A stretch of DNA of 64,000 bases from Naegleria gruberi (lineage: Eukaryota). This document shows positions 1 to 64,000 of the stretch, piece after piece. The stretch lies in NCBI GenBank assembly GCA_000004985.1, contig GG738845.1; one strand, written 5' to 3'. How positions within the stretch are numbered: position 1 is the stretch's first letter; every line of letters begins with the position of its first letter. The position numbers were made by a program, and so were the translations under genes. Below the pieces are notes generated by a model that searched no databases, was not told the DNA's origin, and saw nothing but the letters and a program-made list of their open reading frames with translations.

Positions 1-666
1 ACTCTAATTAAACATCCTTCATTTAATTTGTTTGCTGAAGATTTCTTTTTGATTCCACTTGAACTCTTTTTTAAACTATCAAAATGTTGTTGTTTTTCAG
101 ATTTTGGCTTTTGTTCCTTTGGTGTGACTGTTTAATATGTGCATTTATAAATTTCATCAATTCGATCAAAATTATTGGTTTAATAATTGTATCATGTTGA
201 ATTCCAATATAATATAATAATCCAAGTAATTGTCCATTGTTATGCATAAATAATTTCCATCCATCATGTAAATTTTAAATAAAAAGACGTACACTTTTTA
301 AAAGTCATCCATACAGAATGTTTATCCTTATTTTCACTATACAATTGCGAAACTTTTGTAATAAATTCGTGTTTGTTATTAATATAAACCATTTGTTCCG
401 ATCAAAAAAGTATTATTATTCTTATTGTGCTTTGGTGCAATTTCCTCGTCTCAATTTTTTTTATTTTTAAATATTTTATTTGATTACATCATCAAGGCAA
501 ACTTGCAAGCCAAATTAATTTCATCACACACATAAATATTAATATTACTAGATTTCGGAATTCATGTTTTGCTGCTTAATAGACAGATAAAACGTGATTC
601 ACAAAATTTGATGAACAAGAGAATTACCTGACCACATCTAATAATAGATAATAAAAATTGAAAAAA

Positions 667-1730
667 ATGAATTGGTATTTTACTGATCAAGAATTGGCTT
701 TGCTTCCATCACTTCAGGGAGAGAATAAAATAACGAGGGAGAGTGAAGCTGAATATAGAAGATCAACAGCATCGTTTATTCAACAAGCTGGTATTCATTT
801 GAAAGTGTAGGTTGAAAATAGTAGAATAGTAATTTTAAATTTCCGAAGTCCACAATTAACCATCGCAACTAGTCTAGTATTCTTTCATAGATTTTATGCT
901 AAATATGAATTTCAAAAACATGATAGATTTGTATGTAGTAGTTGGTAGTTTTTTCGGATAGAATTAATATTTTGGAAATTAATTTGTTTGTGGATTATTG
1001 GATGTTGTTGTATTTATAATAATTTATTCATAATTATAATAATAATTATTGGAAATGATTGCAGACGGTTGCTATTGCTTGTCTGTTTTTAGCAGGTAAA
1101 GTGGAAGAAACACCAAAGAAATTAAAGAATATTATCGATTCTAGTGATGCTGTACGAAAGAGTAAACAATCAACTAAGGAAATGGAAAAATTAATTGAGG
1201 ATGTTATTGAAAAGGAAAAATTATTATTGAAATTATTGAATTTTGATTTTAAAATTGAACATCCATATAAATCAGTCATGCATTATATTTACAATTTAAA
1301 GAAAGATGACAAGTATAAAGATAAGGTTAAAGAGTTGGCACAATATGCTTGGAATTTTGTGAACGATAGTTTCCAAACTCTCTTGTGTTTGCAATATCCT
1401 CCAAGAAAGATTGCTGCTGCCTGTATTTACTTATCAACAAATCAATATATCAATATACAATTACCTGATGGATGGGAACAATCAGATGTCTTTAAAACTA
1501 CACACGCCGAAAATGAAAAGATTTCAAAAATAATTTCAGCTCTCTACCCTCAACAACCAAAGAAGAAATTACCATTTGAGGTTATTGACAACAACACAAG
1601 TGGATCAGCTAGTAGTTCAAGCAATGTTCAAGAACAACCAAGCACAACAGAAAATCCTTCCTCCTCAACATTACAAGACACTCAGGACTCGATAATGAAA
1701 GGAAATTCAGAATCTGCCACTGAGTTTTAA
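667..1730 (+). CDS. Cyclin of the cyclin C/K/L/T-like family. Three exons: 667..806, 849..930 and 1065..1730.
   Basis: The cyclin-box reading 'PQLTIATSLVFFHRFYAKYEFQKHDRF' and 'TVAIACLFLAGKVEETPKK' is only contiguous after removing two introns. Intron 1 is 807..848 (GTAGGT...AG) and intron 2 is 931..1064 (GTATGT...AG). Phases are consistent across both junctions, and the ATG sits in an A-run context. Confidence 0.7.
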
Positions 1731-2027
1731 AGCACAAACAATGTCAATAAATAATTTAACCTCTTACAATTATGAATCTGATTAATAAGCCTCCCATTCA
1801 AGGTGTATCAGTAATGAAGAAGATAATCTGCTATTAACATTCGATTGGTTTTGTTAGAAAATCAACAAGAATTCTTCTTCACCTTCAAAGAATATTTTTT
1901 ACATTTAAAAAAAATACAAAAACAAATATTTTGTGATCCGATCAATCTTCATCACGAATATTTTTCATCATCATTATTGGCCATCATCGCAAAGAATAAT
2001 ATTTATTGGAAAAAACAACTTGTACAA

Positions 2028-2756
2028 ATGGTAAAACTTTCACCGGAATTAGTAGCATCATCAGCACAATTTTTCAATCCAATCAAGGAGAGAGAATTAG
2101 ATTTGAGAGGAAATAAAATTGTAACTATTGAAAATCTTGGTACTACGAGGGATAGTTTTGATGTGATTGATTTTTCGGATAATGAAATTGCTAGAATGGA
2201 GAACTTTCCATTGCTAAGAAGATTACATACACTCTTTTTTAACAATAATAGACTAAATTATATTGATGAAAAGCTAGGAGAAAAGAATTTACAAAACTTG
2301 GAAACTTTAATATTGACTAATAATTATTTCAAGGAACTTTACGAGTTGAACGGATTAAAGACATTTAAAAAGTTGAAATCGATATCATTGCTGGACAATT
2401 TGGTAAATAAGAAGGAAAACTATAGGTTATATTTGATATTCCTCTTACCAACTTTAAAGTACTTGGATTTCATCAAGGTAAAGAAAATTGAAAGAGATAG
2501 ATCTAAACACATCTATGGAACACTTGCCAAGCCAACAGAGGAAGCTCAAAAAATTCTAGGAATTACAAAGACAGCAGCTGTCATTAGTACAGAAACTAGT
2601 AACAAACAAGCATCTGCTTTAACAGAAAAGCCAGCCCTCTCTCCCGAGGAAATTATGAAAATCAAAAAAGCAATCATACAAGCCAAAACGCTTCAGGAAG
2701 TTGAATATTACAAACAAGCTCTCAAACAAGGTATTCTTCCAAAGGAGCTTCATTAG
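2028..2756 (+). CDS. U2 snRNP protein A' (SNRPA1/Lea1), a leucine-rich-repeat protein.
   Basis: Translation from the ATG at 2028 reads 'MVKLSPELVASSAQFFNPIKERELDLRGNKIVTIENLGTTRDSFDVIDFSDNEI...LRRLHTLFFNNNRL', which is near-collinear with U2A' proteins. The six-frame track's ORF at 1845 uses an upstream non-ATG start. Confidence 0.75.
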   Translation: MVKLSPELVASSAQFFNPIKERELDLRGNKIVTIENLGTTRDSFDVIDFSDNEIARMENFPLLRRLHTLFFNNNRLNYIDEKLGEKNLQNLETLILTNNYFKELYELNGLKTFKKLKSISLLDNLVNKKENYRLYLIFLLPTLKYLDFIKVKKIERDRSKHIYGTLAKPTEEAQKILGITKTAAVISTETSNKQASALTEKPALSPEEIMKIKKAIIQAKTLQEVEYYKQALKQGILPKELH

Positions 2757-2860
2757 ATTATGTAACATTACAAATTGTTGTTATTAATAAATATTTCAAT
2801 TTCACTCTCCAAATTTCAATTTCACTTTGAAGCTCAATATCAAATTTTAACAAATAAAAA

Positions 2861-4090
2861 ATGTCCCAAGATCACTCAACTTCATTACAATTAACTACTG
2901 ATCAGACAAATTTAAAAAGTATTATTTGTAGAGCTCTCGAAAAAAGTGAGATATTCAGACAGCGTTTCGCTGAGAAATTCCATCAAACAACTCTGGAAAA
3001 TTTGTGTATTAAAAGTTCTGCCATCGATAATGGCATTAGTAACAAGATTTTCACAATTGAATTATCCTCATCTTCTCCCTCATTAGTAGAAACAGCAATC
3101 GAGAAAAATTCGATCTGGAGCTGCATGGAAGTGATCCTTAAAATTACTTCTGACAAGTCCACAAATATTCCTTCATTATTTAACAAGACACTGAATGAGG
3201 CATGTATTATGAAATTCCTACATGCCAATCTTGCTCATCAATTTAAATCTCCAACAATTTATGATCATACAGATGGGAATGGGAAGGGAGAAAGTGAAAT
3301 GGATTACATTCTGATGGAGAAATGTGAAGGAATGGCCTTGAATTTGATTTATGATGAATTGAGTGATGAGGAGAGAAGATTGCTCATTTCACATATAAGT
3401 GAGATGAGAGGTAAATTATGTGAATTTGCATTCATTCCAGAGGATTCTCATGGAAACTTAAAGGAAACTCTATTTGGATCAGTGCTAGATATTAAGGTAG
3501 TTAATGATAAGGTTGCTCATGTCACTGTTGGAAGAAATAGTGATGGAGATGGACCATTTGAATCATTTTCAGACTTTTTAATTGCTAATTTTGAAAAAAG
3601 GATTGAAGAAATGCTCAAAGATGAAAGAGTTTCGTCTCTAGTTTACAATTTTCAACAATTAGTGAAGTATCTGAAAGAGAAACCTCTTTCTATTTCTTCA
3701 GATTTATATCAATTATGTCACATTGATTTGACCCCAAATAATGTTATTGTCAATCCTTCCACCAATCACATTACTGGCATAATTGACTGGGAATGGGGAG
3801 TAATGACTCTCTTAGATATGGACATTAATGAATTAATGACATGGACAAGAAATGATCAAGAAATATCCTTCCTCAAAGAATGTCTCCACCAGCACATTCC
3901 CCAAATTGGTAAAAACTCGAATTTTTGGGAGGAATTTGAAGGGAGAAGAAAATTATTTCTAGCACTGGATTGGGCCATTCGATTATCAAGTTACAAGAAT
4001 TGGTTTAGAAATGATGAAACAGAGGCAGAATCATTCATTGTGAAGGCATTGGAAAATACCAAGCAGTTTTTTATGGAAAATTCATTCTAA
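2861..4090 (+). CDS. Protein-kinase-like phosphotransferase of the APH/choline-kinase fold family.
   Basis: The Brenner/APH motif 'HIDLTPNNVIV...ITGIIDWEWG' is present. The ATG has an A-run context. Confidence 0.5.
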   Translation: MSQDHSTSLQLTTDQTNLKSIICRALEKSEIFRQRFAEKFHQTTLENLCIKSSAIDNGISNKIFTIELSSSSPSLVETAIEKNSIWSCMEVILKITSDKSTNIPSLFNKTLNEACIMKFLHANLAHQFKSPTIYDHTDGNGKGESEMDYILMEKCEGMALNLIYDELSDEERRLLISHISEMRGKLCEFAFIPEDSHGNLKETLFGSVLDIKVVNDKVAHVTVGRNSDGDGPFESFSDFLIANFEKRIEEMLKDERVSSLVYNFQQLVKYLKEKPLSISSDLYQLCHIDLTPNNVIVNPSTNHITGIIDWEWGVMTLLDMDINELMTWTRNDQEISFLKECLHQHIPQIGKNSNFWEEFEGRRKLFLALDWAIRLSSYKNWFRNDETEAESFIVKALENTKQFFMENSF

Positions 4091-4156
4091 ATTCTGCATT
4101 TTTCTTAATTTGGACTTGGGAATTGCAAAATTGAATTAAAACACAATAAAATTACA

Positions 4157-5764
4157 ATGGTGTTGCTCTTTACAATCATAAAACAAATGAATACCAGACA
4201 CACAGTTTTCAGAAAATCCAATGTGATGGATTTAGCAACATGTTTGCGTACCTCAACACTCAGAACCAATAATGCTCAGAAAGTTAAGGAAAAACCTCTC
4301 GAACCACTCATTCTCTCACCTATTAATCACTTGTGGGAAATATGTGTCAAGATAAATTCCTACTTGAGACCAAAAGATTTATTCAAAATAATGTTGACTT
4401 GTTCACAGTATTATGAATGGGTTGTCAAATATAATTTAGAAAAACATGTTCCAATTGGAGTTTCTTCATGTCTAGCAGTTTATTTTAAGTTTTCAGCAGA
4501 TCGATTTAGAAAATATGAAAAAAGTTTATTGTTCATGATGGATAGGTTTGGGCACGTCATTTCAGAAAGTCAATTATTACAGATTTTACAACAGAGCTGT
4601 ACCAGTGGATTGGACAGATTAATGTATTCAGCAATAGATTTGATGGATTCTATTAGGTTTGAATCAATCTTGGAATTGTATTTTAGAGATCAAAACTTAT
4701 TCGATATGTTCTTTAGACATCCCAAGCTCATTGAAAGAGTGGAAGAATTTCAAGATTCTTTTATTGCTCATTTAGAATCAACTGATAGAGAGTTTAGAAT
4801 GGTATACAAATTCTTCTTCAATTCTGAATTATTTAACTGCTTGATAGAAAATTCATTACCTTGGATTGAGAAGAATAGCCAAGTACTGAGAGAAATTAAG
4901 GATTTGGATGTCAAGATGAGACAAATCCCAAAACTCAAACAATTGGTAATTAAGCATTTTGAATCAGTAACGGATTGTAATACTGAACAATTGAGTAAGA
5001 TAGTTTTGCAACTGTCAAAGAAAGAAAGAGAAACTGTGGAGAGTAAGCTGAATGATGAAGATGATTTAAACATGGAACACATGAAAAGTTATGAGGTCTG
5101 CAAAGTATTTGGTAAATCCATTCTCGAAAAAGCAAACTCTCAAGACAAAAAAAGCCACAATTTGATAGCTCTCTGCTTGAGAACAAATCCAGAGTTGGCC
5201 AAGGATTTTGATTTGAGAACATTTGGGTATGATCTTATTGTGAATCGTCAATTTGCAATCATTTCTGGTCTAGTCTCAACTTTTTCATTGAAATTCATTG
5301 AGCAATTAGCTCCCTCTCCAAGATCTTTCCTTGTAATGGTATTGAGAAGTGCTAATCCGCTTGGATCAAATTCCAATTACATTGGGCTTAGGAGTACTGA
5401 AACGTCTTCAAGAATAACTAGACACAAAGTAGAGCTGATCTACTTGATTGAAAACATGTTCCACAAATTCCCAGATATGAAAATTCGTAGGTTCAATGAT
5501 AAGGTATTGAGAGAGGCCAAAAATCTCCATTCCAAAGAGATTGAAGCATCAATTTTGAAACACAAGGATTATTCAACTGAATGTGATAGCGAAAGTGATT
5601 GTAGCAGCAGTGAGGATGAATATTCTTTGGAAAGCGGTAAAAAAATTATGGATGAAATTAATAAGAAACGAATTGAGAGAAATCAAAAAAATAGAAAAGT
5701 AAGAAGGAGCTATAGAAATTACTTTGATGAAGATGATTATGATTCCATGTATGGGTATTATTGA
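4157..5764 (+). CDS. Hypothetical protein with an acidic/Ser-rich C-terminus.
   Basis: A 535-aa intact ORF with no recognisable domain. Confidence 0.5.
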   Translation: MVLLFTIIKQMNTRHTVFRKSNVMDLATCLRTSTLRTNNAQKVKEKPLEPLILSPINHLWEICVKINSYLRPKDLFKIMLTCSQYYEWVVKYNLEKHVPIGVSSCLAVYFKFSADRFRKYEKSLLFMMDRFGHVISESQLLQILQQSCTSGLDRLMYSAIDLMDSIRFESILELYFRDQNLFDMFFRHPKLIERVEEFQDSFIAHLESTDREFRMVYKFFFNSELFNCLIENSLPWIEKNSQVLREIKDLDVKMRQIPKLKQLVIKHFESVTDCNTEQLSKIVLQLSKKERETVESKLNDEDDLNMEHMKSYEVCKVFGKSILEKANSQDKKSHNLIALCLRTNPELAKDFDLRTFGYDLIVNRQFAIISGLVSTFSLKFIEQLAPSPRSFLVMVLRSANPLGSNSNYIGLRSTETSSRITRHKVELIYLIENMFHKFPDMKIRRFNDKVLREAKNLHSKEIEASILKHKDYSTECDSESDCSSSEDEYSLESGKKIMDEINKKRIERNQKNRKVRRSYRNYFDEDDYDSMYGYY

Positions 5765-5834
5765 TCAATTTCTGATATCTGATGATGAATAAATAATCGA
5801 GTTTCCATTGTAACATTGAAAGTACTTTTTCCTT

Positions 5835-7441
5835 TCATTCTTTCTCATTGTCATCACTTTGAATTTCCAAATTTTGCAATATTTCCTTAATTACTTTTCT
5901 CTCTTCGTTTGAACATTTTTCAGATTCTAAAATTTCACATAGTTTCCAATCTTCAATTTGTGGACTTACAATATCCTTATCAGTTTTTACAAGCTCTAAC
6001 AGACTTTTCAAACAGTGCCATCTACATGGCTCAAGACCCACTCCTTCATTAAGAACTGTTATTGCACCTTGTCCTATTAAATATTTGACGGATTCTTCGT
6101 CATTGCAGTAGCAAATGTTCATAATGGATATAAAAGCTTCTGATTTGATTTGAATTTCGTTACTTTTGGCAGAATCAATGATGAGAGGAACCAAACCAGC
6201 GTCTATCACATGTTTAATTTGAGTATCGCCTCCCAGTATATTAGCAATAGTTAAAAGAGCATCTTTTCTTATTGATATTCTTGGGCTATTGATCAGTGTT
6301 GGCATTTCTCGTAGTAATCCAGCATTCAACATATACTCTGTCTCCATATCATTCCCACTAGATATGATTGCAAAAATACGAAGTACAGGGCTATTGTTAT
6401 TGGAATATTCCAGCTCAATTGATTTAAATCAATATTCAACTTACGTTACAATGGAATTGCTTTTTGATCTGAGAAAAGGGATTATTCTTGTTATAAAACC
6501 ACTTTCAATAAATAATGAAATGCCCTCATCTTGAAAAAACATAATTTTTTCAAGAGCCCAACAAGCATCACAAAGAATTTGATCATCATCAGCAAACAGC
6601 AATATGTGAAGTGCTGACATGACCATTTTAGCATGATTCAATGAAACACATGGTTTACCTTTTGTTAAATTCAAAAGACATGAGGAGACTGAAAGCTGGT
6701 CTCAGAATTATTATCAGCTCACTGCAACTTACCAGATCTCATAAAAGTAATAGAATTGGAATTCTGTTCTAACTGTTTCAGTATTGTTGGTAGCACGTCC
6801 TCATCCAAAATCAAGTCTCTAAACGAAACCAATTCTTCAGCAATATCCCCAAGTACGTAATTACATTGTTCTTTCAAATCCAAACAATCGCAAGTTTTCA
6901 ATAAATGTACAATGTGTGGAATGCATCCTAGTGAAACCATATTGGATGCTGAACTTCCAAAACTGAAAACTCTTTCAATAGTAGACATTACTTCATAATA
7001 AAGAATTTCCAACTTTTCTCTTGAAATTGTTTCAATTTTCTTTGTATTGTTGTGTCTTCCATTTTCAATATTGTAATAGATTGAAATAAAATCTTCATTG
7101 ATAAATAATGCCATTCGCTCAACTAATTCAGTGACACGAGAAAGTCTTCTACTAGAGGCAGTAATGATCTTTCGTATTTTCACAACAGTTTCCAACACTT
7201 TTTTAAAACTGTTATATTCCATATCAAGATAATAGTGAAAAATCTTGAAAGTATCATCCGAGAGTGGAGCATCCTTTCGTTTCGAATAAAAATTGCCAAG
7301 TTTAGATCGTGATTTTGCTTCAATTACATTCCGATAGTTTTGTTTTTTAATCCATTCATAGCCTGGCGATAATTTCACTTGTTGATCGGTGATGTCGTGA
7401 TGATTAACAAGGATGCTTTCTTCGGTTTCTTGTTGGTTCAT
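5835..7441 (-). CDS. Importin-alpha-like armadillo-repeat protein. Three exons: 7441..6733, 6688..6445 and 6357..5835.
   Basis: The reading contains 'FRDLILDEDVLPTILKQL', 'NLTKGKPCVSLNHAKMVMSALHILLFADDDQILCDACWALEKI' and 'IVTGNDMETEYMLNAGLLREMPTLINSPRISIRKDALLTIANILGG', which match the importin-alpha ARM core 'NIVTGDD.QTQ'. Three minus-strand ORFs are joined by two introns. Intron 1 (+ coordinates 6689..6732) has donor GTAAGT and acceptor TTTCAG. Intron 2 (6358..6444) has donor GTAAGT and acceptor ATCTAG. Phases are consistent at both junctions. Confidence 0.7.
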
Positions 7442-7488
7442 TTTTTTTTGCAATTCTATTGTAAACTGTCTTGTTATTAATACATCAT

Positions 7489-9453
7489 TTACAAAAATTC
7501 CATATGATCATCATCATTGGAAGGACGATGAACAAACCTATAAAGAGCTACCAGATATCTTGGATCCATTCTACTATAATTCTCAAAATTTTGATCCATA
7601 AAATCAGAATAATCCTCCCCTGATAGTATTTTCTCGGTATGTTCAGAAAGTAGCAAATTCTCATTGATCATTGTCAAATGGTAGAGAGTGAGTCGTTCCT
7701 CTGTATTAAATACAGTGTGAATCGTGTTTTCCAACAAGTCCAAATCAAAAATATTTGGCTTGAAACAATTTCTGAGCCAATGCAAATTAGTTTCACAATC
7801 AGTCCAACCAATGCAGTGATGCACTATGGAGAGAATATTTTCCTTGATTATATCCTCATCTCCCTTAATTTCACTCAATTTCTTCCATTCCACAATTAAG
7901 CTTGGAAATATTATGTCAATATGTGATTTCATATCAACAATATATTTAAATGAAGTCAATAAGTTGGATAAAAATCCAGTACGTTCCTGAATCTCAAAAA
8001 TATCTAAATTGAAAGTGTCCATTATATATCTGATAGTGAAAGAGCTGCTCTGTGAGTAGTGTCGCCAAAAAAGTGCTTCCTCAATACGCTCTAGAGGAAA
8101 ATTAATTCCTCTCTTATTTGCAATTTTTAGAAACTTGTCAGTAATTTTCAATTTGGCACAATCTAGAAAGGAAACTGCCTCAAGATCTATTGGATACAAT
8201 TTCAAGAGCTCATCAATATAGACATCAGATAGTTTGCAAATCGAATCTAGGAGAAAACTATGCAAGTATCTGGAAATAATCGATTCACGACTTGTAAATT
8301 TCTCCAAGTGCTTGAAAAATCGCACCACTGTATGAGCGAGAGACAATTCTTCCTCCTCAGAGTCAACATTTCTCAAACATTGATACAGACCACTTTCTGG
8401 AAGCCCTTTCTCCATTCCATTTCTTTCGAATATTCCAATTACCAATGGTAAAATATCTTCAAAATATTCAATGTTCTGTAACAAGATACTTTCAAACCAT
8501 GTACTGCTGAGTGGAGTTTTAAATTTAAGTCCAACAAAGTGTTGTAGAACGGTTCCACAATCCTCTACTGGAACATGTGAATGTAAATAATTGATACATG
8601 CACGAAATATTGAGAGCCAACACCTTTCAGAATAGTCCAACTCTAAATGATGCTTGTAAAAGAATGAAAATGCTTTCATTCCAAATTGAAAATCCTCTTT
8701 TGGACATGAACTACTTGGATGGTGTTCCCTTCCTGTAAAAACTGTCAACATTGGATAAAGGAAGGCCTCACTATGTTCACTGTAATTATACCAATAAAAG
8801 AATGTAGAAATTGCAATAGATCCTATAGATAATAATTGTTTTTCCATCAAGTATTTGTATCTTTTCCCATTCACAAACGAATTATTCTCATTTGATATCT
8901 CACTAATTGAATCATCATTCACTTGAGGTTTTTCCACAAATTTCTGAAAGGATTTTCTCTTTGCTGTTGAATCCTTCAATATGTGAGCAGAATACGAATT
9001 GATAAATGTATTCATCAATGCTCTATTCAACATGCAATATTTCGATTCACCTTTCCATTTGATTCTTTTCAATGATGAAATTAATACTTGTTTCTCCTTA
9101 ATATTTTCTTCAGTATAGAGATCTGAACTGGAAAGTATACTTCCTATCATCCTAACCACCTCATCATTCCAAGTATTTCTATCACCATTATTAATTACGT
9201 TATTATTAATCTTTGCAATATTATGAAATTTAATTCCTCTCCCTATTGCTGCAGCTGAATGAACATTCATTAATTTATGAAATTGCAATTTAATATTAGA
9301 CGAAAGAAAGTGTTGCAGAATAGTTCGCCAGAATGGTTCAAATCGATTCAAGTGTTTCGTCCACTCGGAACAAACCAGCATTGCATTGGCCAAATTACGA
9401 ATTGGAAGAAATTCCAACACACAAAATAAATCATCCAGTGATAAATGTTTCAT
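7489..9453 (-). CDS. F-box-like protein, otherwise hypothetical.
   Basis: The N-terminus reads 'LSLDDLFCVLEFLPIRNLANAMLVCSEWTKHL'. A 654-aa intact ORF with an A-run ATG. Confidence 0.55.
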   Translation of the reverse strand: MKHLSLDDLFCVLEFLPIRNLANAMLVCSEWTKHLNRFEPFWRTILQHFLSSNIKLQFHKLMNVHSAAAIGRGIKFHNIAKINNNVINNGDRNTWNDEVVRMIGSILSSSDLYTEENIKEKQVLISSLKRIKWKGESKYCMLNRALMNTFINSYSAHILKDSTAKRKSFQKFVEKPQVNDDSISEISNENNSFVNGKRYKYLMEKQLLSIGSIAISTFFYWYNYSEHSEAFLYPMLTVFTGREHHPSSSCPKEDFQFGMKAFSFFYKHHLELDYSERCWLSIFRACINYLHSHVPVEDCGTVLQHFVGLKFKTPLSSTWFESILLQNIEYFEDILPLVIGIFERNGMEKGLPESGLYQCLRNVDSEEEELSLAHTVVRFFKHLEKFTSRESIISRYLHSFLLDSICKLSDVYIDELLKLYPIDLEAVSFLDCAKLKITDKFLKIANKRGINFPLERIEEALFWRHYSQSSSFTIRYIMDTFNLDIFEIQERTGFLSNLLTSFKYIVDMKSHIDIIFPSLIVEWKKLSEIKGDEDIIKENILSIVHHCIGWTDCETNLHWLRNCFKPNIFDLDLLENTIHTVFNTEERLTLYHLTMINENLLLSEHTEKILSGEDYSDFMDQNFENYSRMDPRYLVALYRFVHRPSNDDDHMEFL

Positions 9454-9580
9454 TTTTTTACTCTAAACTGGAGTCGATCAAAGGAATAATGGTTCAGAAA
9501 TGAACCTGTAACAGGTTCAATAATTTAAAAACTATTTACAATAATATTAAAAAATAGTAAAAATTATTATTAATAAAAAA

Positions 9581-10282
9581 ATGAGTAAAGTGATGATGGA
9601 AAAGAATGTTGAGGAAGATGATCGGGATGAAGAATTAAATTCGGATGATGATCAACACGAAGAACAACAACAACAAACTAATTTGGAGGATGCGTTTAGT
9701 TCTCTTGATAAACGATTAATTAATACATTAAAAAGTCAATACGGAGATGAAATTGTAGGAGATTTAGAATATAAACTAGGAAGTAAAATGATGATTGAAG
9801 ATGATGATGATGAAATTGTTGAAATTATAGATGATGACGACGATCAAATGGAGGATGAGCAAGAAGTAAATGGTGATTCTGCAATTCCTTCACGATATGT
9901 ATTTAGAAATTACGAACCAACAGATTATAAATTAAAAAGATACAAAAAGAGAAATTATGCCACTCTCAATACTAGTGAGAAAACATCCAAGTATTTCGCT
10001 ACTCCAATAGAATCGACTGAAGTCATTTTACGTGATACACTTGCTCCACTGTTGGAAATTGCTGCAAAACAACAAAGCTTGGCAGGATTGGATAAACTTT
10101 TGGTTGGTGAAGATGATAGTGCAGAAATAGCTCTGCTGAAACCTAAAAAGCTCAATGAGGATTTAAAGAGACAGATAAAAACCGAATTGGAATATTTAGA
10201 GAAGCAAACTAATGTTGCTCTCAAGGATATGCTCCAAGAAAGAATTGAAGAGGAGGAAGAGGACTCTGAAGAAGAAGATTAA
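9581..10282 (+). CDS. Cwf18/CCDC12-like spliceosome-associated acidic protein (tentative).
   Basis: The 'VFRNYEPTD' motif and the C-terminal 'PKKLNEDLKRQIKTELEYLEKQTNVALKDMLQERI' resemble the Cwf18 family. I am relying on memory of that family and have not aligned it. Confidence 0.4.
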   Translation: MSKVMMEKNVEEDDRDEELNSDDDQHEEQQQQTNLEDAFSSLDKRLINTLKSQYGDEIVGDLEYKLGSKMMIEDDDDEIVEIIDDDDDQMEDEQEVNGDSAIPSRYVFRNYEPTDYKLKRYKKRNYATLNTSEKTSKYFATPIESTEVILRDTLAPLLEIAAKQQSLAGLDKLLVGEDDSAEIALLKPKKLNEDLKRQIKTELEYLEKQTNVALKDMLQERIEEEEEDSEEED

Positions 10283-10410
10283 TTATTGTAACAATACTAA
10301 ATTATTTCACTTTTTAAATATTTATACTTGAGTTCTAGATAAAGAGTACATCAACCTATTTGTATTGAATTTTGATTTTACAAATTCTGAATATTTTCAA
10401 CTTGAAAAAA

Positions 10411-11759
10411 ATGTCATCATTGCGTTCATTAAAAACAATTTGTTCGGGGAATACTAGTCGAGGAATATTTTCTTTATACAGCAGCAGCAGTAGTAATTTG
10501 TCTACTCTTTCATTATCGAATAAATTCCACTCCTCATCATCATCATTTAATAATAATGCAATAATAGGAATGAATAATCAATGTGCCTTTTATGCAAGAT
10601 TGGTGACTTCAAAGAAAATGGAAATACCATCGGAAGCCTCTACTCTCTCGGAGAAGAGGAAAATAATTCCAAAGGAAGTTATTTCAGAGGAAGATTTGGA
10701 AGAAACAAGTTTTAATCTTTCCTTGTATGTATATTCTTCTTCAACAACAATTAAATTATAAATAATTAATAGACCAAATTCAAAGAGAAATCACATATTA
10801 AAGGAATTGGAAAAATTACCACCAACTCTCGGAGAGGAAGATTTAGTAAAGAGAGAACAAGTGGAAAGAGTTTCTAAATTTTTGGCTCGTGTTGGAGTTT
10901 GTTCTAAACAGCAAGGAGTTGATTTGATAAAGGCAGGTCAAGTGAAAGTGAATGGTATTCTTATTACAGAGAGTGGACAGAAAATGAATCCATTCTATGA
11001 TGTGGTGACTGTTAAAGGTGTAAATGTAAGGTCTTCTTTTTCAATTATTATGAAATATGCTTTAATTTATTCAAATAGATTACAAAGAAGGATGTAGAAA
11101 GTAATTTGGAAAATGTTAAATTATATGCCTATCACAAACCAAGAGGGGTTTTGTGTAGTCGTGTGGATAATGGAGGAAATAGAGAAACAATTTATCAGCG
11201 ATTGGAAAGAATGGGTTTTGGTCATTTGATTTCTGTTGGAAGATTGGATTATAACTCTGAAGGATTAATTCTTTTAACAAATGATGGAAATTTATCGAGA
11301 CATTTGGAATTGCCACAAACAGGACTTGAAAGACAGTATCTTGTCAGAGTTCATGGCCAAGTTTCACAACCTCTATTGGATTCTCTTCAAAAAGGTTCTA
11401 CCATTGAAGGAGTTCACTATGCAGGTATGAAGGCCACTCTTCATAGAGAAGGAGAAAAAACTAGTTGGATTAAAGTAATTCTCCATGAAGGAAAGAACAG
11501 AGAAATCAGAAAAATATTCCAACAATTGAATCTTCCAGTGAGCCGAATTATGAGAATTCAATATGGACCTTACAAATTGGAAAATATTCAAAAAGGACAA
11601 ATCAAAGTTCTAGAACTCAAAGAAGAATTTAAACAAAAATGTTCTAACATTTACAAAACAGCAGTCAGGAGTAAAGAGAAGGAACTGGAAAGAGATTTCA
11701 AAAACAACAGGGCTGGCAATCCTAAGTCAAACAACTCTAAAAGGATACCTGAATTCTAA
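10411..11759 (+). CDS. RluB/RsuA-family pseudouridine synthase with an S4 domain and a presequence-like N-terminus. Three exons: 10411..10724, 10788..11025 and 11079..11759.
   Basis: The S4 domain reads 'VSKFLARVGVCSKQQGVDLIKAGQVKVNGI' and the catalytic region reads 'LYAYHKPRGVLCSRVD...ISVGRLDYNSEGLILLTNDG'. The introns are 10725..10787 (GTATGT...AG) and 11026..11078 (GTAAGG...AG), and phases check at both. Confidence 0.65.
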
Positions 11760-12006
11760 AATATACTGTTCCAATTTAAGAGGCATTAAATGCATTTACT
11801 CTCGTACATGAAATCCTATTCTAAATCTTATTTTCATCAAGAATAAATTTTGATAAAGAGCAAAATGCACAATGTTTTTTCATACTAATAACTTTCTTGA
11901 ATTTGACAAACCGATATTTCTACAACAAGTTCCCAAAAACTCATCAACCCTCAAAACCGAAAACTCTCATTCCGCACCATCTCTCTCAATACCTTAGATA
12001 AAAAAA

Positions 12007-12909
12007 ATGAGCAACAACAACAATAATACATCGAATCAGTCGACGGTCTCACTCTCGGTGAATAACAATAGCAGCTCTTTGAATTTAACTACACCAACGA
12101 ATCGGATTGGAAGATCACGTTCTGTTCTTTCAAAGAAGGCAGGAGTGGCGGGAATTGTGGGCTTGGTGGCAAATAATACGAGTGCCAATAGTAGCATTAC
12201 CAGTAATACAAGTACTAACTTGAAAATTCCTGTTCAACGATTAAATCAATCAAAGGATGAAAGTAATACGAGTGGTATAAAGGATGATATAAATAATACG
12301 AGTAGTTTTAGTTATACTAAAGAATTTGAGGAAGAAAAATTGGGAGAGATGAATGATGATGAACTGTTTCAGAAACTCCGAGATATAATTAAGGGAGAAC
12401 AATCGGAGGAATCAATATTACAAGCAAAAGTGGTTAATCGAATTGCTAGTTCAATCAATGAAAAGTATACAACTGAATACATTCAAGAATGGAAACAATT
12501 GAATTTATTTCATTATAAAAAGCTTAATCAACTTGGAAGTGATGCAAAGGATAACATGACAGATTTAAGTACTCTTGTCTATGATCTAATGGCTTTTAAG
12601 GATATTATTCTGGAATATTATACAGTATTACCATACAAATTGTTACAAGATATTGTACTGATTTCATCAAAGTTTTATAGAAAACAAAGTGATTTATTTT
12701 GGAATCTTAGCGAGTTTATGACATATATATTTTATTTTGAAAATGGAAATCCCAAACAAGCAGCAGATATTACGGATTCAGATATTAATTATGATTTTTT
12801 CTCAATGAGGCAGCTCATGTTTCAATACCACCAACAAGAAAAGTTATTAAAAAAATCATCATCTCAGCTGGAAGACTTGAAAAAACATGCAGAAACAAGT
12901 AAGTCATGA
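12007..12909 (+). CDS. Asn/Ser-rich hypothetical protein. It may be the 5' exon of the following gene.
   Basis: The ORF has an A-run ATG and ends 55 nt before the next ORF. A canonical GTAAGT donor lies at 12899, three codons before the stop. Confidence 0.45.
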   Translation: MSNNNNNTSNQSTVSLSVNNNSSSLNLTTPTNRIGRSRSVLSKKAGVAGIVGLVANNTSANSSITSNTSTNLKIPVQRLNQSKDESNTSGIKDDINNTSSFSYTKEFEEEKLGEMNDDELFQKLRDIIKGEQSEESILQAKVVNRIASSINEKYTTEYIQEWKQLNLFHYKKLNQLGSDAKDNMTDLSTLVYDLMAFKDIILEYYTVLPYKLLQDIVLISSKFYRKQSDLFWNLSEFMTYIFYFENGNPKQAADITDSDINYDFFSMRQLMFQYHQQEKLLKKSSSQLEDLKKHAETSKS

Positions 12910-12964
12910 CTATTAAGATTTCAATTGTAACATTCATCAAGTTATTTCAAAGAGATATCTGCAA

Positions 12965-15451
12965 ATGGAAAAGGAGGTTGAATTTTTGAGAGGAGAAAAT
13001 AAATTTCTGAAAGAAAATACAGCCAACGTGGAAAAACAAACTTTGAAATTGTATAACGAGTTGACAGATGCTTTTTTAAGAAATCAAGAATCGGCTGTTT
13101 CAGAAATTGAAACAGATAGAAGTTCTTCAGATGAAGGAGAAAATATCAAGAATAGCAAATATAATGAAGAATTGAGAGAGTTGGGATACAAGTTGGATTC
13201 TGAATTGAGAGGAGCTTTCCAAAAAATCAATGCACTCAAAGAAGTTTTAGACAATTCACTCACTCAATCCAACACTCTCAAGTCAACAGAGGCCAAAGTT
13301 TTCCAACAATTGCAATCAGTCTCAGTTCAATTGATAACACTCTCCAAAAAGTTTGATGGCAAGCTTCAAGATTCTGTTCAAAACATTTCCAAAGAAATTG
13401 ATAAAGCTCTCGAGAAGAAACTCAAAGCTTCCAAGAGAGATATGGTCCAGTGGAGATTGTTCAACAAGGATGTAGTCTCAAAGAGTCAAATGAAGGAATT
13501 GTTAATGAAGGCGAGGGAGGATTTACTCTCCATAAAGGATGATAATGATGCAAAGGAAGAGAGTAGGGATGAAAAAATGGCTGAAAAGATATTGCAAGTT
13601 GATGAATCTCTCAAATCACTTATCCTTCAAGTTGCTCCAAACGAGTTTTCGAGAGTGCCAGAGGAGAACCAATTGAGAGGTAACAATACAGACACAAAGA
13701 GACCTATCAAATTACTCCAACAAACTCTCAATGAGATTAGGTACGAAAAGAATGCAGAGAAAGCTGCAAAGCAGTCATACCTTAAAAAGTTCACATCTAC
13801 TGTTGCATTGGCAGTTGAGCAAAAAGATGCTGGAAGAAGTGCTCCCGTAAAGAAAATGTCTGCTTCAATATTTGACGAGCAAGCTCCCCAAACGCCAACT
13901 GAAGAGGACGCTGCCAACAATAATAGTCACTGTACTAGTGTAAACAATAGTAACACTGAGGAAAAGGAAGAACCATCCTCAATTAACGTTCAACAACCAT
14001 TTAAGGTGGATCAAATGTTGAAACACATCGAAAAAATTACAACCAACATTCAAGAAGATAACAAATCGTTCCAAGTCTATCAGAAGAAACTGCAAGAAAC
14101 GGAGAAGAAGTATGTTTCTAAAATTAAGGACCTCGAACGACAAGTTCTCATTCTACAAGAAGAGTTAGTTAAAAAGAATACAAAACCACAAGGAAAATCT
14201 CCAATCAACAAGGTGACAAATGCTGTAACTGCTGTAAATAGAATGAAGAGTGCAGCTGAGGAATCGTCGTCCAATCTACTCAGTACTGACTTTTCTACAA
14301 ATCCAATCCTTTCACCATCTCCAACTCCTAATAATCTTCAAAATCTATTTGCAACACCCAAATCGGCTTCTACCTTAGATGATCAAAGATCATTTTCAAA
14401 TAGTCCACAGCCTAAAGCTGTGGACAAGTCATTCCAAAATACTAACAGTAATTCTGGAATACTCAAGAGCCATGGCTCAAAAACGAATGTGCAACAACAA
14501 CAACTGCAGCAGCAACAACAATCTTTTGTTGACACACCTTCAAAAAGTGTGACCTTCCAACTTCCAGCCAATGGAAGTATCAATCCAAATAATCAAACAA
14601 TTCAGAATTCTGTTGACGTAAGGCAGAGTGTTGATTCTAAAGTTGGAAATCTTAGTATTTCTGTCACAGATAGCAGAGTCAAATTCCCTAATTCCAACTC
14701 TCAAAACACAACACCATCGAAATCATATGACCATAATACTGACAATCTAGTTACTCCTAACATTAATACCAACACTAGAAATGAAACAGAAACTATCATA
14801 ATACCTTCTCCTCTAACTCAAGTTGTCATCTCTTCAAATGAGACCTATAATGGAGAAGTTTCCAGTCCAACATCTTTCCACACAGAAAATAATCCTCTAG
14901 TTCTTCAAATTTCATCCTATGGAGGATATCCTCAGAAATATGCCTATGGTAGTGGCATATCTACTAGCAACACTGCTAATAATTATGTTGGTATTGATAT
15001 GTTACAACAACAGCAACCACAATACAATTACTATGACAGTGAAAATGAAATGGACTATCGAAGAGACATTTCTCAAAACCCTGATGCTGTTAAGGAGTGT
15101 CTCACTGCCCAGTCAATTGGTCCACTAGGCACAGCATCAGGCAGAAGAAGACCAGAGGAAATTAATATTGTTACCTATAACAGATCTAGCTCACCAGTTT
15201 CTAGATCAGAATCAGTATCACCAACAATGAGAAAGACTAGGAGAACTAATTCCAGAAGGAAAGAACTTGAGGACGAACAAATTGTTGTAGCTCCAAATGA
15301 ATACGGTATTACAACAGATGAAGTACATGCTCTCCCACTTATTACATCCTTACTTTTAGAAGATCCTCAACTTCATGAAAAGGTTATGAGGAAGAAGAAA
15401 TCAAGTCTTCCTTATCTTTTCAATAACAATAATGAAGAGGTAATAAATTAA
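12965..15451 (+). CDS. Coiled-coil protein with a long Ser/Thr/Asn/Gln-rich low-complexity C-terminus. It may be joined to 12007..12909.
   Basis: An 828-aa ORF. The ATG at 12965 lacks the A-run context seen at most other starts, which suggests the sequence is internal to a larger gene. Confidence 0.45.
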   Translation: MEKEVEFLRGENKFLKENTANVEKQTLKLYNELTDAFLRNQESAVSEIETDRSSSDEGENIKNSKYNEELRELGYKLDSELRGAFQKINALKEVLDNSLTQSNTLKSTEAKVFQQLQSVSVQLITLSKKFDGKLQDSVQNISKEIDKALEKKLKASKRDMVQWRLFNKDVVSKSQMKELLMKAREDLLSIKDDNDAKEESRDEKMAEKILQVDESLKSLILQVAPNEFSRVPEENQLRGNNTDTKRPIKLLQQTLNEIRYEKNAEKAAKQSYLKKFTSTVALAVEQKDAGRSAPVKKMSASIFDEQAPQTPTEEDAANNNSHCTSVNNSNTEEKEEPSSINVQQPFKVDQMLKHIEKITTNIQEDNKSFQVYQKKLQETEKKYVSKIKDLERQVLILQEELVKKNTKPQGKSPINKVTNAVTAVNRMKSAAEESSSNLLSTDFSTNPILSPSPTPNNLQNLFATPKSASTLDDQRSFSNSPQPKAVDKSFQNTNSNSGILKSHGSKTNVQQQQLQQQQQSFVDTPSKSVTFQLPANGSINPNNQTIQNSVDVRQSVDSKVGNLSISVTDSRVKFPNSNSQNTTPSKSYDHNTDNLVTPNINTNTRNETETIIIPSPLTQVVISSNETYNGEVSSPTSFHTENNPLVLQISSYGGYPQKYAYGSGISTSNTANNYVGIDMLQQQQPQYNYYDSENEMDYRRDISQNPDAVKECLTAQSIGPLGTASGRRRPEEINIVTYNRSSSPVSRSESVSPTMRKTRRTNSRRKELEDEQIVVAPNEYGITTDEVHALPLITSLLLEDPQLHEKVMRKKKSSLPYLFNNNNEEVIN

Positions 15452-15639
15452 TGTGTGAAGTTTACTGCATTCATACATTACACTCGAGTGTAATTCGAAT
15501 CAGATTATATTGGTTGGATAATCTAGGGTTGGCTTAGATGTATTTTTCTTAGTGCGATGCTGTTTAATCCTAGAATCCAATCTTGTGTTGAGAATTTCGA
15601 AATGTGCTAAACAAGTCTGTTTAGACTTTTGGTGATTGT

Positions 15640-16764
15640 TTACACGCTCGAAAAACCCTTTTCATAAAGACCAGAAGATTTGGTGGTATTATATACTGGT
15701 TTTTGGATAAATTCTGTGAATGAATTATCTCTGAAAGGGTCATAATAGTCAGAAACGACAATTGGTTCTTCAAAAATATGACCATCATAAATCATTCTCT
15801 TTACAATTTCAGAGATTGTCAAACAATCACACAATCCACTGTGGTGTTGGCCAACAAAAGACAAACCACTTTGATCAACCATAGATTTCAAACCACGAAC
15901 AAAGGCATATGGATAGCATTTGGAATATTCCTTTCTCAAATCATAAAAAGTTCTGAAATATGAGTCGAATGAAATACCCTTTGTTGTTGCTTCCTTGATG
16001 AGTAATCCCTTGATATCCCATTCACTATCAGTTAGAATGCAAAAAGTTTTACCATCTGTAAAAGTTTTCTTGACATAGTTATGGAAGTTTTGAATGGCAT
16101 TACTGAGAGAAATTCCTTCCTTTTCTAAAATCTCATCAGTAATACCTGTTAGTTGAGTGCAGAATGGTGTCAATTTATCACTCCAAGTTGGTTTTACATA
16201 GTATCGTTCCTTATGAATTACCTCCATTGATGCAAGGTCAAAAACAACAAATGGAAATTCAATCATTTCCTGATTGTCACGAGTAATAACTGGATTTACT
16301 CCATTATCACAAGTAGCTTCAAAATCAATAATAACTAAATAATCATATCTATGACGTCCATTATGAATTTCATAGAATTGATTTTGTTGTTGGAATTGAT
16401 CAAAATCAATATAGGATTTTGACTTGTGTTTTCTAGCATTATTTGGAGGAGAGGAAGAATAATATGACTTGTTCTTTTGATGACGAGAAGGGAATCGGTT
16501 AGGAGTGTATGTTGATTGATTAAAGTTAGTAGTATTATTATTCTTTGGTGACTTGTTTTGATTACGGTTATTTCTATATTGATGATTAGGTGATCGTTTG
16601 AATGGTGACGATTGTACTTCTTCATTGACTTCTATAGGAAATATACAAGCATCTTCATAATCACTATTCTGAATAGCATTGGAATTTTGATCAAGAGTTG
16701 ATGATGATGATGATGGACTGGTTGGAGTGTCCAATCTCATATTTGTAGTGCTTTGATAAAACAT
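15640..16764 (-). CDS. DEDDh 3'-5' exonuclease of the ERI-1/3'hExo family.
   Basis: Exonuclease motif I 'VIIDFEATC' is present, followed by 'EMIEFPFVVF' and '...GQHHSGLCD' (the H of DEDDh). Confidence 0.6.
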   Translation of the reverse strand: MFYQSTTNMRLDTPTSPSSSSSTLDQNSNAIQNSDYEDACIFPIEVNEEVQSSPFKRSPNHQYRNNRNQNKSPKNNNTTNFNQSTYTPNRFPSRHQKNKSYYSSSPPNNARKHKSKSYIDFDQFQQQNQFYEIHNGRHRYDYLVIIDFEATCDNGVNPVITRDNQEMIEFPFVVFDLASMEVIHKERYYVKPTWSDKLTPFCTQLTGITDEILEKEGISLSNAIQNFHNYVKKTFTDGKTFCILTDSEWDIKGLLIKEATTKGISFDSYFRTFYDLRKEYSKCYPYAFVRGLKSMVDQSGLSFVGQHHSGLCDCLTISEIVKRMIYDGHIFEEPIVVSDYYDPFRDNSFTEFIQKPVYNTTKSSGLYEKGFSSV

Positions 16765-17869
16765 GATGACAGAGTAGTATACTGATTATATAATAACAAT
16801 GATAGTAGTGGTTGATTAATTTGATGATGACAATAATTATTAATAATTAAATAACTTTGATGACTATTCAATAAGTAAAGCATAAAAAAAACCGTTAAAT
16901 AAATAGTAAACTAATAAAAGTGATGTGATGTGTAAATGAGATTGTAGACACTCTTTTTCTTATTGTAACAACTTGATATTATTATTCTCTCGATATCAAC
17001 CGACAATTTTTGACGTCTATTATCCTAGCAGTAGTGATAGTAGTAGTAGTTCAATGATGTGAATGTGATCAATAGTGAATTCCAATATTTTTGTAGGAAT
17101 CCAATAAGTGTGTGATGATCAGCGCTTAGAGTTTTTATACTTGAGTATTCTAAACTCTCAACAACCAAAGAAGATGAAGTGAAATAGAATTTCTAATGTG
17201 ATGATGAACAGTTATTTTGAACTGTCGATTGAGTGGATTGTTTTTTTGCGTTGAGGAGCGTCATCTCCCGCGTTTTTAAAAACCCTTTATATACTAAGCT
17301 CTAAAAATATTTTGATGTGGCTTGATGGCACAGGATTTGAACTATTAATATTTTGCTCATGATGGAGCAATGCAATGCTCTGATTGCACAATCAAATGCC
17401 AACTTCATGATTTGTTGGTTGACTAAGAAGGATTGATACGGAAGGAAGAAACCGAGATTGTTACAATACATCATCATGTCTTGTTGTATGATGGGTCTTA
17501 AAGAAGAGTTTAGAGTTTTTCCAAAAATGTTCATAGTATTTTCCAATATAAATGTACCATTCAACCAAAAATACTGTCAATGCTTTTACAAAAGATACTT
17601 ATAACTACTACACTTTAAGTGAGTTTTTGGTTCTTTGAAATATGTATCAGTTTCGAACAAATAGAGTTTCATCAATTTGCATGTCCTTAATAAAAGTCAT
17701 CAAACGTTCCGACGTATCTAGTGTTTTATTGAGGTAAAATTCATCGTTTGTTAAGTTATCATATTTCAACTAGAAATCATCCTTTTTTCTGAAATGTCAA
17801 GTTGTGTAATGTTGTGACATCTTATTGCCCCAATGACCTGTCTATGTCACCATTCCAAAAGTCAAAAAA

Positions 17870-18349
17870 ATGAAAATTATTCTCGTCTTGTCTCTATTGT
17901 TGGTTATCCTATGCATTTCTTCCTTTTCTCATGCGCAAACTTGTGCTGACACTAAGACAGCCCCTTTTTCTTGTCCTACTTGTAAGACTTGTACAGGTCC
18001 TTCATCAACTTGTTGTGATGTTGTCAAAGATGCCGCTTCGGGTGCCTTTATGGACTTGGTGAAATTAAGAAAGGCCTCACAAGATTGCATCGACCAAGCT
18101 AAAGAGTTTACATGTGCTAGATGTGACCCTAAAAATCAAGGCCTTCCTACCGACATCAATGGTATTGTCTTGTGCAAGTCTAAATGTTTGACCATGCAAA
18201 AAGTTTGTTCGGGTGTGCTTACTTTCAGATGTGATGACGCACCAGAATCAAATTGTTGGAGTAGCGCCGAGAGTATTCGTCTTGTTGATTTAAAGTTTGT
18301 CGTGGCACTTGTGATTTCAATTTATTTGTTTATTTGTCATTTGATTTAA
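17870..18349 (+). CDS. Small secreted cysteine-rich protein with a C-terminal hydrophobic tail, possibly a GPI signal.
   Basis: A signal peptide 'MKIILVLSLLLVILCISSFSHA' is followed by more than 14 Cys and a C-terminal 'VVALVISIYLFICHLI'. Confidence 0.5.
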   Translation: MKIILVLSLLLVILCISSFSHAQTCADTKTAPFSCPTCKTCTGPSSTCCDVVKDAASGAFMDLVKLRKASQDCIDQAKEFTCARCDPKNQGLPTDINGIVLCKSKCLTMQKVCSGVLTFRCDDAPESNCWSSAESIRLVDLKFVVALVISIYLFICHLI

Positions 18350-18646
18350 AGAATAAAATTAAATTTGCAAGCTATAGTCAACCTGGTGATAAGAACAATT
18401 AGATGATTTTATTTTTACCTATTCCCATATTAAGTGGTTTGATGTCTCGAATATCAGTGTGAGTAATATCGAAGTTCCAATATATAATTGCAATGTTGTT
18501 TATGTGAAGATTGCTCCTCTTCCATTTAAATAATATTCTTCTTCCTTTTTATTCCTCCTTGAGAAGAATCATAGCTCTCCGATTTGTAGTAATTGAGAAG
18601 AATAAAGAAACTACGAGCAGTAATTATCATAATTTAAAGAATGTTG

Positions 18647-19060
18647 TTATTTCATTGAGGGATTAACACCATCCTTTGAGAAACAGGCGTGCTCAGCTCT
18701 AGGCATGACATTTTGTCCTTCAAATCCATTCTGTTGCAATACTTCATGGTAGAAACGTCTGTCTTGATTTTCGGAATCACCATTTGGATTCAATCTGCAG
18801 TAATCCCATTCCTTAACATTTTCATTCAAAGTGAGACCATCCTTATAGATATAAGTCCTATCAACTAGTTTCCCTAAATGCCATAATCCCTCCACTTTGG
18901 CTCCTGAGCTGAAATATATAGTTCCTCTTCCATGAAATTGACCATCCTTCATCTCTCCTTCATATCTCATTCCTTCGGTAATGTAGGAAAATCTACAATT
19001 TTCTCCCTCCATTCTTCCATTATTTTCATCTCCCGAATATTTAGCATTAATAAATTCCAT
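18647..19060 (-). CDS. MORN-repeat protein.
   Basis: MORN units are visible, for example 'YEGEMKDGQFHGRGTIYFSSGAKVEGLWHLGKL'. Confidence 0.5.
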   Translation of the reverse strand: MEFINAKYSGDENNGRMEGENCRFSYITEGMRYEGEMKDGQFHGRGTIYFSSGAKVEGLWHLGKLVDRTYIYKDGLTLNENVKEWDYCRLNPNGDSENQDRRFYHEVLQQNGFEGQNVMPRAEHACFSKDGVNPSMK

Positions 19061-19170
19061 TCTATTTTACTCTTTTCGATATTGGCAATCAATGTGCTAG
19101 TGGTGTGCACCTATTTGAATTATTTACAGTTTTTTTTGTAGTTTGAATTTATAAAAATAGCGCGTTAACT

Positions 19171-21093
19171 TCAATTCTTCGTCTTTGAAAGTAAGAGAAC
19201 TTGGAGGGTGAGGTCAGAATCAATAAACTCTTTCAAACGATTGTTTGGAGAGAGGTGATTGGAAATTTCAGACCATCTTGTTGTTTCAGTGCTGTAGTGA
19301 AGATATTCTGAGAGAAGCTTGATGGATGGATAGGAGGATTTGTTGAGAAGTGCCTCATTAAAATAGGTTGGGCCAACCAAAACAACCTGATCATGGTTTT
19401 CAAGCTCTCTTTGTAAATGTTCATTGAAGAGAGTGGAATTGTCAATACCTTCTAATCCTAAAACTGTAATATTTGGATGATAGTATGAAAGTAAGTAACC
19501 AGGAGGACTGTAAGTATTGTGATAAATTACTCTGGTATTGCTGCTGCTGCTGGATTGTGATTTGTTGATTAATTGAGGGATGGAAATCAAGCTCTTAACA
19601 ACACCTGCTTGGTGAACAAACAGATAGAATAATGAAACCAAAATTCCATGTAAAATGCACAGGGACAAGAAGGTTTTGGATTGATATTTCCATTTTGATT
19701 CGTTTTGGTGATTAGCACTTGCATTGTCATTCTTTTTACCTTGACTCTGAGTTTCAAAATCATATCCCAACATGATAATCCATGGACAATAGGAAGGAAG
19801 AATAAATCTTGGTTCTTGGTGAGGAGCTATACTCAAAATAGCAATACCAGCCAACCAAGAGAAGAATGAAAGCCAAATAATATATGGTACTTGTGTAATT
19901 GGAACAGCATTAGAATTCCAATTATTGGTACCAAAGTTTCTGGTTATCAACTTGAAAATCCACATTATCATTTTGAAAATAATTACAAAGAAGGTACATC
20001 CAAATAAAAGAGGCATATTTACAAAGAAGTGAAGTCCTCTGAAATGGAGTGTGTGAAGTGCCAAATTTTCCACATATGAATTGTAAATGATATTATTGAT
20101 TGGTGTAATGTAAATTGGAAAATTGAAAAAACTTGGGAGGGATTTCGAGTTCCAATCATCAATCAATTCCAACTTGTAGAAAATGTATCTAAAAGAGTTT
20201 TGATAGTTGCTTGAAAGTACATTGCTATAAAATAAAGTATCCAATCCAATCATTAAACTAAAGAAGAAGAGTGTTGAAAATCCAAATACCAACAAATTCT
20301 TAAATAATTGTGACAATCCAGAAGAAAATGAAGGTGATTCAAAAAGTGGAAGTGTTATAACCATAAGAATAACAGTAACTGAATAAAAGGCATAAATAAA
20401 GTTGCTGAAAAATCCCAATGTAAAAATAAATCCATAAATTATCAAATAGTAATTATTTCTTCCACTTTCTCTCCTTTTAATTTCCAACATGAATAGCAAA
20501 GCCAATAGGGCACTTGAAATAGTATTCGAAAATGTTCTAGTATGAAACACTAGAGAAGTGAAAAAGAAGGAATAAATCAAGAATAGGAAATTAGACTTGG
20601 ATAAGAGAGTGCTCTTGGTTGAATTTTCAAAATTATGAGCCTGTCTACATTCTCTAGATTTTAAAATATTCCAAACAATTCTATCTGTAAAGAAGGAAAA
20701 AATAAATAATAATATTTTCGGAGCATAGAGTAAAAAGTAAGGAGAGAGATTTAACAAACTTGCTCTAATATTTGTATCAAATTCTTGTCCATATTGCATT
20801 AATAATTTTATAATATAAATTGGAAGGCCAGTCATTGTGAGAGGAATCAGAGTATTTCTCTGTGGAAAATCAAAAGTAAATTCCCACCTCAGGAAACTTT
20901 CATCCAACACTGTTCCGTTCAATGTTTTTACAAGATGATGATTACTATTTGGATGAATATCTTTCAAAATAATAGATGATGAAAATGATGGTGATTGAAA
21001 GAATTCATCTGGAAATATATATCCCATCGGAAAGATGAAGAATAATCGCAAAATCAAGCTAATCCATAACAGTAAAGAATATGATTTTTGCAT
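19171..21093 (-). CDS. GT22-family mannosyltransferase, probably a GPI mannosyltransferase of the PIG-Z/SMP3 or PIG-B type.
   Basis: The protein is polytopic and carries the GT22 N-terminal signature 'YIFPDEFFQSPS' with a 'WEF' shortly after. Confidence 0.55.
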   Translation of the reverse strand: MQKSYSLLLWISLILRLFFIFPMGYIFPDEFFQSPSFSSSIILKDIHPNSNHHLVKTLNGTVLDESFLRWEFTFDFPQRNTLIPLTMTGLPIYIIKLLMQYGQEFDTNIRASLLNLSPYFLLYAPKILLFIFSFFTDRIVWNILKSRECRQAHNFENSTKSTLLSKSNFLFLIYSFFFTSLVFHTRTFSNTISSALLALLFMLEIKRRESGRNNYYLIIYGFIFTLGFFSNFIYAFYSVTVILMVITLPLFESPSFSSGLSQLFKNLLVFGFSTLFFFSLMIGLDTLFYSNVLSSNYQNSFRYIFYKLELIDDWNSKSLPSFFNFPIYITPINNIIYNSYVENLALHTLHFRGLHFFVNMPLLFGCTFFVIIFKMIMWIFKLITRNFGTNNWNSNAVPITQVPYIIWLSFFSWLAGIAILSIAPHQEPRFILPSYCPWIIMLGYDFETQSQGKKNDNASANHQNESKWKYQSKTFLSLCILHGILVSLFYLFVHQAGVVKSLISIPQLINKSQSSSSSNTRVIYHNTYSPPGYLLSYYHPNITVLGLEGIDNSTLFNEHLQRELENHDQVVLVGPTYFNEALLNKSSYPSIKLLSEYLHYSTETTRWSEISNHLSPNNRLKEFIDSDLTLQVLLLSKTKN

Positions 21094-21189
21094 TTTTTTT
21101 AAAATAAAAATAATTAAATGGAATATTCTAGTTTATGATCAACTCAGTGTATTCTCAAAATGAAATTTCTGTAATGTTAAATTTATAAA

Positions 21190-22749
21190 TTACTTTTCCA
21201 TGATAACATCTTGACCACTCAACATGAAAGGAACAAGTGGCTTTGGAATTTTAACACCTAATTTACCGTTTTCATCATAAAATTGATTATTCTCTAAAAT
21301 AGTAATGATGGCTCTAGGAACAGCCATTGCAGTACCATTTAACGTATGTGGATAAACAGTAGTATTGTTAGATCTGTATCTGATATTCAATTTACGAGAT
21401 TGGTAATCAGTACAGTTGGAAGCAGAAGAAACTTCACCATAACCTAAACGGCTTGGAATAAATGCTTCCATATCAATCTTTCTGAAAGCAGGATTTCCCA
21501 AATCATTACAAGGCATGTCAAGAATTTGGAAATGGAATCCCAATTCACTAAATATTTCTTCTTGAATGGAAACAATTTCATCTAAGAGAGCTTCACTTTG
21601 TTCAGGTTCACAATAGACAAACATTTCAACTTTGGTAAATTGATGTACACGATAGAGTCCTCGATCCTTGCTTCCTGCAGCTCCTGCTTCAGTTCTGAAG
21701 CAATGAGAAAGACCAGCATACTTCAATGGTCCCTTGAAATTAGGCATGAATTCATTACAATGGAGAGCAGCCAAACCTATTTCACTTGTACCAATCAAGC
21801 ATAAAGAATCATTACAAGTTTCACCATTCTTAGTGGTGGTTGGTTCTTGATTTGAATTTTCAATTCTATAGATTTGAGAGTGTTCACCTCTTGGTTGGAA
21901 ACCACATCCTTCAACAATTGATTGCTTCATCAATTCTGGTGGCATGATGATTTTAAAGCCACGTTTTAACAATTTGGAGATGGCAAAATTTTGCAAGGCA
22001 ACTTCCAATAAGACACCTTCATTCTTCAAGAAGAAAAATTTGGAACCGGAACATTCATTGGCAGGTTCAAACAAGTCCAACTTTTCACAAATTTCATAAT
22101 GTGATAATTTTGGAATTGTTTCCTTCTTTTCTCCAACATACTTGACAAGATTTGGTTGATTGGAATTTTCTTTAGAGAACTTCATGACACCTTCTTCGGT
22201 AAAGTTTGGTAATTTAACTGTCTTTTCACACAATTCTTGATACACTTCGTTTTTAATCTTTTCTAAATTTTGAATTTTAGTTTTAAATTCCTTTCCGATA
22301 ACTTTCCAACTATCTGCTTTTTTGTTTTCCAAATCTTCTTTGATTAAATTTTTAATTTCAATAGGAACTTGTTCCGATGTTCTTTTACCTGCCAAGTATT
22401 CAGCAATTTCCTTTCTAAGATATTGCACTTGTTCATATTCTTGATCAATTTGAATATATTGTTCATAATTTTTCAACACTTGGTCTAAATCAATATTTAA
22501 TTCTCTCAATTTAATATTTTCCTTCATTTCATCTTGTTTTTCAATCATCTTTTCAAAATTATAATTGTATGGTAAATTCTTGGCCTTGTGTTCTTGTTGT
22601 TGGCTTGCTGCTACATTATTGGTATGGAATGTTCTAGCAGTGTTATTATTACTAGTCATACGAATTAACCATGATCTACAACTAGCCCGTGCTGATGATG
22701 CGCACGAGCGTAAAAGTGATGAAGGAAGGCTTTTATGATGATGAAACAT
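21190..22749 (-). CDS. Seryl-tRNA synthetase of the eukaryotic cytosolic type, with a roughly 70-aa presequence-like N-terminal extension.
   Basis: Class II motifs are present: 'FRTEAGAAGSKDRGLYRVHQFTKVE', 'SSASNCTDYQSRKLNIRYRS', and the eukaryotic C-terminal 'PFMLSG'. The first ATG has an A-run context. Confidence 0.8.
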   Translation of the reverse strand: MFHHHKSLPSSLLRSCASSARASCRSWLIRMTSNNNTARTFHTNNVAASQQQEHKAKNLPYNYNFEKMIEKQDEMKENIKLRELNIDLDQVLKNYEQYIQIDQEYEQVQYLRKEIAEYLAGKRTSEQVPIEIKNLIKEDLENKKADSWKVIGKEFKTKIQNLEKIKNEVYQELCEKTVKLPNFTEEGVMKFSKENSNQPNLVKYVGEKKETIPKLSHYEICEKLDLFEPANECSGSKFFFLKNEGVLLEVALQNFAISKLLKRGFKIIMPPELMKQSIVEGCGFQPRGEHSQIYRIENSNQEPTTTKNGETCNDSLCLIGTSEIGLAALHCNEFMPNFKGPLKYAGLSHCFRTEAGAAGSKDRGLYRVHQFTKVEMFVYCEPEQSEALLDEIVSIQEEIFSELGFHFQILDMPCNDLGNPAFRKIDMEAFIPSRLGYGEVSSASNCTDYQSRKLNIRYRSNNTTVYPHTLNGTAMAVPRAIITILENNQFYDENGKLGVKIPKPLVPFMLSGQDVIMEK

Positions 22750-22854
22750 TTTTTAAAATAAATTTAAATAATTATTTTATTTAACCTATCAATTTTCGTT
22801 GTTATTCACAAGCGAAACAAGAAGTTTAACTGAGAGAATATTTGGAACATATAT

Positions 22855-24291
22855 TTATTTGACCTCTTTGACCTTTAAACCAAAATTCAAGTGAATATTA
22901 ACTTTGTAAATTCTATGTAAATCGGCCAAGGCATAGGTGTGAATATATTTTAAGGATTGTTGAATGATTTTGAGTTGACTGTTTGTTCTCGCAATTAAGT
23001 CAGCATCAATGATTAAATGTTCACCAGATTTTGACAATTCCAATTTGGTAATATTAATTACAGTTTGATATGGAATTTCCTTATTACATCTTCTATAGAG
23101 CTTCTCTCTAATAATTTCCTTAATAGTGTCCATGGTTGTGATTCCAGGAGTAACTTGATCCTTATCGAAAAACCATTTTCTGTCACGGGTCTTTTCACAC
23201 AAGTATTTGATAACACTTTCCATACCATACCCAGTCTTGGCACTGATAATAAAGGCCTGATTGAAAACCCCTGAACGAACCAATTCAAATCTATATTCTT
23301 CACATCTATCCATTTCAACCATATCAGATTTGTTAATGAGGGCACACAAGTGGAATTGCTTATCTTTCTTTGCATAATTGGCAATTAAATCCAAAATATG
23401 ATCAATTTCTCTCAATGGTTTAGTAACATCAATTAAAAGTAAAACAACATCTGCCAAATCCAATGTTAAGCATGATTCCTCTTGTAATCCTTCAATGGTT
23501 TCTCTGGCAGTTTTATCTGTTTTCAATCTAGAATATTCCATATTCAATATACCTGGTGTATCAAAAAATACAATTTGATTCTCCTCATTATTTAACACAG
23601 CCAATGATCTAGAACGTGTTGTTTGAGTTTTTGGTGAAACTGCCGAAACCTTTCTTGAAACAAATCGATTCAAAATTGTCGATTTACCAGCATTAGGATT
23701 ACCAACAATTGTTACCTTCACTACTTTAGAATTCTTTGGTGAATGTTCAGCTGTACGTTTAAAGATTTTATGTAAATTCTCCAAAGTGAGTTCAATCTTT
23801 TCCTCCTTAGTTAACATATCCTTGAATGAAACTCTTTCCTGAACAGTGTTTTTAGCCTTCTTGTTATTTGTATCTATTTTCGACAGCTCATTGGAAGTTT
23901 GTTGTTCCTCTTGTTCAATAGGCTCATCAACAATATTCAATAATTCCTCACGTTTTTTCAAATCTTTATAATCATTCGGAAATTGTTTTTCAATGAATTG
24001 GTCCACTTTTTCACTAGTAAATAATTGATTAATTTTACTTTTAAATTGATCCTTTGGAATTTGTTGTTTTACTTGATTAATCTTTTGTTCAATTTTCTTA
24101 CGTTTAGATAAAATTGAATAATTGGCAGTGTTGTTATTAGTTGTTAATATTCCTCCTCCGATAATCCTTGATAATAAATTATGACCAGTATTATTATTAA
24201 ATATTGTTCTTCCTCCTATCAAAAAGCCACCTCCTCGTGATGTTGTTGTTGTTGTGGCTGTTGTTGAATAATTTATCAAATGTTTTCTCAT
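22855..24291 (-). CDS. Era-family GTPase with a C-terminal KH domain and an N-terminal extension.
   Basis: G1 'GNPNAGKST', G3 'DTPG' and G4 'NKSD' are present, with a KH-like C-terminus. The N-terminus reads 'MRKHLINYSTTATTTTTSRGGGFLIGGR'. Confidence 0.6.
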   Translation of the reverse strand: MRKHLINYSTTATTTTTSRGGGFLIGGRTIFNNNTGHNLLSRIIGGGILTTNNNTANYSILSKRKKIEQKINQVKQQIPKDQFKSKINQLFTSEKVDQFIEKQFPNDYKDLKKREELLNIVDEPIEQEEQQTSNELSKIDTNNKKAKNTVQERVSFKDMLTKEEKIELTLENLHKIFKRTAEHSPKNSKVVKVTIVGNPNAGKSTILNRFVSRKVSAVSPKTQTTRSRSLAVLNNEENQIVFFDTPGILNMEYSRLKTDKTARETIEGLQEESCLTLDLADVVLLLIDVTKPLREIDHILDLIANYAKKDKQFHLCALINKSDMVEMDRCEEYRFELVRSGVFNQAFIISAKTGYGMESVIKYLCEKTRDRKWFFDKDQVTPGITTMDTIKEIIREKLYRRCNKEIPYQTVINITKLELSKSGEHLIIDADLIARTNSQLKIIQQSLKYIHTYALADLHRIYKVNIHLNFGLKVKEVK

Positions 24292-24556
24292 TGTTTTTGC
24301 TTTTTTTCAAAAAAATTAAAATCAAAATTTTTGATGATTTAAAAATGTAAATTCAATCAAAAATTAAAGAACACAGGAAAATATTTTGAAACATGTTAAG
24401 AAAGAGTACTAATTAGAGGATTTTTTATGTAATTTGTAAATGTCCCCTCTCGCCTTGGTATTGTCCTAATGTGGCTTTTACGATTGTGATGTGAGAATCA
24501 GTTTCGAATACAGCAATATAAGAAGGATAAAAAACTATCAAAACATCTCTCAGAAA

Positions 24557-25999
24557 ATGCGTCCATTATTACTTGGCAAACACTCTACCCATTCTAATAG
24601 TGTAGGAACGTTTCAACAACAGGATAATCATCACCAATATATATATCCCAATAATAATAATGGCCTTTCGAATAATAATCAACTAAAATCCAATAGTCCT
24701 AATTCGTCTCATGATAACATGACGCCTCTCCTTTTAAAAAATAGAATGACAGCTCCTAAAGCAATTGATAAAGAAATTAGTAAATGGTCTTGTCAAGATG
24801 TTGGTATTTGGTTAGATTGGATGAAACTATCACACTTGAAACCGATATTTATTCAAAATCAGATAAGTGGAGATGAATTATTGGAATTAACGGATGCTGA
24901 AATAATTAATGATTTGAAAGTTAGGGACGAATATGAACGAAAGTTAATTAAAGAATTAATTGATAATAGGGAAGTTTGGATGAAACGAGGAAGTAAAAAA
25001 CTTTCAAATGATAGTTTGGATTCTTTGGAAGAATATCCGAAACCAATTTCACCCATTAACATGAGTCCACAAGCAGTGAAATATCAAGTTTTGAATCAAA
25101 AACCTATATTTCCCAATACAAAAAGTTCATTAGAATTGGATGAATTTTCAGATTGTGATGATTTGACAAGTGTTGGAGGAATATTTCTTGACAGATCAAC
25201 TATTGCTTCTCAAAAATTGGAAGTATTATTAGAAACTCTCTATAAGGATGTAGGAAATGTAAAATTCAAAGTTTACAGAGGTAGTGATATTTATCTGATA
25301 ACTCAAAAACGTTCTCAACTCTCATTCACCTCACTCAAATTGGAAATTATTGAGAGATATCAATGTGTCAAACCAACAATACTTTACAAGACGAGAGACG
25401 GTGATTTTATTATAATTAATAGGGACGAGGATTTGGCAAGAGTTATTTCTTCCTATCATCAGAATGGAGGCGATGTTTCTCAGCCAATCAAGTTACAAAT
25501 TGAAACTAATGATTTGCCAATTGGATTGATTACTGCAACATCAACAGGTACGAATAGCAACACAAATTCCAATGCCACAAATCAGATGAGCAATAATCAT
25601 CATAGTTTGCATAGTCCTCGGGAGTGGACTTATTCATCAGATCAATCTCAAAGCTCAACCAACAGCCTACCTCCAAATAATCAACTAGCTCAAAAATTAA
25701 TTGAATTGGAATTGGAAAATATTGAGAAAAATAATTCAATAAGAGAACTGGAAATCAGATTACATAATCAACAGGTTGAACATGAAAAGCAAACAACCTA
25801 TTCAAAATCTTTGCAGGACGATATTTCTACTCTCAAAATGCAACTCTATTCCTATAAGAATGGTACAGTGTTTAACCCATCGGGCTCTTTGAGCAAACAG
25901 GAAGAAATTAGTGAATATATCAAATTATGCAAGTCCTTACAATCATCACTCGCAACTGCTCAGAATAAGCTATTCGAATTACTTGGAAATCAATTGTAA
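24557..25999 (+). CDS. SAM-domain plus PB1-domain protein with a coiled-coil C-terminus.
   Basis: The SAM domain reads 'WSCQDVGIWLDWMKLSHLKPIFIQNQISGDELLELTDAEI'. A PB1-like region reads 'VKFKVYRGSDIYLITQKRSQLSFTSLKLEIIERY...ILYKTRDGDFIIINRDEDL'. The first ATG is at 24557. Confidence 0.5.
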   Translation: MRPLLLGKHSTHSNSVGTFQQQDNHHQYIYPNNNNGLSNNNQLKSNSPNSSHDNMTPLLLKNRMTAPKAIDKEISKWSCQDVGIWLDWMKLSHLKPIFIQNQISGDELLELTDAEIINDLKVRDEYERKLIKELIDNREVWMKRGSKKLSNDSLDSLEEYPKPISPINMSPQAVKYQVLNQKPIFPNTKSSLELDEFSDCDDLTSVGGIFLDRSTIASQKLEVLLETLYKDVGNVKFKVYRGSDIYLITQKRSQLSFTSLKLEIIERYQCVKPTILYKTRDGDFIIINRDEDLARVISSYHQNGGDVSQPIKLQIETNDLPIGLITATSTGTNSNTNSNATNQMSNNHHSLHSPREWTYSSDQSQSSTNSLPPNNQLAQKLIELELENIEKNNSIRELEIRLHNQQVEHEKQTTYSKSLQDDISTLKMQLYSYKNGTVFNPSGSLSKQEEISEYIKLCKSLQSSLATAQNKLFELLGNQL

Positions 26000-26017
26000 T
26001 TTATACATTTTGTACAC

Positions 26018-27196
26018 TTAATAACAAATAAATGACTTTTCAGGATCAAAAGCATTTTGAGCACTAATTGCCTTTGGTTGCCACTCATCCTCCACAAAAC
26101 TTCCTTCAACCTTAATTTGCTTTTTTTCTCCTTTTCCATTCTTTGATGCAAAGAGGAAAGATCCAGAACTGTTTGCTGGTGTTTGGTTAAAGTTCTTAGA
26201 TTCATAGGTAGTCCCACCAGGCATCACCCAAGTACCAGTCTTGATTTGACCATTCTCCCAATGTGCTGCCTTATATGTACTATTATTTGAAGCAAAGTAA
26301 TAGTCACCCACTCCATGTTTTTGGTTATTCTTCCATTCTCCATTGTAAATGTCACCATTTGCATAGTACATAATACCCTTTCCGTGCTTTTTACCATCAA
26401 AGAATTGGCCAATATACAGAGAACAATCCTTATACCTCATGATTGATTTATCATTGAGTTCAATTGATGGATGTTCTGTATTTTCAGGCACATGTTTTGG
26501 TTCAAGTACAGTTTGTTTCTTGTCCTTACAATAGGATCCTTCATAGAATGGATAAGGCCCATATTTAAGAACATAAAAAACTCTATTTGGTCCAAGTTTC
26601 TTGAATGGTTCCAATGTTGAAATGTAATCTGAAGCTTCTTGTAACTTCAAGTCATCATTTAATTCCTTAGCAAGTATTTCTTTAACTTTTTCATCTTCCT
26701 TCATTTTGACAATTTCCAAATCAACTGGTGGTATCGATTTTTGGGAGTTGTGTTGAGAGTAGTAAATATAGAGACAATCCTTTCCATGTTTCAAGTTTTG
26801 TTCGTAACCTCCCTTGTATTCATCAAAGTTGGAATAGATTGAACAACCCAATCCTTCTCTTTCATTAAATTCATTTACTCCACCCGAATATAATCCAAGT
26901 CTCAAAACCATTTTAATTCTGTTCTCATCTAATTGTTTTGATTCAACAGTAGATGCAATAAATCCTTCCTTATCAAAATCATCCTCAGCTGGCTCATCTT
27001 CTTTTTCACCATCTTCCTTATCCTTTTCTTTTTGATGGGCCTCCCTAGCACTAATATACAAATCCCAAATCATTTTATCAACTTTTTTAAATCCAGTCTC
27101 TTCATCAACCTCATCATAATTGTATGTTGGGGCTTTTACTTCTTCTTCCTCTTGTTCAGAGTTGTTTTCATCATCGTCATCTACGTCTCTTGGCAT
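26018..27196 (-). CDS. MORN-repeat protein with an acidic N-terminus.
   Basis: The reading contains 'YIGQFFDGKKHGKGIMYYANGDIYNGEWKNNQKHGVGDYYF'. Confidence 0.5.
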   Translation of the reverse strand: MPRDVDDDDENNSEQEEEEVKAPTYNYDEVDEETGFKKVDKMIWDLYISAREAHQKEKDKEDGEKEDEPAEDDFDKEGFIASTVESKQLDENRIKMVLRLGLYSGGVNEFNEREGLGCSIYSNFDEYKGGYEQNLKHGKDCLYIYYSQHNSQKSIPPVDLEIVKMKEDEKVKEILAKELNDDLKLQEASDYISTLEPFKKLGPNRVFYVLKYGPYPFYEGSYCKDKKQTVLEPKHVPENTEHPSIELNDKSIMRYKDCSLYIGQFFDGKKHGKGIMYYANGDIYNGEWKNNQKHGVGDYYFASNNSTYKAAHWENGQIKTGTWVMPGGTTYESKNFNQTPANSSGSFLFASKNGKGEKKQIKVEGSFVEDEWQPKAISAQNAFDPEKSFICY

Positions 27197-27223
27197 TTTT
27201 TTTGAATAGATGTTGTAAATTTA

Positions 27224-27267
27224 TTTGGCGCCAAACATTTTAAAATCATTTCAGCGCCAAAAAAAAA
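27224..27267. promoter_or_regulatory. A 70-bp bidirectional promoter carrying a palindromic E2F/DP-like site TTTGGCGCCAAA (27224..27235) and a second GCGCCAAA half-site (27252..27261).
   Basis: The site lies between the divergent ATGs of the MORN gene (27196, minus strand) and APC1 (27267, plus strand). The same motif is found upstream of other cell-cycle genes in the window. Confidence 0.5.
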
Positions 27268-30200
27268 TGAAAAATCATCATCACAATCCTGTTCTCACGC
27301 TCATCAACAAGGAACCTCTATCACTTTCGAATAGTAAATACACACTAACGAAGATATTCACATTTATAAACAAGGGAAGAGAGGAGAGGATCGTAATTCA
27401 AATACCTACGGAATTAAATAACAAGGAATTAGAGCCTCCACAAGTTATTTGGTATTATGGAAGTTCGGATGCTCTCCGAGTACACAGAAAATATAAATTT
27501 AGCAGTCATCAACATCATCCGAATATTCCTATTATTCCAAATGATGTTTGCTTGTGTACTTTCTCATCAAATGAAAAAATGTTGTGTATATTATTGGATA
27601 ATTCAAGGATTGAAATTTATGGCGAGTCTGGAAGATCTTTTATTGTTTCTTTGCCATGTAAAATGAGCAAAATTTGGAGCTTAAATGATGAATATTTATT
27701 AGTGGAACGGAAAATAGTCAACCCAGATCCATCTAGCACTATTCCTATTATTTATTATTTAACACATCCATTGGAAGATTTAAAAGCTCTTGCATCTGTT
27801 GTTGATAATCAATCAAATGATATGGAAGATGATATATTAATGACTGAGCCAATATATGATTACTTGAAAAGTGAAGAGGAAGTCATTGCTTACATATTTT
27901 TGAACTTGTTCATGATTACCTTCAATACTAACACCAAAATATTGTCAATATATTCAATAATGGAAGAAGGTTTTGTTCAAAGAATACCATATGCTGATAA
28001 TAATGATTTCTCAGACTATTTGAAATGCAATTTGGAAACAGTTCAAATTTCAATCTTTCCACAAAATAATTTTGGTACTGAGTATACCCTCTTTTTGATT
28101 AATAACAATAGCCTATTTGCTTTCACCATCTTCAGAAATGATCTAGAAGAGGCATTCATTCTTAAACCAAAATTTTTCAAAGAAGGTGTTGTATCCATTT
28201 CTGAATTTAACTACCCTCTAGCAAATGAAACACTTTTTAATGGAAATATAGAGGGATTCTTACATTTGATGATCTTGGCAGAAAATTCCAATTACTCTTT
28301 AATATTAGTTTTGGATGGTGAGTTCATCATGTGGGAACAAGCCCTTGACAGTCAATATTCAAAGATTGAACATCTTGTGGACAATAGACTCTCCCTTAAA
28401 ACAGCCGACTACTCTCTAAGATATAGACTTGATATTTGCCCTAATTCGAAACTAGTACAAGATTGTCTCTCAGTCTTTCAATCAGTCCTAACAAAGGACT
28501 TATTTTCGAGTATTTTCTACGACTTTCAAACATCTAGGATTGGAAATGCTAATGACTGGGATATTTTCATTAACCTGTTAAATTATTTAACATTTGGAGT
28601 TGAACCAAATAGTCCCACCACTCAGGAATCTGATCCATGGAAATTAATGGAACTTATCCATACAAAAAATAGTGCCACATCAAGTCAAATATTCAATACA
28701 TCCAAACTGAGAACAAACAAACAGGTACTTATCCAAAACTTGCCTTTGATTCTGATTTCAATACACTTACTCTACGAAAATTACAAATTACACACCTCAG
28801 AGTGGAACAATGTAGAAACTCTTGTCAGATACCTTTTCAATCTTTCAAACAAATTGAAATGGAAAGCATTTAGTGAAGTTTACCAAAGGGACTTTAATTA
28901 CACCTTGACTTTGACAGTGCCATCTAATCCAGTTGACATTGAGTTCCCGGTTGTTGAAAAGATTAAATTCCTCAACAATTACTACACAACTGGTATAATT
29001 GCACCAACCATTTTAGGATGGATTGAAGAAATATTTATCAATAAGAGTTTAAATGTTGATCTAATGTATCCTTCAATCACTAATTGCTCGGCAACAAGTC
29101 TTTCAAGAAAGATTTGCAGGTTTTTCTCTTTACTTGTTACCAATAAGGAAGATCTTTACAATGTTGAGAGCAATAATAACAGTGTTTCAATGGATATCAA
29201 CGGTTTACAAACAGGGCTACTTGATTTACCTCCACACGAACGTGTAGCAATAGCTTTATTACAAGAGGGCTTCTCTAGTGTTGATGGATTGAGTTTTTTA
29301 CCATTTAGTGTCTCACTTCCAATAAGAGAGGCTTTAGTACAATGTAGAAACAGCATTCAACCTGTAACCAGAACCCCTGAATACTGTAAGCTCATAGAAA
29401 GAGAGGATTTGGCTGTCAATAATCAAGCCCAATCTGAATCCGAAGTTCTACTGGATGGAAATCAAATCGTTTCAGAATTTACAAAAACGCTGGGAACAGG
29501 AGTCCCTTCTATTGCCAGTAATCAAGATTCTGAGGATGATATAGGTCATATGATTTGGAGTGAAGATAGGAGACTTGAGCAAGTGAGTAAAATGCTAGAT
29601 AGTAGTATACCTACTCAGATTCAAAAGCATACACTTCAACTTAGCGAGGATGATTTGGATGGTTTTGATCCTAACGATGCACCAGAATTACAACGTAAAA
29701 TCCTACTCAACATGAAGCAACAAGTTCTTTCATTCTGTATTGGAAGAGGAATGCTTTCCATTGCCAGCAAGAAGAATAATAATTCAGGATCTGTTTCTAA
29801 TGATACCACGAGTAATATTTTGACAATACCTCCAATAGTTTTATCATCCAAACTTAAAAGAAATAGAGCTATTATGACCATAGATGTATCAAAAATAGTA
29901 CCAGAAAATGAAATTTCTGCCTCGTGCAGCACTCAATGGGCTGAATTCCATAATGGGGTGGCCTCTGGATTAACAATTGGAAGAGACTCTAAAATAACGA
30001 AAGAGTGGATAATGTTCCACAAGCCAAACAAGAGGGCTGGACAGTTTATGAACAAGACTTCAAACGATAGTGTCTCTCATGCTGGCCTCTTATTAGCCTT
30101 AGGTCTACAAGGTCATTTGACATGTCTTGGACCAACTGATATTTATGGCTATCTTCAACAGAGACACGAAGCAACCACTATTGGAATTTTACTAGGATTA

Positions 30201-32462
30201 TCATGCTCATATATTGGAACACAAGACCAATATATTACAAGATCACTTTCACTCTATGTTCCTTCCCTTGTTGTTGGAATGAGCGATATGGAAATGCCAA
30301 TGGAAGTAAGTGGTGCTGCACTTGTTGGCATTGGTTTATTATATATGGGAAGTGGTCATAGATTTATGACTGAAGTACTATTGGGCGAATTGGCAAGACC
30401 ACCAAACGATAATTCCACCAATTCAAGAGAAAGTTATTCACTTTCAGCAGGTTTTGCACTTGGATATGTCCACTTGGCCAAGGGTGCCAATGGAAGCAGT
30501 CATGAACTCAAAATGGATCAAAGACTTCTTTCCTACATGACTGGAGGAAGTAAACGACCAGAGTTTGACACATTTGCAATGATGGCATCCAAATCAAAGT
30601 CTCAAATGATACAAAAAGGAGGAAAAGGTCAAAATACTAGTGAGTTTGTTAACACCTCTTGTTCAAGAATTAAGGAAAATGAAAAGTTTGTCAATGTGGA
30701 TGTGACTGGACAAGGTGCTTGTATTGCTTTAACTTTGAAATACTTGAAAACACACGACCTTACAATTGCCTCTGAAATGAAAGTTCCAGACACCAAATAC
30801 ATGTTGGACTATGTCAGACCAGATATGATCATTTTGAGAATCGTTGGATCGTCTCTAATTATGTGGGATCATATTAAGAATACTGATGAATGGATCAAAT
30901 CCAAACTTCCAGGTGTACTGAATAATACTGCACCAATATCTATTGTTGAGAGCAGTGAACTCTCAAAGATATATGCCTATTCTGTTAGTGGATGTTGTAT
31001 GGCAATTGGATTGAAATATGCTGGATCCCACGACACGAAAGCATACAATCTCTTACTTGGACTGTTACAACAAGTCATCAAATCAAAACTCAAAATATTC
31101 TTGAATAATGAACAAATGCAAATACCATACTCTGTCAATCTAGACAAATACACAACTGATAGAGCTACAACTGTTATTCTATTGAGTATTTGTTGTGTGA
31201 TGGCTGGCAGTGGTAACATTGAAGTTATACGTATCATCAAATCATTAAGACAGAAATATGTAGCATCACCAGCTACTCAACAGGGAGGATATGGCATACA
31301 TATGGCTTTGTCTATGTCTTTGGGTTTACTCTTCTTGGGAGGTGGACGTTGTTCACTGAGTACAAATGATAGATCTATTGCTGCTCTTCTTTGTTCTATT
31401 TACCCAATTTTCCCTCAAACTACAACTGACAATAGATACCATTCACAAGCCCTTAGACACATGTATATTCTTTCCACAGAAAATAGACTTATAGAAACTG
31501 TCGATATTGACACCAAAGAAAGATGTCACGTACCAATTCAAATAGAAACTACTCATGGCGATGTTCTACACAAACTTTCTCCTTGTTTGATTCCAGAGGC
31601 TCATCTTCTTAAAAAGATTACAACCATGAATGAGAGGTACTATCCTCTAACTATTAGTGAATTCCCACTTAAGAGCCATATTATTAATGTAAAGAAGAAA
31701 TCAGGATATTTGACTTACAAGGATGATCCTAAAGGAATAAGATCAACTGTACATTCTAACTTTATATCAAACCTGGTTGATCAAGATCCTGAATCTCTTG
31801 TTAAATTATTCGAAAAAATGTCCTATCACACTCATATTGGACCATATGTGAAATATAGAATCTTTACTCAGAATAACATCTCATCGGATGATAGAAATAT
31901 TGCCAACGCCATCAATTCCCTCTCACTTAATGAGCATACCTATGGAAATGTTGCCCTCATGCTCTATCACGCTCTAACTGAGTCGCTGACAAATGATTGC
32001 CCAGATGTTTTGTACCTATTTGAGTGTATCCTTAATTCTCTAAAGATCATCACAGACTCTAAGAATTGCACTCTTTCCAAATCAATTTATACCTCATGTT
32101 TTAAACAACTGTTCTCGTACTATAGTTCGAGGGATCATTTATTACAATCGAGAAATTCTACAATTGAACCAATCAAGCCCCTTATTTCTATTCACTTTAT
32201 AGAATGCGTAAAATCGTATTTGGATAATTATTTCTCTTCACTTTCAATAGATTGGACAAAATTGTCAAACAAGGAACTAGGATTGGGAGCCTATTGCTTA
32301 TTCTACAACCTTCCTTACCTTCACCTCTTGAAAGATTGTATCAAACAAAATCAAAAAGTCATGAACAGAGAGGCCCTTATTATTTACCTTCTTTCAATCC
32401 TTTCTCATTCCTCCATCACTCTCCCACACATTGAAAATATTATTTCATACTTGTCATCATAA
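27267..32462 (+). CDS. Anaphase-promoting complex subunit 1 (APC1).
   Basis: A 1730-aa protein with PC repeats: 'HAGLLLALGLQGHL', 'IGILLGLSCSYIGT', 'GAALVGIGLLYMGSGH' and 'SAGFALGYVHLAKG'. Confidence 0.6.
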   Translation: MKNHHHNPVLTLINKEPLSLSNSKYTLTKIFTFINKGREERIVIQIPTELNNKELEPPQVIWYYGSSDALRVHRKYKFSSHQHHPNIPIIPNDVCLCTFSSNEKMLCILLDNSRIEIYGESGRSFIVSLPCKMSKIWSLNDEYLLVERKIVNPDPSSTIPIIYYLTHPLEDLKALASVVDNQSNDMEDDILMTEPIYDYLKSEEEVIAYIFLNLFMITFNTNTKILSIYSIMEEGFVQRIPYADNNDFSDYLKCNLETVQISIFPQNNFGTEYTLFLINNNSLFAFTIFRNDLEEAFILKPKFFKEGVVSISEFNYPLANETLFNGNIEGFLHLMILAENSNYSLILVLDGEFIMWEQALDSQYSKIEHLVDNRLSLKTADYSLRYRLDICPNSKLVQDCLSVFQSVLTKDLFSSIFYDFQTSRIGNANDWDIFINLLNYLTFGVEPNSPTTQESDPWKLMELIHTKNSATSSQIFNTSKLRTNKQVLIQNLPLILISIHLLYENYKLHTSEWNNVETLVRYLFNLSNKLKWKAFSEVYQRDFNYTLTLTVPSNPVDIEFPVVEKIKFLNNYYTTGIIAPTILGWIEEIFINKSLNVDLMYPSITNCSATSLSRKICRFFSLLVTNKEDLYNVESNNNSVSMDINGLQTGLLDLPPHERVAIALLQEGFSSVDGLSFLPFSVSLPIREALVQCRNSIQPVTRTPEYCKLIEREDLAVNNQAQSESEVLLDGNQIVSEFTKTLGTGVPSIASNQDSEDDIGHMIWSEDRRLEQVSKMLDSSIPTQIQKHTLQLSEDDLDGFDPNDAPELQRKILLNMKQQVLSFCIGRGMLSIASKKNNNSGSVSNDTTSNILTIPPIVLSSKLKRNRAIMTIDVSKIVPENEISASCSTQWAEFHNGVASGLTIGRDSKITKEWIMFHKPNKRAGQFMNKTSNDSVSHAGLLLALGLQGHLTCLGPTDIYGYLQQRHEATTIGILLGLSCSYIGTQDQYITRSLSLYVPSLVVGMSDMEMPMEVSGAALVGIGLLYMGSGHRFMTEVLLGELARPPNDNSTNSRESYSLSAGFALGYVHLAKGANGSSHELKMDQRLLSYMTGGSKRPEFDTFAMMASKSKSQMIQKGGKGQNTSEFVNTSCSRIKENEKFVNVDVTGQGACIALTLKYLKTHDLTIASEMKVPDTKYMLDYVRPDMIILRIVGSSLIMWDHIKNTDEWIKSKLPGVLNNTAPISIVESSELSKIYAYSVSGCCMAIGLKYAGSHDTKAYNLLLGLLQQVIKSKLKIFLNNEQMQIPYSVNLDKYTTDRATTVILLSICCVMAGSGNIEVIRIIKSLRQKYVASPATQQGGYGIHMALSMSLGLLFLGGGRCSLSTNDRSIAALLCSIYPIFPQTTTDNRYHSQALRHMYILSTENRLIETVDIDTKERCHVPIQIETTHGDVLHKLSPCLIPEAHLLKKITTMNERYYPLTISEFPLKSHIINVKKKSGYLTYKDDPKGIRSTVHSNFISNLVDQDPESLVKLFEKMSYHTHIGPYVKYRIFTQNNISSDDRNIANAINSLSLNEHTYGNVALMLYHALTESLTNDCPDVLYLFECILNSLKIITDSKNCTLSKSIYTSCFKQLFSYYSSRDHLLQSRNSTIEPIKPLISIHFIECVKSYLDNYFSSLSIDWTKLSNKELGLGAYCLFYNLPYLHLLKDCIKQNQKVMNREALIIYLLSILSHSSITLPHIENIISYLSS

Positions 32463-32936
32463 TGTTTATTTTGTTGCTAAGGAGGAATAAATAGTACTAG
32501 AAATTAATATAAGAATAACTTTAATGATTCAGATAGAATGTTAATTGCTTTTTTTCAATTAGTCACCTTTTTATAACATCCTTTTTACCAAAATCATACT
32601 AAAACAAATATGAAAATGTTGGATTCTTTTAAGGACATGGAGATGCAGGGTGTCACCAACACTGTAACAGTTTGCAAAATAAATCATCTTAAAAAAACTG
32701 TTCGTTTCAAAAAGACCTCTCAATTTCTTCTACAATCCGATTAACCTCAATAACACAATAAAACAACAACAGAAAGTAATCTTTAATAGTATATTAAATC
32801 AACACAAGAAGGAATAGTTTCAACAGGCATTGGCAATATAGAAATAGTTACTCTCAAAAACACAAAAGGAATCAAATTACTTATCAAAATATCATCATCA
32901 ATTAATTAAGCAAAAGCTCATCAAATAATACAAAAT

Positions 32937-33158
32937 ATGGAAACTCAACAAATGACTCCTGAGGTTTACCTCTCACTCTCAAGAAGAAGATGCTCCACAG
33001 TACATGCTCTTCCACAAGATCCACAATTAGGTGAAGCTATGTTTACCTCATTCACATTTCCTCCAAGAAAACCAGGTCATGATGTGGTTGATGAGGTCTT
33101 AGAGGAGATGGAAGAGATGAATCTCAATGAAGAAGAACAAGACTCGACGGATCAATAA
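32937..33158 (+). CDS. Small acidic hypothetical protein of 73 aa.
   Basis: It is the only ORF in a 1.1-kb gap. It has an acidic C-terminus and no recognisable family. Confidence 0.25.
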   Translation: METQQMTPEVYLSLSRRRCSTVHALPQDPQLGEAMFTSFTFPPRKPGHDVVDEVLEEMEEMNLNEEEQDSTDQ

Positions 33159-33516
33159 GTTTTGTTCCATCATTTAAGAAGTGATAATCATCACCACTAT
33201 ATTTATCATCAATGTAAACGAGGTAAAATATGTACAAAGACTTTCTCAAGCAAAAAGAAAACAAGAGTTTCTTGTTATCAGAATTGGGTTTAAAAACCCT
33301 TGTCAAAATATTTCGTTTATGCCTTCCTCATCCTTGATTCAATCCCTAGTACTTTAACTTAATTTATTATTACTCTTTATATATTATAATATTAATAAAT
33401 TTATTAATATTTGCTTTCAAAAAGCTCACATTTGCAGTATTCAAACATATTCAAATTTCGTTTTGATTTGAATTTATTGAAATCTAATATCGATTACCCT
33501 AAACTTGACCATAAAA

Positions 33517-33533
33517 ATTTTGGCGCCAAAAAA
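33517..33533. promoter_or_regulatory. E2F/DP-like site TTTTGGCGCCAAAAAAG.
   Basis: It lies 32 bp upstream of the ATG of the BUB1-like gene. Confidence 0.45.
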
Positions 33534-33564
33534 GTTGTTAAAATGAAAATTTAAAATAAAAAAA

Positions 33565-36099
33565 ATGAGTTCTCAACTGCACTTGAAACGTCAACAAAAA
33601 CAAATTCAAGATGCAATCGATAAATACTACTCTGGAATATCTAATGACAATGCTATGGATATAAAAAAGGATACACAATTATTATCTGGTCTTGTTGGAT
33701 ATCTTTCCGGATTTCAAGAGAGTGATTTGGCCTTTGAAACAAGAGGTGATGTCATTGAGAGATTTTTCGAAAAGTATTATAACAGTTTTATGAATGGTGG
33801 TAATTATCCACCTGAATTATATTCCGATAAAACAATTTGGGATTTGTGGCTTTTATATGCAGAGGCTCATACCAATGATCCTATTCCACACATTCAAACT
33901 CTACTTGAATTTGCTCCTAAATATCCAAAGTTATTTGAGGTCTGGGCCACTTGGTCGAGAAGAACAGGACGTATTGATGATGAATTAACAGCATATGAGG
34001 AGGCTGAAACGAGAGGTGTTGTATCCGAATTGTTATCGAGCATGAAACAAGACAGATCCGAATATTTCCAACCTCCACCATCACAACAACAAACAATTCC
34101 TGAACCTAAGATTAAAACCACCACCACCGTAACTAATACTGTAATCAAACAACCTGTTGCACATCAATCTGTGGAAACATTGGTTAACAATCCAAGACCA
34201 CCTTCACCAACCCCACAAAATTATTTGATTGGATATGACAAGAATCTAATCTTTACTCCAGGTGCAGAGTTTACTTTTGAGGAATTGAGAGCAATGCACT
34301 ATTTAAATACCACTGATTTAATGATTAATCACAAACAAACAATACCTAGTTCATCATCAATTTCACACAACCAATCTTTAATTGAACAACCTAAGCATCA
34401 TGATTCCTCTATTCTTATGAATAAGAATTTTGAAAAACCATCAAGCAAACCTCAACAAAAAGACGACGACTTTGAATTTGATTTTTCAAGTGATATTACC
34501 ACAGTACATGCAAGAAAATCAATGGCTGCAACTCCTACTTCTTACGCTCAACATACTATTGCCAGCTTTTTTGAGGGAACCATTGATACTGAAATTGAAA
34601 ACAATTACTTTGAACAACGAAAGTTCCGTAAAGTGCAAGAACAAGAGAAAAAGAGAAAACTTGATGAAATTTCACAATCAACAAATAATAATTTTGCCAT
34701 ACATGAAGATACAACAGCTGAAATTAAGAAATCTAGGCTGACAGCTCAACCATCCAGTAGTACCTTTAAAATACCATCTCAGACATCTTCTGGCTTTCAA
34801 AATACAAGTCTTCAACAAGAACGTTCATTCTCTCAAAGAAATAGATCCCTAAGTGCATTCCATCAGTTTAATGATACAGGAGATGAATCAGGTCTCTATT
34901 TTGGAGATGAATCTAACATTTCAAAAACTTTCATTGTTGATAGACAGCAAGAAAGTGCGATATCATTGGAAGGAATATCAGCCCTTATTTCAAAATACAC
35001 AAATAATGGAGTAATCAATCCGTACATGGAAGATATACGAAAAGTGTATACTAATATTGTTAACATAACTAATTGCTTTAAAGACAGTCGTATTACTGAC
35101 TGTAAAGGAGTTGAATCTATAGATTTAAAAACTATTCTGCTGGAGCTAAGTAAAAAGAAGAAAGGTATCGACTATAATACTCAAACATTAAGCTTGAAGT
35201 TGAGTACAAAGACATACCTTGCCGAAGAAGCACTATCTGAACATGTGATCAAAATACAGGATGTAAGAAGTAACAATGGAATTAATACCAAATCATTTGC
35301 CTTGAAATTTAAGCCACCAAATGATTTCTATGAGTACTATGTGATCGATCAGCTGTATAGAAGAATACCAGAGAAGGAAAATCATAGATTCCCAAATATT
35401 CAAAGAGTTTATGTTATGGATAATGATATTCTATTGATGGAAAACCTTGTAAATAACATTACTCTCACACAGGCAATATCACAAGCAAAAATTGAGGAAA
35501 CAATTGCTTTGTACTATACTTTAGAACTTCTCAATATTTTGCAAACTCTGCATAATAAGGCAAACATTACACACAATAATATTTCTCCATCTAATTTATT
35601 GCTTTTAAATGAAGATACTGATCTATCTGATTGGAGTATAGATGGAAAGGGTTGGAGTAATAAGGGTCTACTGCTCACCAACTTTTCCAGGTCTATTGAT
35701 TTAGAACTATTTCCAAACCGTGTTGTTTTCCAAAGTGAACCCAAAACATTACCAGAAGTTTTCAAATCATCAATACAATATCCAAACAAGTGGAAATATG
35801 CATCAGATACTTGGAGTGTTTGTAACATCATCCACCAAATGCTTTTTAAGAAGGACATGGAGGTAACAACGAACGCTCAAGACAAGTATCTAATTAAGGA
35901 ATCCATAAGGAGATTCTGGAAATTTAGAGATGTTTGGCAAACCATTTTCGATACTTTACTAAATCTTGACCAGACAAAGAGTCCAGATTATTACCAATTA
36001 ATAGAAATGTGTCAACAGGCGTTAGGAACAAATGGAGACACAGTTAAAGCTCTTTTCTTGAGATTCATTGTCTCACTTTCTACTCAATTAAAACACTAA
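33565..36099 (+). CDS. BUB1/Mad3(BubR1)-like spindle-checkpoint protein with a degenerate C-terminal kinase-like domain.
   Basis: The N-terminal Mad3/BUB1 homology region 'LYSDKTIWDLWLLYAEAH...LFEVWATWSRRTGRIDDELTAYEEAETRGV' matches the 'YSDPRFLNLWL...FYISWA' pattern. The C-terminal kinase-like region carries 'HNNISPSNLLL' in place of HRDLKPEN, so it is probably a pseudokinase. Confidence 0.5.
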   Translation: MSSQLHLKRQQKQIQDAIDKYYSGISNDNAMDIKKDTQLLSGLVGYLSGFQESDLAFETRGDVIERFFEKYYNSFMNGGNYPPELYSDKTIWDLWLLYAEAHTNDPIPHIQTLLEFAPKYPKLFEVWATWSRRTGRIDDELTAYEEAETRGVVSELLSSMKQDRSEYFQPPPSQQQTIPEPKIKTTTTVTNTVIKQPVAHQSVETLVNNPRPPSPTPQNYLIGYDKNLIFTPGAEFTFEELRAMHYLNTTDLMINHKQTIPSSSSISHNQSLIEQPKHHDSSILMNKNFEKPSSKPQQKDDDFEFDFSSDITTVHARKSMAATPTSYAQHTIASFFEGTIDTEIENNYFEQRKFRKVQEQEKKRKLDEISQSTNNNFAIHEDTTAEIKKSRLTAQPSSSTFKIPSQTSSGFQNTSLQQERSFSQRNRSLSAFHQFNDTGDESGLYFGDESNISKTFIVDRQQESAISLEGISALISKYTNNGVINPYMEDIRKVYTNIVNITNCFKDSRITDCKGVESIDLKTILLELSKKKKGIDYNTQTLSLKLSTKTYLAEEALSEHVIKIQDVRSNNGINTKSFALKFKPPNDFYEYYVIDQLYRRIPEKENHRFPNIQRVYVMDNDILLMENLVNNITLTQAISQAKIEETIALYYTLELLNILQTLHNKANITHNNISPSNLLLLNEDTDLSDWSIDGKGWSNKGLLLTNFSRSIDLELFPNRVVFQSEPKTLPEVFKSSIQYPNKWKYASDTWSVCNIIHQMLFKKDMEVTTNAQDKYLIKESIRRFWKFRDVWQTIFDTLLNLDQTKSPDYYQLIEMCQQALGTNGDTVKALFLRFIVSLSTQLKH

Positions 36100-36254
36100 T
36101 GTACAAATTAACTTAATTTATTAAAATATAAAGTTATCTAAACTTTTTTACCTTCCTTTAGCTGTTGTTAGTATTTAATTTGTGCAGATTATTAACTGAA
36201 AAGTTTGCCAATCTGATATTCTAAACACGGTTGATTTTCACCCACTTTTCTAGC

Positions 36255-37499
36255 TCAATTGAATATTTCCCAAATACCTCTTAAAGTCTTGTGATGAACA
36301 GCATAGGGTATTTCTAATCCTCCTCTCAATAATTTGAGTACATCAATTCCCATCATCATACCCACCATTCCTGAAATTTCTCCCAAAAGACCTTCAATGC
36401 TAGAGGTTAACACTTCTGTAATTCTGTTCTCATTGAGAGAGGAGTAAGCAAACGAAATGACAACTACATCTTTTTCAACCTCAGTCAATTTGACGATAGA
36501 GAGTTTTGATTCCCACCGAACTGAAACAAGAGACGGATCTTCAATTGTTGGCTTCAATCGAGTAGTGACATATTTTGTAAGGACGAAATAATTATCAACC
36601 TTGGAGATTGCAAAATTTGTTTCTGCAAACACTGGTGGGACTGTACCAGGTTCGTGGAAAGAAACTTGCAACCCGAATCTAGCATCTCGTTCCACTGGAG
36701 CTAGTGGTACTCTAAAGAATAAACTAATGGTGCCTCCATAACCAGTTGCATTGGCTGCCAATAGGTTCTGAGTATCATTATTAAATACTACAATTTCCAA
36801 AATGAAAATAATGGTTAGCTTTTCATTGATTCAACCAAACCTACCGTAACAAGTAAAATATTGGCCATTTTGTTCAATCTCTGTTATGGTGTGAGGAAGT
36901 TCAAACTGCTCAATAGTTCCATACTCTTGATTGACTGTTGTTGAATACATTAGTGTAAGATTACAATAATCACAATCCAAAGCAGCATTCCAATTACAAA
37001 CCGTAATAGCAGGATAGTAGAGAGGTAAAGACTCCACATACGCCAATGAGGTTGTTGGATTACCCAAAGAAGTGACATAATTACTAATGGAATTACTGAT
37101 ATACCAAGCTACAAACACAATGACCATAATCCATGCCACAAATGTAATGGCTTCTCCTATTGTAAAATTGAATCTTAATCTTCCTTTTTTTGCCTTTACA
37201 ACCACCAGATCTTCATCCTTTTCCATCTCTACTGGTTTCTTATCATTCTGTAAAGGTATGTGAATAGGAGAAGCATTCTCTTTAAATTCACCACTCGAAT
37301 CAGCTAATTGCAATCCAGAAACTATTGAAATAGAGAGTGGTATTTGTGTTTTCGTCTCATATTCCGATAAGCTCTGTTGCTTAATCAATGGTGACTCACT
37401 ATTTACACTACTAGCTGTTGAAAATTCCCTACTATTTTGTCTTCCGTTTATTGTTGATGATGAGAGAGTGGAGAGATTCCCCCTACTTTGTTCATTCAT
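36255..37499 (-). CDS. Two-TM membrane protein, a candidate ENaC/degenerin-like channel. Two exons: 37499..36845 and 36787..36255.
   Basis: TM1 is 'FVAWIMVIVFVAWYI', followed by a post-TM1 'LPLYYPAITVCNWN' motif (compare ENaC 'FPAVTIC'). A 'GLQVSFHEPGTVPP' palm-like segment precedes TM2, which is Gly-rich: 'GLLGEISGMVGMMMGIDVL'. The intron (+ coordinates 36788..36844) has donor GTAGGT and acceptor TTGTAG, and phase checks. Confidence 0.4.
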
Positions 37500-37544
37500 T
37501 TTTTTCTGTTTAAAAATGGCTATGATTCAAAAAATTCGTAAAAC

Positions 37545-37556
37545 TTTTGGCGGAAC
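37545..37556. promoter_or_regulatory. E2F-like site TTTTGGCGGAAC.
   Basis: It lies 46 bp upstream (higher coordinates) of the ATG at 37499 of the minus-strand channel-like gene. Confidence 0.35.
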
Positions 37557-37702
37557 AACTTTTTGGAAGTTCATCTCTGCAACTCTTAATGTTCCAATGA
37601 TGGATTTTGAATCATTGTGATGTTGAGGATCTTTATTGTAATAACAATGAGATCTAGTGAAAATTTAAACCTAATACAGTTGATTGAGATAATCTTACTA
37701 AT

Positions 37703-38545
37703 TTATACAAGTTTTGAAATGTTTTTGTGTAAATTGTCTTCCGAGAAGGATGAGATGAGAGAACAGTTGAATTCATCATAATTAATAACTCTATTTGTTT
37801 GGCCCATTAACATGAGCAAGTCGCCATTCCTTATAACACTCTCCTTAATGATGGTTTTTCCATCATAGTCATACTTAAGATTTGAATCATTACACAGTAC
37901 TTTCATATGATTGACTCGAGCAAAATCTTGAAGTGAATCAAGGAGAGGACTTAACTCTCTCGAATGTAGATAAAGAGTTCGTTCTCTTTGCAAGATGGTC
38001 AGTAATTCGTCCTTTTGGAGTGCTTTCAGTTCTCCACCATTGAGTAGACGATCCGATAGATCAATTTGTATCAGTTCTCGAGTGGAATTATCTCTCAAAT
38101 CTCTTTGGAAAATGAAATCCAATGGCTTTTTGAAAAGTAAATATTCCACCAATACTTGATTGGAAAACATGGATTCCTTCTCAACACGATAATGAAGAGC
38201 AACAATGTCTCTATCACTCCTACTACTTGTTGGTTGCTTCATTTCTTTCAAATTGGGAGCACAGAATTGTGGCTTTTCCAGTATGATATCATTATCTAAA
38301 CTTGATGTCTTGATGAATCCATATATCTTGGTCTTTCTTCCATCGAGTAAAAGCTCATCCCGTGGCAGCGTTTTATATTCATCCTTTATTTGAGTGAGAA
38401 GTTGATCTACATATCGTGATCGGAAGAGTGAAAAATTTCTTGTTGAGTTATGACGACCATGAAATATTATGGATGACGATGATGATCCATGTAAGATGTT
38501 GTATTTAATAATTAAATTGTTGCTTCCAGTTGTTAGTCTTTTCAT
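37703..38545 (-). CDS. Hypothetical protein.
   Basis: A 280-aa ORF with an A-run ATG. It is divergent from the F-box gene and the two share an E2F-like site. Confidence 0.45.
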   Translation of the reverse strand: MKRLTTGSNNLIIKYNILHGSSSSSIIFHGRHNSTRNFSLFRSRYVDQLLTQIKDEYKTLPRDELLLDGRKTKIYGFIKTSSLDNDIILEKPQFCAPNLKEMKQPTSSRSDRDIVALHYRVEKESMFSNQVLVEYLLFKKPLDFIFQRDLRDNSTRELIQIDLSDRLLNGGELKALQKDELLTILQRERTLYLHSRELSPLLDSLQDFARVNHMKVLCNDSNLKYDYDGKTIIKESVIRNGDLLMLMGQTNRVINYDEFNCSLISSFSEDNLHKNISKLV

Positions 38546-38600
38546 TTTTTTGAATTTGATTTATTTCATTCTAAATATTTTTTAAAACTCAACGATTTGT

Positions 38601-38613
38601 ATTGGCGCCAAAC
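38601..38613. promoter_or_regulatory. E2F/DP-like site ATTGGCGCCAAAC in a divergent promoter.
   Basis: It lies between the ATGs at 38545 (minus strand) and 38769 (plus strand). Confidence 0.45.
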
Positions 38614-38768
38614 ATGAGTTCAAGTGTTATAGGCAGCAATTTCAACTACATTCATGTTGCAATGGCCAATATAAATTTAAGAAAACCTAATTTAAATATT
38701 GATAATGATTTAGGGGAATGTCCAAATGTTCTTAATGTTCTCTAAGGTTGGAGTTTTTTAAAAAAAAA

Positions 38769-39911
38769 ATGCTTACAAATCTCCCTCAAGAAATTCATCA
38801 CGAAATTTTCACCTATCTAGACTATGTGGGTGAATTGTGTCGATATAAGAAACTCATGATTCCTCGATTTAATCTCTCGGAGTGGACAAGAGAGGAATTT
38901 GAGAGTAAAATTATGGATTCTAATGATGAAATTTGCACCGATCAACTCGATGTTAACTTTGATAAGAAACCACTCTTTTTAACTTGTAAGGCATTCTACC
39001 ATTCCGTACAGAGTTTTAAACCACTCTCTTTACATTTTAAAATTTTAGGAAGAAGTCAGAGTCCAAAACATGAATTTGATTTTTATAAATCGTTTTTGAT
39101 ATCTTTGTTTTCAAGTCATGATGATAAGAAACCTAAGAAGACTAATAGAGGTGATTATTCAGAGATGATATATGAATTTATTCAGAATATTGAAAAATTC
39201 ACAAATTCATCTTTTACCTTTGAAAATGTTGAACATGTAGAATTTTGGAGCAGTGAATTGAAATTCTTTTCAAATTGCGATTTAAGCAAATTGATTTTGA
39301 GTAATTTTTACAATGTAAAAGTTGTAAATGTTAACTTTAGCGGAAATTACAGTAAAACTTTGCATTTTAGAGTTATAGAATGTCAAAGATTGAACAAATC
39401 ATTTGTTGGACCTAAAATACACTCTAATTTCAATAGTACAAGAATTAATGTGGACGATTTAGATAGAATCTTCTCTCCAGGCTATATTTTGAATATAGAG
39501 GCGTACTTATTGAGTGCTATTGAAACAAACTTTCAAATAGTATTCGATTACATATTGAGTAGATATAGGATTGACATTGAATATTTCATTTATCTGTGTA
39601 ATGTACAACCGAATTTTCTGTTTGGTGAAGACAAGAGTTTAGAATCAGTTTTGCAAATGCTACAAAAACTTCATAACAAGTATCCAAAATTTAAATTGTT
39701 TCACTTGCCAATTTATTCAGTGAATTATTTCAAATTGCTTCCAAGGTATTCATTTGTGGATTTGGATTTATCAAGAAATTTATCATTGAAGTTTGTTAAA
39801 ACAATTTGGAGCAACCCTCAATTGAAAGAAATGACCATTACAAGGAGTGGAAATGACCTTTCGGATTGGGGAGAGTTAATTAATTCGCTAGAATTCAATC
39901 GTGGTTGTTGA
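38769..39911 (+). CDS. F-box-like protein, otherwise hypothetical.
   Basis: The N-terminus reads 'MLTNLPQEIHHEIFTYLDYVGELCRY', and the ATG has an A-run context. Confidence 0.5.
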   Translation: MLTNLPQEIHHEIFTYLDYVGELCRYKKLMIPRFNLSEWTREEFESKIMDSNDEICTDQLDVNFDKKPLFLTCKAFYHSVQSFKPLSLHFKILGRSQSPKHEFDFYKSFLISLFSSHDDKKPKKTNRGDYSEMIYEFIQNIEKFTNSSFTFENVEHVEFWSSELKFFSNCDLSKLILSNFYNVKVVNVNFSGNYSKTLHFRVIECQRLNKSFVGPKIHSNFNSTRINVDDLDRIFSPGYILNIEAYLLSAIETNFQIVFDYILSRYRIDIEYFIYLCNVQPNFLFGEDKSLESVLQMLQKLHNKYPKFKLFHLPIYSVNYFKLLPRYSFVDLDLSRNLSLKFVKTIWSNPQLKEMTITRSGNDLSDWGELINSLEFNRGC

Positions 39912-40046
39912 AACTTGGTTTGTTATTAAATAAACGTTTCAGAGATTTTCATTTCCCTTTTCTTCCATGTCACATTTTACTTCTTTCCCGCGTTAAAAAT
40001 CATCTCTCCTTTCTTTATAATAACATGCTTAGAGGTCATCAATAGA

Positions 40047-40138
40047 TGGTGAGTTGGTCGAGTGGTCTAAGACGACACGTTAAGGTATGATTAATACCGT
40101 GTTCCGCAAGGGCGTGGGTTCAAATCCCACACTCATCA
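40047..40138 (+). tRNA. tRNA-Leu(AAG) with an 11-nt intron, roughly 40084..40094, after position 37.
   Basis: The acceptor stem is GGTGAGT/ACTCATC. The D-arm GTCGAGTGGTCTAAGAC is characteristic of Leu. The anticodon stem ACACG/CGTGT flanks the loop TTAAGG plus the intron. A long variable arm and the T-arm GTGGGTTCAAATCCCAC complete the cloverleaf. Confidence 0.75.
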
Positions 40139-40607
40139 AATTTTGTGACCATCAATTGTGAGAAACTTTAAATACTGATCGATAACACTCTCAGATATCT
40201 CTAAAGTGGTATCGATAGTCATTTCAAATTTATTTATCCATTAAATGATTATAAATTAATTTTATTATTAATTATCAAATTATTTATTGATAATTTAAAT
40301 GGATTAAAATCATTAATTGAATTAAATATTTCACATTTTGATTTTAACATCTTAAATTCTAATAGTATATTAAATAATTCTTGTGCTTTAACTAGTATAC
40401 AAAAACAACACATTATCCCTAGCATTATCCACCCGATTATAAATTATATTAAGATAATATAAAACCAAATAAATCATTTACAAAAGCACATTATATGTAT
40501 TCATTATCTATTGCAATGATTCAATATATTAATATTTTCATCCAATTAGTTTGTAAAAAATCCAAGTTACTAAAAGAGTTAATTGTAAACAAAGTGGATA
40601 GAAAAAA

Positions 40608-42152
40608 ATGGCGACAAGGCAACCACAGCCCTCATCACATCAACCCCTGAATAATATTTCGCTGTCGTTTTTTGATATTTTGGCAGTTGTAGGTGTGATA
40701 TATATCGTGTTCCGAGTCTTACGTTGGTTATTGAAGAGTTACATCATGAGTGGCGTTGATAAAAAGTTAAATCACGACTCTTCTGTTCAGAAGAGAATGA
40801 TGAAGGAATATGCAAGTGGCGTGCTACCAACCTTGTCAAAATTTGAATTTATTACCACTGATGAGAATATTAGAGATGATGATGAAGATGCTCCTCTCTA
40901 TAAATTCCCTTTGAAAAAGATTGTTATTAGTGATCAATCTAAAATTGTTGATGGTATTGAAGTTGAGTACATGTGCAAGATGAGCGCACCAAATTTCAAG
41001 AGTGATGACGCAAGAAACTTTCACAATTACACTCCATCATGTAACATTTTCAATTCGCAATCAATTGAAAAAGACGAAAAATTGAGTAGTGTGGAGGAAA
41101 TTTATGTCTTTGTGCCTGGAAACCCTGGAAATTGCCTCATCTATCACGAGTTCTTGGAACGTTTATGTGAAAGATTAGACAATCAGGAAGAAGAAAAAAA
41201 CAGATTGGTAATTGCTGTTAGTTTGAGAGGTCATTCCTATTACTATCCTTCCCAATTTTGGCAAGGTTTGACCTTGTTTAAATCCAACTCTTCCTCCTCC
41301 TCATTATACCATTCGTTAGAGGCATACAATTTAAATGATCAGGTCGATTATTTTACATTAATTGTGCAAAAGTTGCATAGACAATTTCCAAATGCCAAAC
41401 TTATCTTACAGGGCCACTCCGTTGGGTGTTTTTTGATTTCCAAAGTTATGGAGCGATTGAATGTTTGCAAAAAGAAATCTCACCACCCAATAGTTCAGCC
41501 TCTTACACAAACAATTGTAGATAATGCAGTTGACAAATTAATATTCTTTTATCCGACTGTTCAAAACATGCACAGTGAAACTCCTAATGGACAATCTTTG
41601 CTTCAGTATGCAATCAAAGCTCCTCTTAGAGTTTATCTTGCCAATTTACTCTACAATTTAGCTTCACCAATTCTTCCAACATTTGTGATTAGATTGTCAA
41701 GAAGATCGTCACCAATTCTTGTTCCATGGATTCCTTACTATGTTGATAGTATGAGAATTATTAAGAATGTTACAACCTTAGCTAGTCATGAGTTTGAAGA
41801 AATTTTGGATTCTTTTGGAAATGATTCATCTCAAAATACTTTCAAAGATGCTATGAGAGATCACAAAGATAAGTTGAGGGTTATCTTCTCTACGGCTGAT
41901 CTTTGGGTTCCAAGAAAACACGTTCTCTCATTCTTAGATCATGTATTTGATGTAAACTCATATGAAGGAAAAACCATCCTTGAATTGGAAAACTCAACAG
42001 TTGTGGACGAACAAGAATTTTGTAAGATTCTTGACAAGGCATGTTTGAATGTTGGAATATCAAATCAAGTAACATTTAGCCACACAACGCAACATGCCTT
42101 TGTTATCCATCAAGATAATTTGGAAATCACTAGTAAATTGCCTCTAAGATAG
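40608..42152 (+). CDS. Alpha/beta hydrolase, lipid-droplet-associated-hydrolase-like, with an N-terminal TM helix.
   Basis: The nucleophile elbow 'GHSVGCF' is present. 'YVFVPGNPGNCLIYHEFLERL' resembles the LDAH family. The N-terminal helix is 'FFDILAVVGVIYIVF'. Confidence 0.45.
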   Translation: MATRQPQPSSHQPLNNISLSFFDILAVVGVIYIVFRVLRWLLKSYIMSGVDKKLNHDSSVQKRMMKEYASGVLPTLSKFEFITTDENIRDDDEDAPLYKFPLKKIVISDQSKIVDGIEVEYMCKMSAPNFKSDDARNFHNYTPSCNIFNSQSIEKDEKLSSVEEIYVFVPGNPGNCLIYHEFLERLCERLDNQEEEKNRLVIAVSLRGHSYYYPSQFWQGLTLFKSNSSSSSLYHSLEAYNLNDQVDYFTLIVQKLHRQFPNAKLILQGHSVGCFLISKVMERLNVCKKKSHHPIVQPLTQTIVDNAVDKLIFFYPTVQNMHSETPNGQSLLQYAIKAPLRVYLANLLYNLASPILPTFVIRLSRRSSPILVPWIPYYVDSMRIIKNVTTLASHEFEEILDSFGNDSSQNTFKDAMRDHKDKLRVIFSTADLWVPRKHVLSFLDHVFDVNSYEGKTILELENSTVVDEQEFCKILDKACLNVGISNQVTFSHTTQHAFVIHQDNLEITSKLPLR

Positions 42153-42384
42153 ATCACAACAATTAAGGTATTAATTTATTGGAATTTTCAAATCATATCA
42201 GAAACGAAGTATCGAAATAATTTTAAAATTTTAAAATTCGAAATTATTTTTCGAATCAGTAAAGGTTTATTCACCAGTGTGTGAATCTTTTTATTCTGAT
42301 GTGATTGATATCTACCACCTCTTGACAAGTCGTGGGTTCTTGTTGAAGCATACAAACTATTGGATCCATACCATTGGAGAGGGA

Positions 42385-42398
42385 AATTGCGCCAATTA
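42385..42398. promoter_or_regulatory. E2F-like site AAATTGCGCCAATT.
   Basis: It lies about 205 bp upstream of the CHD ATG at 42603. Confidence 0.3.
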
Positions 42399-42602
42399 CT
42401 TTTGTAACGATTCTAAAAAAAATAACTCTTTAACTTGCCATAGTATTTTTTGAAGAAAAAATTCATAGCAAAAGTTTTGCGAGTATTTTTATCTATCACC
42501 ACAACCATCATCGGCACAGCCAATTTGAAAACTTTACAACAACTAAAGTATAATCCTTAAAGGATCTAACACTCGTATAATAGTCTACTACTACTAAATA
42601 CA

Positions 42603-45600
42603 ATGTCTGATAGCGAGGAAGAAGTTTTGAAAAACGAATCATCCTCTGAGGCAGCATCAGAAGAGGAAGAAGTTCAAAATCAAGACGATGTCATGGAAGA
42701 ATCAGAAGAAGAGGTTATTACCACTCGTAAAACTAGGGCATCACGAAATGTACGTTAGTAATATTCAAATAATTTAAATTAATATTTCATCGTGATGATG
42801 GTTTCGCTTATTCACAAAATTCCATAATTAAATAGAACTATAAGGAGCCAAGTTCTGAAAGTGAGGAAGAAGAAGTAATACGAGCACCTGTTCGTTCACG
42901 AAGAGGCAGTGCAAGAAAGGTATGTATTGTTGATTATGGGTTTATAACATTGGATCTTTGACCTCTTGTCAACACAACATTAGAATTATAATGAAGACGA
43001 AGCTTACAAAGCATTGGATGATGATGATATGGACGATTCTAACGAAGTAGTTGTCAATAACGACGATGACGAAGAAGCAGAAGTAGAAGCACCAAAAAGA
43101 CAACGTAAAATCAGAAGAAATGTTGATCGGGGCTCAAGAACAAAACAATCAAGCACAATTGGTGCAGGAGACTATGAAATCCCAAAGAGAGACCTCAGAA
43201 CAAGATCCAAGAAGATTGACTACTCTGAGGAAACACAAACCGTTGAAGAACAAGAAGATGAAGTTGTTCCAGAAGAACCTCAAGAAGAGGAGGAACCTTC
43301 TGAAGAGGAAGAAGAAGTTAAACCAAAACGTACAGTCAGAAGAAGAGCAACAACAACAACAAAACCTAAAGCAAGAACTACACGTGGTGGACGTCGTGGT
43401 GCAAAATCCAAAAAGGTTGATTCGGATGATGATGATGTTGTTGTTATGGATGATGATTCTGATGAAGAAGAGAGCTCTTCATCCGAAGAGGAAGGTGAAA
43501 CAACAGAAGAACTCGGTGCTGATGAAGGACCTACCGTTTTTATGGATCAAGATAAAGACGATGTAATAGAATTAATTTTAGCTTGTCGAGTAAAGAAAGA
43601 AGAAGAAGAAATACAAGATGACGAAGAAGAAGGTTCCGAAGAAAAGAAAACTAATAGTGGCGAGGAAACAATAGAATATTTGTGTAAATATAAGAACAAA
43701 TCTTACTTGCACTGCGAGTGGATACCTAGGTACGAGCTGGATGATGATATTCAAACCAGAAACAAAATCAATAGATTCAACAAGCAATATGATGTCAAGT
43801 ATTTTGAAGGATTGGAAGAATATTTCAATCCTGAATTTACAGAAGTAGAGCGTATCATTGATCGTGGTGTTTGGGATGACTCTGAAGTTTATTGTGTAAA
43901 ATGGAAAGGTCTTACATATAGTGAATCAACTTGGGAATTTGAAAATAAGATTGAAGACAAGGAAAAGATTGAGCAATACAAGAGGATTAATAAATTGCCA
44001 ACACCAGAAGATAGAAGAATACCTGCAAGACCAGCTCCTCACAAATTCAAAAAGTTAGAAGAATCACCATCATTTAGAGATGGTAATCAATTGAGAGAAT
44101 ACCAATTAGAAGGTTTGAATTGGTTGGTATTTTGTTGGTATCAGAGAAGAAATTCAATTCTTGCCGACGAAATGGGTCTCGGTAAAACTGTTCAAACAGT
44201 TGCAACACTTGAATATTTGAGAGCTTTTGAACATATTAGAGGTCCATTCATAGTTATTGCACCTCTTTCCACTGTTGAACACTGGAAGAGAGAGTTTGAA
44301 AATTGGACAGATATGAATGTTCTTGTATTCCATGGTAATACTCAATCAAGAGAGGTAATGAAGAATCATGAATTCTTCTTCAAACATCCAAAGACTGGTA
44401 ACTTAATTTATCATCAAAAGACATACAAGTTTAATGTACTCATTACAACTTATGAAATTGTCATGGCTGAATCATCTTACCTTTCAAAGATACCTTGGCA
44501 ATATTTGGTTGTTGATGAAGGTCATAGATTGAAAAATCACAACTCAAAATTGGCACAAATTCTTAAGAATTTTAACGCTGTACACAAACTTTTGCTGACT
44601 GGTACTCCTATTCAAAACAATCTAACAGAATTGTTCTCATTGCTACAATTCTTAGATCCTGAGACTTTTTATGATCTTGATGTTTTCTCAGAGGAATATG
44701 GAAATTTGGGTGAGTCTGGTTCTGAGAAATTGGAAGGACTACATAAGTTAATTTCTCCATACATTCTTAGAAGATTGAAGGAAGATGTAGAAAAGAGTAT
44801 TCCTCCAAAGGAAGAAATTGTCGTTGAAGTTGTCCCAACCTCAATTCAAAAAGCATACGAACAGGCTATTTTCAAGAGAAATAGAGAATTTTTAATGAAG
44901 GGTGTCTCCAAATCACAAAATGTTCCAAAGTTAAACAATGTTCTTATGGAATTGAGAAAAGTTTGTAACCATCCATTCTTGATTAGTGGTGCTGAAGAAA
45001 ACATTACCAGAGGTATGAGTGACGTGGAAGTTAATGAGGCTCTTATTAAATCAAGTAGTAAGATGATTCTTGTAGACAAGCTCTTGAGAAAATTGAGAGA
45101 AGGTGGCCATAAGGTTCTTATTTTCAGTCAAATGGTTCTCGTATTGAACATTCTTGAAGATTACATGAGGTATAGAAACTTTACCTATGTAAGACTCGAT
45201 GGTACCATTAAGGGATCAATCAGACAACAAGCTATTGATAGATTTAATGATCCTAACATTGATACATTTGTATTTTTAGTTTCCACCAAAGCAGGAGGCG
45301 TAGGTATTAACTTGACTTCTGCTGACACTGTCATTATTTATGACAGTGATTGGAATCCTCAAAATGACTTGCAAGCCCAAGCTAGATGTCACAGAATTGG
45401 TCAAACCAAGGAAGTCAAGATTTATCGTCTTCTTACCAAGAATACAAAGGAAAAGGAAATCTTTGAAAGGGCTTCAATGAAGTTAGGTTTAGATAGAGCT
45501 GTTTTGTCATCAAATAATGAATTTGTCCAATCCACTTCCAAGTCTAGTACGCAAAACAAACCAGCACTTGAAAAAGAAGAAATTGAACTTTTACTAAGAC

Positions 45601-48431
45601 ATGGTGCTTATTCTGCTTTCAAGATTGATGATACAGAAGAACAAAAATTGTTGATGGACGAAGATATTGATACCATCATGGAAAGAACAGCAACTATTGT
45701 CAGATATGATCAAGCTAAACCATCAGAATCTAATGGATTTTCTAACTTTTCTAAAGCTACATTCTGCTTCTCTGAAGACATGGAATGGGAAAATTTACTT
45801 CCACGTGAAAAGACAGCTTCAGGTTTGATGAAATTATTGAGTGAAGATTCTTCTTTGGATACTGAAGAACAAAAAAAGGAATATCTCAATGACGTAAAGG
45901 CACTTGTAGATATCAAGATTCATGAAATTGAAAAGTTCAAATATAAGCCAGATGATGAATTGGCAACTCTTCTTACTCAAATGATGTATGCCAGATTGTT
46001 AGATGAAGATCACAAACAACAAGCAAAGGCATGGTTATCAATTCTTGAACAACCAAGGTTGAGAAATGGTTCAACTCGTAATGAAGAGTCTGATCAATCA
46101 GATGACGACTCTAAAGAGACTGTCTCAAAGAAAAAGGCTGGAGGTTGGTATAAGGCTGAAAGACAAAGATTCCAAAAGTCTTTATTGGAAGTTGGTTGGG
46201 GTAAATGGGGAACTATTAGAGAGAACAAACTTCATGCTCATACTATTGAAGATATTCATTCTCTTGCTGAAAGTTTTGTCAGTCAACTTATTACTATGTG
46301 TGATGGCGAAAATGATGTCGACTTCCTCAAGATTTTGTTGCAATCCTCAACAGTGCCTGAAGATAATGACGATTTACCAAGTTCTTCCTTAAAGATTGAG
46401 CTCAAAAACACACCAGCAAGAGCTGGTGATATCTTGAAGGTTCATTTACCTAAAGATGCTGATCTTTCCACTTCAAGTATTGAAATTATTAAGATTGCTC
46501 AACAAGAAGCAAGAGTCTCCAAGAAGAAGAAAGCCAAATCTCAAGCAAGCAGTTCCAAGAGTTCCGGTAAGAACCTTTGCGTTAGATTCTACGAATTGAA
46601 GGAAAAGGATAAGGAAGGTGATGTTTGTGAATTATATGCTCCTGGTGTTGGTGGTGAATATTTTGTAAGGTTGAATTATAACGGACTTTCCAAGGCAAGT
46701 AAATCATTCGAAGTCCAAGGTGTTCATCCAGTATTAGAAGATAAGGAGTGGATTGAACAAGCCAAAAGAGCTGTAAAGACTTGGGTCAAAAAGCTCAAGT
46801 TTAATTTGCGTCTCACAAAGATTCTTGAAGCTTTTACAAAGTTGACCACTGATAATATTCCAAAGGTGGGCATTAAGGCTCCTACAGACTGGTGGGATAG
46901 GGAATGCGATAGGGACTTATTAGTTGGTTTTGATTTATATGGCTATGGTCGCTTTGATGAAATGAAAGAAGACACCTCTCTTTGCTTTAAGGAAAAACAT
47001 GAAGAGCACATGAAAAAGGCAAAGAGTAGAAAGGAAAAGAAGGATGCTGGCTCTTGGCCAACTATTGCTGTGGTTAACAAACGTGCTAACAAACTCATGG
47101 AATTATTAGTTAAGGAAAAGGATATTTCTATTCTTGCAGAACTTAAATCTAATGAAAATGATAATGATGATTTGGCTTTTGAAGAAACTGAAATTTCTGA
47201 ACCAAAAACAATTGTTGACTCTTGGAGTAAGAGAGAAAAGGCAGATATCCAAAGGACACTTATCAACTTTGGTTTATGTCCAGCTGAATCATCTGGTGAG
47301 CCTAACTATGCCAAAATTATTTCATTGGCCAATTTGAGAAAAACTGAAAGTGCTGTAAAGACCTACGTTACTCACTTGGTAAAAGCAGCAAAAATACTTA
47401 ACAATGAAGAAGAAGAGAAGGATACTAAAGAATCCAAGAAGAAAGATTCAAACAAGCCAACAACTGATGATTTGGCTCCAGGTACTGCAAAGAAATTAAT
47501 TCAAAGAATTGATATAATGAATAGTCTTTATACACTTGTTTATCCAAACTGGGATGAATATAAGAGCAAGATGAAATACTTGAAACCAACAGGTTCAGGT
47601 TTACCTAAATGGTGGAAGTCAGAAGCACACGACAAGGAACTTATCAGAGGTATCAAGAAACACGGGTTTGATTTTAAGAAGTTGTTTGAAGATAAGGAGT
47701 TCAAGTTTGGATCAAAGGATTCACCAAGAGAGGGTCTACTCCTTTCACGTATTGAAGAAATTATTTCTTTATTAAGAAAGATTGATGTTCAAGGATCACC
47801 TTCAAAAGCTAAATCGGCTTGGAACTTTACTCCAAAGAAGAAACATGTACTTCTTAAATCACCACCACTCAAGGAAAAGTCTGCTCCAAAAAGAAAAGTC
47901 AAGCGTCAAACAACTCTTGATTTCAAGAATACTGAAGATACAAGCGATCCAATTGAAGATTCAAGTGACAGAGATGAGGACAAGATGCAAGATGATGATG
48001 TTAAGCTATCTAAATCTGAATCCTCAGAACCATCTTCATCACAATCTGACGTGCCAACCATTGTTGAGGATGTTTTGAAGAAGAAGATTCCAAAGAAGAT
48101 CCCAAAGAAGGAAGAATCACAACCAGAAGCCTCCAGCAGTTCTAGCAGTGGAAATGGTACACCACTTAAAAGAAAGAAAGAAGATCATCACGAAGATGAG
48201 GATCATCATACCCCAAGAAGAGGTGAGTATGAGCCAAATGATAAGAAGAGAAAGATGGGTTCCTCTCCAGCAGATCACAAATATTCTCCATCTCACCATA
48301 GAGAAAACAGAGACTACAGAGACCGTGATGATAGAAGAGACAGTAGAGATAGAGAGAGCTATCGTGATGATAGAAGAGACAGTAGAGAGTACAGAAGAGA
48401 CAGGGATGGCAGAGACTATCACAGAAGGTAA
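42603..48431 (+). CDS. CHD1-type chromodomain-helicase-DNA-binding ATPase. Three exons: 42603..42749, 42836..42919 and 42984..48431.
   Basis: Tandem chromodomains are present ('EYLCKYKNKSYLHCEWIP' and 'VYCVKWKGLTYSESTWE'). SNF2 motifs 'LADEMGLGKTVQT' and 'VVDEGHRLKN' and helicase C motifs follow. The C-terminus has SANT/SLIDE-like regions and an RD/RS-rich tail. Two acidic 5' micro-exons are joined by introns 42750..42835 (GTACGT...AG) and 42920..42983 (GTATGT...AG), both in phase 0. Confidence 0.75.
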
Positions 48432-48470
48432 TAAATTTGAGAATAACTTTTTGAAATTATCAACTAGAAT

Positions 48471-48479
48471 TTTTGGCGG
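48471..48479. promoter_or_regulatory. E2F-like half-site TTTTGGCGG.
   Basis: It lies 37 bp upstream of the LRR gene ATG at 48516 and 40 bp after the CHD stop. Confidence 0.3.
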
Positions 48480-48515
48480 TAACTAAATTTACAAATTTAA
48501 AGCCCATCAAATAAA

Positions 48516-50591
48516 ATGAGTCAAAATAGAAACGAGAGGAGCCTCAATATGACTGGAGGAACAGACAATGTTTATGAAGATATGGAGGAAGGTCATACAG
48601 TATTTGAAGAGGAACATAAATCAAACATTAGCCCTCTTCTAAAAACTCCAATTGCTGAGTACGATGAGGATGAATACAATAAATCACCACCTTCCGAGGC
48701 AGGAACTGAGGATTCGGACTTGATGGACCCACCAAGTGGAAGAAGCTCTCTCAGGGAATTGGATGAAGTGAGGAGTGAGGTTCTTTCCGAATTAGCTGGT
48801 CTTATTAACGCTCGCTTATCATCAAATCAGAGCTTTTCTGCTGAGTTGGAAAAGAGATTAGAATTTGCAAGTAATTCAAAATCTGTTTCTCTACTTCAAC
48901 AAATTAAACAAGAAGAGGAGGAACGACAAAGGAGAAGAAGGAAACAAAATTTACTATTGGAAGATACTGCAAATATTGATGATTTAATTGATAGGGAATT
49001 AGAGGAAGAATTAGCTGCCTTAAATGATCTTTCCAATGAATTGTCAAATACACGTTTGTTTGCAGAATCAATTACTGAGCAAGAAGCTTTCAATTATGAG
49101 ACCCTTCTTGGGAAAACTGATAAAGTTTTTGAGGAAAATTCTCCTGTTTCAAGCGTCAGATCTTCAACGAATGGAGTGGAGACTCCATTTGATCAACAGG
49201 CAGAAGAAAAAGCGGAAGAAGAATATGAGGTCAAAAGAAAGATTGGATCTTCTCATATGAATTCCAGAAGAAAGCAAAGAGACAAATTTCAGACAATTAA
49301 TGGTATTGAGGCATTTTTAGAAAAGTGTGATAATTTTTCATTCTTCAATTTTCCAGTTCTTTCAATTATTGAAAAGTTCAATAATCCTTCACTAGATTTG
49401 AGCCATTTAACTCTTGGAGACAAGGGTGCTCAGGCTATATCCTCCATGTTGAGACTTAATAACGTCATTCAGTCCCTCAACATTTCAGATAACAATATCA
49501 CATCTCAAGGTCTTTATGATTTGGTAAACTCTTTAAAGAGAAACTCTACAATCAAACATCTTGACTTGTCTGACAATAAGCTAGGATTTGTAAATACTTC
49601 ATCTATTGATTTGGATGAACCTCAACCACTCGAGCAGAACGCCTATGTCAATCCATACGAATTAAAAGATTGTGGACAATTACTATTACATTTAATTAGA
49701 AAGAATGAACATTTAGACACAATTAATTTGAATAACTGTCACTTGAATGATAGCCATCTAAAATTACTGACTGAAGGCGTATGTGACAACATCACATTGA
49801 AAGGATTGGATATTTCCTCTAACGATTTTACTGATAGTGCTGGTCCAACTCTGGCAAGTCTCATCATTGGTACAAGAGTTCAAATGTTCAATCTTTCATG
49901 GACTTCGCTTAGACGACAAGGATTGACTCATGTGGCTTCCAGTTTGAGACAAAACAGTTCAATTGTTGATTTGAACTTGGAATGGATTGGATTGAGCAAC
50001 GATCACTGTAAAATGTTAGCTCAATATATAGCAGAGAGTGATATTATTGCTCGTTTCAATATTTCACATAACAGAATAAGTGAGGAGGGATTTTTAGCTA
50101 TTTGCAAGGCTATGGAAATCAATACTTCTCTTATCAAGTTTGAAATTGGTTATAATACGTTGGGTAACACTGCCATGATGGCACTATTCAAGAGTTTGCA
50201 CAAAAATCAAAACAATGTACTAAAACAACTTGATGCAAGGGAAACCCAAATATTTGTAATTGTAAACAAGGAGGCCCTCGAAGCAGAACCTCTAATTGAA
50301 CCAGTTTACAAGATACCAGATAAAGTACCAGAGAAACCTGGTCAATCCAAGCAAAAACCTTCTAATAACAAGAAAGACCAACTGAATACAACAATTCCAC
50401 CTCCAGAACCAGCACAACCTGAACCAACAGGGCCAGTGGAAACACTAAATCAAAGATTGGGAAGAGAAATGTTTGTGGCCTTGAGATATTTGAAAGTAAT
50501 GCACCAGAGAGGAGAGTCTTCACTAGATATCAAACTCAGTAATGACATCGAAAAAGTGTTGGTAAGAGGAAAAAAGACTCAAAACGAATAA
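48516..50591 (+). CDS. Leucine-rich-repeat protein of the ribonuclease-inhibitor type.
   Basis: RI-type LRRs recur, for example 'LSHLTLGDKGAQAISSMLRLNNVIQSLNISDNNITSQGLYDLVNSL...LDLSDNKLG'. The C-terminus is Pro/Glu-rich. Confidence 0.5.
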   Translation: MSQNRNERSLNMTGGTDNVYEDMEEGHTVFEEEHKSNISPLLKTPIAEYDEDEYNKSPPSEAGTEDSDLMDPPSGRSSLRELDEVRSEVLSELAGLINARLSSNQSFSAELEKRLEFASNSKSVSLLQQIKQEEEERQRRRRKQNLLLEDTANIDDLIDRELEEELAALNDLSNELSNTRLFAESITEQEAFNYETLLGKTDKVFEENSPVSSVRSSTNGVETPFDQQAEEKAEEEYEVKRKIGSSHMNSRRKQRDKFQTINGIEAFLEKCDNFSFFNFPVLSIIEKFNNPSLDLSHLTLGDKGAQAISSMLRLNNVIQSLNISDNNITSQGLYDLVNSLKRNSTIKHLDLSDNKLGFVNTSSIDLDEPQPLEQNAYVNPYELKDCGQLLLHLIRKNEHLDTINLNNCHLNDSHLKLLTEGVCDNITLKGLDISSNDFTDSAGPTLASLIIGTRVQMFNLSWTSLRRQGLTHVASSLRQNSSIVDLNLEWIGLSNDHCKMLAQYIAESDIIARFNISHNRISEEGFLAICKAMEINTSLIKFEIGYNTLGNTAMMALFKSLHKNQNNVLKQLDARETQIFVIVNKEALEAEPLIEPVYKIPDKVPEKPGQSKQKPSNNKKDQLNTTIPPPEPAQPEPTGPVETLNQRLGREMFVALRYLKVMHQRGESSLDIKLSNDIEKVLVRGKKTQNE

Positions 50592-50609
50592 ACTAAATTT
50601 GTTGTTTAA

Positions 50610-53600
50610 TCAGACTAACATTGAACCTCCACATAAATGCATAATTTCATATAGATCGCAAAGGACTGACTCAAAGTTTGGTCTTTCTTGAGGAATTTGA
50701 TGCCAACATTTTTGCATTAAATTCATATAATTGATAATTCCTTGAAGGGAATACTCGTCCAAGATTCGCTTTTCGTTTGGCTGTATAAACTCTCTTGACC
50801 AATGTTCCAATTGAGCATCATTTATAAATGGAATAGTTGGTCTTTTGCCTTTCACAATTTGAGTAATGACGTTGAAAGCGCTTCCTTCCTCAGTTTCCCT
50901 GAAAAAGTTCATCTTTTTGTGATTGTAAACTGTATATGGGTCTTCCTCAAAGAAGAGTGACCACATTATAATGCCGAAAGAGTAAACATCAAACTTGGAT
51001 GCATTTTTAAATCTATCCTCCCTTGCAAGAGATGACGACATGGAAACTTCTGATTGGATCGAACCTGCAAATGACTCATATGAAAAACCAGACATGTTAC
51101 CAACAAAATCAAAACTAGGTCTGTTATCAACAAAGTTCTCAGGCGGACAATAAAGAAGCGTACCTTTGTTGTAATAAATTAATTGTTTGAATTGTCAATA
51201 ATTGAAACCTACCAATATTAAGGGTCATACTTGTTTGTAAAGTATTATATCCAACCAACTTGGATAATCCAAAGTCGCATATTTTTACAGATCTGTGCTC
51301 ATCCAGGAGAATATTTTGTGGTTTTAAATCTCTGTGAGCAATAATATTTGGTTTCAATGTATGCAGATAATTCATTCCTCTACTCACTTCAACTAGAATA
51401 TTCAGCTTTTCCTTCAAGGTAAGTGTATTCTTTCCAAGTTTACACTCAGAAATAAGTTTATCCAAACTTCCACCTTTCATATATTCAATTACCATATACT
51501 TTTGGTTTGGATTTGGCACACAAAACCCAAATAATGTAACTATGCAGAATGAGGATACTATTTAAAATGTGATTCACTTACCAATATTTGGATGAGATAA
51601 ACTCATTAACAATGTTGCTTCCTTTTCAAATTCGTCATCATCATCTATTCCATCCTTCTTAATACTTTTAATAGCTACTTCCTTATTATTCCATTTGGCT
51701 TGATAGACCGTTCCCTGGCCTCCTTCACCAATCTTTTTAATAATCTTTATATCATCTGTTGAAATAATGAAAGTTTTTGGAGTTCTTGGGGACTCATCAT
51801 TTTCAAATATGATTCTCTTATCAAGAAGAACTTGTTCCATTTCCTTATCAGCTTGTTTTCTTCTTTTAAGCAATTGAGATTTATACCTTGCAAAGCATAT
51901 AAAAATAACTGCTATTAATGAAATTCCAGCAATAAAAGAGGAAAGAACTGAAGCAATCGGTATCCAATACCAAATATTGACGCACCCTGCTGCATCAAAT
52001 ATATACAAAGAAGGGCAATCAGTAACAATGACTTGAATTTTAGAATTAGCTCTCTGAAATTTTAAGGAAAGGGTGAATTTTTCAAAAGATTCTAACTTTT
52101 CATGAGAAAATATTGTAAACTCCATTCTTATTCCAGATTCACTTGCTTTTCCAGTTCGTAGCAAGTATTTAGAATTATCTGTTGAAATGGAGAGTAATCC
52201 ATTTGGTCCTTTAATTTTCTTACCATACACGTCGAGTGGATCTATGACTATGACCAAAGTTTGACCCAAATATGGAGATATCATCTTTTTTTCATCCATT
52301 TTCTCACCTGATATGGCGTCAAAGACTTGAAAATCAAATTTGAAACAAGGAGAAGAAACATCCTCATTCTCAAATAATGTGTCAGACCTGTTGGAATTTT
52401 TGAATATTGACTTGGGATTGGGAGACTCAGTGTATCCAATATTTCCCAATAATGCACTGTTATTGATAAACTCACAAGAATCCAGAAATGCAACAATAGC
52501 AAATTTTGCACCTTCACCCACATATACCACACCTCCTCTTTCTGCCACATTGTTCTCGAATATACTAGCAGTAAAACTTGCACCACCAACAATAAAAGCA
52601 ACACCTCCATAAGTGGTTGGGCTACCATTACCTATGAATTTGCTATTTTTCACATCCAAGAAGCTCTTTGTTTGATCTTGTTTAAACAATATTGCACTTC
52701 CTTCAGGTGCATTATTATAGTAAAAGTTACAATTTCTTATGCTAACCTTGTTATTGGTGAGGAAATTCAGCGCACCACCTTTACAATTTTCAAAAGTAGT
52801 GTTTAAAATGGCATGGTATTGTGATCCACTAAATGGCTTTAATGAACTTGAGGAAGCATCGTTATAATTAATGGCTCCAAGATTTGAAACAATATTTGAA
52901 AATATCGAATTTGATATCTCAAAATCGAAAATATCTCCAATTTTTAAGCAGTTTGCAGAAATATTGTAAAAATAACAATTTTTAACCTGTAGAGATTTTA
53001 CAGAAATAGCCATAATAAGAGTATCTGAAATTGATTCATGGAAGGTAAGACTATCAAGTGAAATACCCATCAATGAAGATGTGTATAAAAAAGGTGAATC
53101 AATCTTTAGACTGCAATTTTTGATGCTAACATAAACTGAAAATGAAATATGAAAAAGTGGATAAGGGATTAAGGAATTTTCTCTATCAGATCCCACATTA
53201 TCCATAGCTATATTTCTTGCTTGAGTAATGGAAATAAATGAATTATCAAGAGTAACCGTATTATGAAATACAATTTCATCTATCAATTCAATATATAAAA
53301 TGAATCGAATATCGGAATCTTCCCAAACAAGACTTCTAGAATTGGTAAAAAGGCATTCATTATAAGGGTAATAAATTCTATCAAATTTAAAACCAGTAAG
53401 GAAAATGGTATCGTATTGTGAAATCATAATTAGATTAGGAATCATATGAGATATATTTTTCATGTAAAAAGAAGTTGATTTACGAGGTTTCACTGGATCT
53501 GTCCTTTTTTCATCAGTAAATTCACCAAATATTAAAGAGGAAGCACTGTTGAATATACAATTTTCCATAATAACATTTGGTGAGTGAGATAGTTGAATTT

Positions 53601-54063
53601 TTGCATTTGTAAAGATTATATTCCTTGCCTCAAATGATGCAATACTTGGAGAATCAGGCAGTATGGAGGTCGTATAATCCTCACAACCAATCAGTCCATT
53701 AGGGTTTAGAGAATTTTCCAAAACAATTATATACGACAGATTGTCATTTTCAAATAAATTGGGAGGTGCACATTGAGAAACACTTTGTACTCTTAATATT
53801 ATCGTAAGTGTTGTAGTTTCATTGAAATATGTCGCATTAAGACTTTGATACAAATGATCCATAGCAGAAGGAATGCTTGGGCATAAATATAACGAATTTA
53901 ACCCATCTGAGCATTGATTGTAGTTTGAATCCAAATTATAAGAAAATGTTATTTTCTGCAATGCCGATATTCGACTGGCTACATTCAACATCATCCATAC
54001 CATGACTATTATCATGTACTGCAGCTGTTGCTGACTATATCGTGTTGTAGTAGCCTTAATCAT
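50610..54063 (-). CDS. Receptor-like Ser/Thr protein kinase: signal peptide, beta-helix (pectate-lyase-like) ectodomain, TM helix and kinase domain. Three exons: 54063..51582, 51539..51213 and 51163..50610.
   Basis: Parallel beta-helix repeats are present, for example 'NCNFYYNNAPEGSAILF' and 'FENNVAERGGVVYVGEGAKF'. The TM helix is 'SVLSSFIAGISLIAVIFICF'. The kinase domain reads 'IGEGGQGTVYQAKW...VAIK' and 'HPNIVTLFGFCVPNPNQKYMVIEYMKGGSL' across intron 1, then 'HRDLKPQNILL' and 'DFGLSKL', then 'GTLLYCPPE' across intron 2, then 'DVYSFGIIMW'. Intron 1 (+ coordinates 51540..51581) has donor GTAAGT. Intron 2 (51164..51212) has donor GTAGGT. Both are phase 1. Confidence 0.7.
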
Positions 54064-54614
54064 TCTAACAATAACAATAATTTAAATAATAATATAATTA
54101 TAATATATACAACGGTTGATTTGATGAGAGTATACACAAGATAATGATTGGAATTGTATCAATTTGAGAGGGTTTGATGAAGGTTGAATTTTGAGGTTTC
54201 TTCCCTCAATTTGCCTCAAAGAATCTTAAGATTTTTTTAAGATGATGAAAAATGAGGGTTCCTTTTTTACTACCAACTCGTTATCCACACCTTCACTACC
54301 TTATTGTGCATAACAGTAATAACTTTGGAGAAATGGAGCAGTGTAAGGATTGATAGTATTCAAGTTGAGTGGTTTGGTATGAATGGTTTAAGTTAGTGAA
54401 AGAGTTGATTTCAAAAAGGATGACCTTAATATGGTGCTTATTTCCTATAGATTTGAACTGAAACTTCAATCGCTGAATTGAAAATTTCAATTCTTCGATT
54501 CTGAAGGTACCCCCTATGCACAAAACAGAATCTTTTTGGAAGATAGATTTTGTAGATGTTGGTGTGACCAATTATTTTAATTTATAATATTATGAAGAAT
54601 GGACCTCCTAAAAT

Positions 54615-55733
54615 TTATGACGCAGTGGTGGTTGAAGATAAATAGGCTTGTTGGGTTTTTTGTAGGTTTTGGGAATGATAGAACCCTCCTCCCATATACA
54701 TGTTAATTTTACCTTGCACATCTATTCCAATATAGATATTTCTTGCTAACAAGTCCAATAATTGAATAAAATTTGGATTATTTCCAATGTAGATTTGTGT
54801 TTGGAATGAGAATGAATCGAATCCACATAGGTCTTGCTTACAAATCAATCCACTTATCATTGTTTGATTTTCAAATGTGTAGGATATGGGTGTTTCTATA
54901 TCATATTTTAAATGTTTAATACTGTCGAATAGCTTGATGTTTAACAATATTGAACTAATTTGGGTTGGAATCAAACTAGGGTTAAATCCTGATAGTACAA
55001 TGTTAAATCCAACAGTTCTATCTATGAATGGTAATTGATAAATTTGAATCTCTTCAATATAAATATAAGGTTGTAAAAATAATAAATTATACAGTAATGT
55101 TGTAATGAATAGTAATATTAAAATAATAACACTGGTGCTTGTCAAACAAAAAGACCATTTCCACTTTCGTATTTGTGAAACTTGTTTTAAAAGTGTATTT
55201 GTAGAATGTGATTCGTATTGTTTTCCTTCATATTCATCAGCCAGTGTCGTAATATGTCTATTAGTAATACGTTGCAACAAGGCTTGATTATCAAAATCAA
55301 TATTGCCATAATTATTCGGAATTTGATAATAATATTCTTGCTCCTGATCATTGTTATTAGGTGATAGAGGTCTAGTATTTGGTTCACTTGAATGTGTTGA
55401 TGAGGAATTTTGTTGTTGCTGTGGAGATTTAGATCTCATCATATTGGACAACATACTCGCTGATGATGATGCAATATTATTTTGATTCATCACTCCTCCT
55501 AAAGATGATCCACCTCCACTAACAACCTGTTGTTGTTGTTGTGTATTATTATGAGCAAAATAGAGAAAATCTTCATTGTCGGAATCATTAGAGTCATTAT
55601 CTTGATCGACAATATTGGCCAATGATTGCCGATTTATTGTTGTTTGTGTAGTGTTTAAAGATTGTTGATAGGATGATAGTGATGGCTGAAAGGAATTAAT
55701 TGATGATGCCATCGGGTTGTGTTGTTGATTCAT
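54615..55733 (-). CDS. Single-pass membrane protein with an N/Q/S-rich cytoplasmic N-terminus. The ectodomain is loosely LEA-2/NDR1-like.
   Basis: The TM helix is 'VIILILLFITTLLYNLLFL'. The A-run ATG at 55733 is the likely start, since the six-frame track's start at 55790 is non-ATG. Confidence 0.4.
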   Translation of the reverse strand: MNQQHNPMASSINSFQPSLSSYQQSLNTTQTTINRQSLANIVDQDNDSNDSDNEDFLYFAHNNTQQQQQVVSGGGSSLGGVMNQNNIASSSASMLSNMMRSKSPQQQQNSSSTHSSEPNTRPLSPNNNDQEQEYYYQIPNNYGNIDFDNQALLQRITNRHITTLADEYEGKQYESHSTNTLLKQVSQIRKWKWSFCLTSTSVIILILLFITTLLYNLLFLQPYIYIEEIQIYQLPFIDRTVGFNIVLSGFNPSLIPTQISSILLNIKLFDSIKHLKYDIETPISYTFENQTMISGLICKQDLCGFDSFSFQTQIYIGNNPNFIQLLDLLARNIYIGIDVQGKINMYMGGGFYHSQNLQKTQQAYLSSTTTAS

Positions 55734-55807
55734 TTTTTGTTTCTTTTTGATTTTTAAATGAAAGATATTTAAAGGAGAACTAAATAACAAAATGAATAAT
55801 CAAATGA

Positions 55808-56386
55808 TTAATCTTTTTTTACTTTAAAATTATTATCCAAAGTAGAAAGGATAATCGTAAATAATATCACAATAAGAGTCGTAAGGAGATTTAATTTAAT
55901 CACGTATGGAAGAATTGAAATTAATTTAATATTAATTTCAAATAAAATAATAAGAACAATTAATTTTTCCAAAATTGAAATTGATATATGTAATGCAATA
56001 CAAGTAAATCCAATATAGGGTCTATTAATATTGAATTTGGTCCAAAAAATTGTCAATAACATGGTAATAAACGGCACAGTGAATAATACATTAAAAATTG
56101 TTATGATAATATGGTAAAATATCTGTTCCGAAGTTAATTGTTTTGAAATAAATTCATAAATATCATTTGATGTATTCATTAAATTAAATTCTATTGGAAT
56201 TTGATTATTCAATTTGGTAGTAATAATAAAATATTCAATTAACACTATTGTCATTAATATTATTCCGAACATGACCATTGTTGCTAATCCACTCGAAGAA
56301 TTGGTATTAGTACTAGCATTGTGAATTGTTGTTGTTGTTGATGGTGTTGAAGAAGTAATTGTCTTGTTGGTATCTGATGAAGACAT
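55808..56386 (-). CDS. Small polytopic membrane protein with about four TM helices.
   Basis: Four hydrophobic helices are visible, and the ATG has an A-run context. Confidence 0.4.
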   Translation of the reverse strand: MSSSDTNKTITSSTPSTTTTIHNASTNTNSSSGLATMVMFGIILMTIVLIEYFIITTKLNNQIPIEFNLMNTSNDIYEFISKQLTSEQIFYHIIITIFNVLFTVPFITMLLTIFWTKFNINRPYIGFTCIALHISISILEKLIVLIILFEINIKLISILPYVIKLNLLTTLIVILFTIILSTLDNNFKVKKD

Positions 56387-56581
56387 TTTTTAATTTTAAA
56401 TTAAAATTGAAATCTTGAACTTTTTCATAAAGAAAAAAATACCATAATAATTAACGGGCATCAATTTCTGCTAAAATCTTTTATTGAATTATGGGAATGT
56501 GCAATGTGCAGTACTGAAGAATAATATATACAAAGTATTTAACCATATATTATACAGATACGATTGCTAGATTTTATTATG

Positions 56582-56908
56582 GATGCCAATCATTATTTAT
56601 TATTTGAATATTTCAAATTGCAAATATCCAAACAAGTTTATATAAATGTTGAAACTTTTAATCGAGATACCATTAGTGGAAATTTAGTAAATATTGATAA
56701 ATCATTGAATATGGAATTAAATAATGTAAATTATGTAAAATATAAACCTAAAATATTTACAAACAAACAAGTGATTGATAATTCAAAAACATTACAATTT
56801 AATCAAATGTATATTAAAGGAATTCATGTAAAATATATTTATTTAAATAATGAACCAGTAAAAACAGTGGAATATGTATTTGATTATAGTGTACGTATTA
56901 ATATTTGA
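56582..56908 (+). CDS. Sm-like protein of the LSm2/SmD1 type.
   Basis: The reading 'LLFEYFKLQISKQVYINVETFNRDTISGNLVNIDKSLNMELNNV...IKGIHVKYIYL' follows the Sm1/Sm2 motif pattern. The ATG is at 56582. Confidence 0.5.
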   Translation, partial: DANHYLLFEYFKLQISKQVYINVETFNRDTISGNLVNIDKSLNMELNNVNYVKYKPKIFTNKQVIDNSKTLQFNQMYIKGIHVKYIYLNNEPVKTVEYVFDYSVRINI

Positions 56909-57106
56909 ATTTAAATAATTTAATTTTTTCAATTGAAAAGAAACAAATTAAAATTTATTTTGATAATCAACACAAGAGAAAAAAGAAACAAACTGTCCAT
57001 CGACCCAAGCCAAGAACCATAATTTCTGACAAGATGATCATTCGAGATTATTAAAATTTATCCTTTTTTATATTCCTCAAGTCACAAAATTTCCTATTAT
57101 AAAAAA

Positions 57107-58027
57107 ATGTTCAAACAATCATCAAGCAAAATTCTACCATCACTCACATCGGTGAGCAAGAGATCATCATGGAATTTAATAATTAAAAAGAATTACTCTG
57201 CTCGTTTTTTTCAAACTAGACAATCAAAATCATTGCACGTTGCTTCTACCAACACTTCTGTTGCAACAAATTCATCATCACCATCATCCGTTGATATTCA
57301 TGAAGTGAACAAGTTTTCATTACTTGCAAGAACTAATGAATGGTGGAATCCTAATGGAGCTTTAAAAACTCTTCATCACATTAATCCAACACGTATGGAA
57401 TATATCCGATCACAAATTGTTAAACATTTTAATATCAGTGATAATACACATGAACCATTGAAGGGACTGAATATATTGGATGTTGGTTGTGGAGGCGGTC
57501 TTGTTTCTGAATGTTTGGCAAGATTAGGTGCTAATGTAACTGGATTGGATGCTTCTCTGGATAATATTAATATTGCCAGAACACATAATACTTCATTGAA
57601 TAATTTAAATTATATTCACTCTACAGTTGAAAATTTACTTTATAATAATGAAAGTACAAAATTCGATTGTATTGTATCAGTGGAAGTTATTGAACACGTA
57701 GCTCATGCTCAATCATTTGTTCATAATTTATCAAAATTGTTAAAACCTAATGGATTTCTCATTCTCAGTACAATGAACAGAACTCCAAAATCATACTTGT
57801 ATACCATTGTGATGGCAGAATATGTTTTAAATTTGGTACCTAGAGGAACACACGAATGGAGAAAATATGTTACTCCACAAGAAATGGTCATTTTCATGAA
57901 TCAAGCCAATGTCAAACTATATGATGTTCAAGGAATGGAATATAATCCACTCTTGAATAAGGCATTCATTGAAAAGAATACTGAAATTGATGTTAATTAT
58001 TTCATTACAGGTGTCAAGCAAGAATAA
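57107..58027 (+). CDS. Ubiquinone-biosynthesis O-methyltransferase COQ3/UbiG with a presequence-like N-terminus.
   Basis: The SAM-binding motif 'LNILDVGCGGGLVSECLARLGANVTGLDAS' is present, followed by 'DCIVSVEVIEHV'. The N-terminus reads 'MFKQSSSKILPSLTSVSKRSSWNLIIKK'. Confidence 0.65.
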   Translation: MFKQSSSKILPSLTSVSKRSSWNLIIKKNYSARFFQTRQSKSLHVASTNTSVATNSSSPSSVDIHEVNKFSLLARTNEWWNPNGALKTLHHINPTRMEYIRSQIVKHFNISDNTHEPLKGLNILDVGCGGGLVSECLARLGANVTGLDASLDNINIARTHNTSLNNLNYIHSTVENLLYNNESTKFDCIVSVEVIEHVAHAQSFVHNLSKLLKPNGFLILSTMNRTPKSYLYTIVMAEYVLNLVPRGTHEWRKYVTPQEMVIFMNQANVKLYDVQGMEYNPLLNKAFIEKNTEIDVNYFITGVKQE

Positions 58028-58054
58028 ATTTCAGGGTTCAACTCAATTGTAAAC

Positions 58055-59626
58055 ATGCAAATCTTTTTTGATAACTACGAGCAGTTGGTAGAATTGTTTT
58101 CCCGCCATTTTAAAAAGTTAAATATAAAAAAAATGCCTCAACTTCAATTAAATGTGTTGTTCAGCAATGGAAAGGCAATTTGCTTTTTCCCAACCACATC
58201 ACTACAAACAAGAGAAGAGTTTGAATTGTTCTTGGAAAGAGAGTATGAAAAATTCTATCCTACCGATAGTGTTGCTATAAAAAATGTACAATATCTTTAT
58301 GTAGATAAGAACAATACTCCGATCAAGTTTGAATTGCCAACAAATTGGGATGATATCATTTCAAAGTCTCCAGCTAGGTCTAATATTGTAGAAATAATAT
58401 TTGGCAAAAATCCAATGATTTTTGTGGAATTGGACAATCAACCAAAGCAAAACATTCAATACGAAATTGTTTCACCAATACCAGCATCATCTAGAAAAAA
58501 GCAAGTAGAACGTTCTACTATCAGCAATGTAGCAACTTCACTTGAATTCTCTACAAGTAGTGCAACAAGTAATGATGATGAAAAAGTTGTAATATTTGAA
58601 GAGGATGACGATTCAATTTTTGATAAGTTTATTGAAACTAAAGAATTGGAAAAGAAACAAACTATTTCCCCAGAAATTCCACAATCATCAGCAGTTGTCG
58701 ATAAAAAAGAGAATGAAACACCAGCCACCACCACTACAATTACATCAAACCAAAATTCTCAACCAAGTCAAGATTCTCCAGAAATTGATTTTGATGAAGA
58801 TATTATCTTTTCAGACAATGAGGAACAACATGTGGAAAAACAACTCTTCCCTGAGGAATCTGCACAAAAGAGTCAAGAATCTGACTCTATGGTTATTGAC
58901 GACCTATCTCCTCTTATGGATGACATATTGAGCCAATCAAATGAAGAACCTGTAAAAATGACTGATGAGCTTAATGAAGCACTCTGTACACAAGCTGTAG
59001 ATACACTCCTCACTCGTGATGAATCATCTCAAAAAGAAGAGGTTACCAAGAAGGTTGACCAACCAGAACAATCAAAGCAAAGTCAACCTCTATCAACACC
59101 TCAAAAATCATCATCTCAACCAAAATCTTCACAAGAGAAGAAGGTGGCACCAGTTTTTACTCCAAAATCCTCACAAGAGAGGAAACAGGAACAAAAAGCT
59201 ACTCCAAAATCCTCAACACAAGAGAAGAAAGTAATTACAACACCAAAATCTTCACAAGAAAAGGTAACAACTCCAAAAGCCTCTCAAGAACAAAAAGCCT
59301 CACAAGAGAAGAAACAAATTACAACCCCAAAAGCATCTTCACAAGAAAAGGCAATAACACCAAAATCCTCACAAGAGAAGAAACCAGCAACAAATGAAAA
59401 TAACTCAACCAACAAGCCAGTCAAACAATTAACACCAAAAACTCCTATCTCAATATTATCAAAGGTGAAGAATTACAAAACACCTAACCCTTCACAAAAT
59501 CCTAGAGAGCAAGTTGCAGAAAAATCAAAGAGCACAACCAAAAAGAGGAAGAGAGATCAACTTTCTTCTATCATTGCTAAAAAGGCCATCGACTCATTGT
59601 CTTCCAGTAAGAAGAAAAATAAATAG
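58055..59626 (+). CDS. Hypothetical protein with a Lys/Ser/Gln-rich tandem-repeat C-terminus, probably nuclear. The true start may be the A-run ATG at 58133.
   Basis: The ORF starts 27 nt after the COQ3 stop. The in-frame ATG at 58133 has the typical AAAAAAATG context. The C-terminus carries 'TPKSSQEKK' repeats and a 'KKRKRD' NLS-like element. Confidence 0.45.
   Translation: MQIFFDNYEQLVELFSRHFKKLNIKKMPQLQLNVLFSNGKAICFFPTTSLQTREEFELFLEREYEKFYPTDSVAIKNVQYLYVDKNNTPIKFELPTNWDDIISKSPARSNIVEIIFGKNPMIFVELDNQPKQNIQYEIVSPIPASSRKKQVERSTISNVATSLEFSTSSATSNDDEKVVIFEEDDDSIFDKFIETKELEKKQTISPEIPQSSAVVDKKENETPATTTTITSNQNSQPSQDSPEIDFDEDIIFSDNEEQHVEKQLFPEESAQKSQESDSMVIDDLSPLMDDILSQSNEEPVKMTDELNEALCTQAVDTLLTRDESSQKEEVTKKVDQPEQSKQSQPLSTPQKSSSQPKSSQEKKVAPVFTPKSSQERKQEQKATPKSSTQEKKVITTPKSSQEKVTTPKASQEQKASQEKKQITTPKASSQEKAITPKSSQEKKPATNENNSTNKPVKQLTPKTPISILSKVKNYKTPNPSQNPREQVAEKSKSTTKKRKRDQLSSIIAKKAIDSLSSSKKKNK
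59111..59390 (+). repeat. Degenerate in-frame tandem coding repeat of roughly 36-45 nt, CCAAAATCYTCACAAGAGAAGAAA and variants, in seven or eight copies.
   Basis: The DNA unit is visibly reiterated and encodes repeated 'TPKSSQEKK'/'TPKASQE' peptide units. Confidence 0.6.
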
Positions 59627-59833
59627 GTTTTCAGCATTACAACATTTATTGAAATACCTGGAGAACAATGATTAAGAGAGAACTTCACATGAACGATTTC
59701 TCAAAGTTTCCAACAGTTTAGGAGAGGTGATGCAAAATAGCCTAGGATTCTTATTGTTCAGGCAGATTCTATGAGATCCAAACATCGTGCAAAGAACAAA
59801 TTCAGGACACAATTACACATGACAAGAATGAAT

Positions 59834-61349
59834 TTAATCATCTTCATAATCACTATCACTATCCTCAATAGCACTGGTTTTCTTCTTTTTGGTTGGTGGT
59901 TTTGTAGGTCTCTTCTTCTTTTGGTTGGGTGTAACTTGTTTCTTTTCAAAAACAACTTTTTCATCATCTTCAGGAAGTGAAGGGACTGTTGGTATGTAAA
60001 AATTTTCGTCTTGAAACGTGTTCATATCACTAGGTTTGGCAAAAATGTCTATTATTTGGGATTCGTCTTCTAAATTCGAAGGATACAGAGCTGTTTTGAA
60101 TTCATTTTCACAATCGTTATCGTATTCATTTTCTCTTTCAATATACATTTCATTACAATCTATTTCATCAAAATCTGGAGAGAATGCACTCCAATTTTCC
60201 ACAACGTGTTTAGTCCAAAATAAAATATTAGCTCCAATGGTTGCCGTTACAACAACAGGTCTTATATATTTGAAATTTTGAGGATGACACGTTAATGCAG
60301 TTATATTTTCATTATATGGACATTCTAGAATTTTTACAAGCTCACCATAAATAATATATTCATAAATTAGTACTTTGCTTCCATTAGTTGCTAATAAATA
60401 ACTTGAATCATTGTGTACTGTTGTAGAATTCAAGAAGGAGCAGAGTGTATAATTTTCATGCATAATTGCATTCTTAAACTCCTTAATTTTTGTAAAGTTC
60501 ACAAACTCTCCATTTCTTGTCTTTTCAAACTCGACTTTAAAAACATGAATGGCCATTCTAGTATTCACTGCAATATACCCACCATTCTTTGAAAATTCTA
60601 ACTGTACAATAAAGTAAAACTTATTAGTTACTACTTGCTTTGATTTCAAATCAATATTGACATCTTCGGAAATGTGAAATGGTGTATCAACTGGATGTGA
60701 TTGAAATGGAACAACTCTTAATGTTTCTGTATTTACAACTACTATTTGTCCAACAGTGTTTCCGATGAATATATATTTTCCACAAGGTGTGAAAAGTCCT
60801 CCGACACAATCCTTTCTCTTTACCTTGTATTCATGAAGTTTGATTGGAAGTTGTCTCCTCTCATCAGTTTGCCAATTTACAAGAAAAGGTGGATTATCAA
60901 CTGTGCAACAAAGTACTAAACTCCTATTAAAACACATTAAAAATTATTGTAGTACTAAATAATACCTACTCATTAGATGGACAAAGGTAGGTTCTTATCA
61001 GTGGAGTTGGCATTTCAATTTTCTTTATACATCTACGTTCAATTATATCACAAATAAAAACCTTTGTAGAACAAGCCACCAGAATATATCTATAATCTTT
61101 AAACCATTCTATTGCAGAAATGGGATAAGATTCAATCATTGTTATATGTGAAATTAGCGAGAGAGTATCATAGTCATACACTCGCAAGGCTCCATCAACA
61201 CATCCGATGGCAATTAAATTTCCTCTATGATTAAATTTTACAGCAGTTCCCATCTTTTCTGCCTCGCTAAGACTAAAACCCTCTCCCAAGTCTTCCGGAT
61301 AGGCATCAATTAGCTTATCCAGCGAGGAACCCATCATTAAAATATTCAT
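59834..61349 (-). CDS. RbBP5/Swd1 WD40 subunit of the COMPASS/Set1 histone-methyltransferase complex. Two exons: 61349..60970 and 60923..59834.
   Basis: The N-terminus 'MNILMMGSSLDKLIDAYPEDLGEG...NHRGNLIAIGCVDGALRVYDYDTLSLISHI' parallels RbBP5. 'FWTKHVVENWSAFSPDFDEIDCNEMYIERENEYD' matches RbBP5 '[34 protein letters not shown]'. The intron (+ coordinates 60924..60969) has donor GTAGGT and acceptor TTAATAG, and phase checks. Confidence 0.75.
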
Positions 61350-61384
61350 TTTTTTTTAATAATAAATATTATTGTGTGATGTAG

Positions 61385-61398
61385 ATTTGGCGCCAAAT
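61385..61398. promoter_or_regulatory. E2F/DP-like site TTTGGCGCCAAATT.
   Basis: It lies 36 bp upstream of the RbBP5 ATG at 61349 on the minus strand. Confidence 0.45.
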
Positions 61399-62383
61399 TG
61401 TATTTGAGCAGATTCAATTCAATTTTGCGTATTATGGTTCAAATGCTGATATAACACTGTCTCTTCAAATAAATATCAAAACAATTACATTGATCACAAA
61501 CTAACACACTGCAATAATTACCTATAGAATTAGAACAGTTTAGAATGTTGGTAAATGGTTCACTCTGATCTTATTATAAAATGTTATGATCCCCACATTC
61601 TTCAACCTCAATATTTGTTGGCGTTTAATGTTGGCAATCATTCATGCTTGATTTCTATTGTTGTTAAGGATCGGTACAATACACTAAACAGCAGTATCTC
61701 CCTTATTTTCAACCTACTAAACCAATGCTGCAATATGCATACCATTGTTTGAAACAATCAACACACCACATGAACCATTGAAATACTGTGGCATAATCGA
61801 TTCATTCGATAAAGACCAAAATTAAGAGTACAAATGTTGACAGTAAACTCCAGTAAGCGCGAGATTTGTATTAAAATTACACGCTCTGTTTAATCCCTAT
61901 AATCGCTCGTAAAAATCTCTGGTGGTCCATACCTTAGGAACCTTGATAGAAAATCTCCTCTATAACAAGGAATGCATTGTTATCTTTAGCTGAAATTACA
62001 CTAGTGAGCGCGATGTGAAACTTCTTAGTAAACCTTCGCCCTGATCCGAAAGGTACAGTTTGAATGTGCCCCTCATATTATAGAGAGAAGTAACCATCCA
62101 TTTTCACAACAACTCAATGTGGTATCCCTTCCACACACAACCAACACAACACCCCAATCTCAGCCAAAACATATATAGTGGTGTTAGAGAAATGGAGAGA
62201 GCATTATTCAAAAAAACAACTTTAATCCCCTCCCAAAGCTTGGCTACGTGTCTGTAGACTGGTTGTGTACATTCAATCCATCACTCCATTACCAATCCCT
62301 ATTTATCAACACCACCATCACTAATCTTCCCTAACTCATTTTTCATTTTCCTCAATTCTTAACAATACACTGACATTTTGAAC

Positions 62384-63031
62384 ATGTTTGCCTTAACTTC
62401 ATCACCAATACCAACTAGTAATGGAACGATCTCACACTTGGTTAACTTAACCAATGTAAAAACTTCCACTCATATATTATGTGTTCCTGACTATACGTCC
62501 TCATCAACCACTAGTCAAAACTCTGATGAGTATGTTTCAATTCTGAAAAGAAGTAACAACCGTACTCGTAAATCTCTCATTCTTGATGAAGATTCCACTT
62601 CAAGTTCCAATGAAGACGAAGGCAAGTCAAGAATGAGATCAGTAGACTTGAAAAACACGTTTACCACCTCACACCAATCTCAAATCATTCGGTGCAATAG
62701 AACAAGTGCCAATCAAAAGAGTTACATTTGCTATGATGATATTAAGAAGCATTTCTTTCTTCCAGAAGGAGAAGCTGCAAAACGTTTGGGGTGCTCCAAG
62801 AGTAAGCTCAAAAGAATCAAGACAAGACTCAATATTGAACGTTGGCCATACAGAAGAATCCAATCTCTGTTAAACCAAAAGTCAAGTTCCAACAAGGAAA
62901 ATTCAAGGTTGATTGACTTGGCTGTTGATTTTGTTTTGAATTATCCAAACTTAATTACCAAATATTCCAATGATGATATTTCTCTTATTGCCAAACGTTT
63001 TGATAGAGTCAAGATTAGTAACCTTTTGTAA
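62384..63031 (+). CDS. RWP-RK-domain protein, a putative transcription factor.
   Basis: The C-terminal domain 'YICYDDIKKHFFLPEGEAAKRLGCSKSKLKRIKTRLNIERWPYRRI' matches the RWP-RK consensus, including the RWPYRR signature. The first ATG is at 62384. Confidence 0.6.
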   Translation: MFALTSSPIPTSNGTISHLVNLTNVKTSTHILCVPDYTSSSTTSQNSDEYVSILKRSNNRTRKSLILDEDSTSSSNEDEGKSRMRSVDLKNTFTTSHQSQIIRCNRTSANQKSYICYDDIKKHFFLPEGEAAKRLGCSKSKLKRIKTRLNIERWPYRRIQSLLNQKSSSNKENSRLIDLAVDFVLNYPNLITKYSNDDISLIAKRFDRVKISNLL

Positions 63032-63272
63032 TAGGACATGTTGTCCGATGATTTTACCCTTATTGCATTGTTAATATCAAGTCTGTATATAGAGTCCCCC
63101 AATTTTGCTTTCACTTATTGAACAATAAACATCAGTAACTGTTCCCACCAGATGTGCCAATAATGAACTCTGGTTCGATACCACACAAACCATTCATTGT
63201 AATTTGTTGGTTTGGGAGTGGGTTGCTGAAAATGTAAGAAAATACTATAACAGCTCATTGAGTTCAAAGAAG

Positions 63273-64000
63273 TTAATTGTTGTTGTTATTATTGTTGGCA
63301 GGAATCGACATTAAAGTTGGATTAATAGTAATACTCTTGGTCACATCATTTGTCTTGTAGATTCCAACAAGAGTATTTGCTAATTCAAACATATTGTTTC
63401 TTAAACTAATAATGATAAATTGAGCATCATTTCTTGTTCTCTCCTTTACATAATTTGCTACTATCGAAACATTTCTAAAATCCAAGGCAGCATCAATTTC
63501 ATCCATAACATATATTGGTGTTGGCTTATAGTAATGCAAGGCAAAAACTAAAGCAAGAGAAGAAAGAGTCTTCTCACCACCAGATAGATTAGAAATATTC
63601 TTCCAACTCTTCTTTGGTGGTCTTACTGAGAAAACAATACCCTCAGAAAAAGGATCTAAACTGTCTACTAATTCTAATTCAGCATCACCACCAAGGGTAA
63701 TGGTTTGGTAAATTTCTTTCAGTTTCATTGTAATATTAGTAAATCCTTTCATGAACTCATCAAGTCTTCTCTTTCTGAGATCTTCGTATTCCTTTTGTGC
63801 CTTATTTCTTGATTGGGTTACCGTTTCAAATTCCTTGTTTTTCATTTGATAATCATCTTCCTTCTTTTTAAATTCATCAATAGCTGACATATTTGGCTTC
63901 ATCTTTTCCAGTTCGGATTCAATAACTGTAATATCATAATTGAGTGTATCAAAACCAATTTCGGAAAGTTCTAAATCAGTTTTTCTTTTCAATTTCTTTG
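63273..64000 (-). CDS. SMC4 (condensin) C-terminal ATPase head, partial. The gene continues beyond the window end.
   Basis: 'LSGGEKTLSSLALVFALHYYKPTPIYVMDEIDAALDFRNVSIVANYV...AQFIIISLRNNMFELANTLVGIYKT' is near-identical in pattern to the SMC4 signature, Walker B and D-loop. The ORF is still open at 64000. Confidence 0.75.
   Translation of the reverse strand, partial: KKLKRKTDLELSEIGFDTLNYDITVIESELEKMKPNMSAIDEFKKKEDDYQMKNKEFETVTQSRNKAQKEYEDLRKRRLDEFMKGFTNITMKLKEIYQTITLGGDAELELVDSLDPFSEGIVFSVRPPKKSWKNISNLSGGEKTLSSLALVFALHYYKPTPIYVMDEIDAALDFRNVSIVANYVKERTRNDAQFIIISLRNNMFELANTLVGIYKTNDVTKSITINPTLMSIPANNNNNNN

Follow-up and report, generated by a model that had tools for sequence, protein, structure and literature searches.

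Positions 62384–63031 (+) of the window, i.e., of the whole 64,000-nt stretch of Naegleria gruberi contig GG738845.1 that was analysed, contain a single-exon coding sequence for an RWP-RK protein, running from ATG to TAA and specifying 215 aa plus the TAA stop. Taken together, the evidence makes it probable that the locus represents an annotated, small and intron-less RWP-RK gene of the RKD/MID type, equipped with a short leader and an ordinary divergent promoter spacer shared with the neighbouring gene. The gene and the presence of RWP-RK proteins in the Naegleria lineage are already known (2010 N. gruberi annotation; family expansion published in 2021), and what is added here is limited to a C-terminal block specific to the subfamily and a candidate footprint of a core promoter.

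Gene identity and protein architecture

The product of the ORF is identical (100 %) to NAEGRDRAFT_61644 (XP_002683311.1, EFC50567.1, D2UX57). D2UX57 already bears the PF02042 assignment in public databases, and the N. gruberi record is titled 'predicted protein'. A literature search yielded no paper naming NAEGRDRAFT_61644, and neither this identifier nor the DNA-binding-domain string was found in the accessible part of the supplement text of PMC8296547. An N-terminal extension of the coding sequence was considered and ruled out on account of an in-frame stop codon at 62360–62362, which precludes any unspliced extension, and of the start codon being common to the closest relative (locus L002).

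The assignment to the RWP-RK family, as proposed by the sequence-only reading, was borne out by the search for Pfam PF02042 that had been named beforehand as its test: the match covers aa 115–162 (62726–62869, +; profile positions 2–49 of 49) and, with 66.5 bits (E = 1.9e-18), lies above the curated gathering score (cutoff 29.3). The peptide quoted there as a C-terminal RWP-RK motif, AAKRLGCSKSKLKRIKTRLNIERWPYRRI, does correspond to aa 131–159; the domain is not strictly C-terminal, however, since 53 residues still come after it. The hexapeptide RWPYRR (aa 153–158; 62840–62857, +) is a variant of RWPxRK in which R, W, P and the R at position 5 are retained, while the final K is conservatively replaced by R. 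No other match to [RK]WP.[RK][RK] occurs when the window is translated in all six frames, and W154, P155 and R157 are invariant in all 12 subfamily members. Outside plants, conservation of the hexapeptide is reported to be lower at positions 1 and 6 (PMC7399023).

Upstream of the domain, two regions of differing character were distinguished. The N-terminal region (aa 1–83; 62384–62632, +) is Ser/Thr-rich, fast-evolving and predicted to be disordered (AF2 pLDDT <50 over aa 1–91), with length and sequence varying among relatives. It is followed by a conserved pre-domain block (aa 84–114; 62633–62725, +) with the pattern M[RK]S.D[LV]KN.FT.S....[IV][RK]CNRTS.NQ, as defined by the invariant columns of alignment A2. 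This block is present in P0007 and lost from more distant subfamily members; short strands were predicted in it by AF2 at low confidence. The AF2 model, which is built on a 5-sequence alignment only (mean pLDDT 56, pTM 0.42), places helices at aa 117–121, 128–135, 139–148 and 156–168 of the domain, with pLDDT of 73–88 over aa 111–190. Foldseek retrieved no significant match from the PDB (best E 0.97), the weak matches being almost all to helix-turn-helix DNA binders (ParB, KorB, NarL, sigma factors), and a sequence search for homologues of solved structure came back empty. According to the model, the RWP-RK domain (aa 115–162) may form a helical, helix-turn-helix-like DNA-binding unit. We infer DNA binding from family membership alone, and any function past that of an RWP-RK-type DNA-binding transcription factor is conjectural.

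In four relatives of the protein, conservation is strong from aa 84 onwards through the C-terminal end: P0002 (85 % identical; ENA metagenome), P0003 (62 %), P0004 (65 %; N. lovaniensis C9374_007263) and P0005 (68 %), of which P0002 also has the start region in common with the window protein. Comparison with L002, the locus of P0002, yielded a dN/dS of 0.16 overall, 0.42 for aa 1–83 and 0.04 for aa 84–215 at a dS of 0.58, a pattern of purifying selection that argues for a functional gene whose C-terminal module is constrained and whose N-terminus evolves fast. Residues 84–215 form a strongly constrained module of ~130 aa, in which the RWP-RK domain is succeeded by a C-terminal block of two predicted helices. 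In N. lovaniensis, locus L001 (6001–7131) harbours a DNA-binding-domain core, AAKRLGCSKSKLKRIKTRLNIERWPYRRIQSLLNQ, identical to that of the window protein. The strings SKSKLKRIK and ERWPYRRI are absent from the N. fowleri RWP-RK domains in the accessible text of Table S3 of PMC8296547; an N. fowleri orthologue could have been lost or missed.

The C-terminal block and its family context

The block at the C-terminus (aa 176–215; 62909–63028, +) has the subfamily-specific pattern ..A[IV].F[IV]...PN[IL]I.KY.N.DI......R[IV].I.NL[LI], with P188, I191, I199, N213 and L214 invariant in 12 sequences. It matches no Pfam family at E up to 1, and helices in or near it were predicted by AF2 at aa 171–186 and 196–206. 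Searched with a profile, 1.84 billion representatives gave 598 hits (E ≤ 1e-3), about 12 of which reach across the block, including P0007–P0012, P0021 and P0022 (clusters at 50 % identity). Judged from sequence, these proteins constitute a small RWP-RK subfamily with an undescribed C-terminal block of ~40 aa, which would mediate dimerisation or partner binding.

Plant RKD and Chlamydomonas/Volvox MID proteins are minimal RWP-RK factors that act in the programmes of gametes and egg cells, and the NIN-like proteins (NLP/NIN) are nitrate-responsive RWP-RK factors. The window protein resembles RKD and MID in being short, in having RWP-RK as the sole recognisable domain, located in the C-terminal half, and in its variable N-terminus, and differs from them by RWPYRR and by the additional conserved C-terminal block, which is undescribed for RKD or MID; this likeness is one of architecture (PMC7399023). 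With NLP/NIN it has the RWP-RK DNA-binding domain in common, but at 215 aa it is far shorter and has neither PB1 nor the N-terminal nitrate-responsive GAF-like region: no Pfam match to PB1 or GAF-type domains was obtained at E up to 1, which places it outside NLP/NIN. The absence of PB1, together with a C-terminal block outside Pfam, renders the architecture RKD/MID-like and not NLP-like.

The framing of the family as one mainly of plants, green algae and dictyostelids is outdated, since N. gruberi, a member of the Heterolobosea, possesses 39 RWP-RK genes and the family also occurs in stramenopiles (PMC8296547, PMC7399023), to which its range was widened by Yin et al. 2020 (PMC7399023). According to Table S3 of Herman et al. 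2021 (BMC Biol 19:142, PMC8296547), RWP-RK is the third-largest DNA-binding family of Naegleria, with 26–27 genes in N. fowleri; the Naegleria family described there has the organism group and the Pfam domain in common with the window protein. RWP-RK is, then, no marker of plants or dictyostelids. With 39 paralogues, a general-purpose role of the family in Naegleria is likely, and the gamete or nitrogen programmes suggested for NAEGRDRAFT_61644 are pure analogy without specific support.

An RWP-RK gene of N. fowleri, NfowleriV212_g4821, was reported to be upregulated in highly pathogenic amoebae passaged through mice (PMC8296547). Its DNA-binding domain, CRSIDRLEICKYFSIKEEEAAKEMNISKSKLKRVKKEMGISRWPYRRLEAL, differs very little from the one in P0021, which indicates that g4821 is a paralogue from this extended subfamily and not the orthologue. 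P0021 and the window protein are 33 % identical overall (alignment A3) and have in common both the RWPYRR core and the block PN-I-I...NLL at the C-terminus. g4821 thus appears to belong to the subfamily with the C-terminal block; as a paralogue, its expression data are not transferable to NAEGRDRAFT_61644. By including a factor induced upon mouse passage, the subfamily may help to direct functional studies of those transcription factors of Naegleria that humans lack. A more far-reaching proposal is unlikely to hold, namely that the subfamily is restricted to Heterolobosea, is defined by its C-terminal interaction block and controls life-cycle switches (amoeba/flagellate/cyst, cryptic sex) or virulence programmes, the C-rich, G-poor and ATG-free leader representing a translational control conserved across the orthogroup.

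The divergent spacer and the putative promoter

The divergent intergenic spacer comprises 1,034 bp (61350–62383), from the ATG (61349, −) of the neighbouring gene to the start of the RWP-RK gene. This neighbour (59834–61349, −) codes for RBBP5/Swd1 (COMPASS; WD40) in two exons with a very short intron at ~60940–60985. Residue 17 of its product aligns with residue 14 of human RBBP5 (E = 6e-31, RBBP5 structures), which indicates that the start of the neighbour is complete and that no further upstream exon is needed; the product also aligns to yeast Swd1. With 41.0 Mb and 15,708 genes averaging 1,677 bp in N. gruberi (PMC8296547 Table 2), the mean spacer amounts to ~930 bp by our own arithmetic. 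At 1,034 bp, the present spacer is therefore near the genome average and not unusual in length; within the gene-dense window it is among the three longest gaps.

The upstream ~1 kb is indeed ORF-free, as had been noted: every stop-to-stop frame in 61356–62362 is shorter than 90 codons, and the largest ORFs starting with ATG encode 65 and 46 aa. The accompanying claim that this leader region is less AT-rich than other intergenic DNA applies to its proximal part. G+C in 200-nt sliding windows is 0.39–0.425 at 61860–62355, the only compositionally distinct segment of the spacer, and ordinary (0.275–0.36) in the distal part at 61356–61850. The proximal values reach or exceed the 95th percentile of 147 other non-ORF windows (mean 0.297, sd 0.054); the G+C content is ~33 % for the window as a whole, in keeping with N. 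gruberi nuclear DNA, and 0.336 for its coding DNA. The CA-rich string that had been quoted, ccaacacaacaccccaatctcagcc, is located at 62141–62165.

Directly upstream of the RWP-RK start codon, an ATG-free, C-rich and G-poor tract (62195–62383, +; C 0.28, G 0.09) delimits the maximal plausible 5' UTR. On the plus strand, 18 ATGs were counted between 61350 and 62194 (the last at 62192–62194) and none in the final 189 nt. In the relatives, the ATG-free tract before the start measures 385 (L002), 185 (L003), 146 (L004) and 60 nt (L001). For N. gruberi alone, the depletion of ATG has a P of ~0.06–0.09, and the shuffle P values of the tracts (0.087, 0.008, 0.037, 0.116 and 0.38) combine to ~0.002 according to Fisher (own calculation). 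Over the last 150–190 nt before the ATG (C 0.28–0.29, G 0.09), the excess of C over G is the most extreme of 42 gene-upstream tracts in the window (~2.6 sd). The proximal tract of L002 is G-poor and C-rich as well, though its sequence is not common with that of N. gruberi. Predicted folding of the tract at 62195–62383 is weak (−9.8 kcal/mol per 120 nt). A putative leader of at most ~190 nt, C-rich, G-poor and moderately long, is supported.

Gene neighbours at the N. lovaniensis, L003 and L004 loci differ from those at the N. gruberi locus, so that syntenic footprinting was possible with L002 alone. The sole upstream match to L002 (526–550) is a 24-nt conserved island, ATTCAAAAAAACAACTTTAATCCC (62206–62229, +), a candidate initiator or core-promoter element. 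It is identical at 24 of 25 positions, collinear and located at −178 versus −185 from the ATG; its blastn E value is 0.003 in a small database, and the P for chance retention is ~0.03–0.04 as a rough estimate. A TATA-like box, CATATATAG (62170–62178, +), lies 34 nt 5' of the island as a putative promoter element; at the corresponding spacing from the island, L002 reads ATTTAAAC. Transcription of the RWP-RK gene would start at or near the island (62206–62229), ~34 nt 3' of the TATA-like box, and the resulting leader would be ~155–180 nt long, C-rich, G-poor, weakly structured and without upstream ATGs; the distal spacer would serve the RBBP5/Swd1 promoter. This placement of start site and leader length is the most likely one, as suggested by one 24-nt footprint and the depletion of ATG. 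Two other interpretations of the island were rejected. It is unlikely to be a general promoter motif, since the window contains no second copy and the more distant loci have none, and a coding function is made improbable by a one-base indel in the A-run between the two species and by the lack of a common ORF.

The upstream kilobase had been proposed to represent a long 5' UTR or a regulatory island, a suggestion that remains for the most part unsupported. That the RWP-RK mRNA begins with a long, regulated 5' leader spanning the whole ~1 kb (61400–62377) is very improbable. Such a leader would agree with the lack of ORFs in the spacer, which recurs in the upstream regions of relatives (at least 710 bp in L002, ~950 bp in L003), and with the raised G+C of the proximal half. 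Its 18 sense-strand ATGs, however, would give rise to many upstream ORFs, its distal part contains promoter elements of the neighbour, the length of the spacer is about that of the genome average, and blastn against L002 detected no conservation besides the 24-nt island despite 85 % CDS identity and a dS of 0.58. The raised G+C at 61860–62200 runs ~340 bp 5' of the proposed start and is not accounted for by a 5' UTR.

This otherwise unexplained G+C 5' of the island might be taken to indicate a short non-coding first exon within 61860–62200, joined to the coding exon across a 5'-UTR intron, in which case the island would be intronic or splice-related and not an initiator. Candidate GT donors exist (GTAAGC near 61853, GTGAGC near 62003), AGs follow a C-rich tract at 62236–62257, and N. 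gruberi genes on average do possess 1.7 exons; yet these signals were obtained by pattern matching only, the candidate exon region is not conserved, and the first AG past the island is ~100 nt away in L002 versus ~10 nt in N. gruberi, demonstrating that the splice geometry is not conserved. A spliced leader is accordingly considered decidedly unlikely. Still less credible, and indeed extremely improbable, is that the G+C-richer block hides an element of its own, be it a gene for a small protein, a non-coding RNA or the decayed fragment of a mobile element or pseudogene. Its G+C of 0.39–0.425 is nearer to, or above, that of coding DNA (0.336) than that of other non-ORF DNA (0.297), but its ORFs all fall short of 90 codons, and when the spacer was compared by tblastx with the upstream DNA of the four related loci, no conserved coding emerged (best E = 0.3). 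Rfam returned nothing in the spacer, either for 61000–63300 at E up to 10 or for the whole window at gathering scores. Likewise, no structured-RNA signal was detected on either strand with ViennaRNA (46 windows in 120-nt sliding mode, dinucleotide shuffles; z −2.2 to +1.3). No second copy was present within the window, where blastn of the spacer and a repeat search produced chance-level short matches only. For the preferred reading, a short leader with transcription starting near the island, the footprint and the TATA-like box together suggest what a core promoter of Naegleria might look like, in a form that can be tested. To our knowledge, little is known about core promoters in this genus.

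Palindromic sites and other features of the window

The palindrome TTTGGCGCCAAA at 61386–61397, 37–48 nt 5' of the RBBP5/Swd1 ATG, was attributed to the RBBP5/Swd1 promoter and not to the RWP-RK leader. Within the window, exact copies are located at 27224–27235, 33519–33530 and 61386–61397 and a copy with 1 mismatch at 38601–38612, compared with 0.08 expected; all four lie ~30–170 nt 5' of a start codon. The genes flanked by these copies include APC1 (in a divergent pair with a MORN-repeat gene), a protein-kinase gene and RBBP5/Swd1. By consensus, we take TTTGGCGCCAAA to be a classic E2F-type site. Naegleria encodes E2F and DP (PMC8296547). The distribution of the sites suggests E2F/DP-regulated promoters in Naegleria.

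The sole Rfam match of the window at gathering score is a 91-nt tRNA (40048–40138, +; 47.4 bits) in a 690-bp non-ORF gap; ARAGORN left it without anticodon assignment, which suggests an intron-containing tRNA. At lower coordinates than the RBBP5/Swd1 gene, an ORF of 523 aa (58055–59626, +) has no Pfam match, and the C-terminal half of its product consists of degenerate TPKSSQEKK-like repeats. Owing to these repeats, the GC skew (−0.47) and AT skew (+0.56) at 59050–59500 are the strongest in that part of the window. Downstream, the RWP-RK gene is converged upon, across a spacer of 241 bp, by a gene (63273–63992, −) encoding an SMC-family C-terminal ATPase head (PF02463, 117.7 bits), which extends past the end of the window and whose product terminates in an Asn run.
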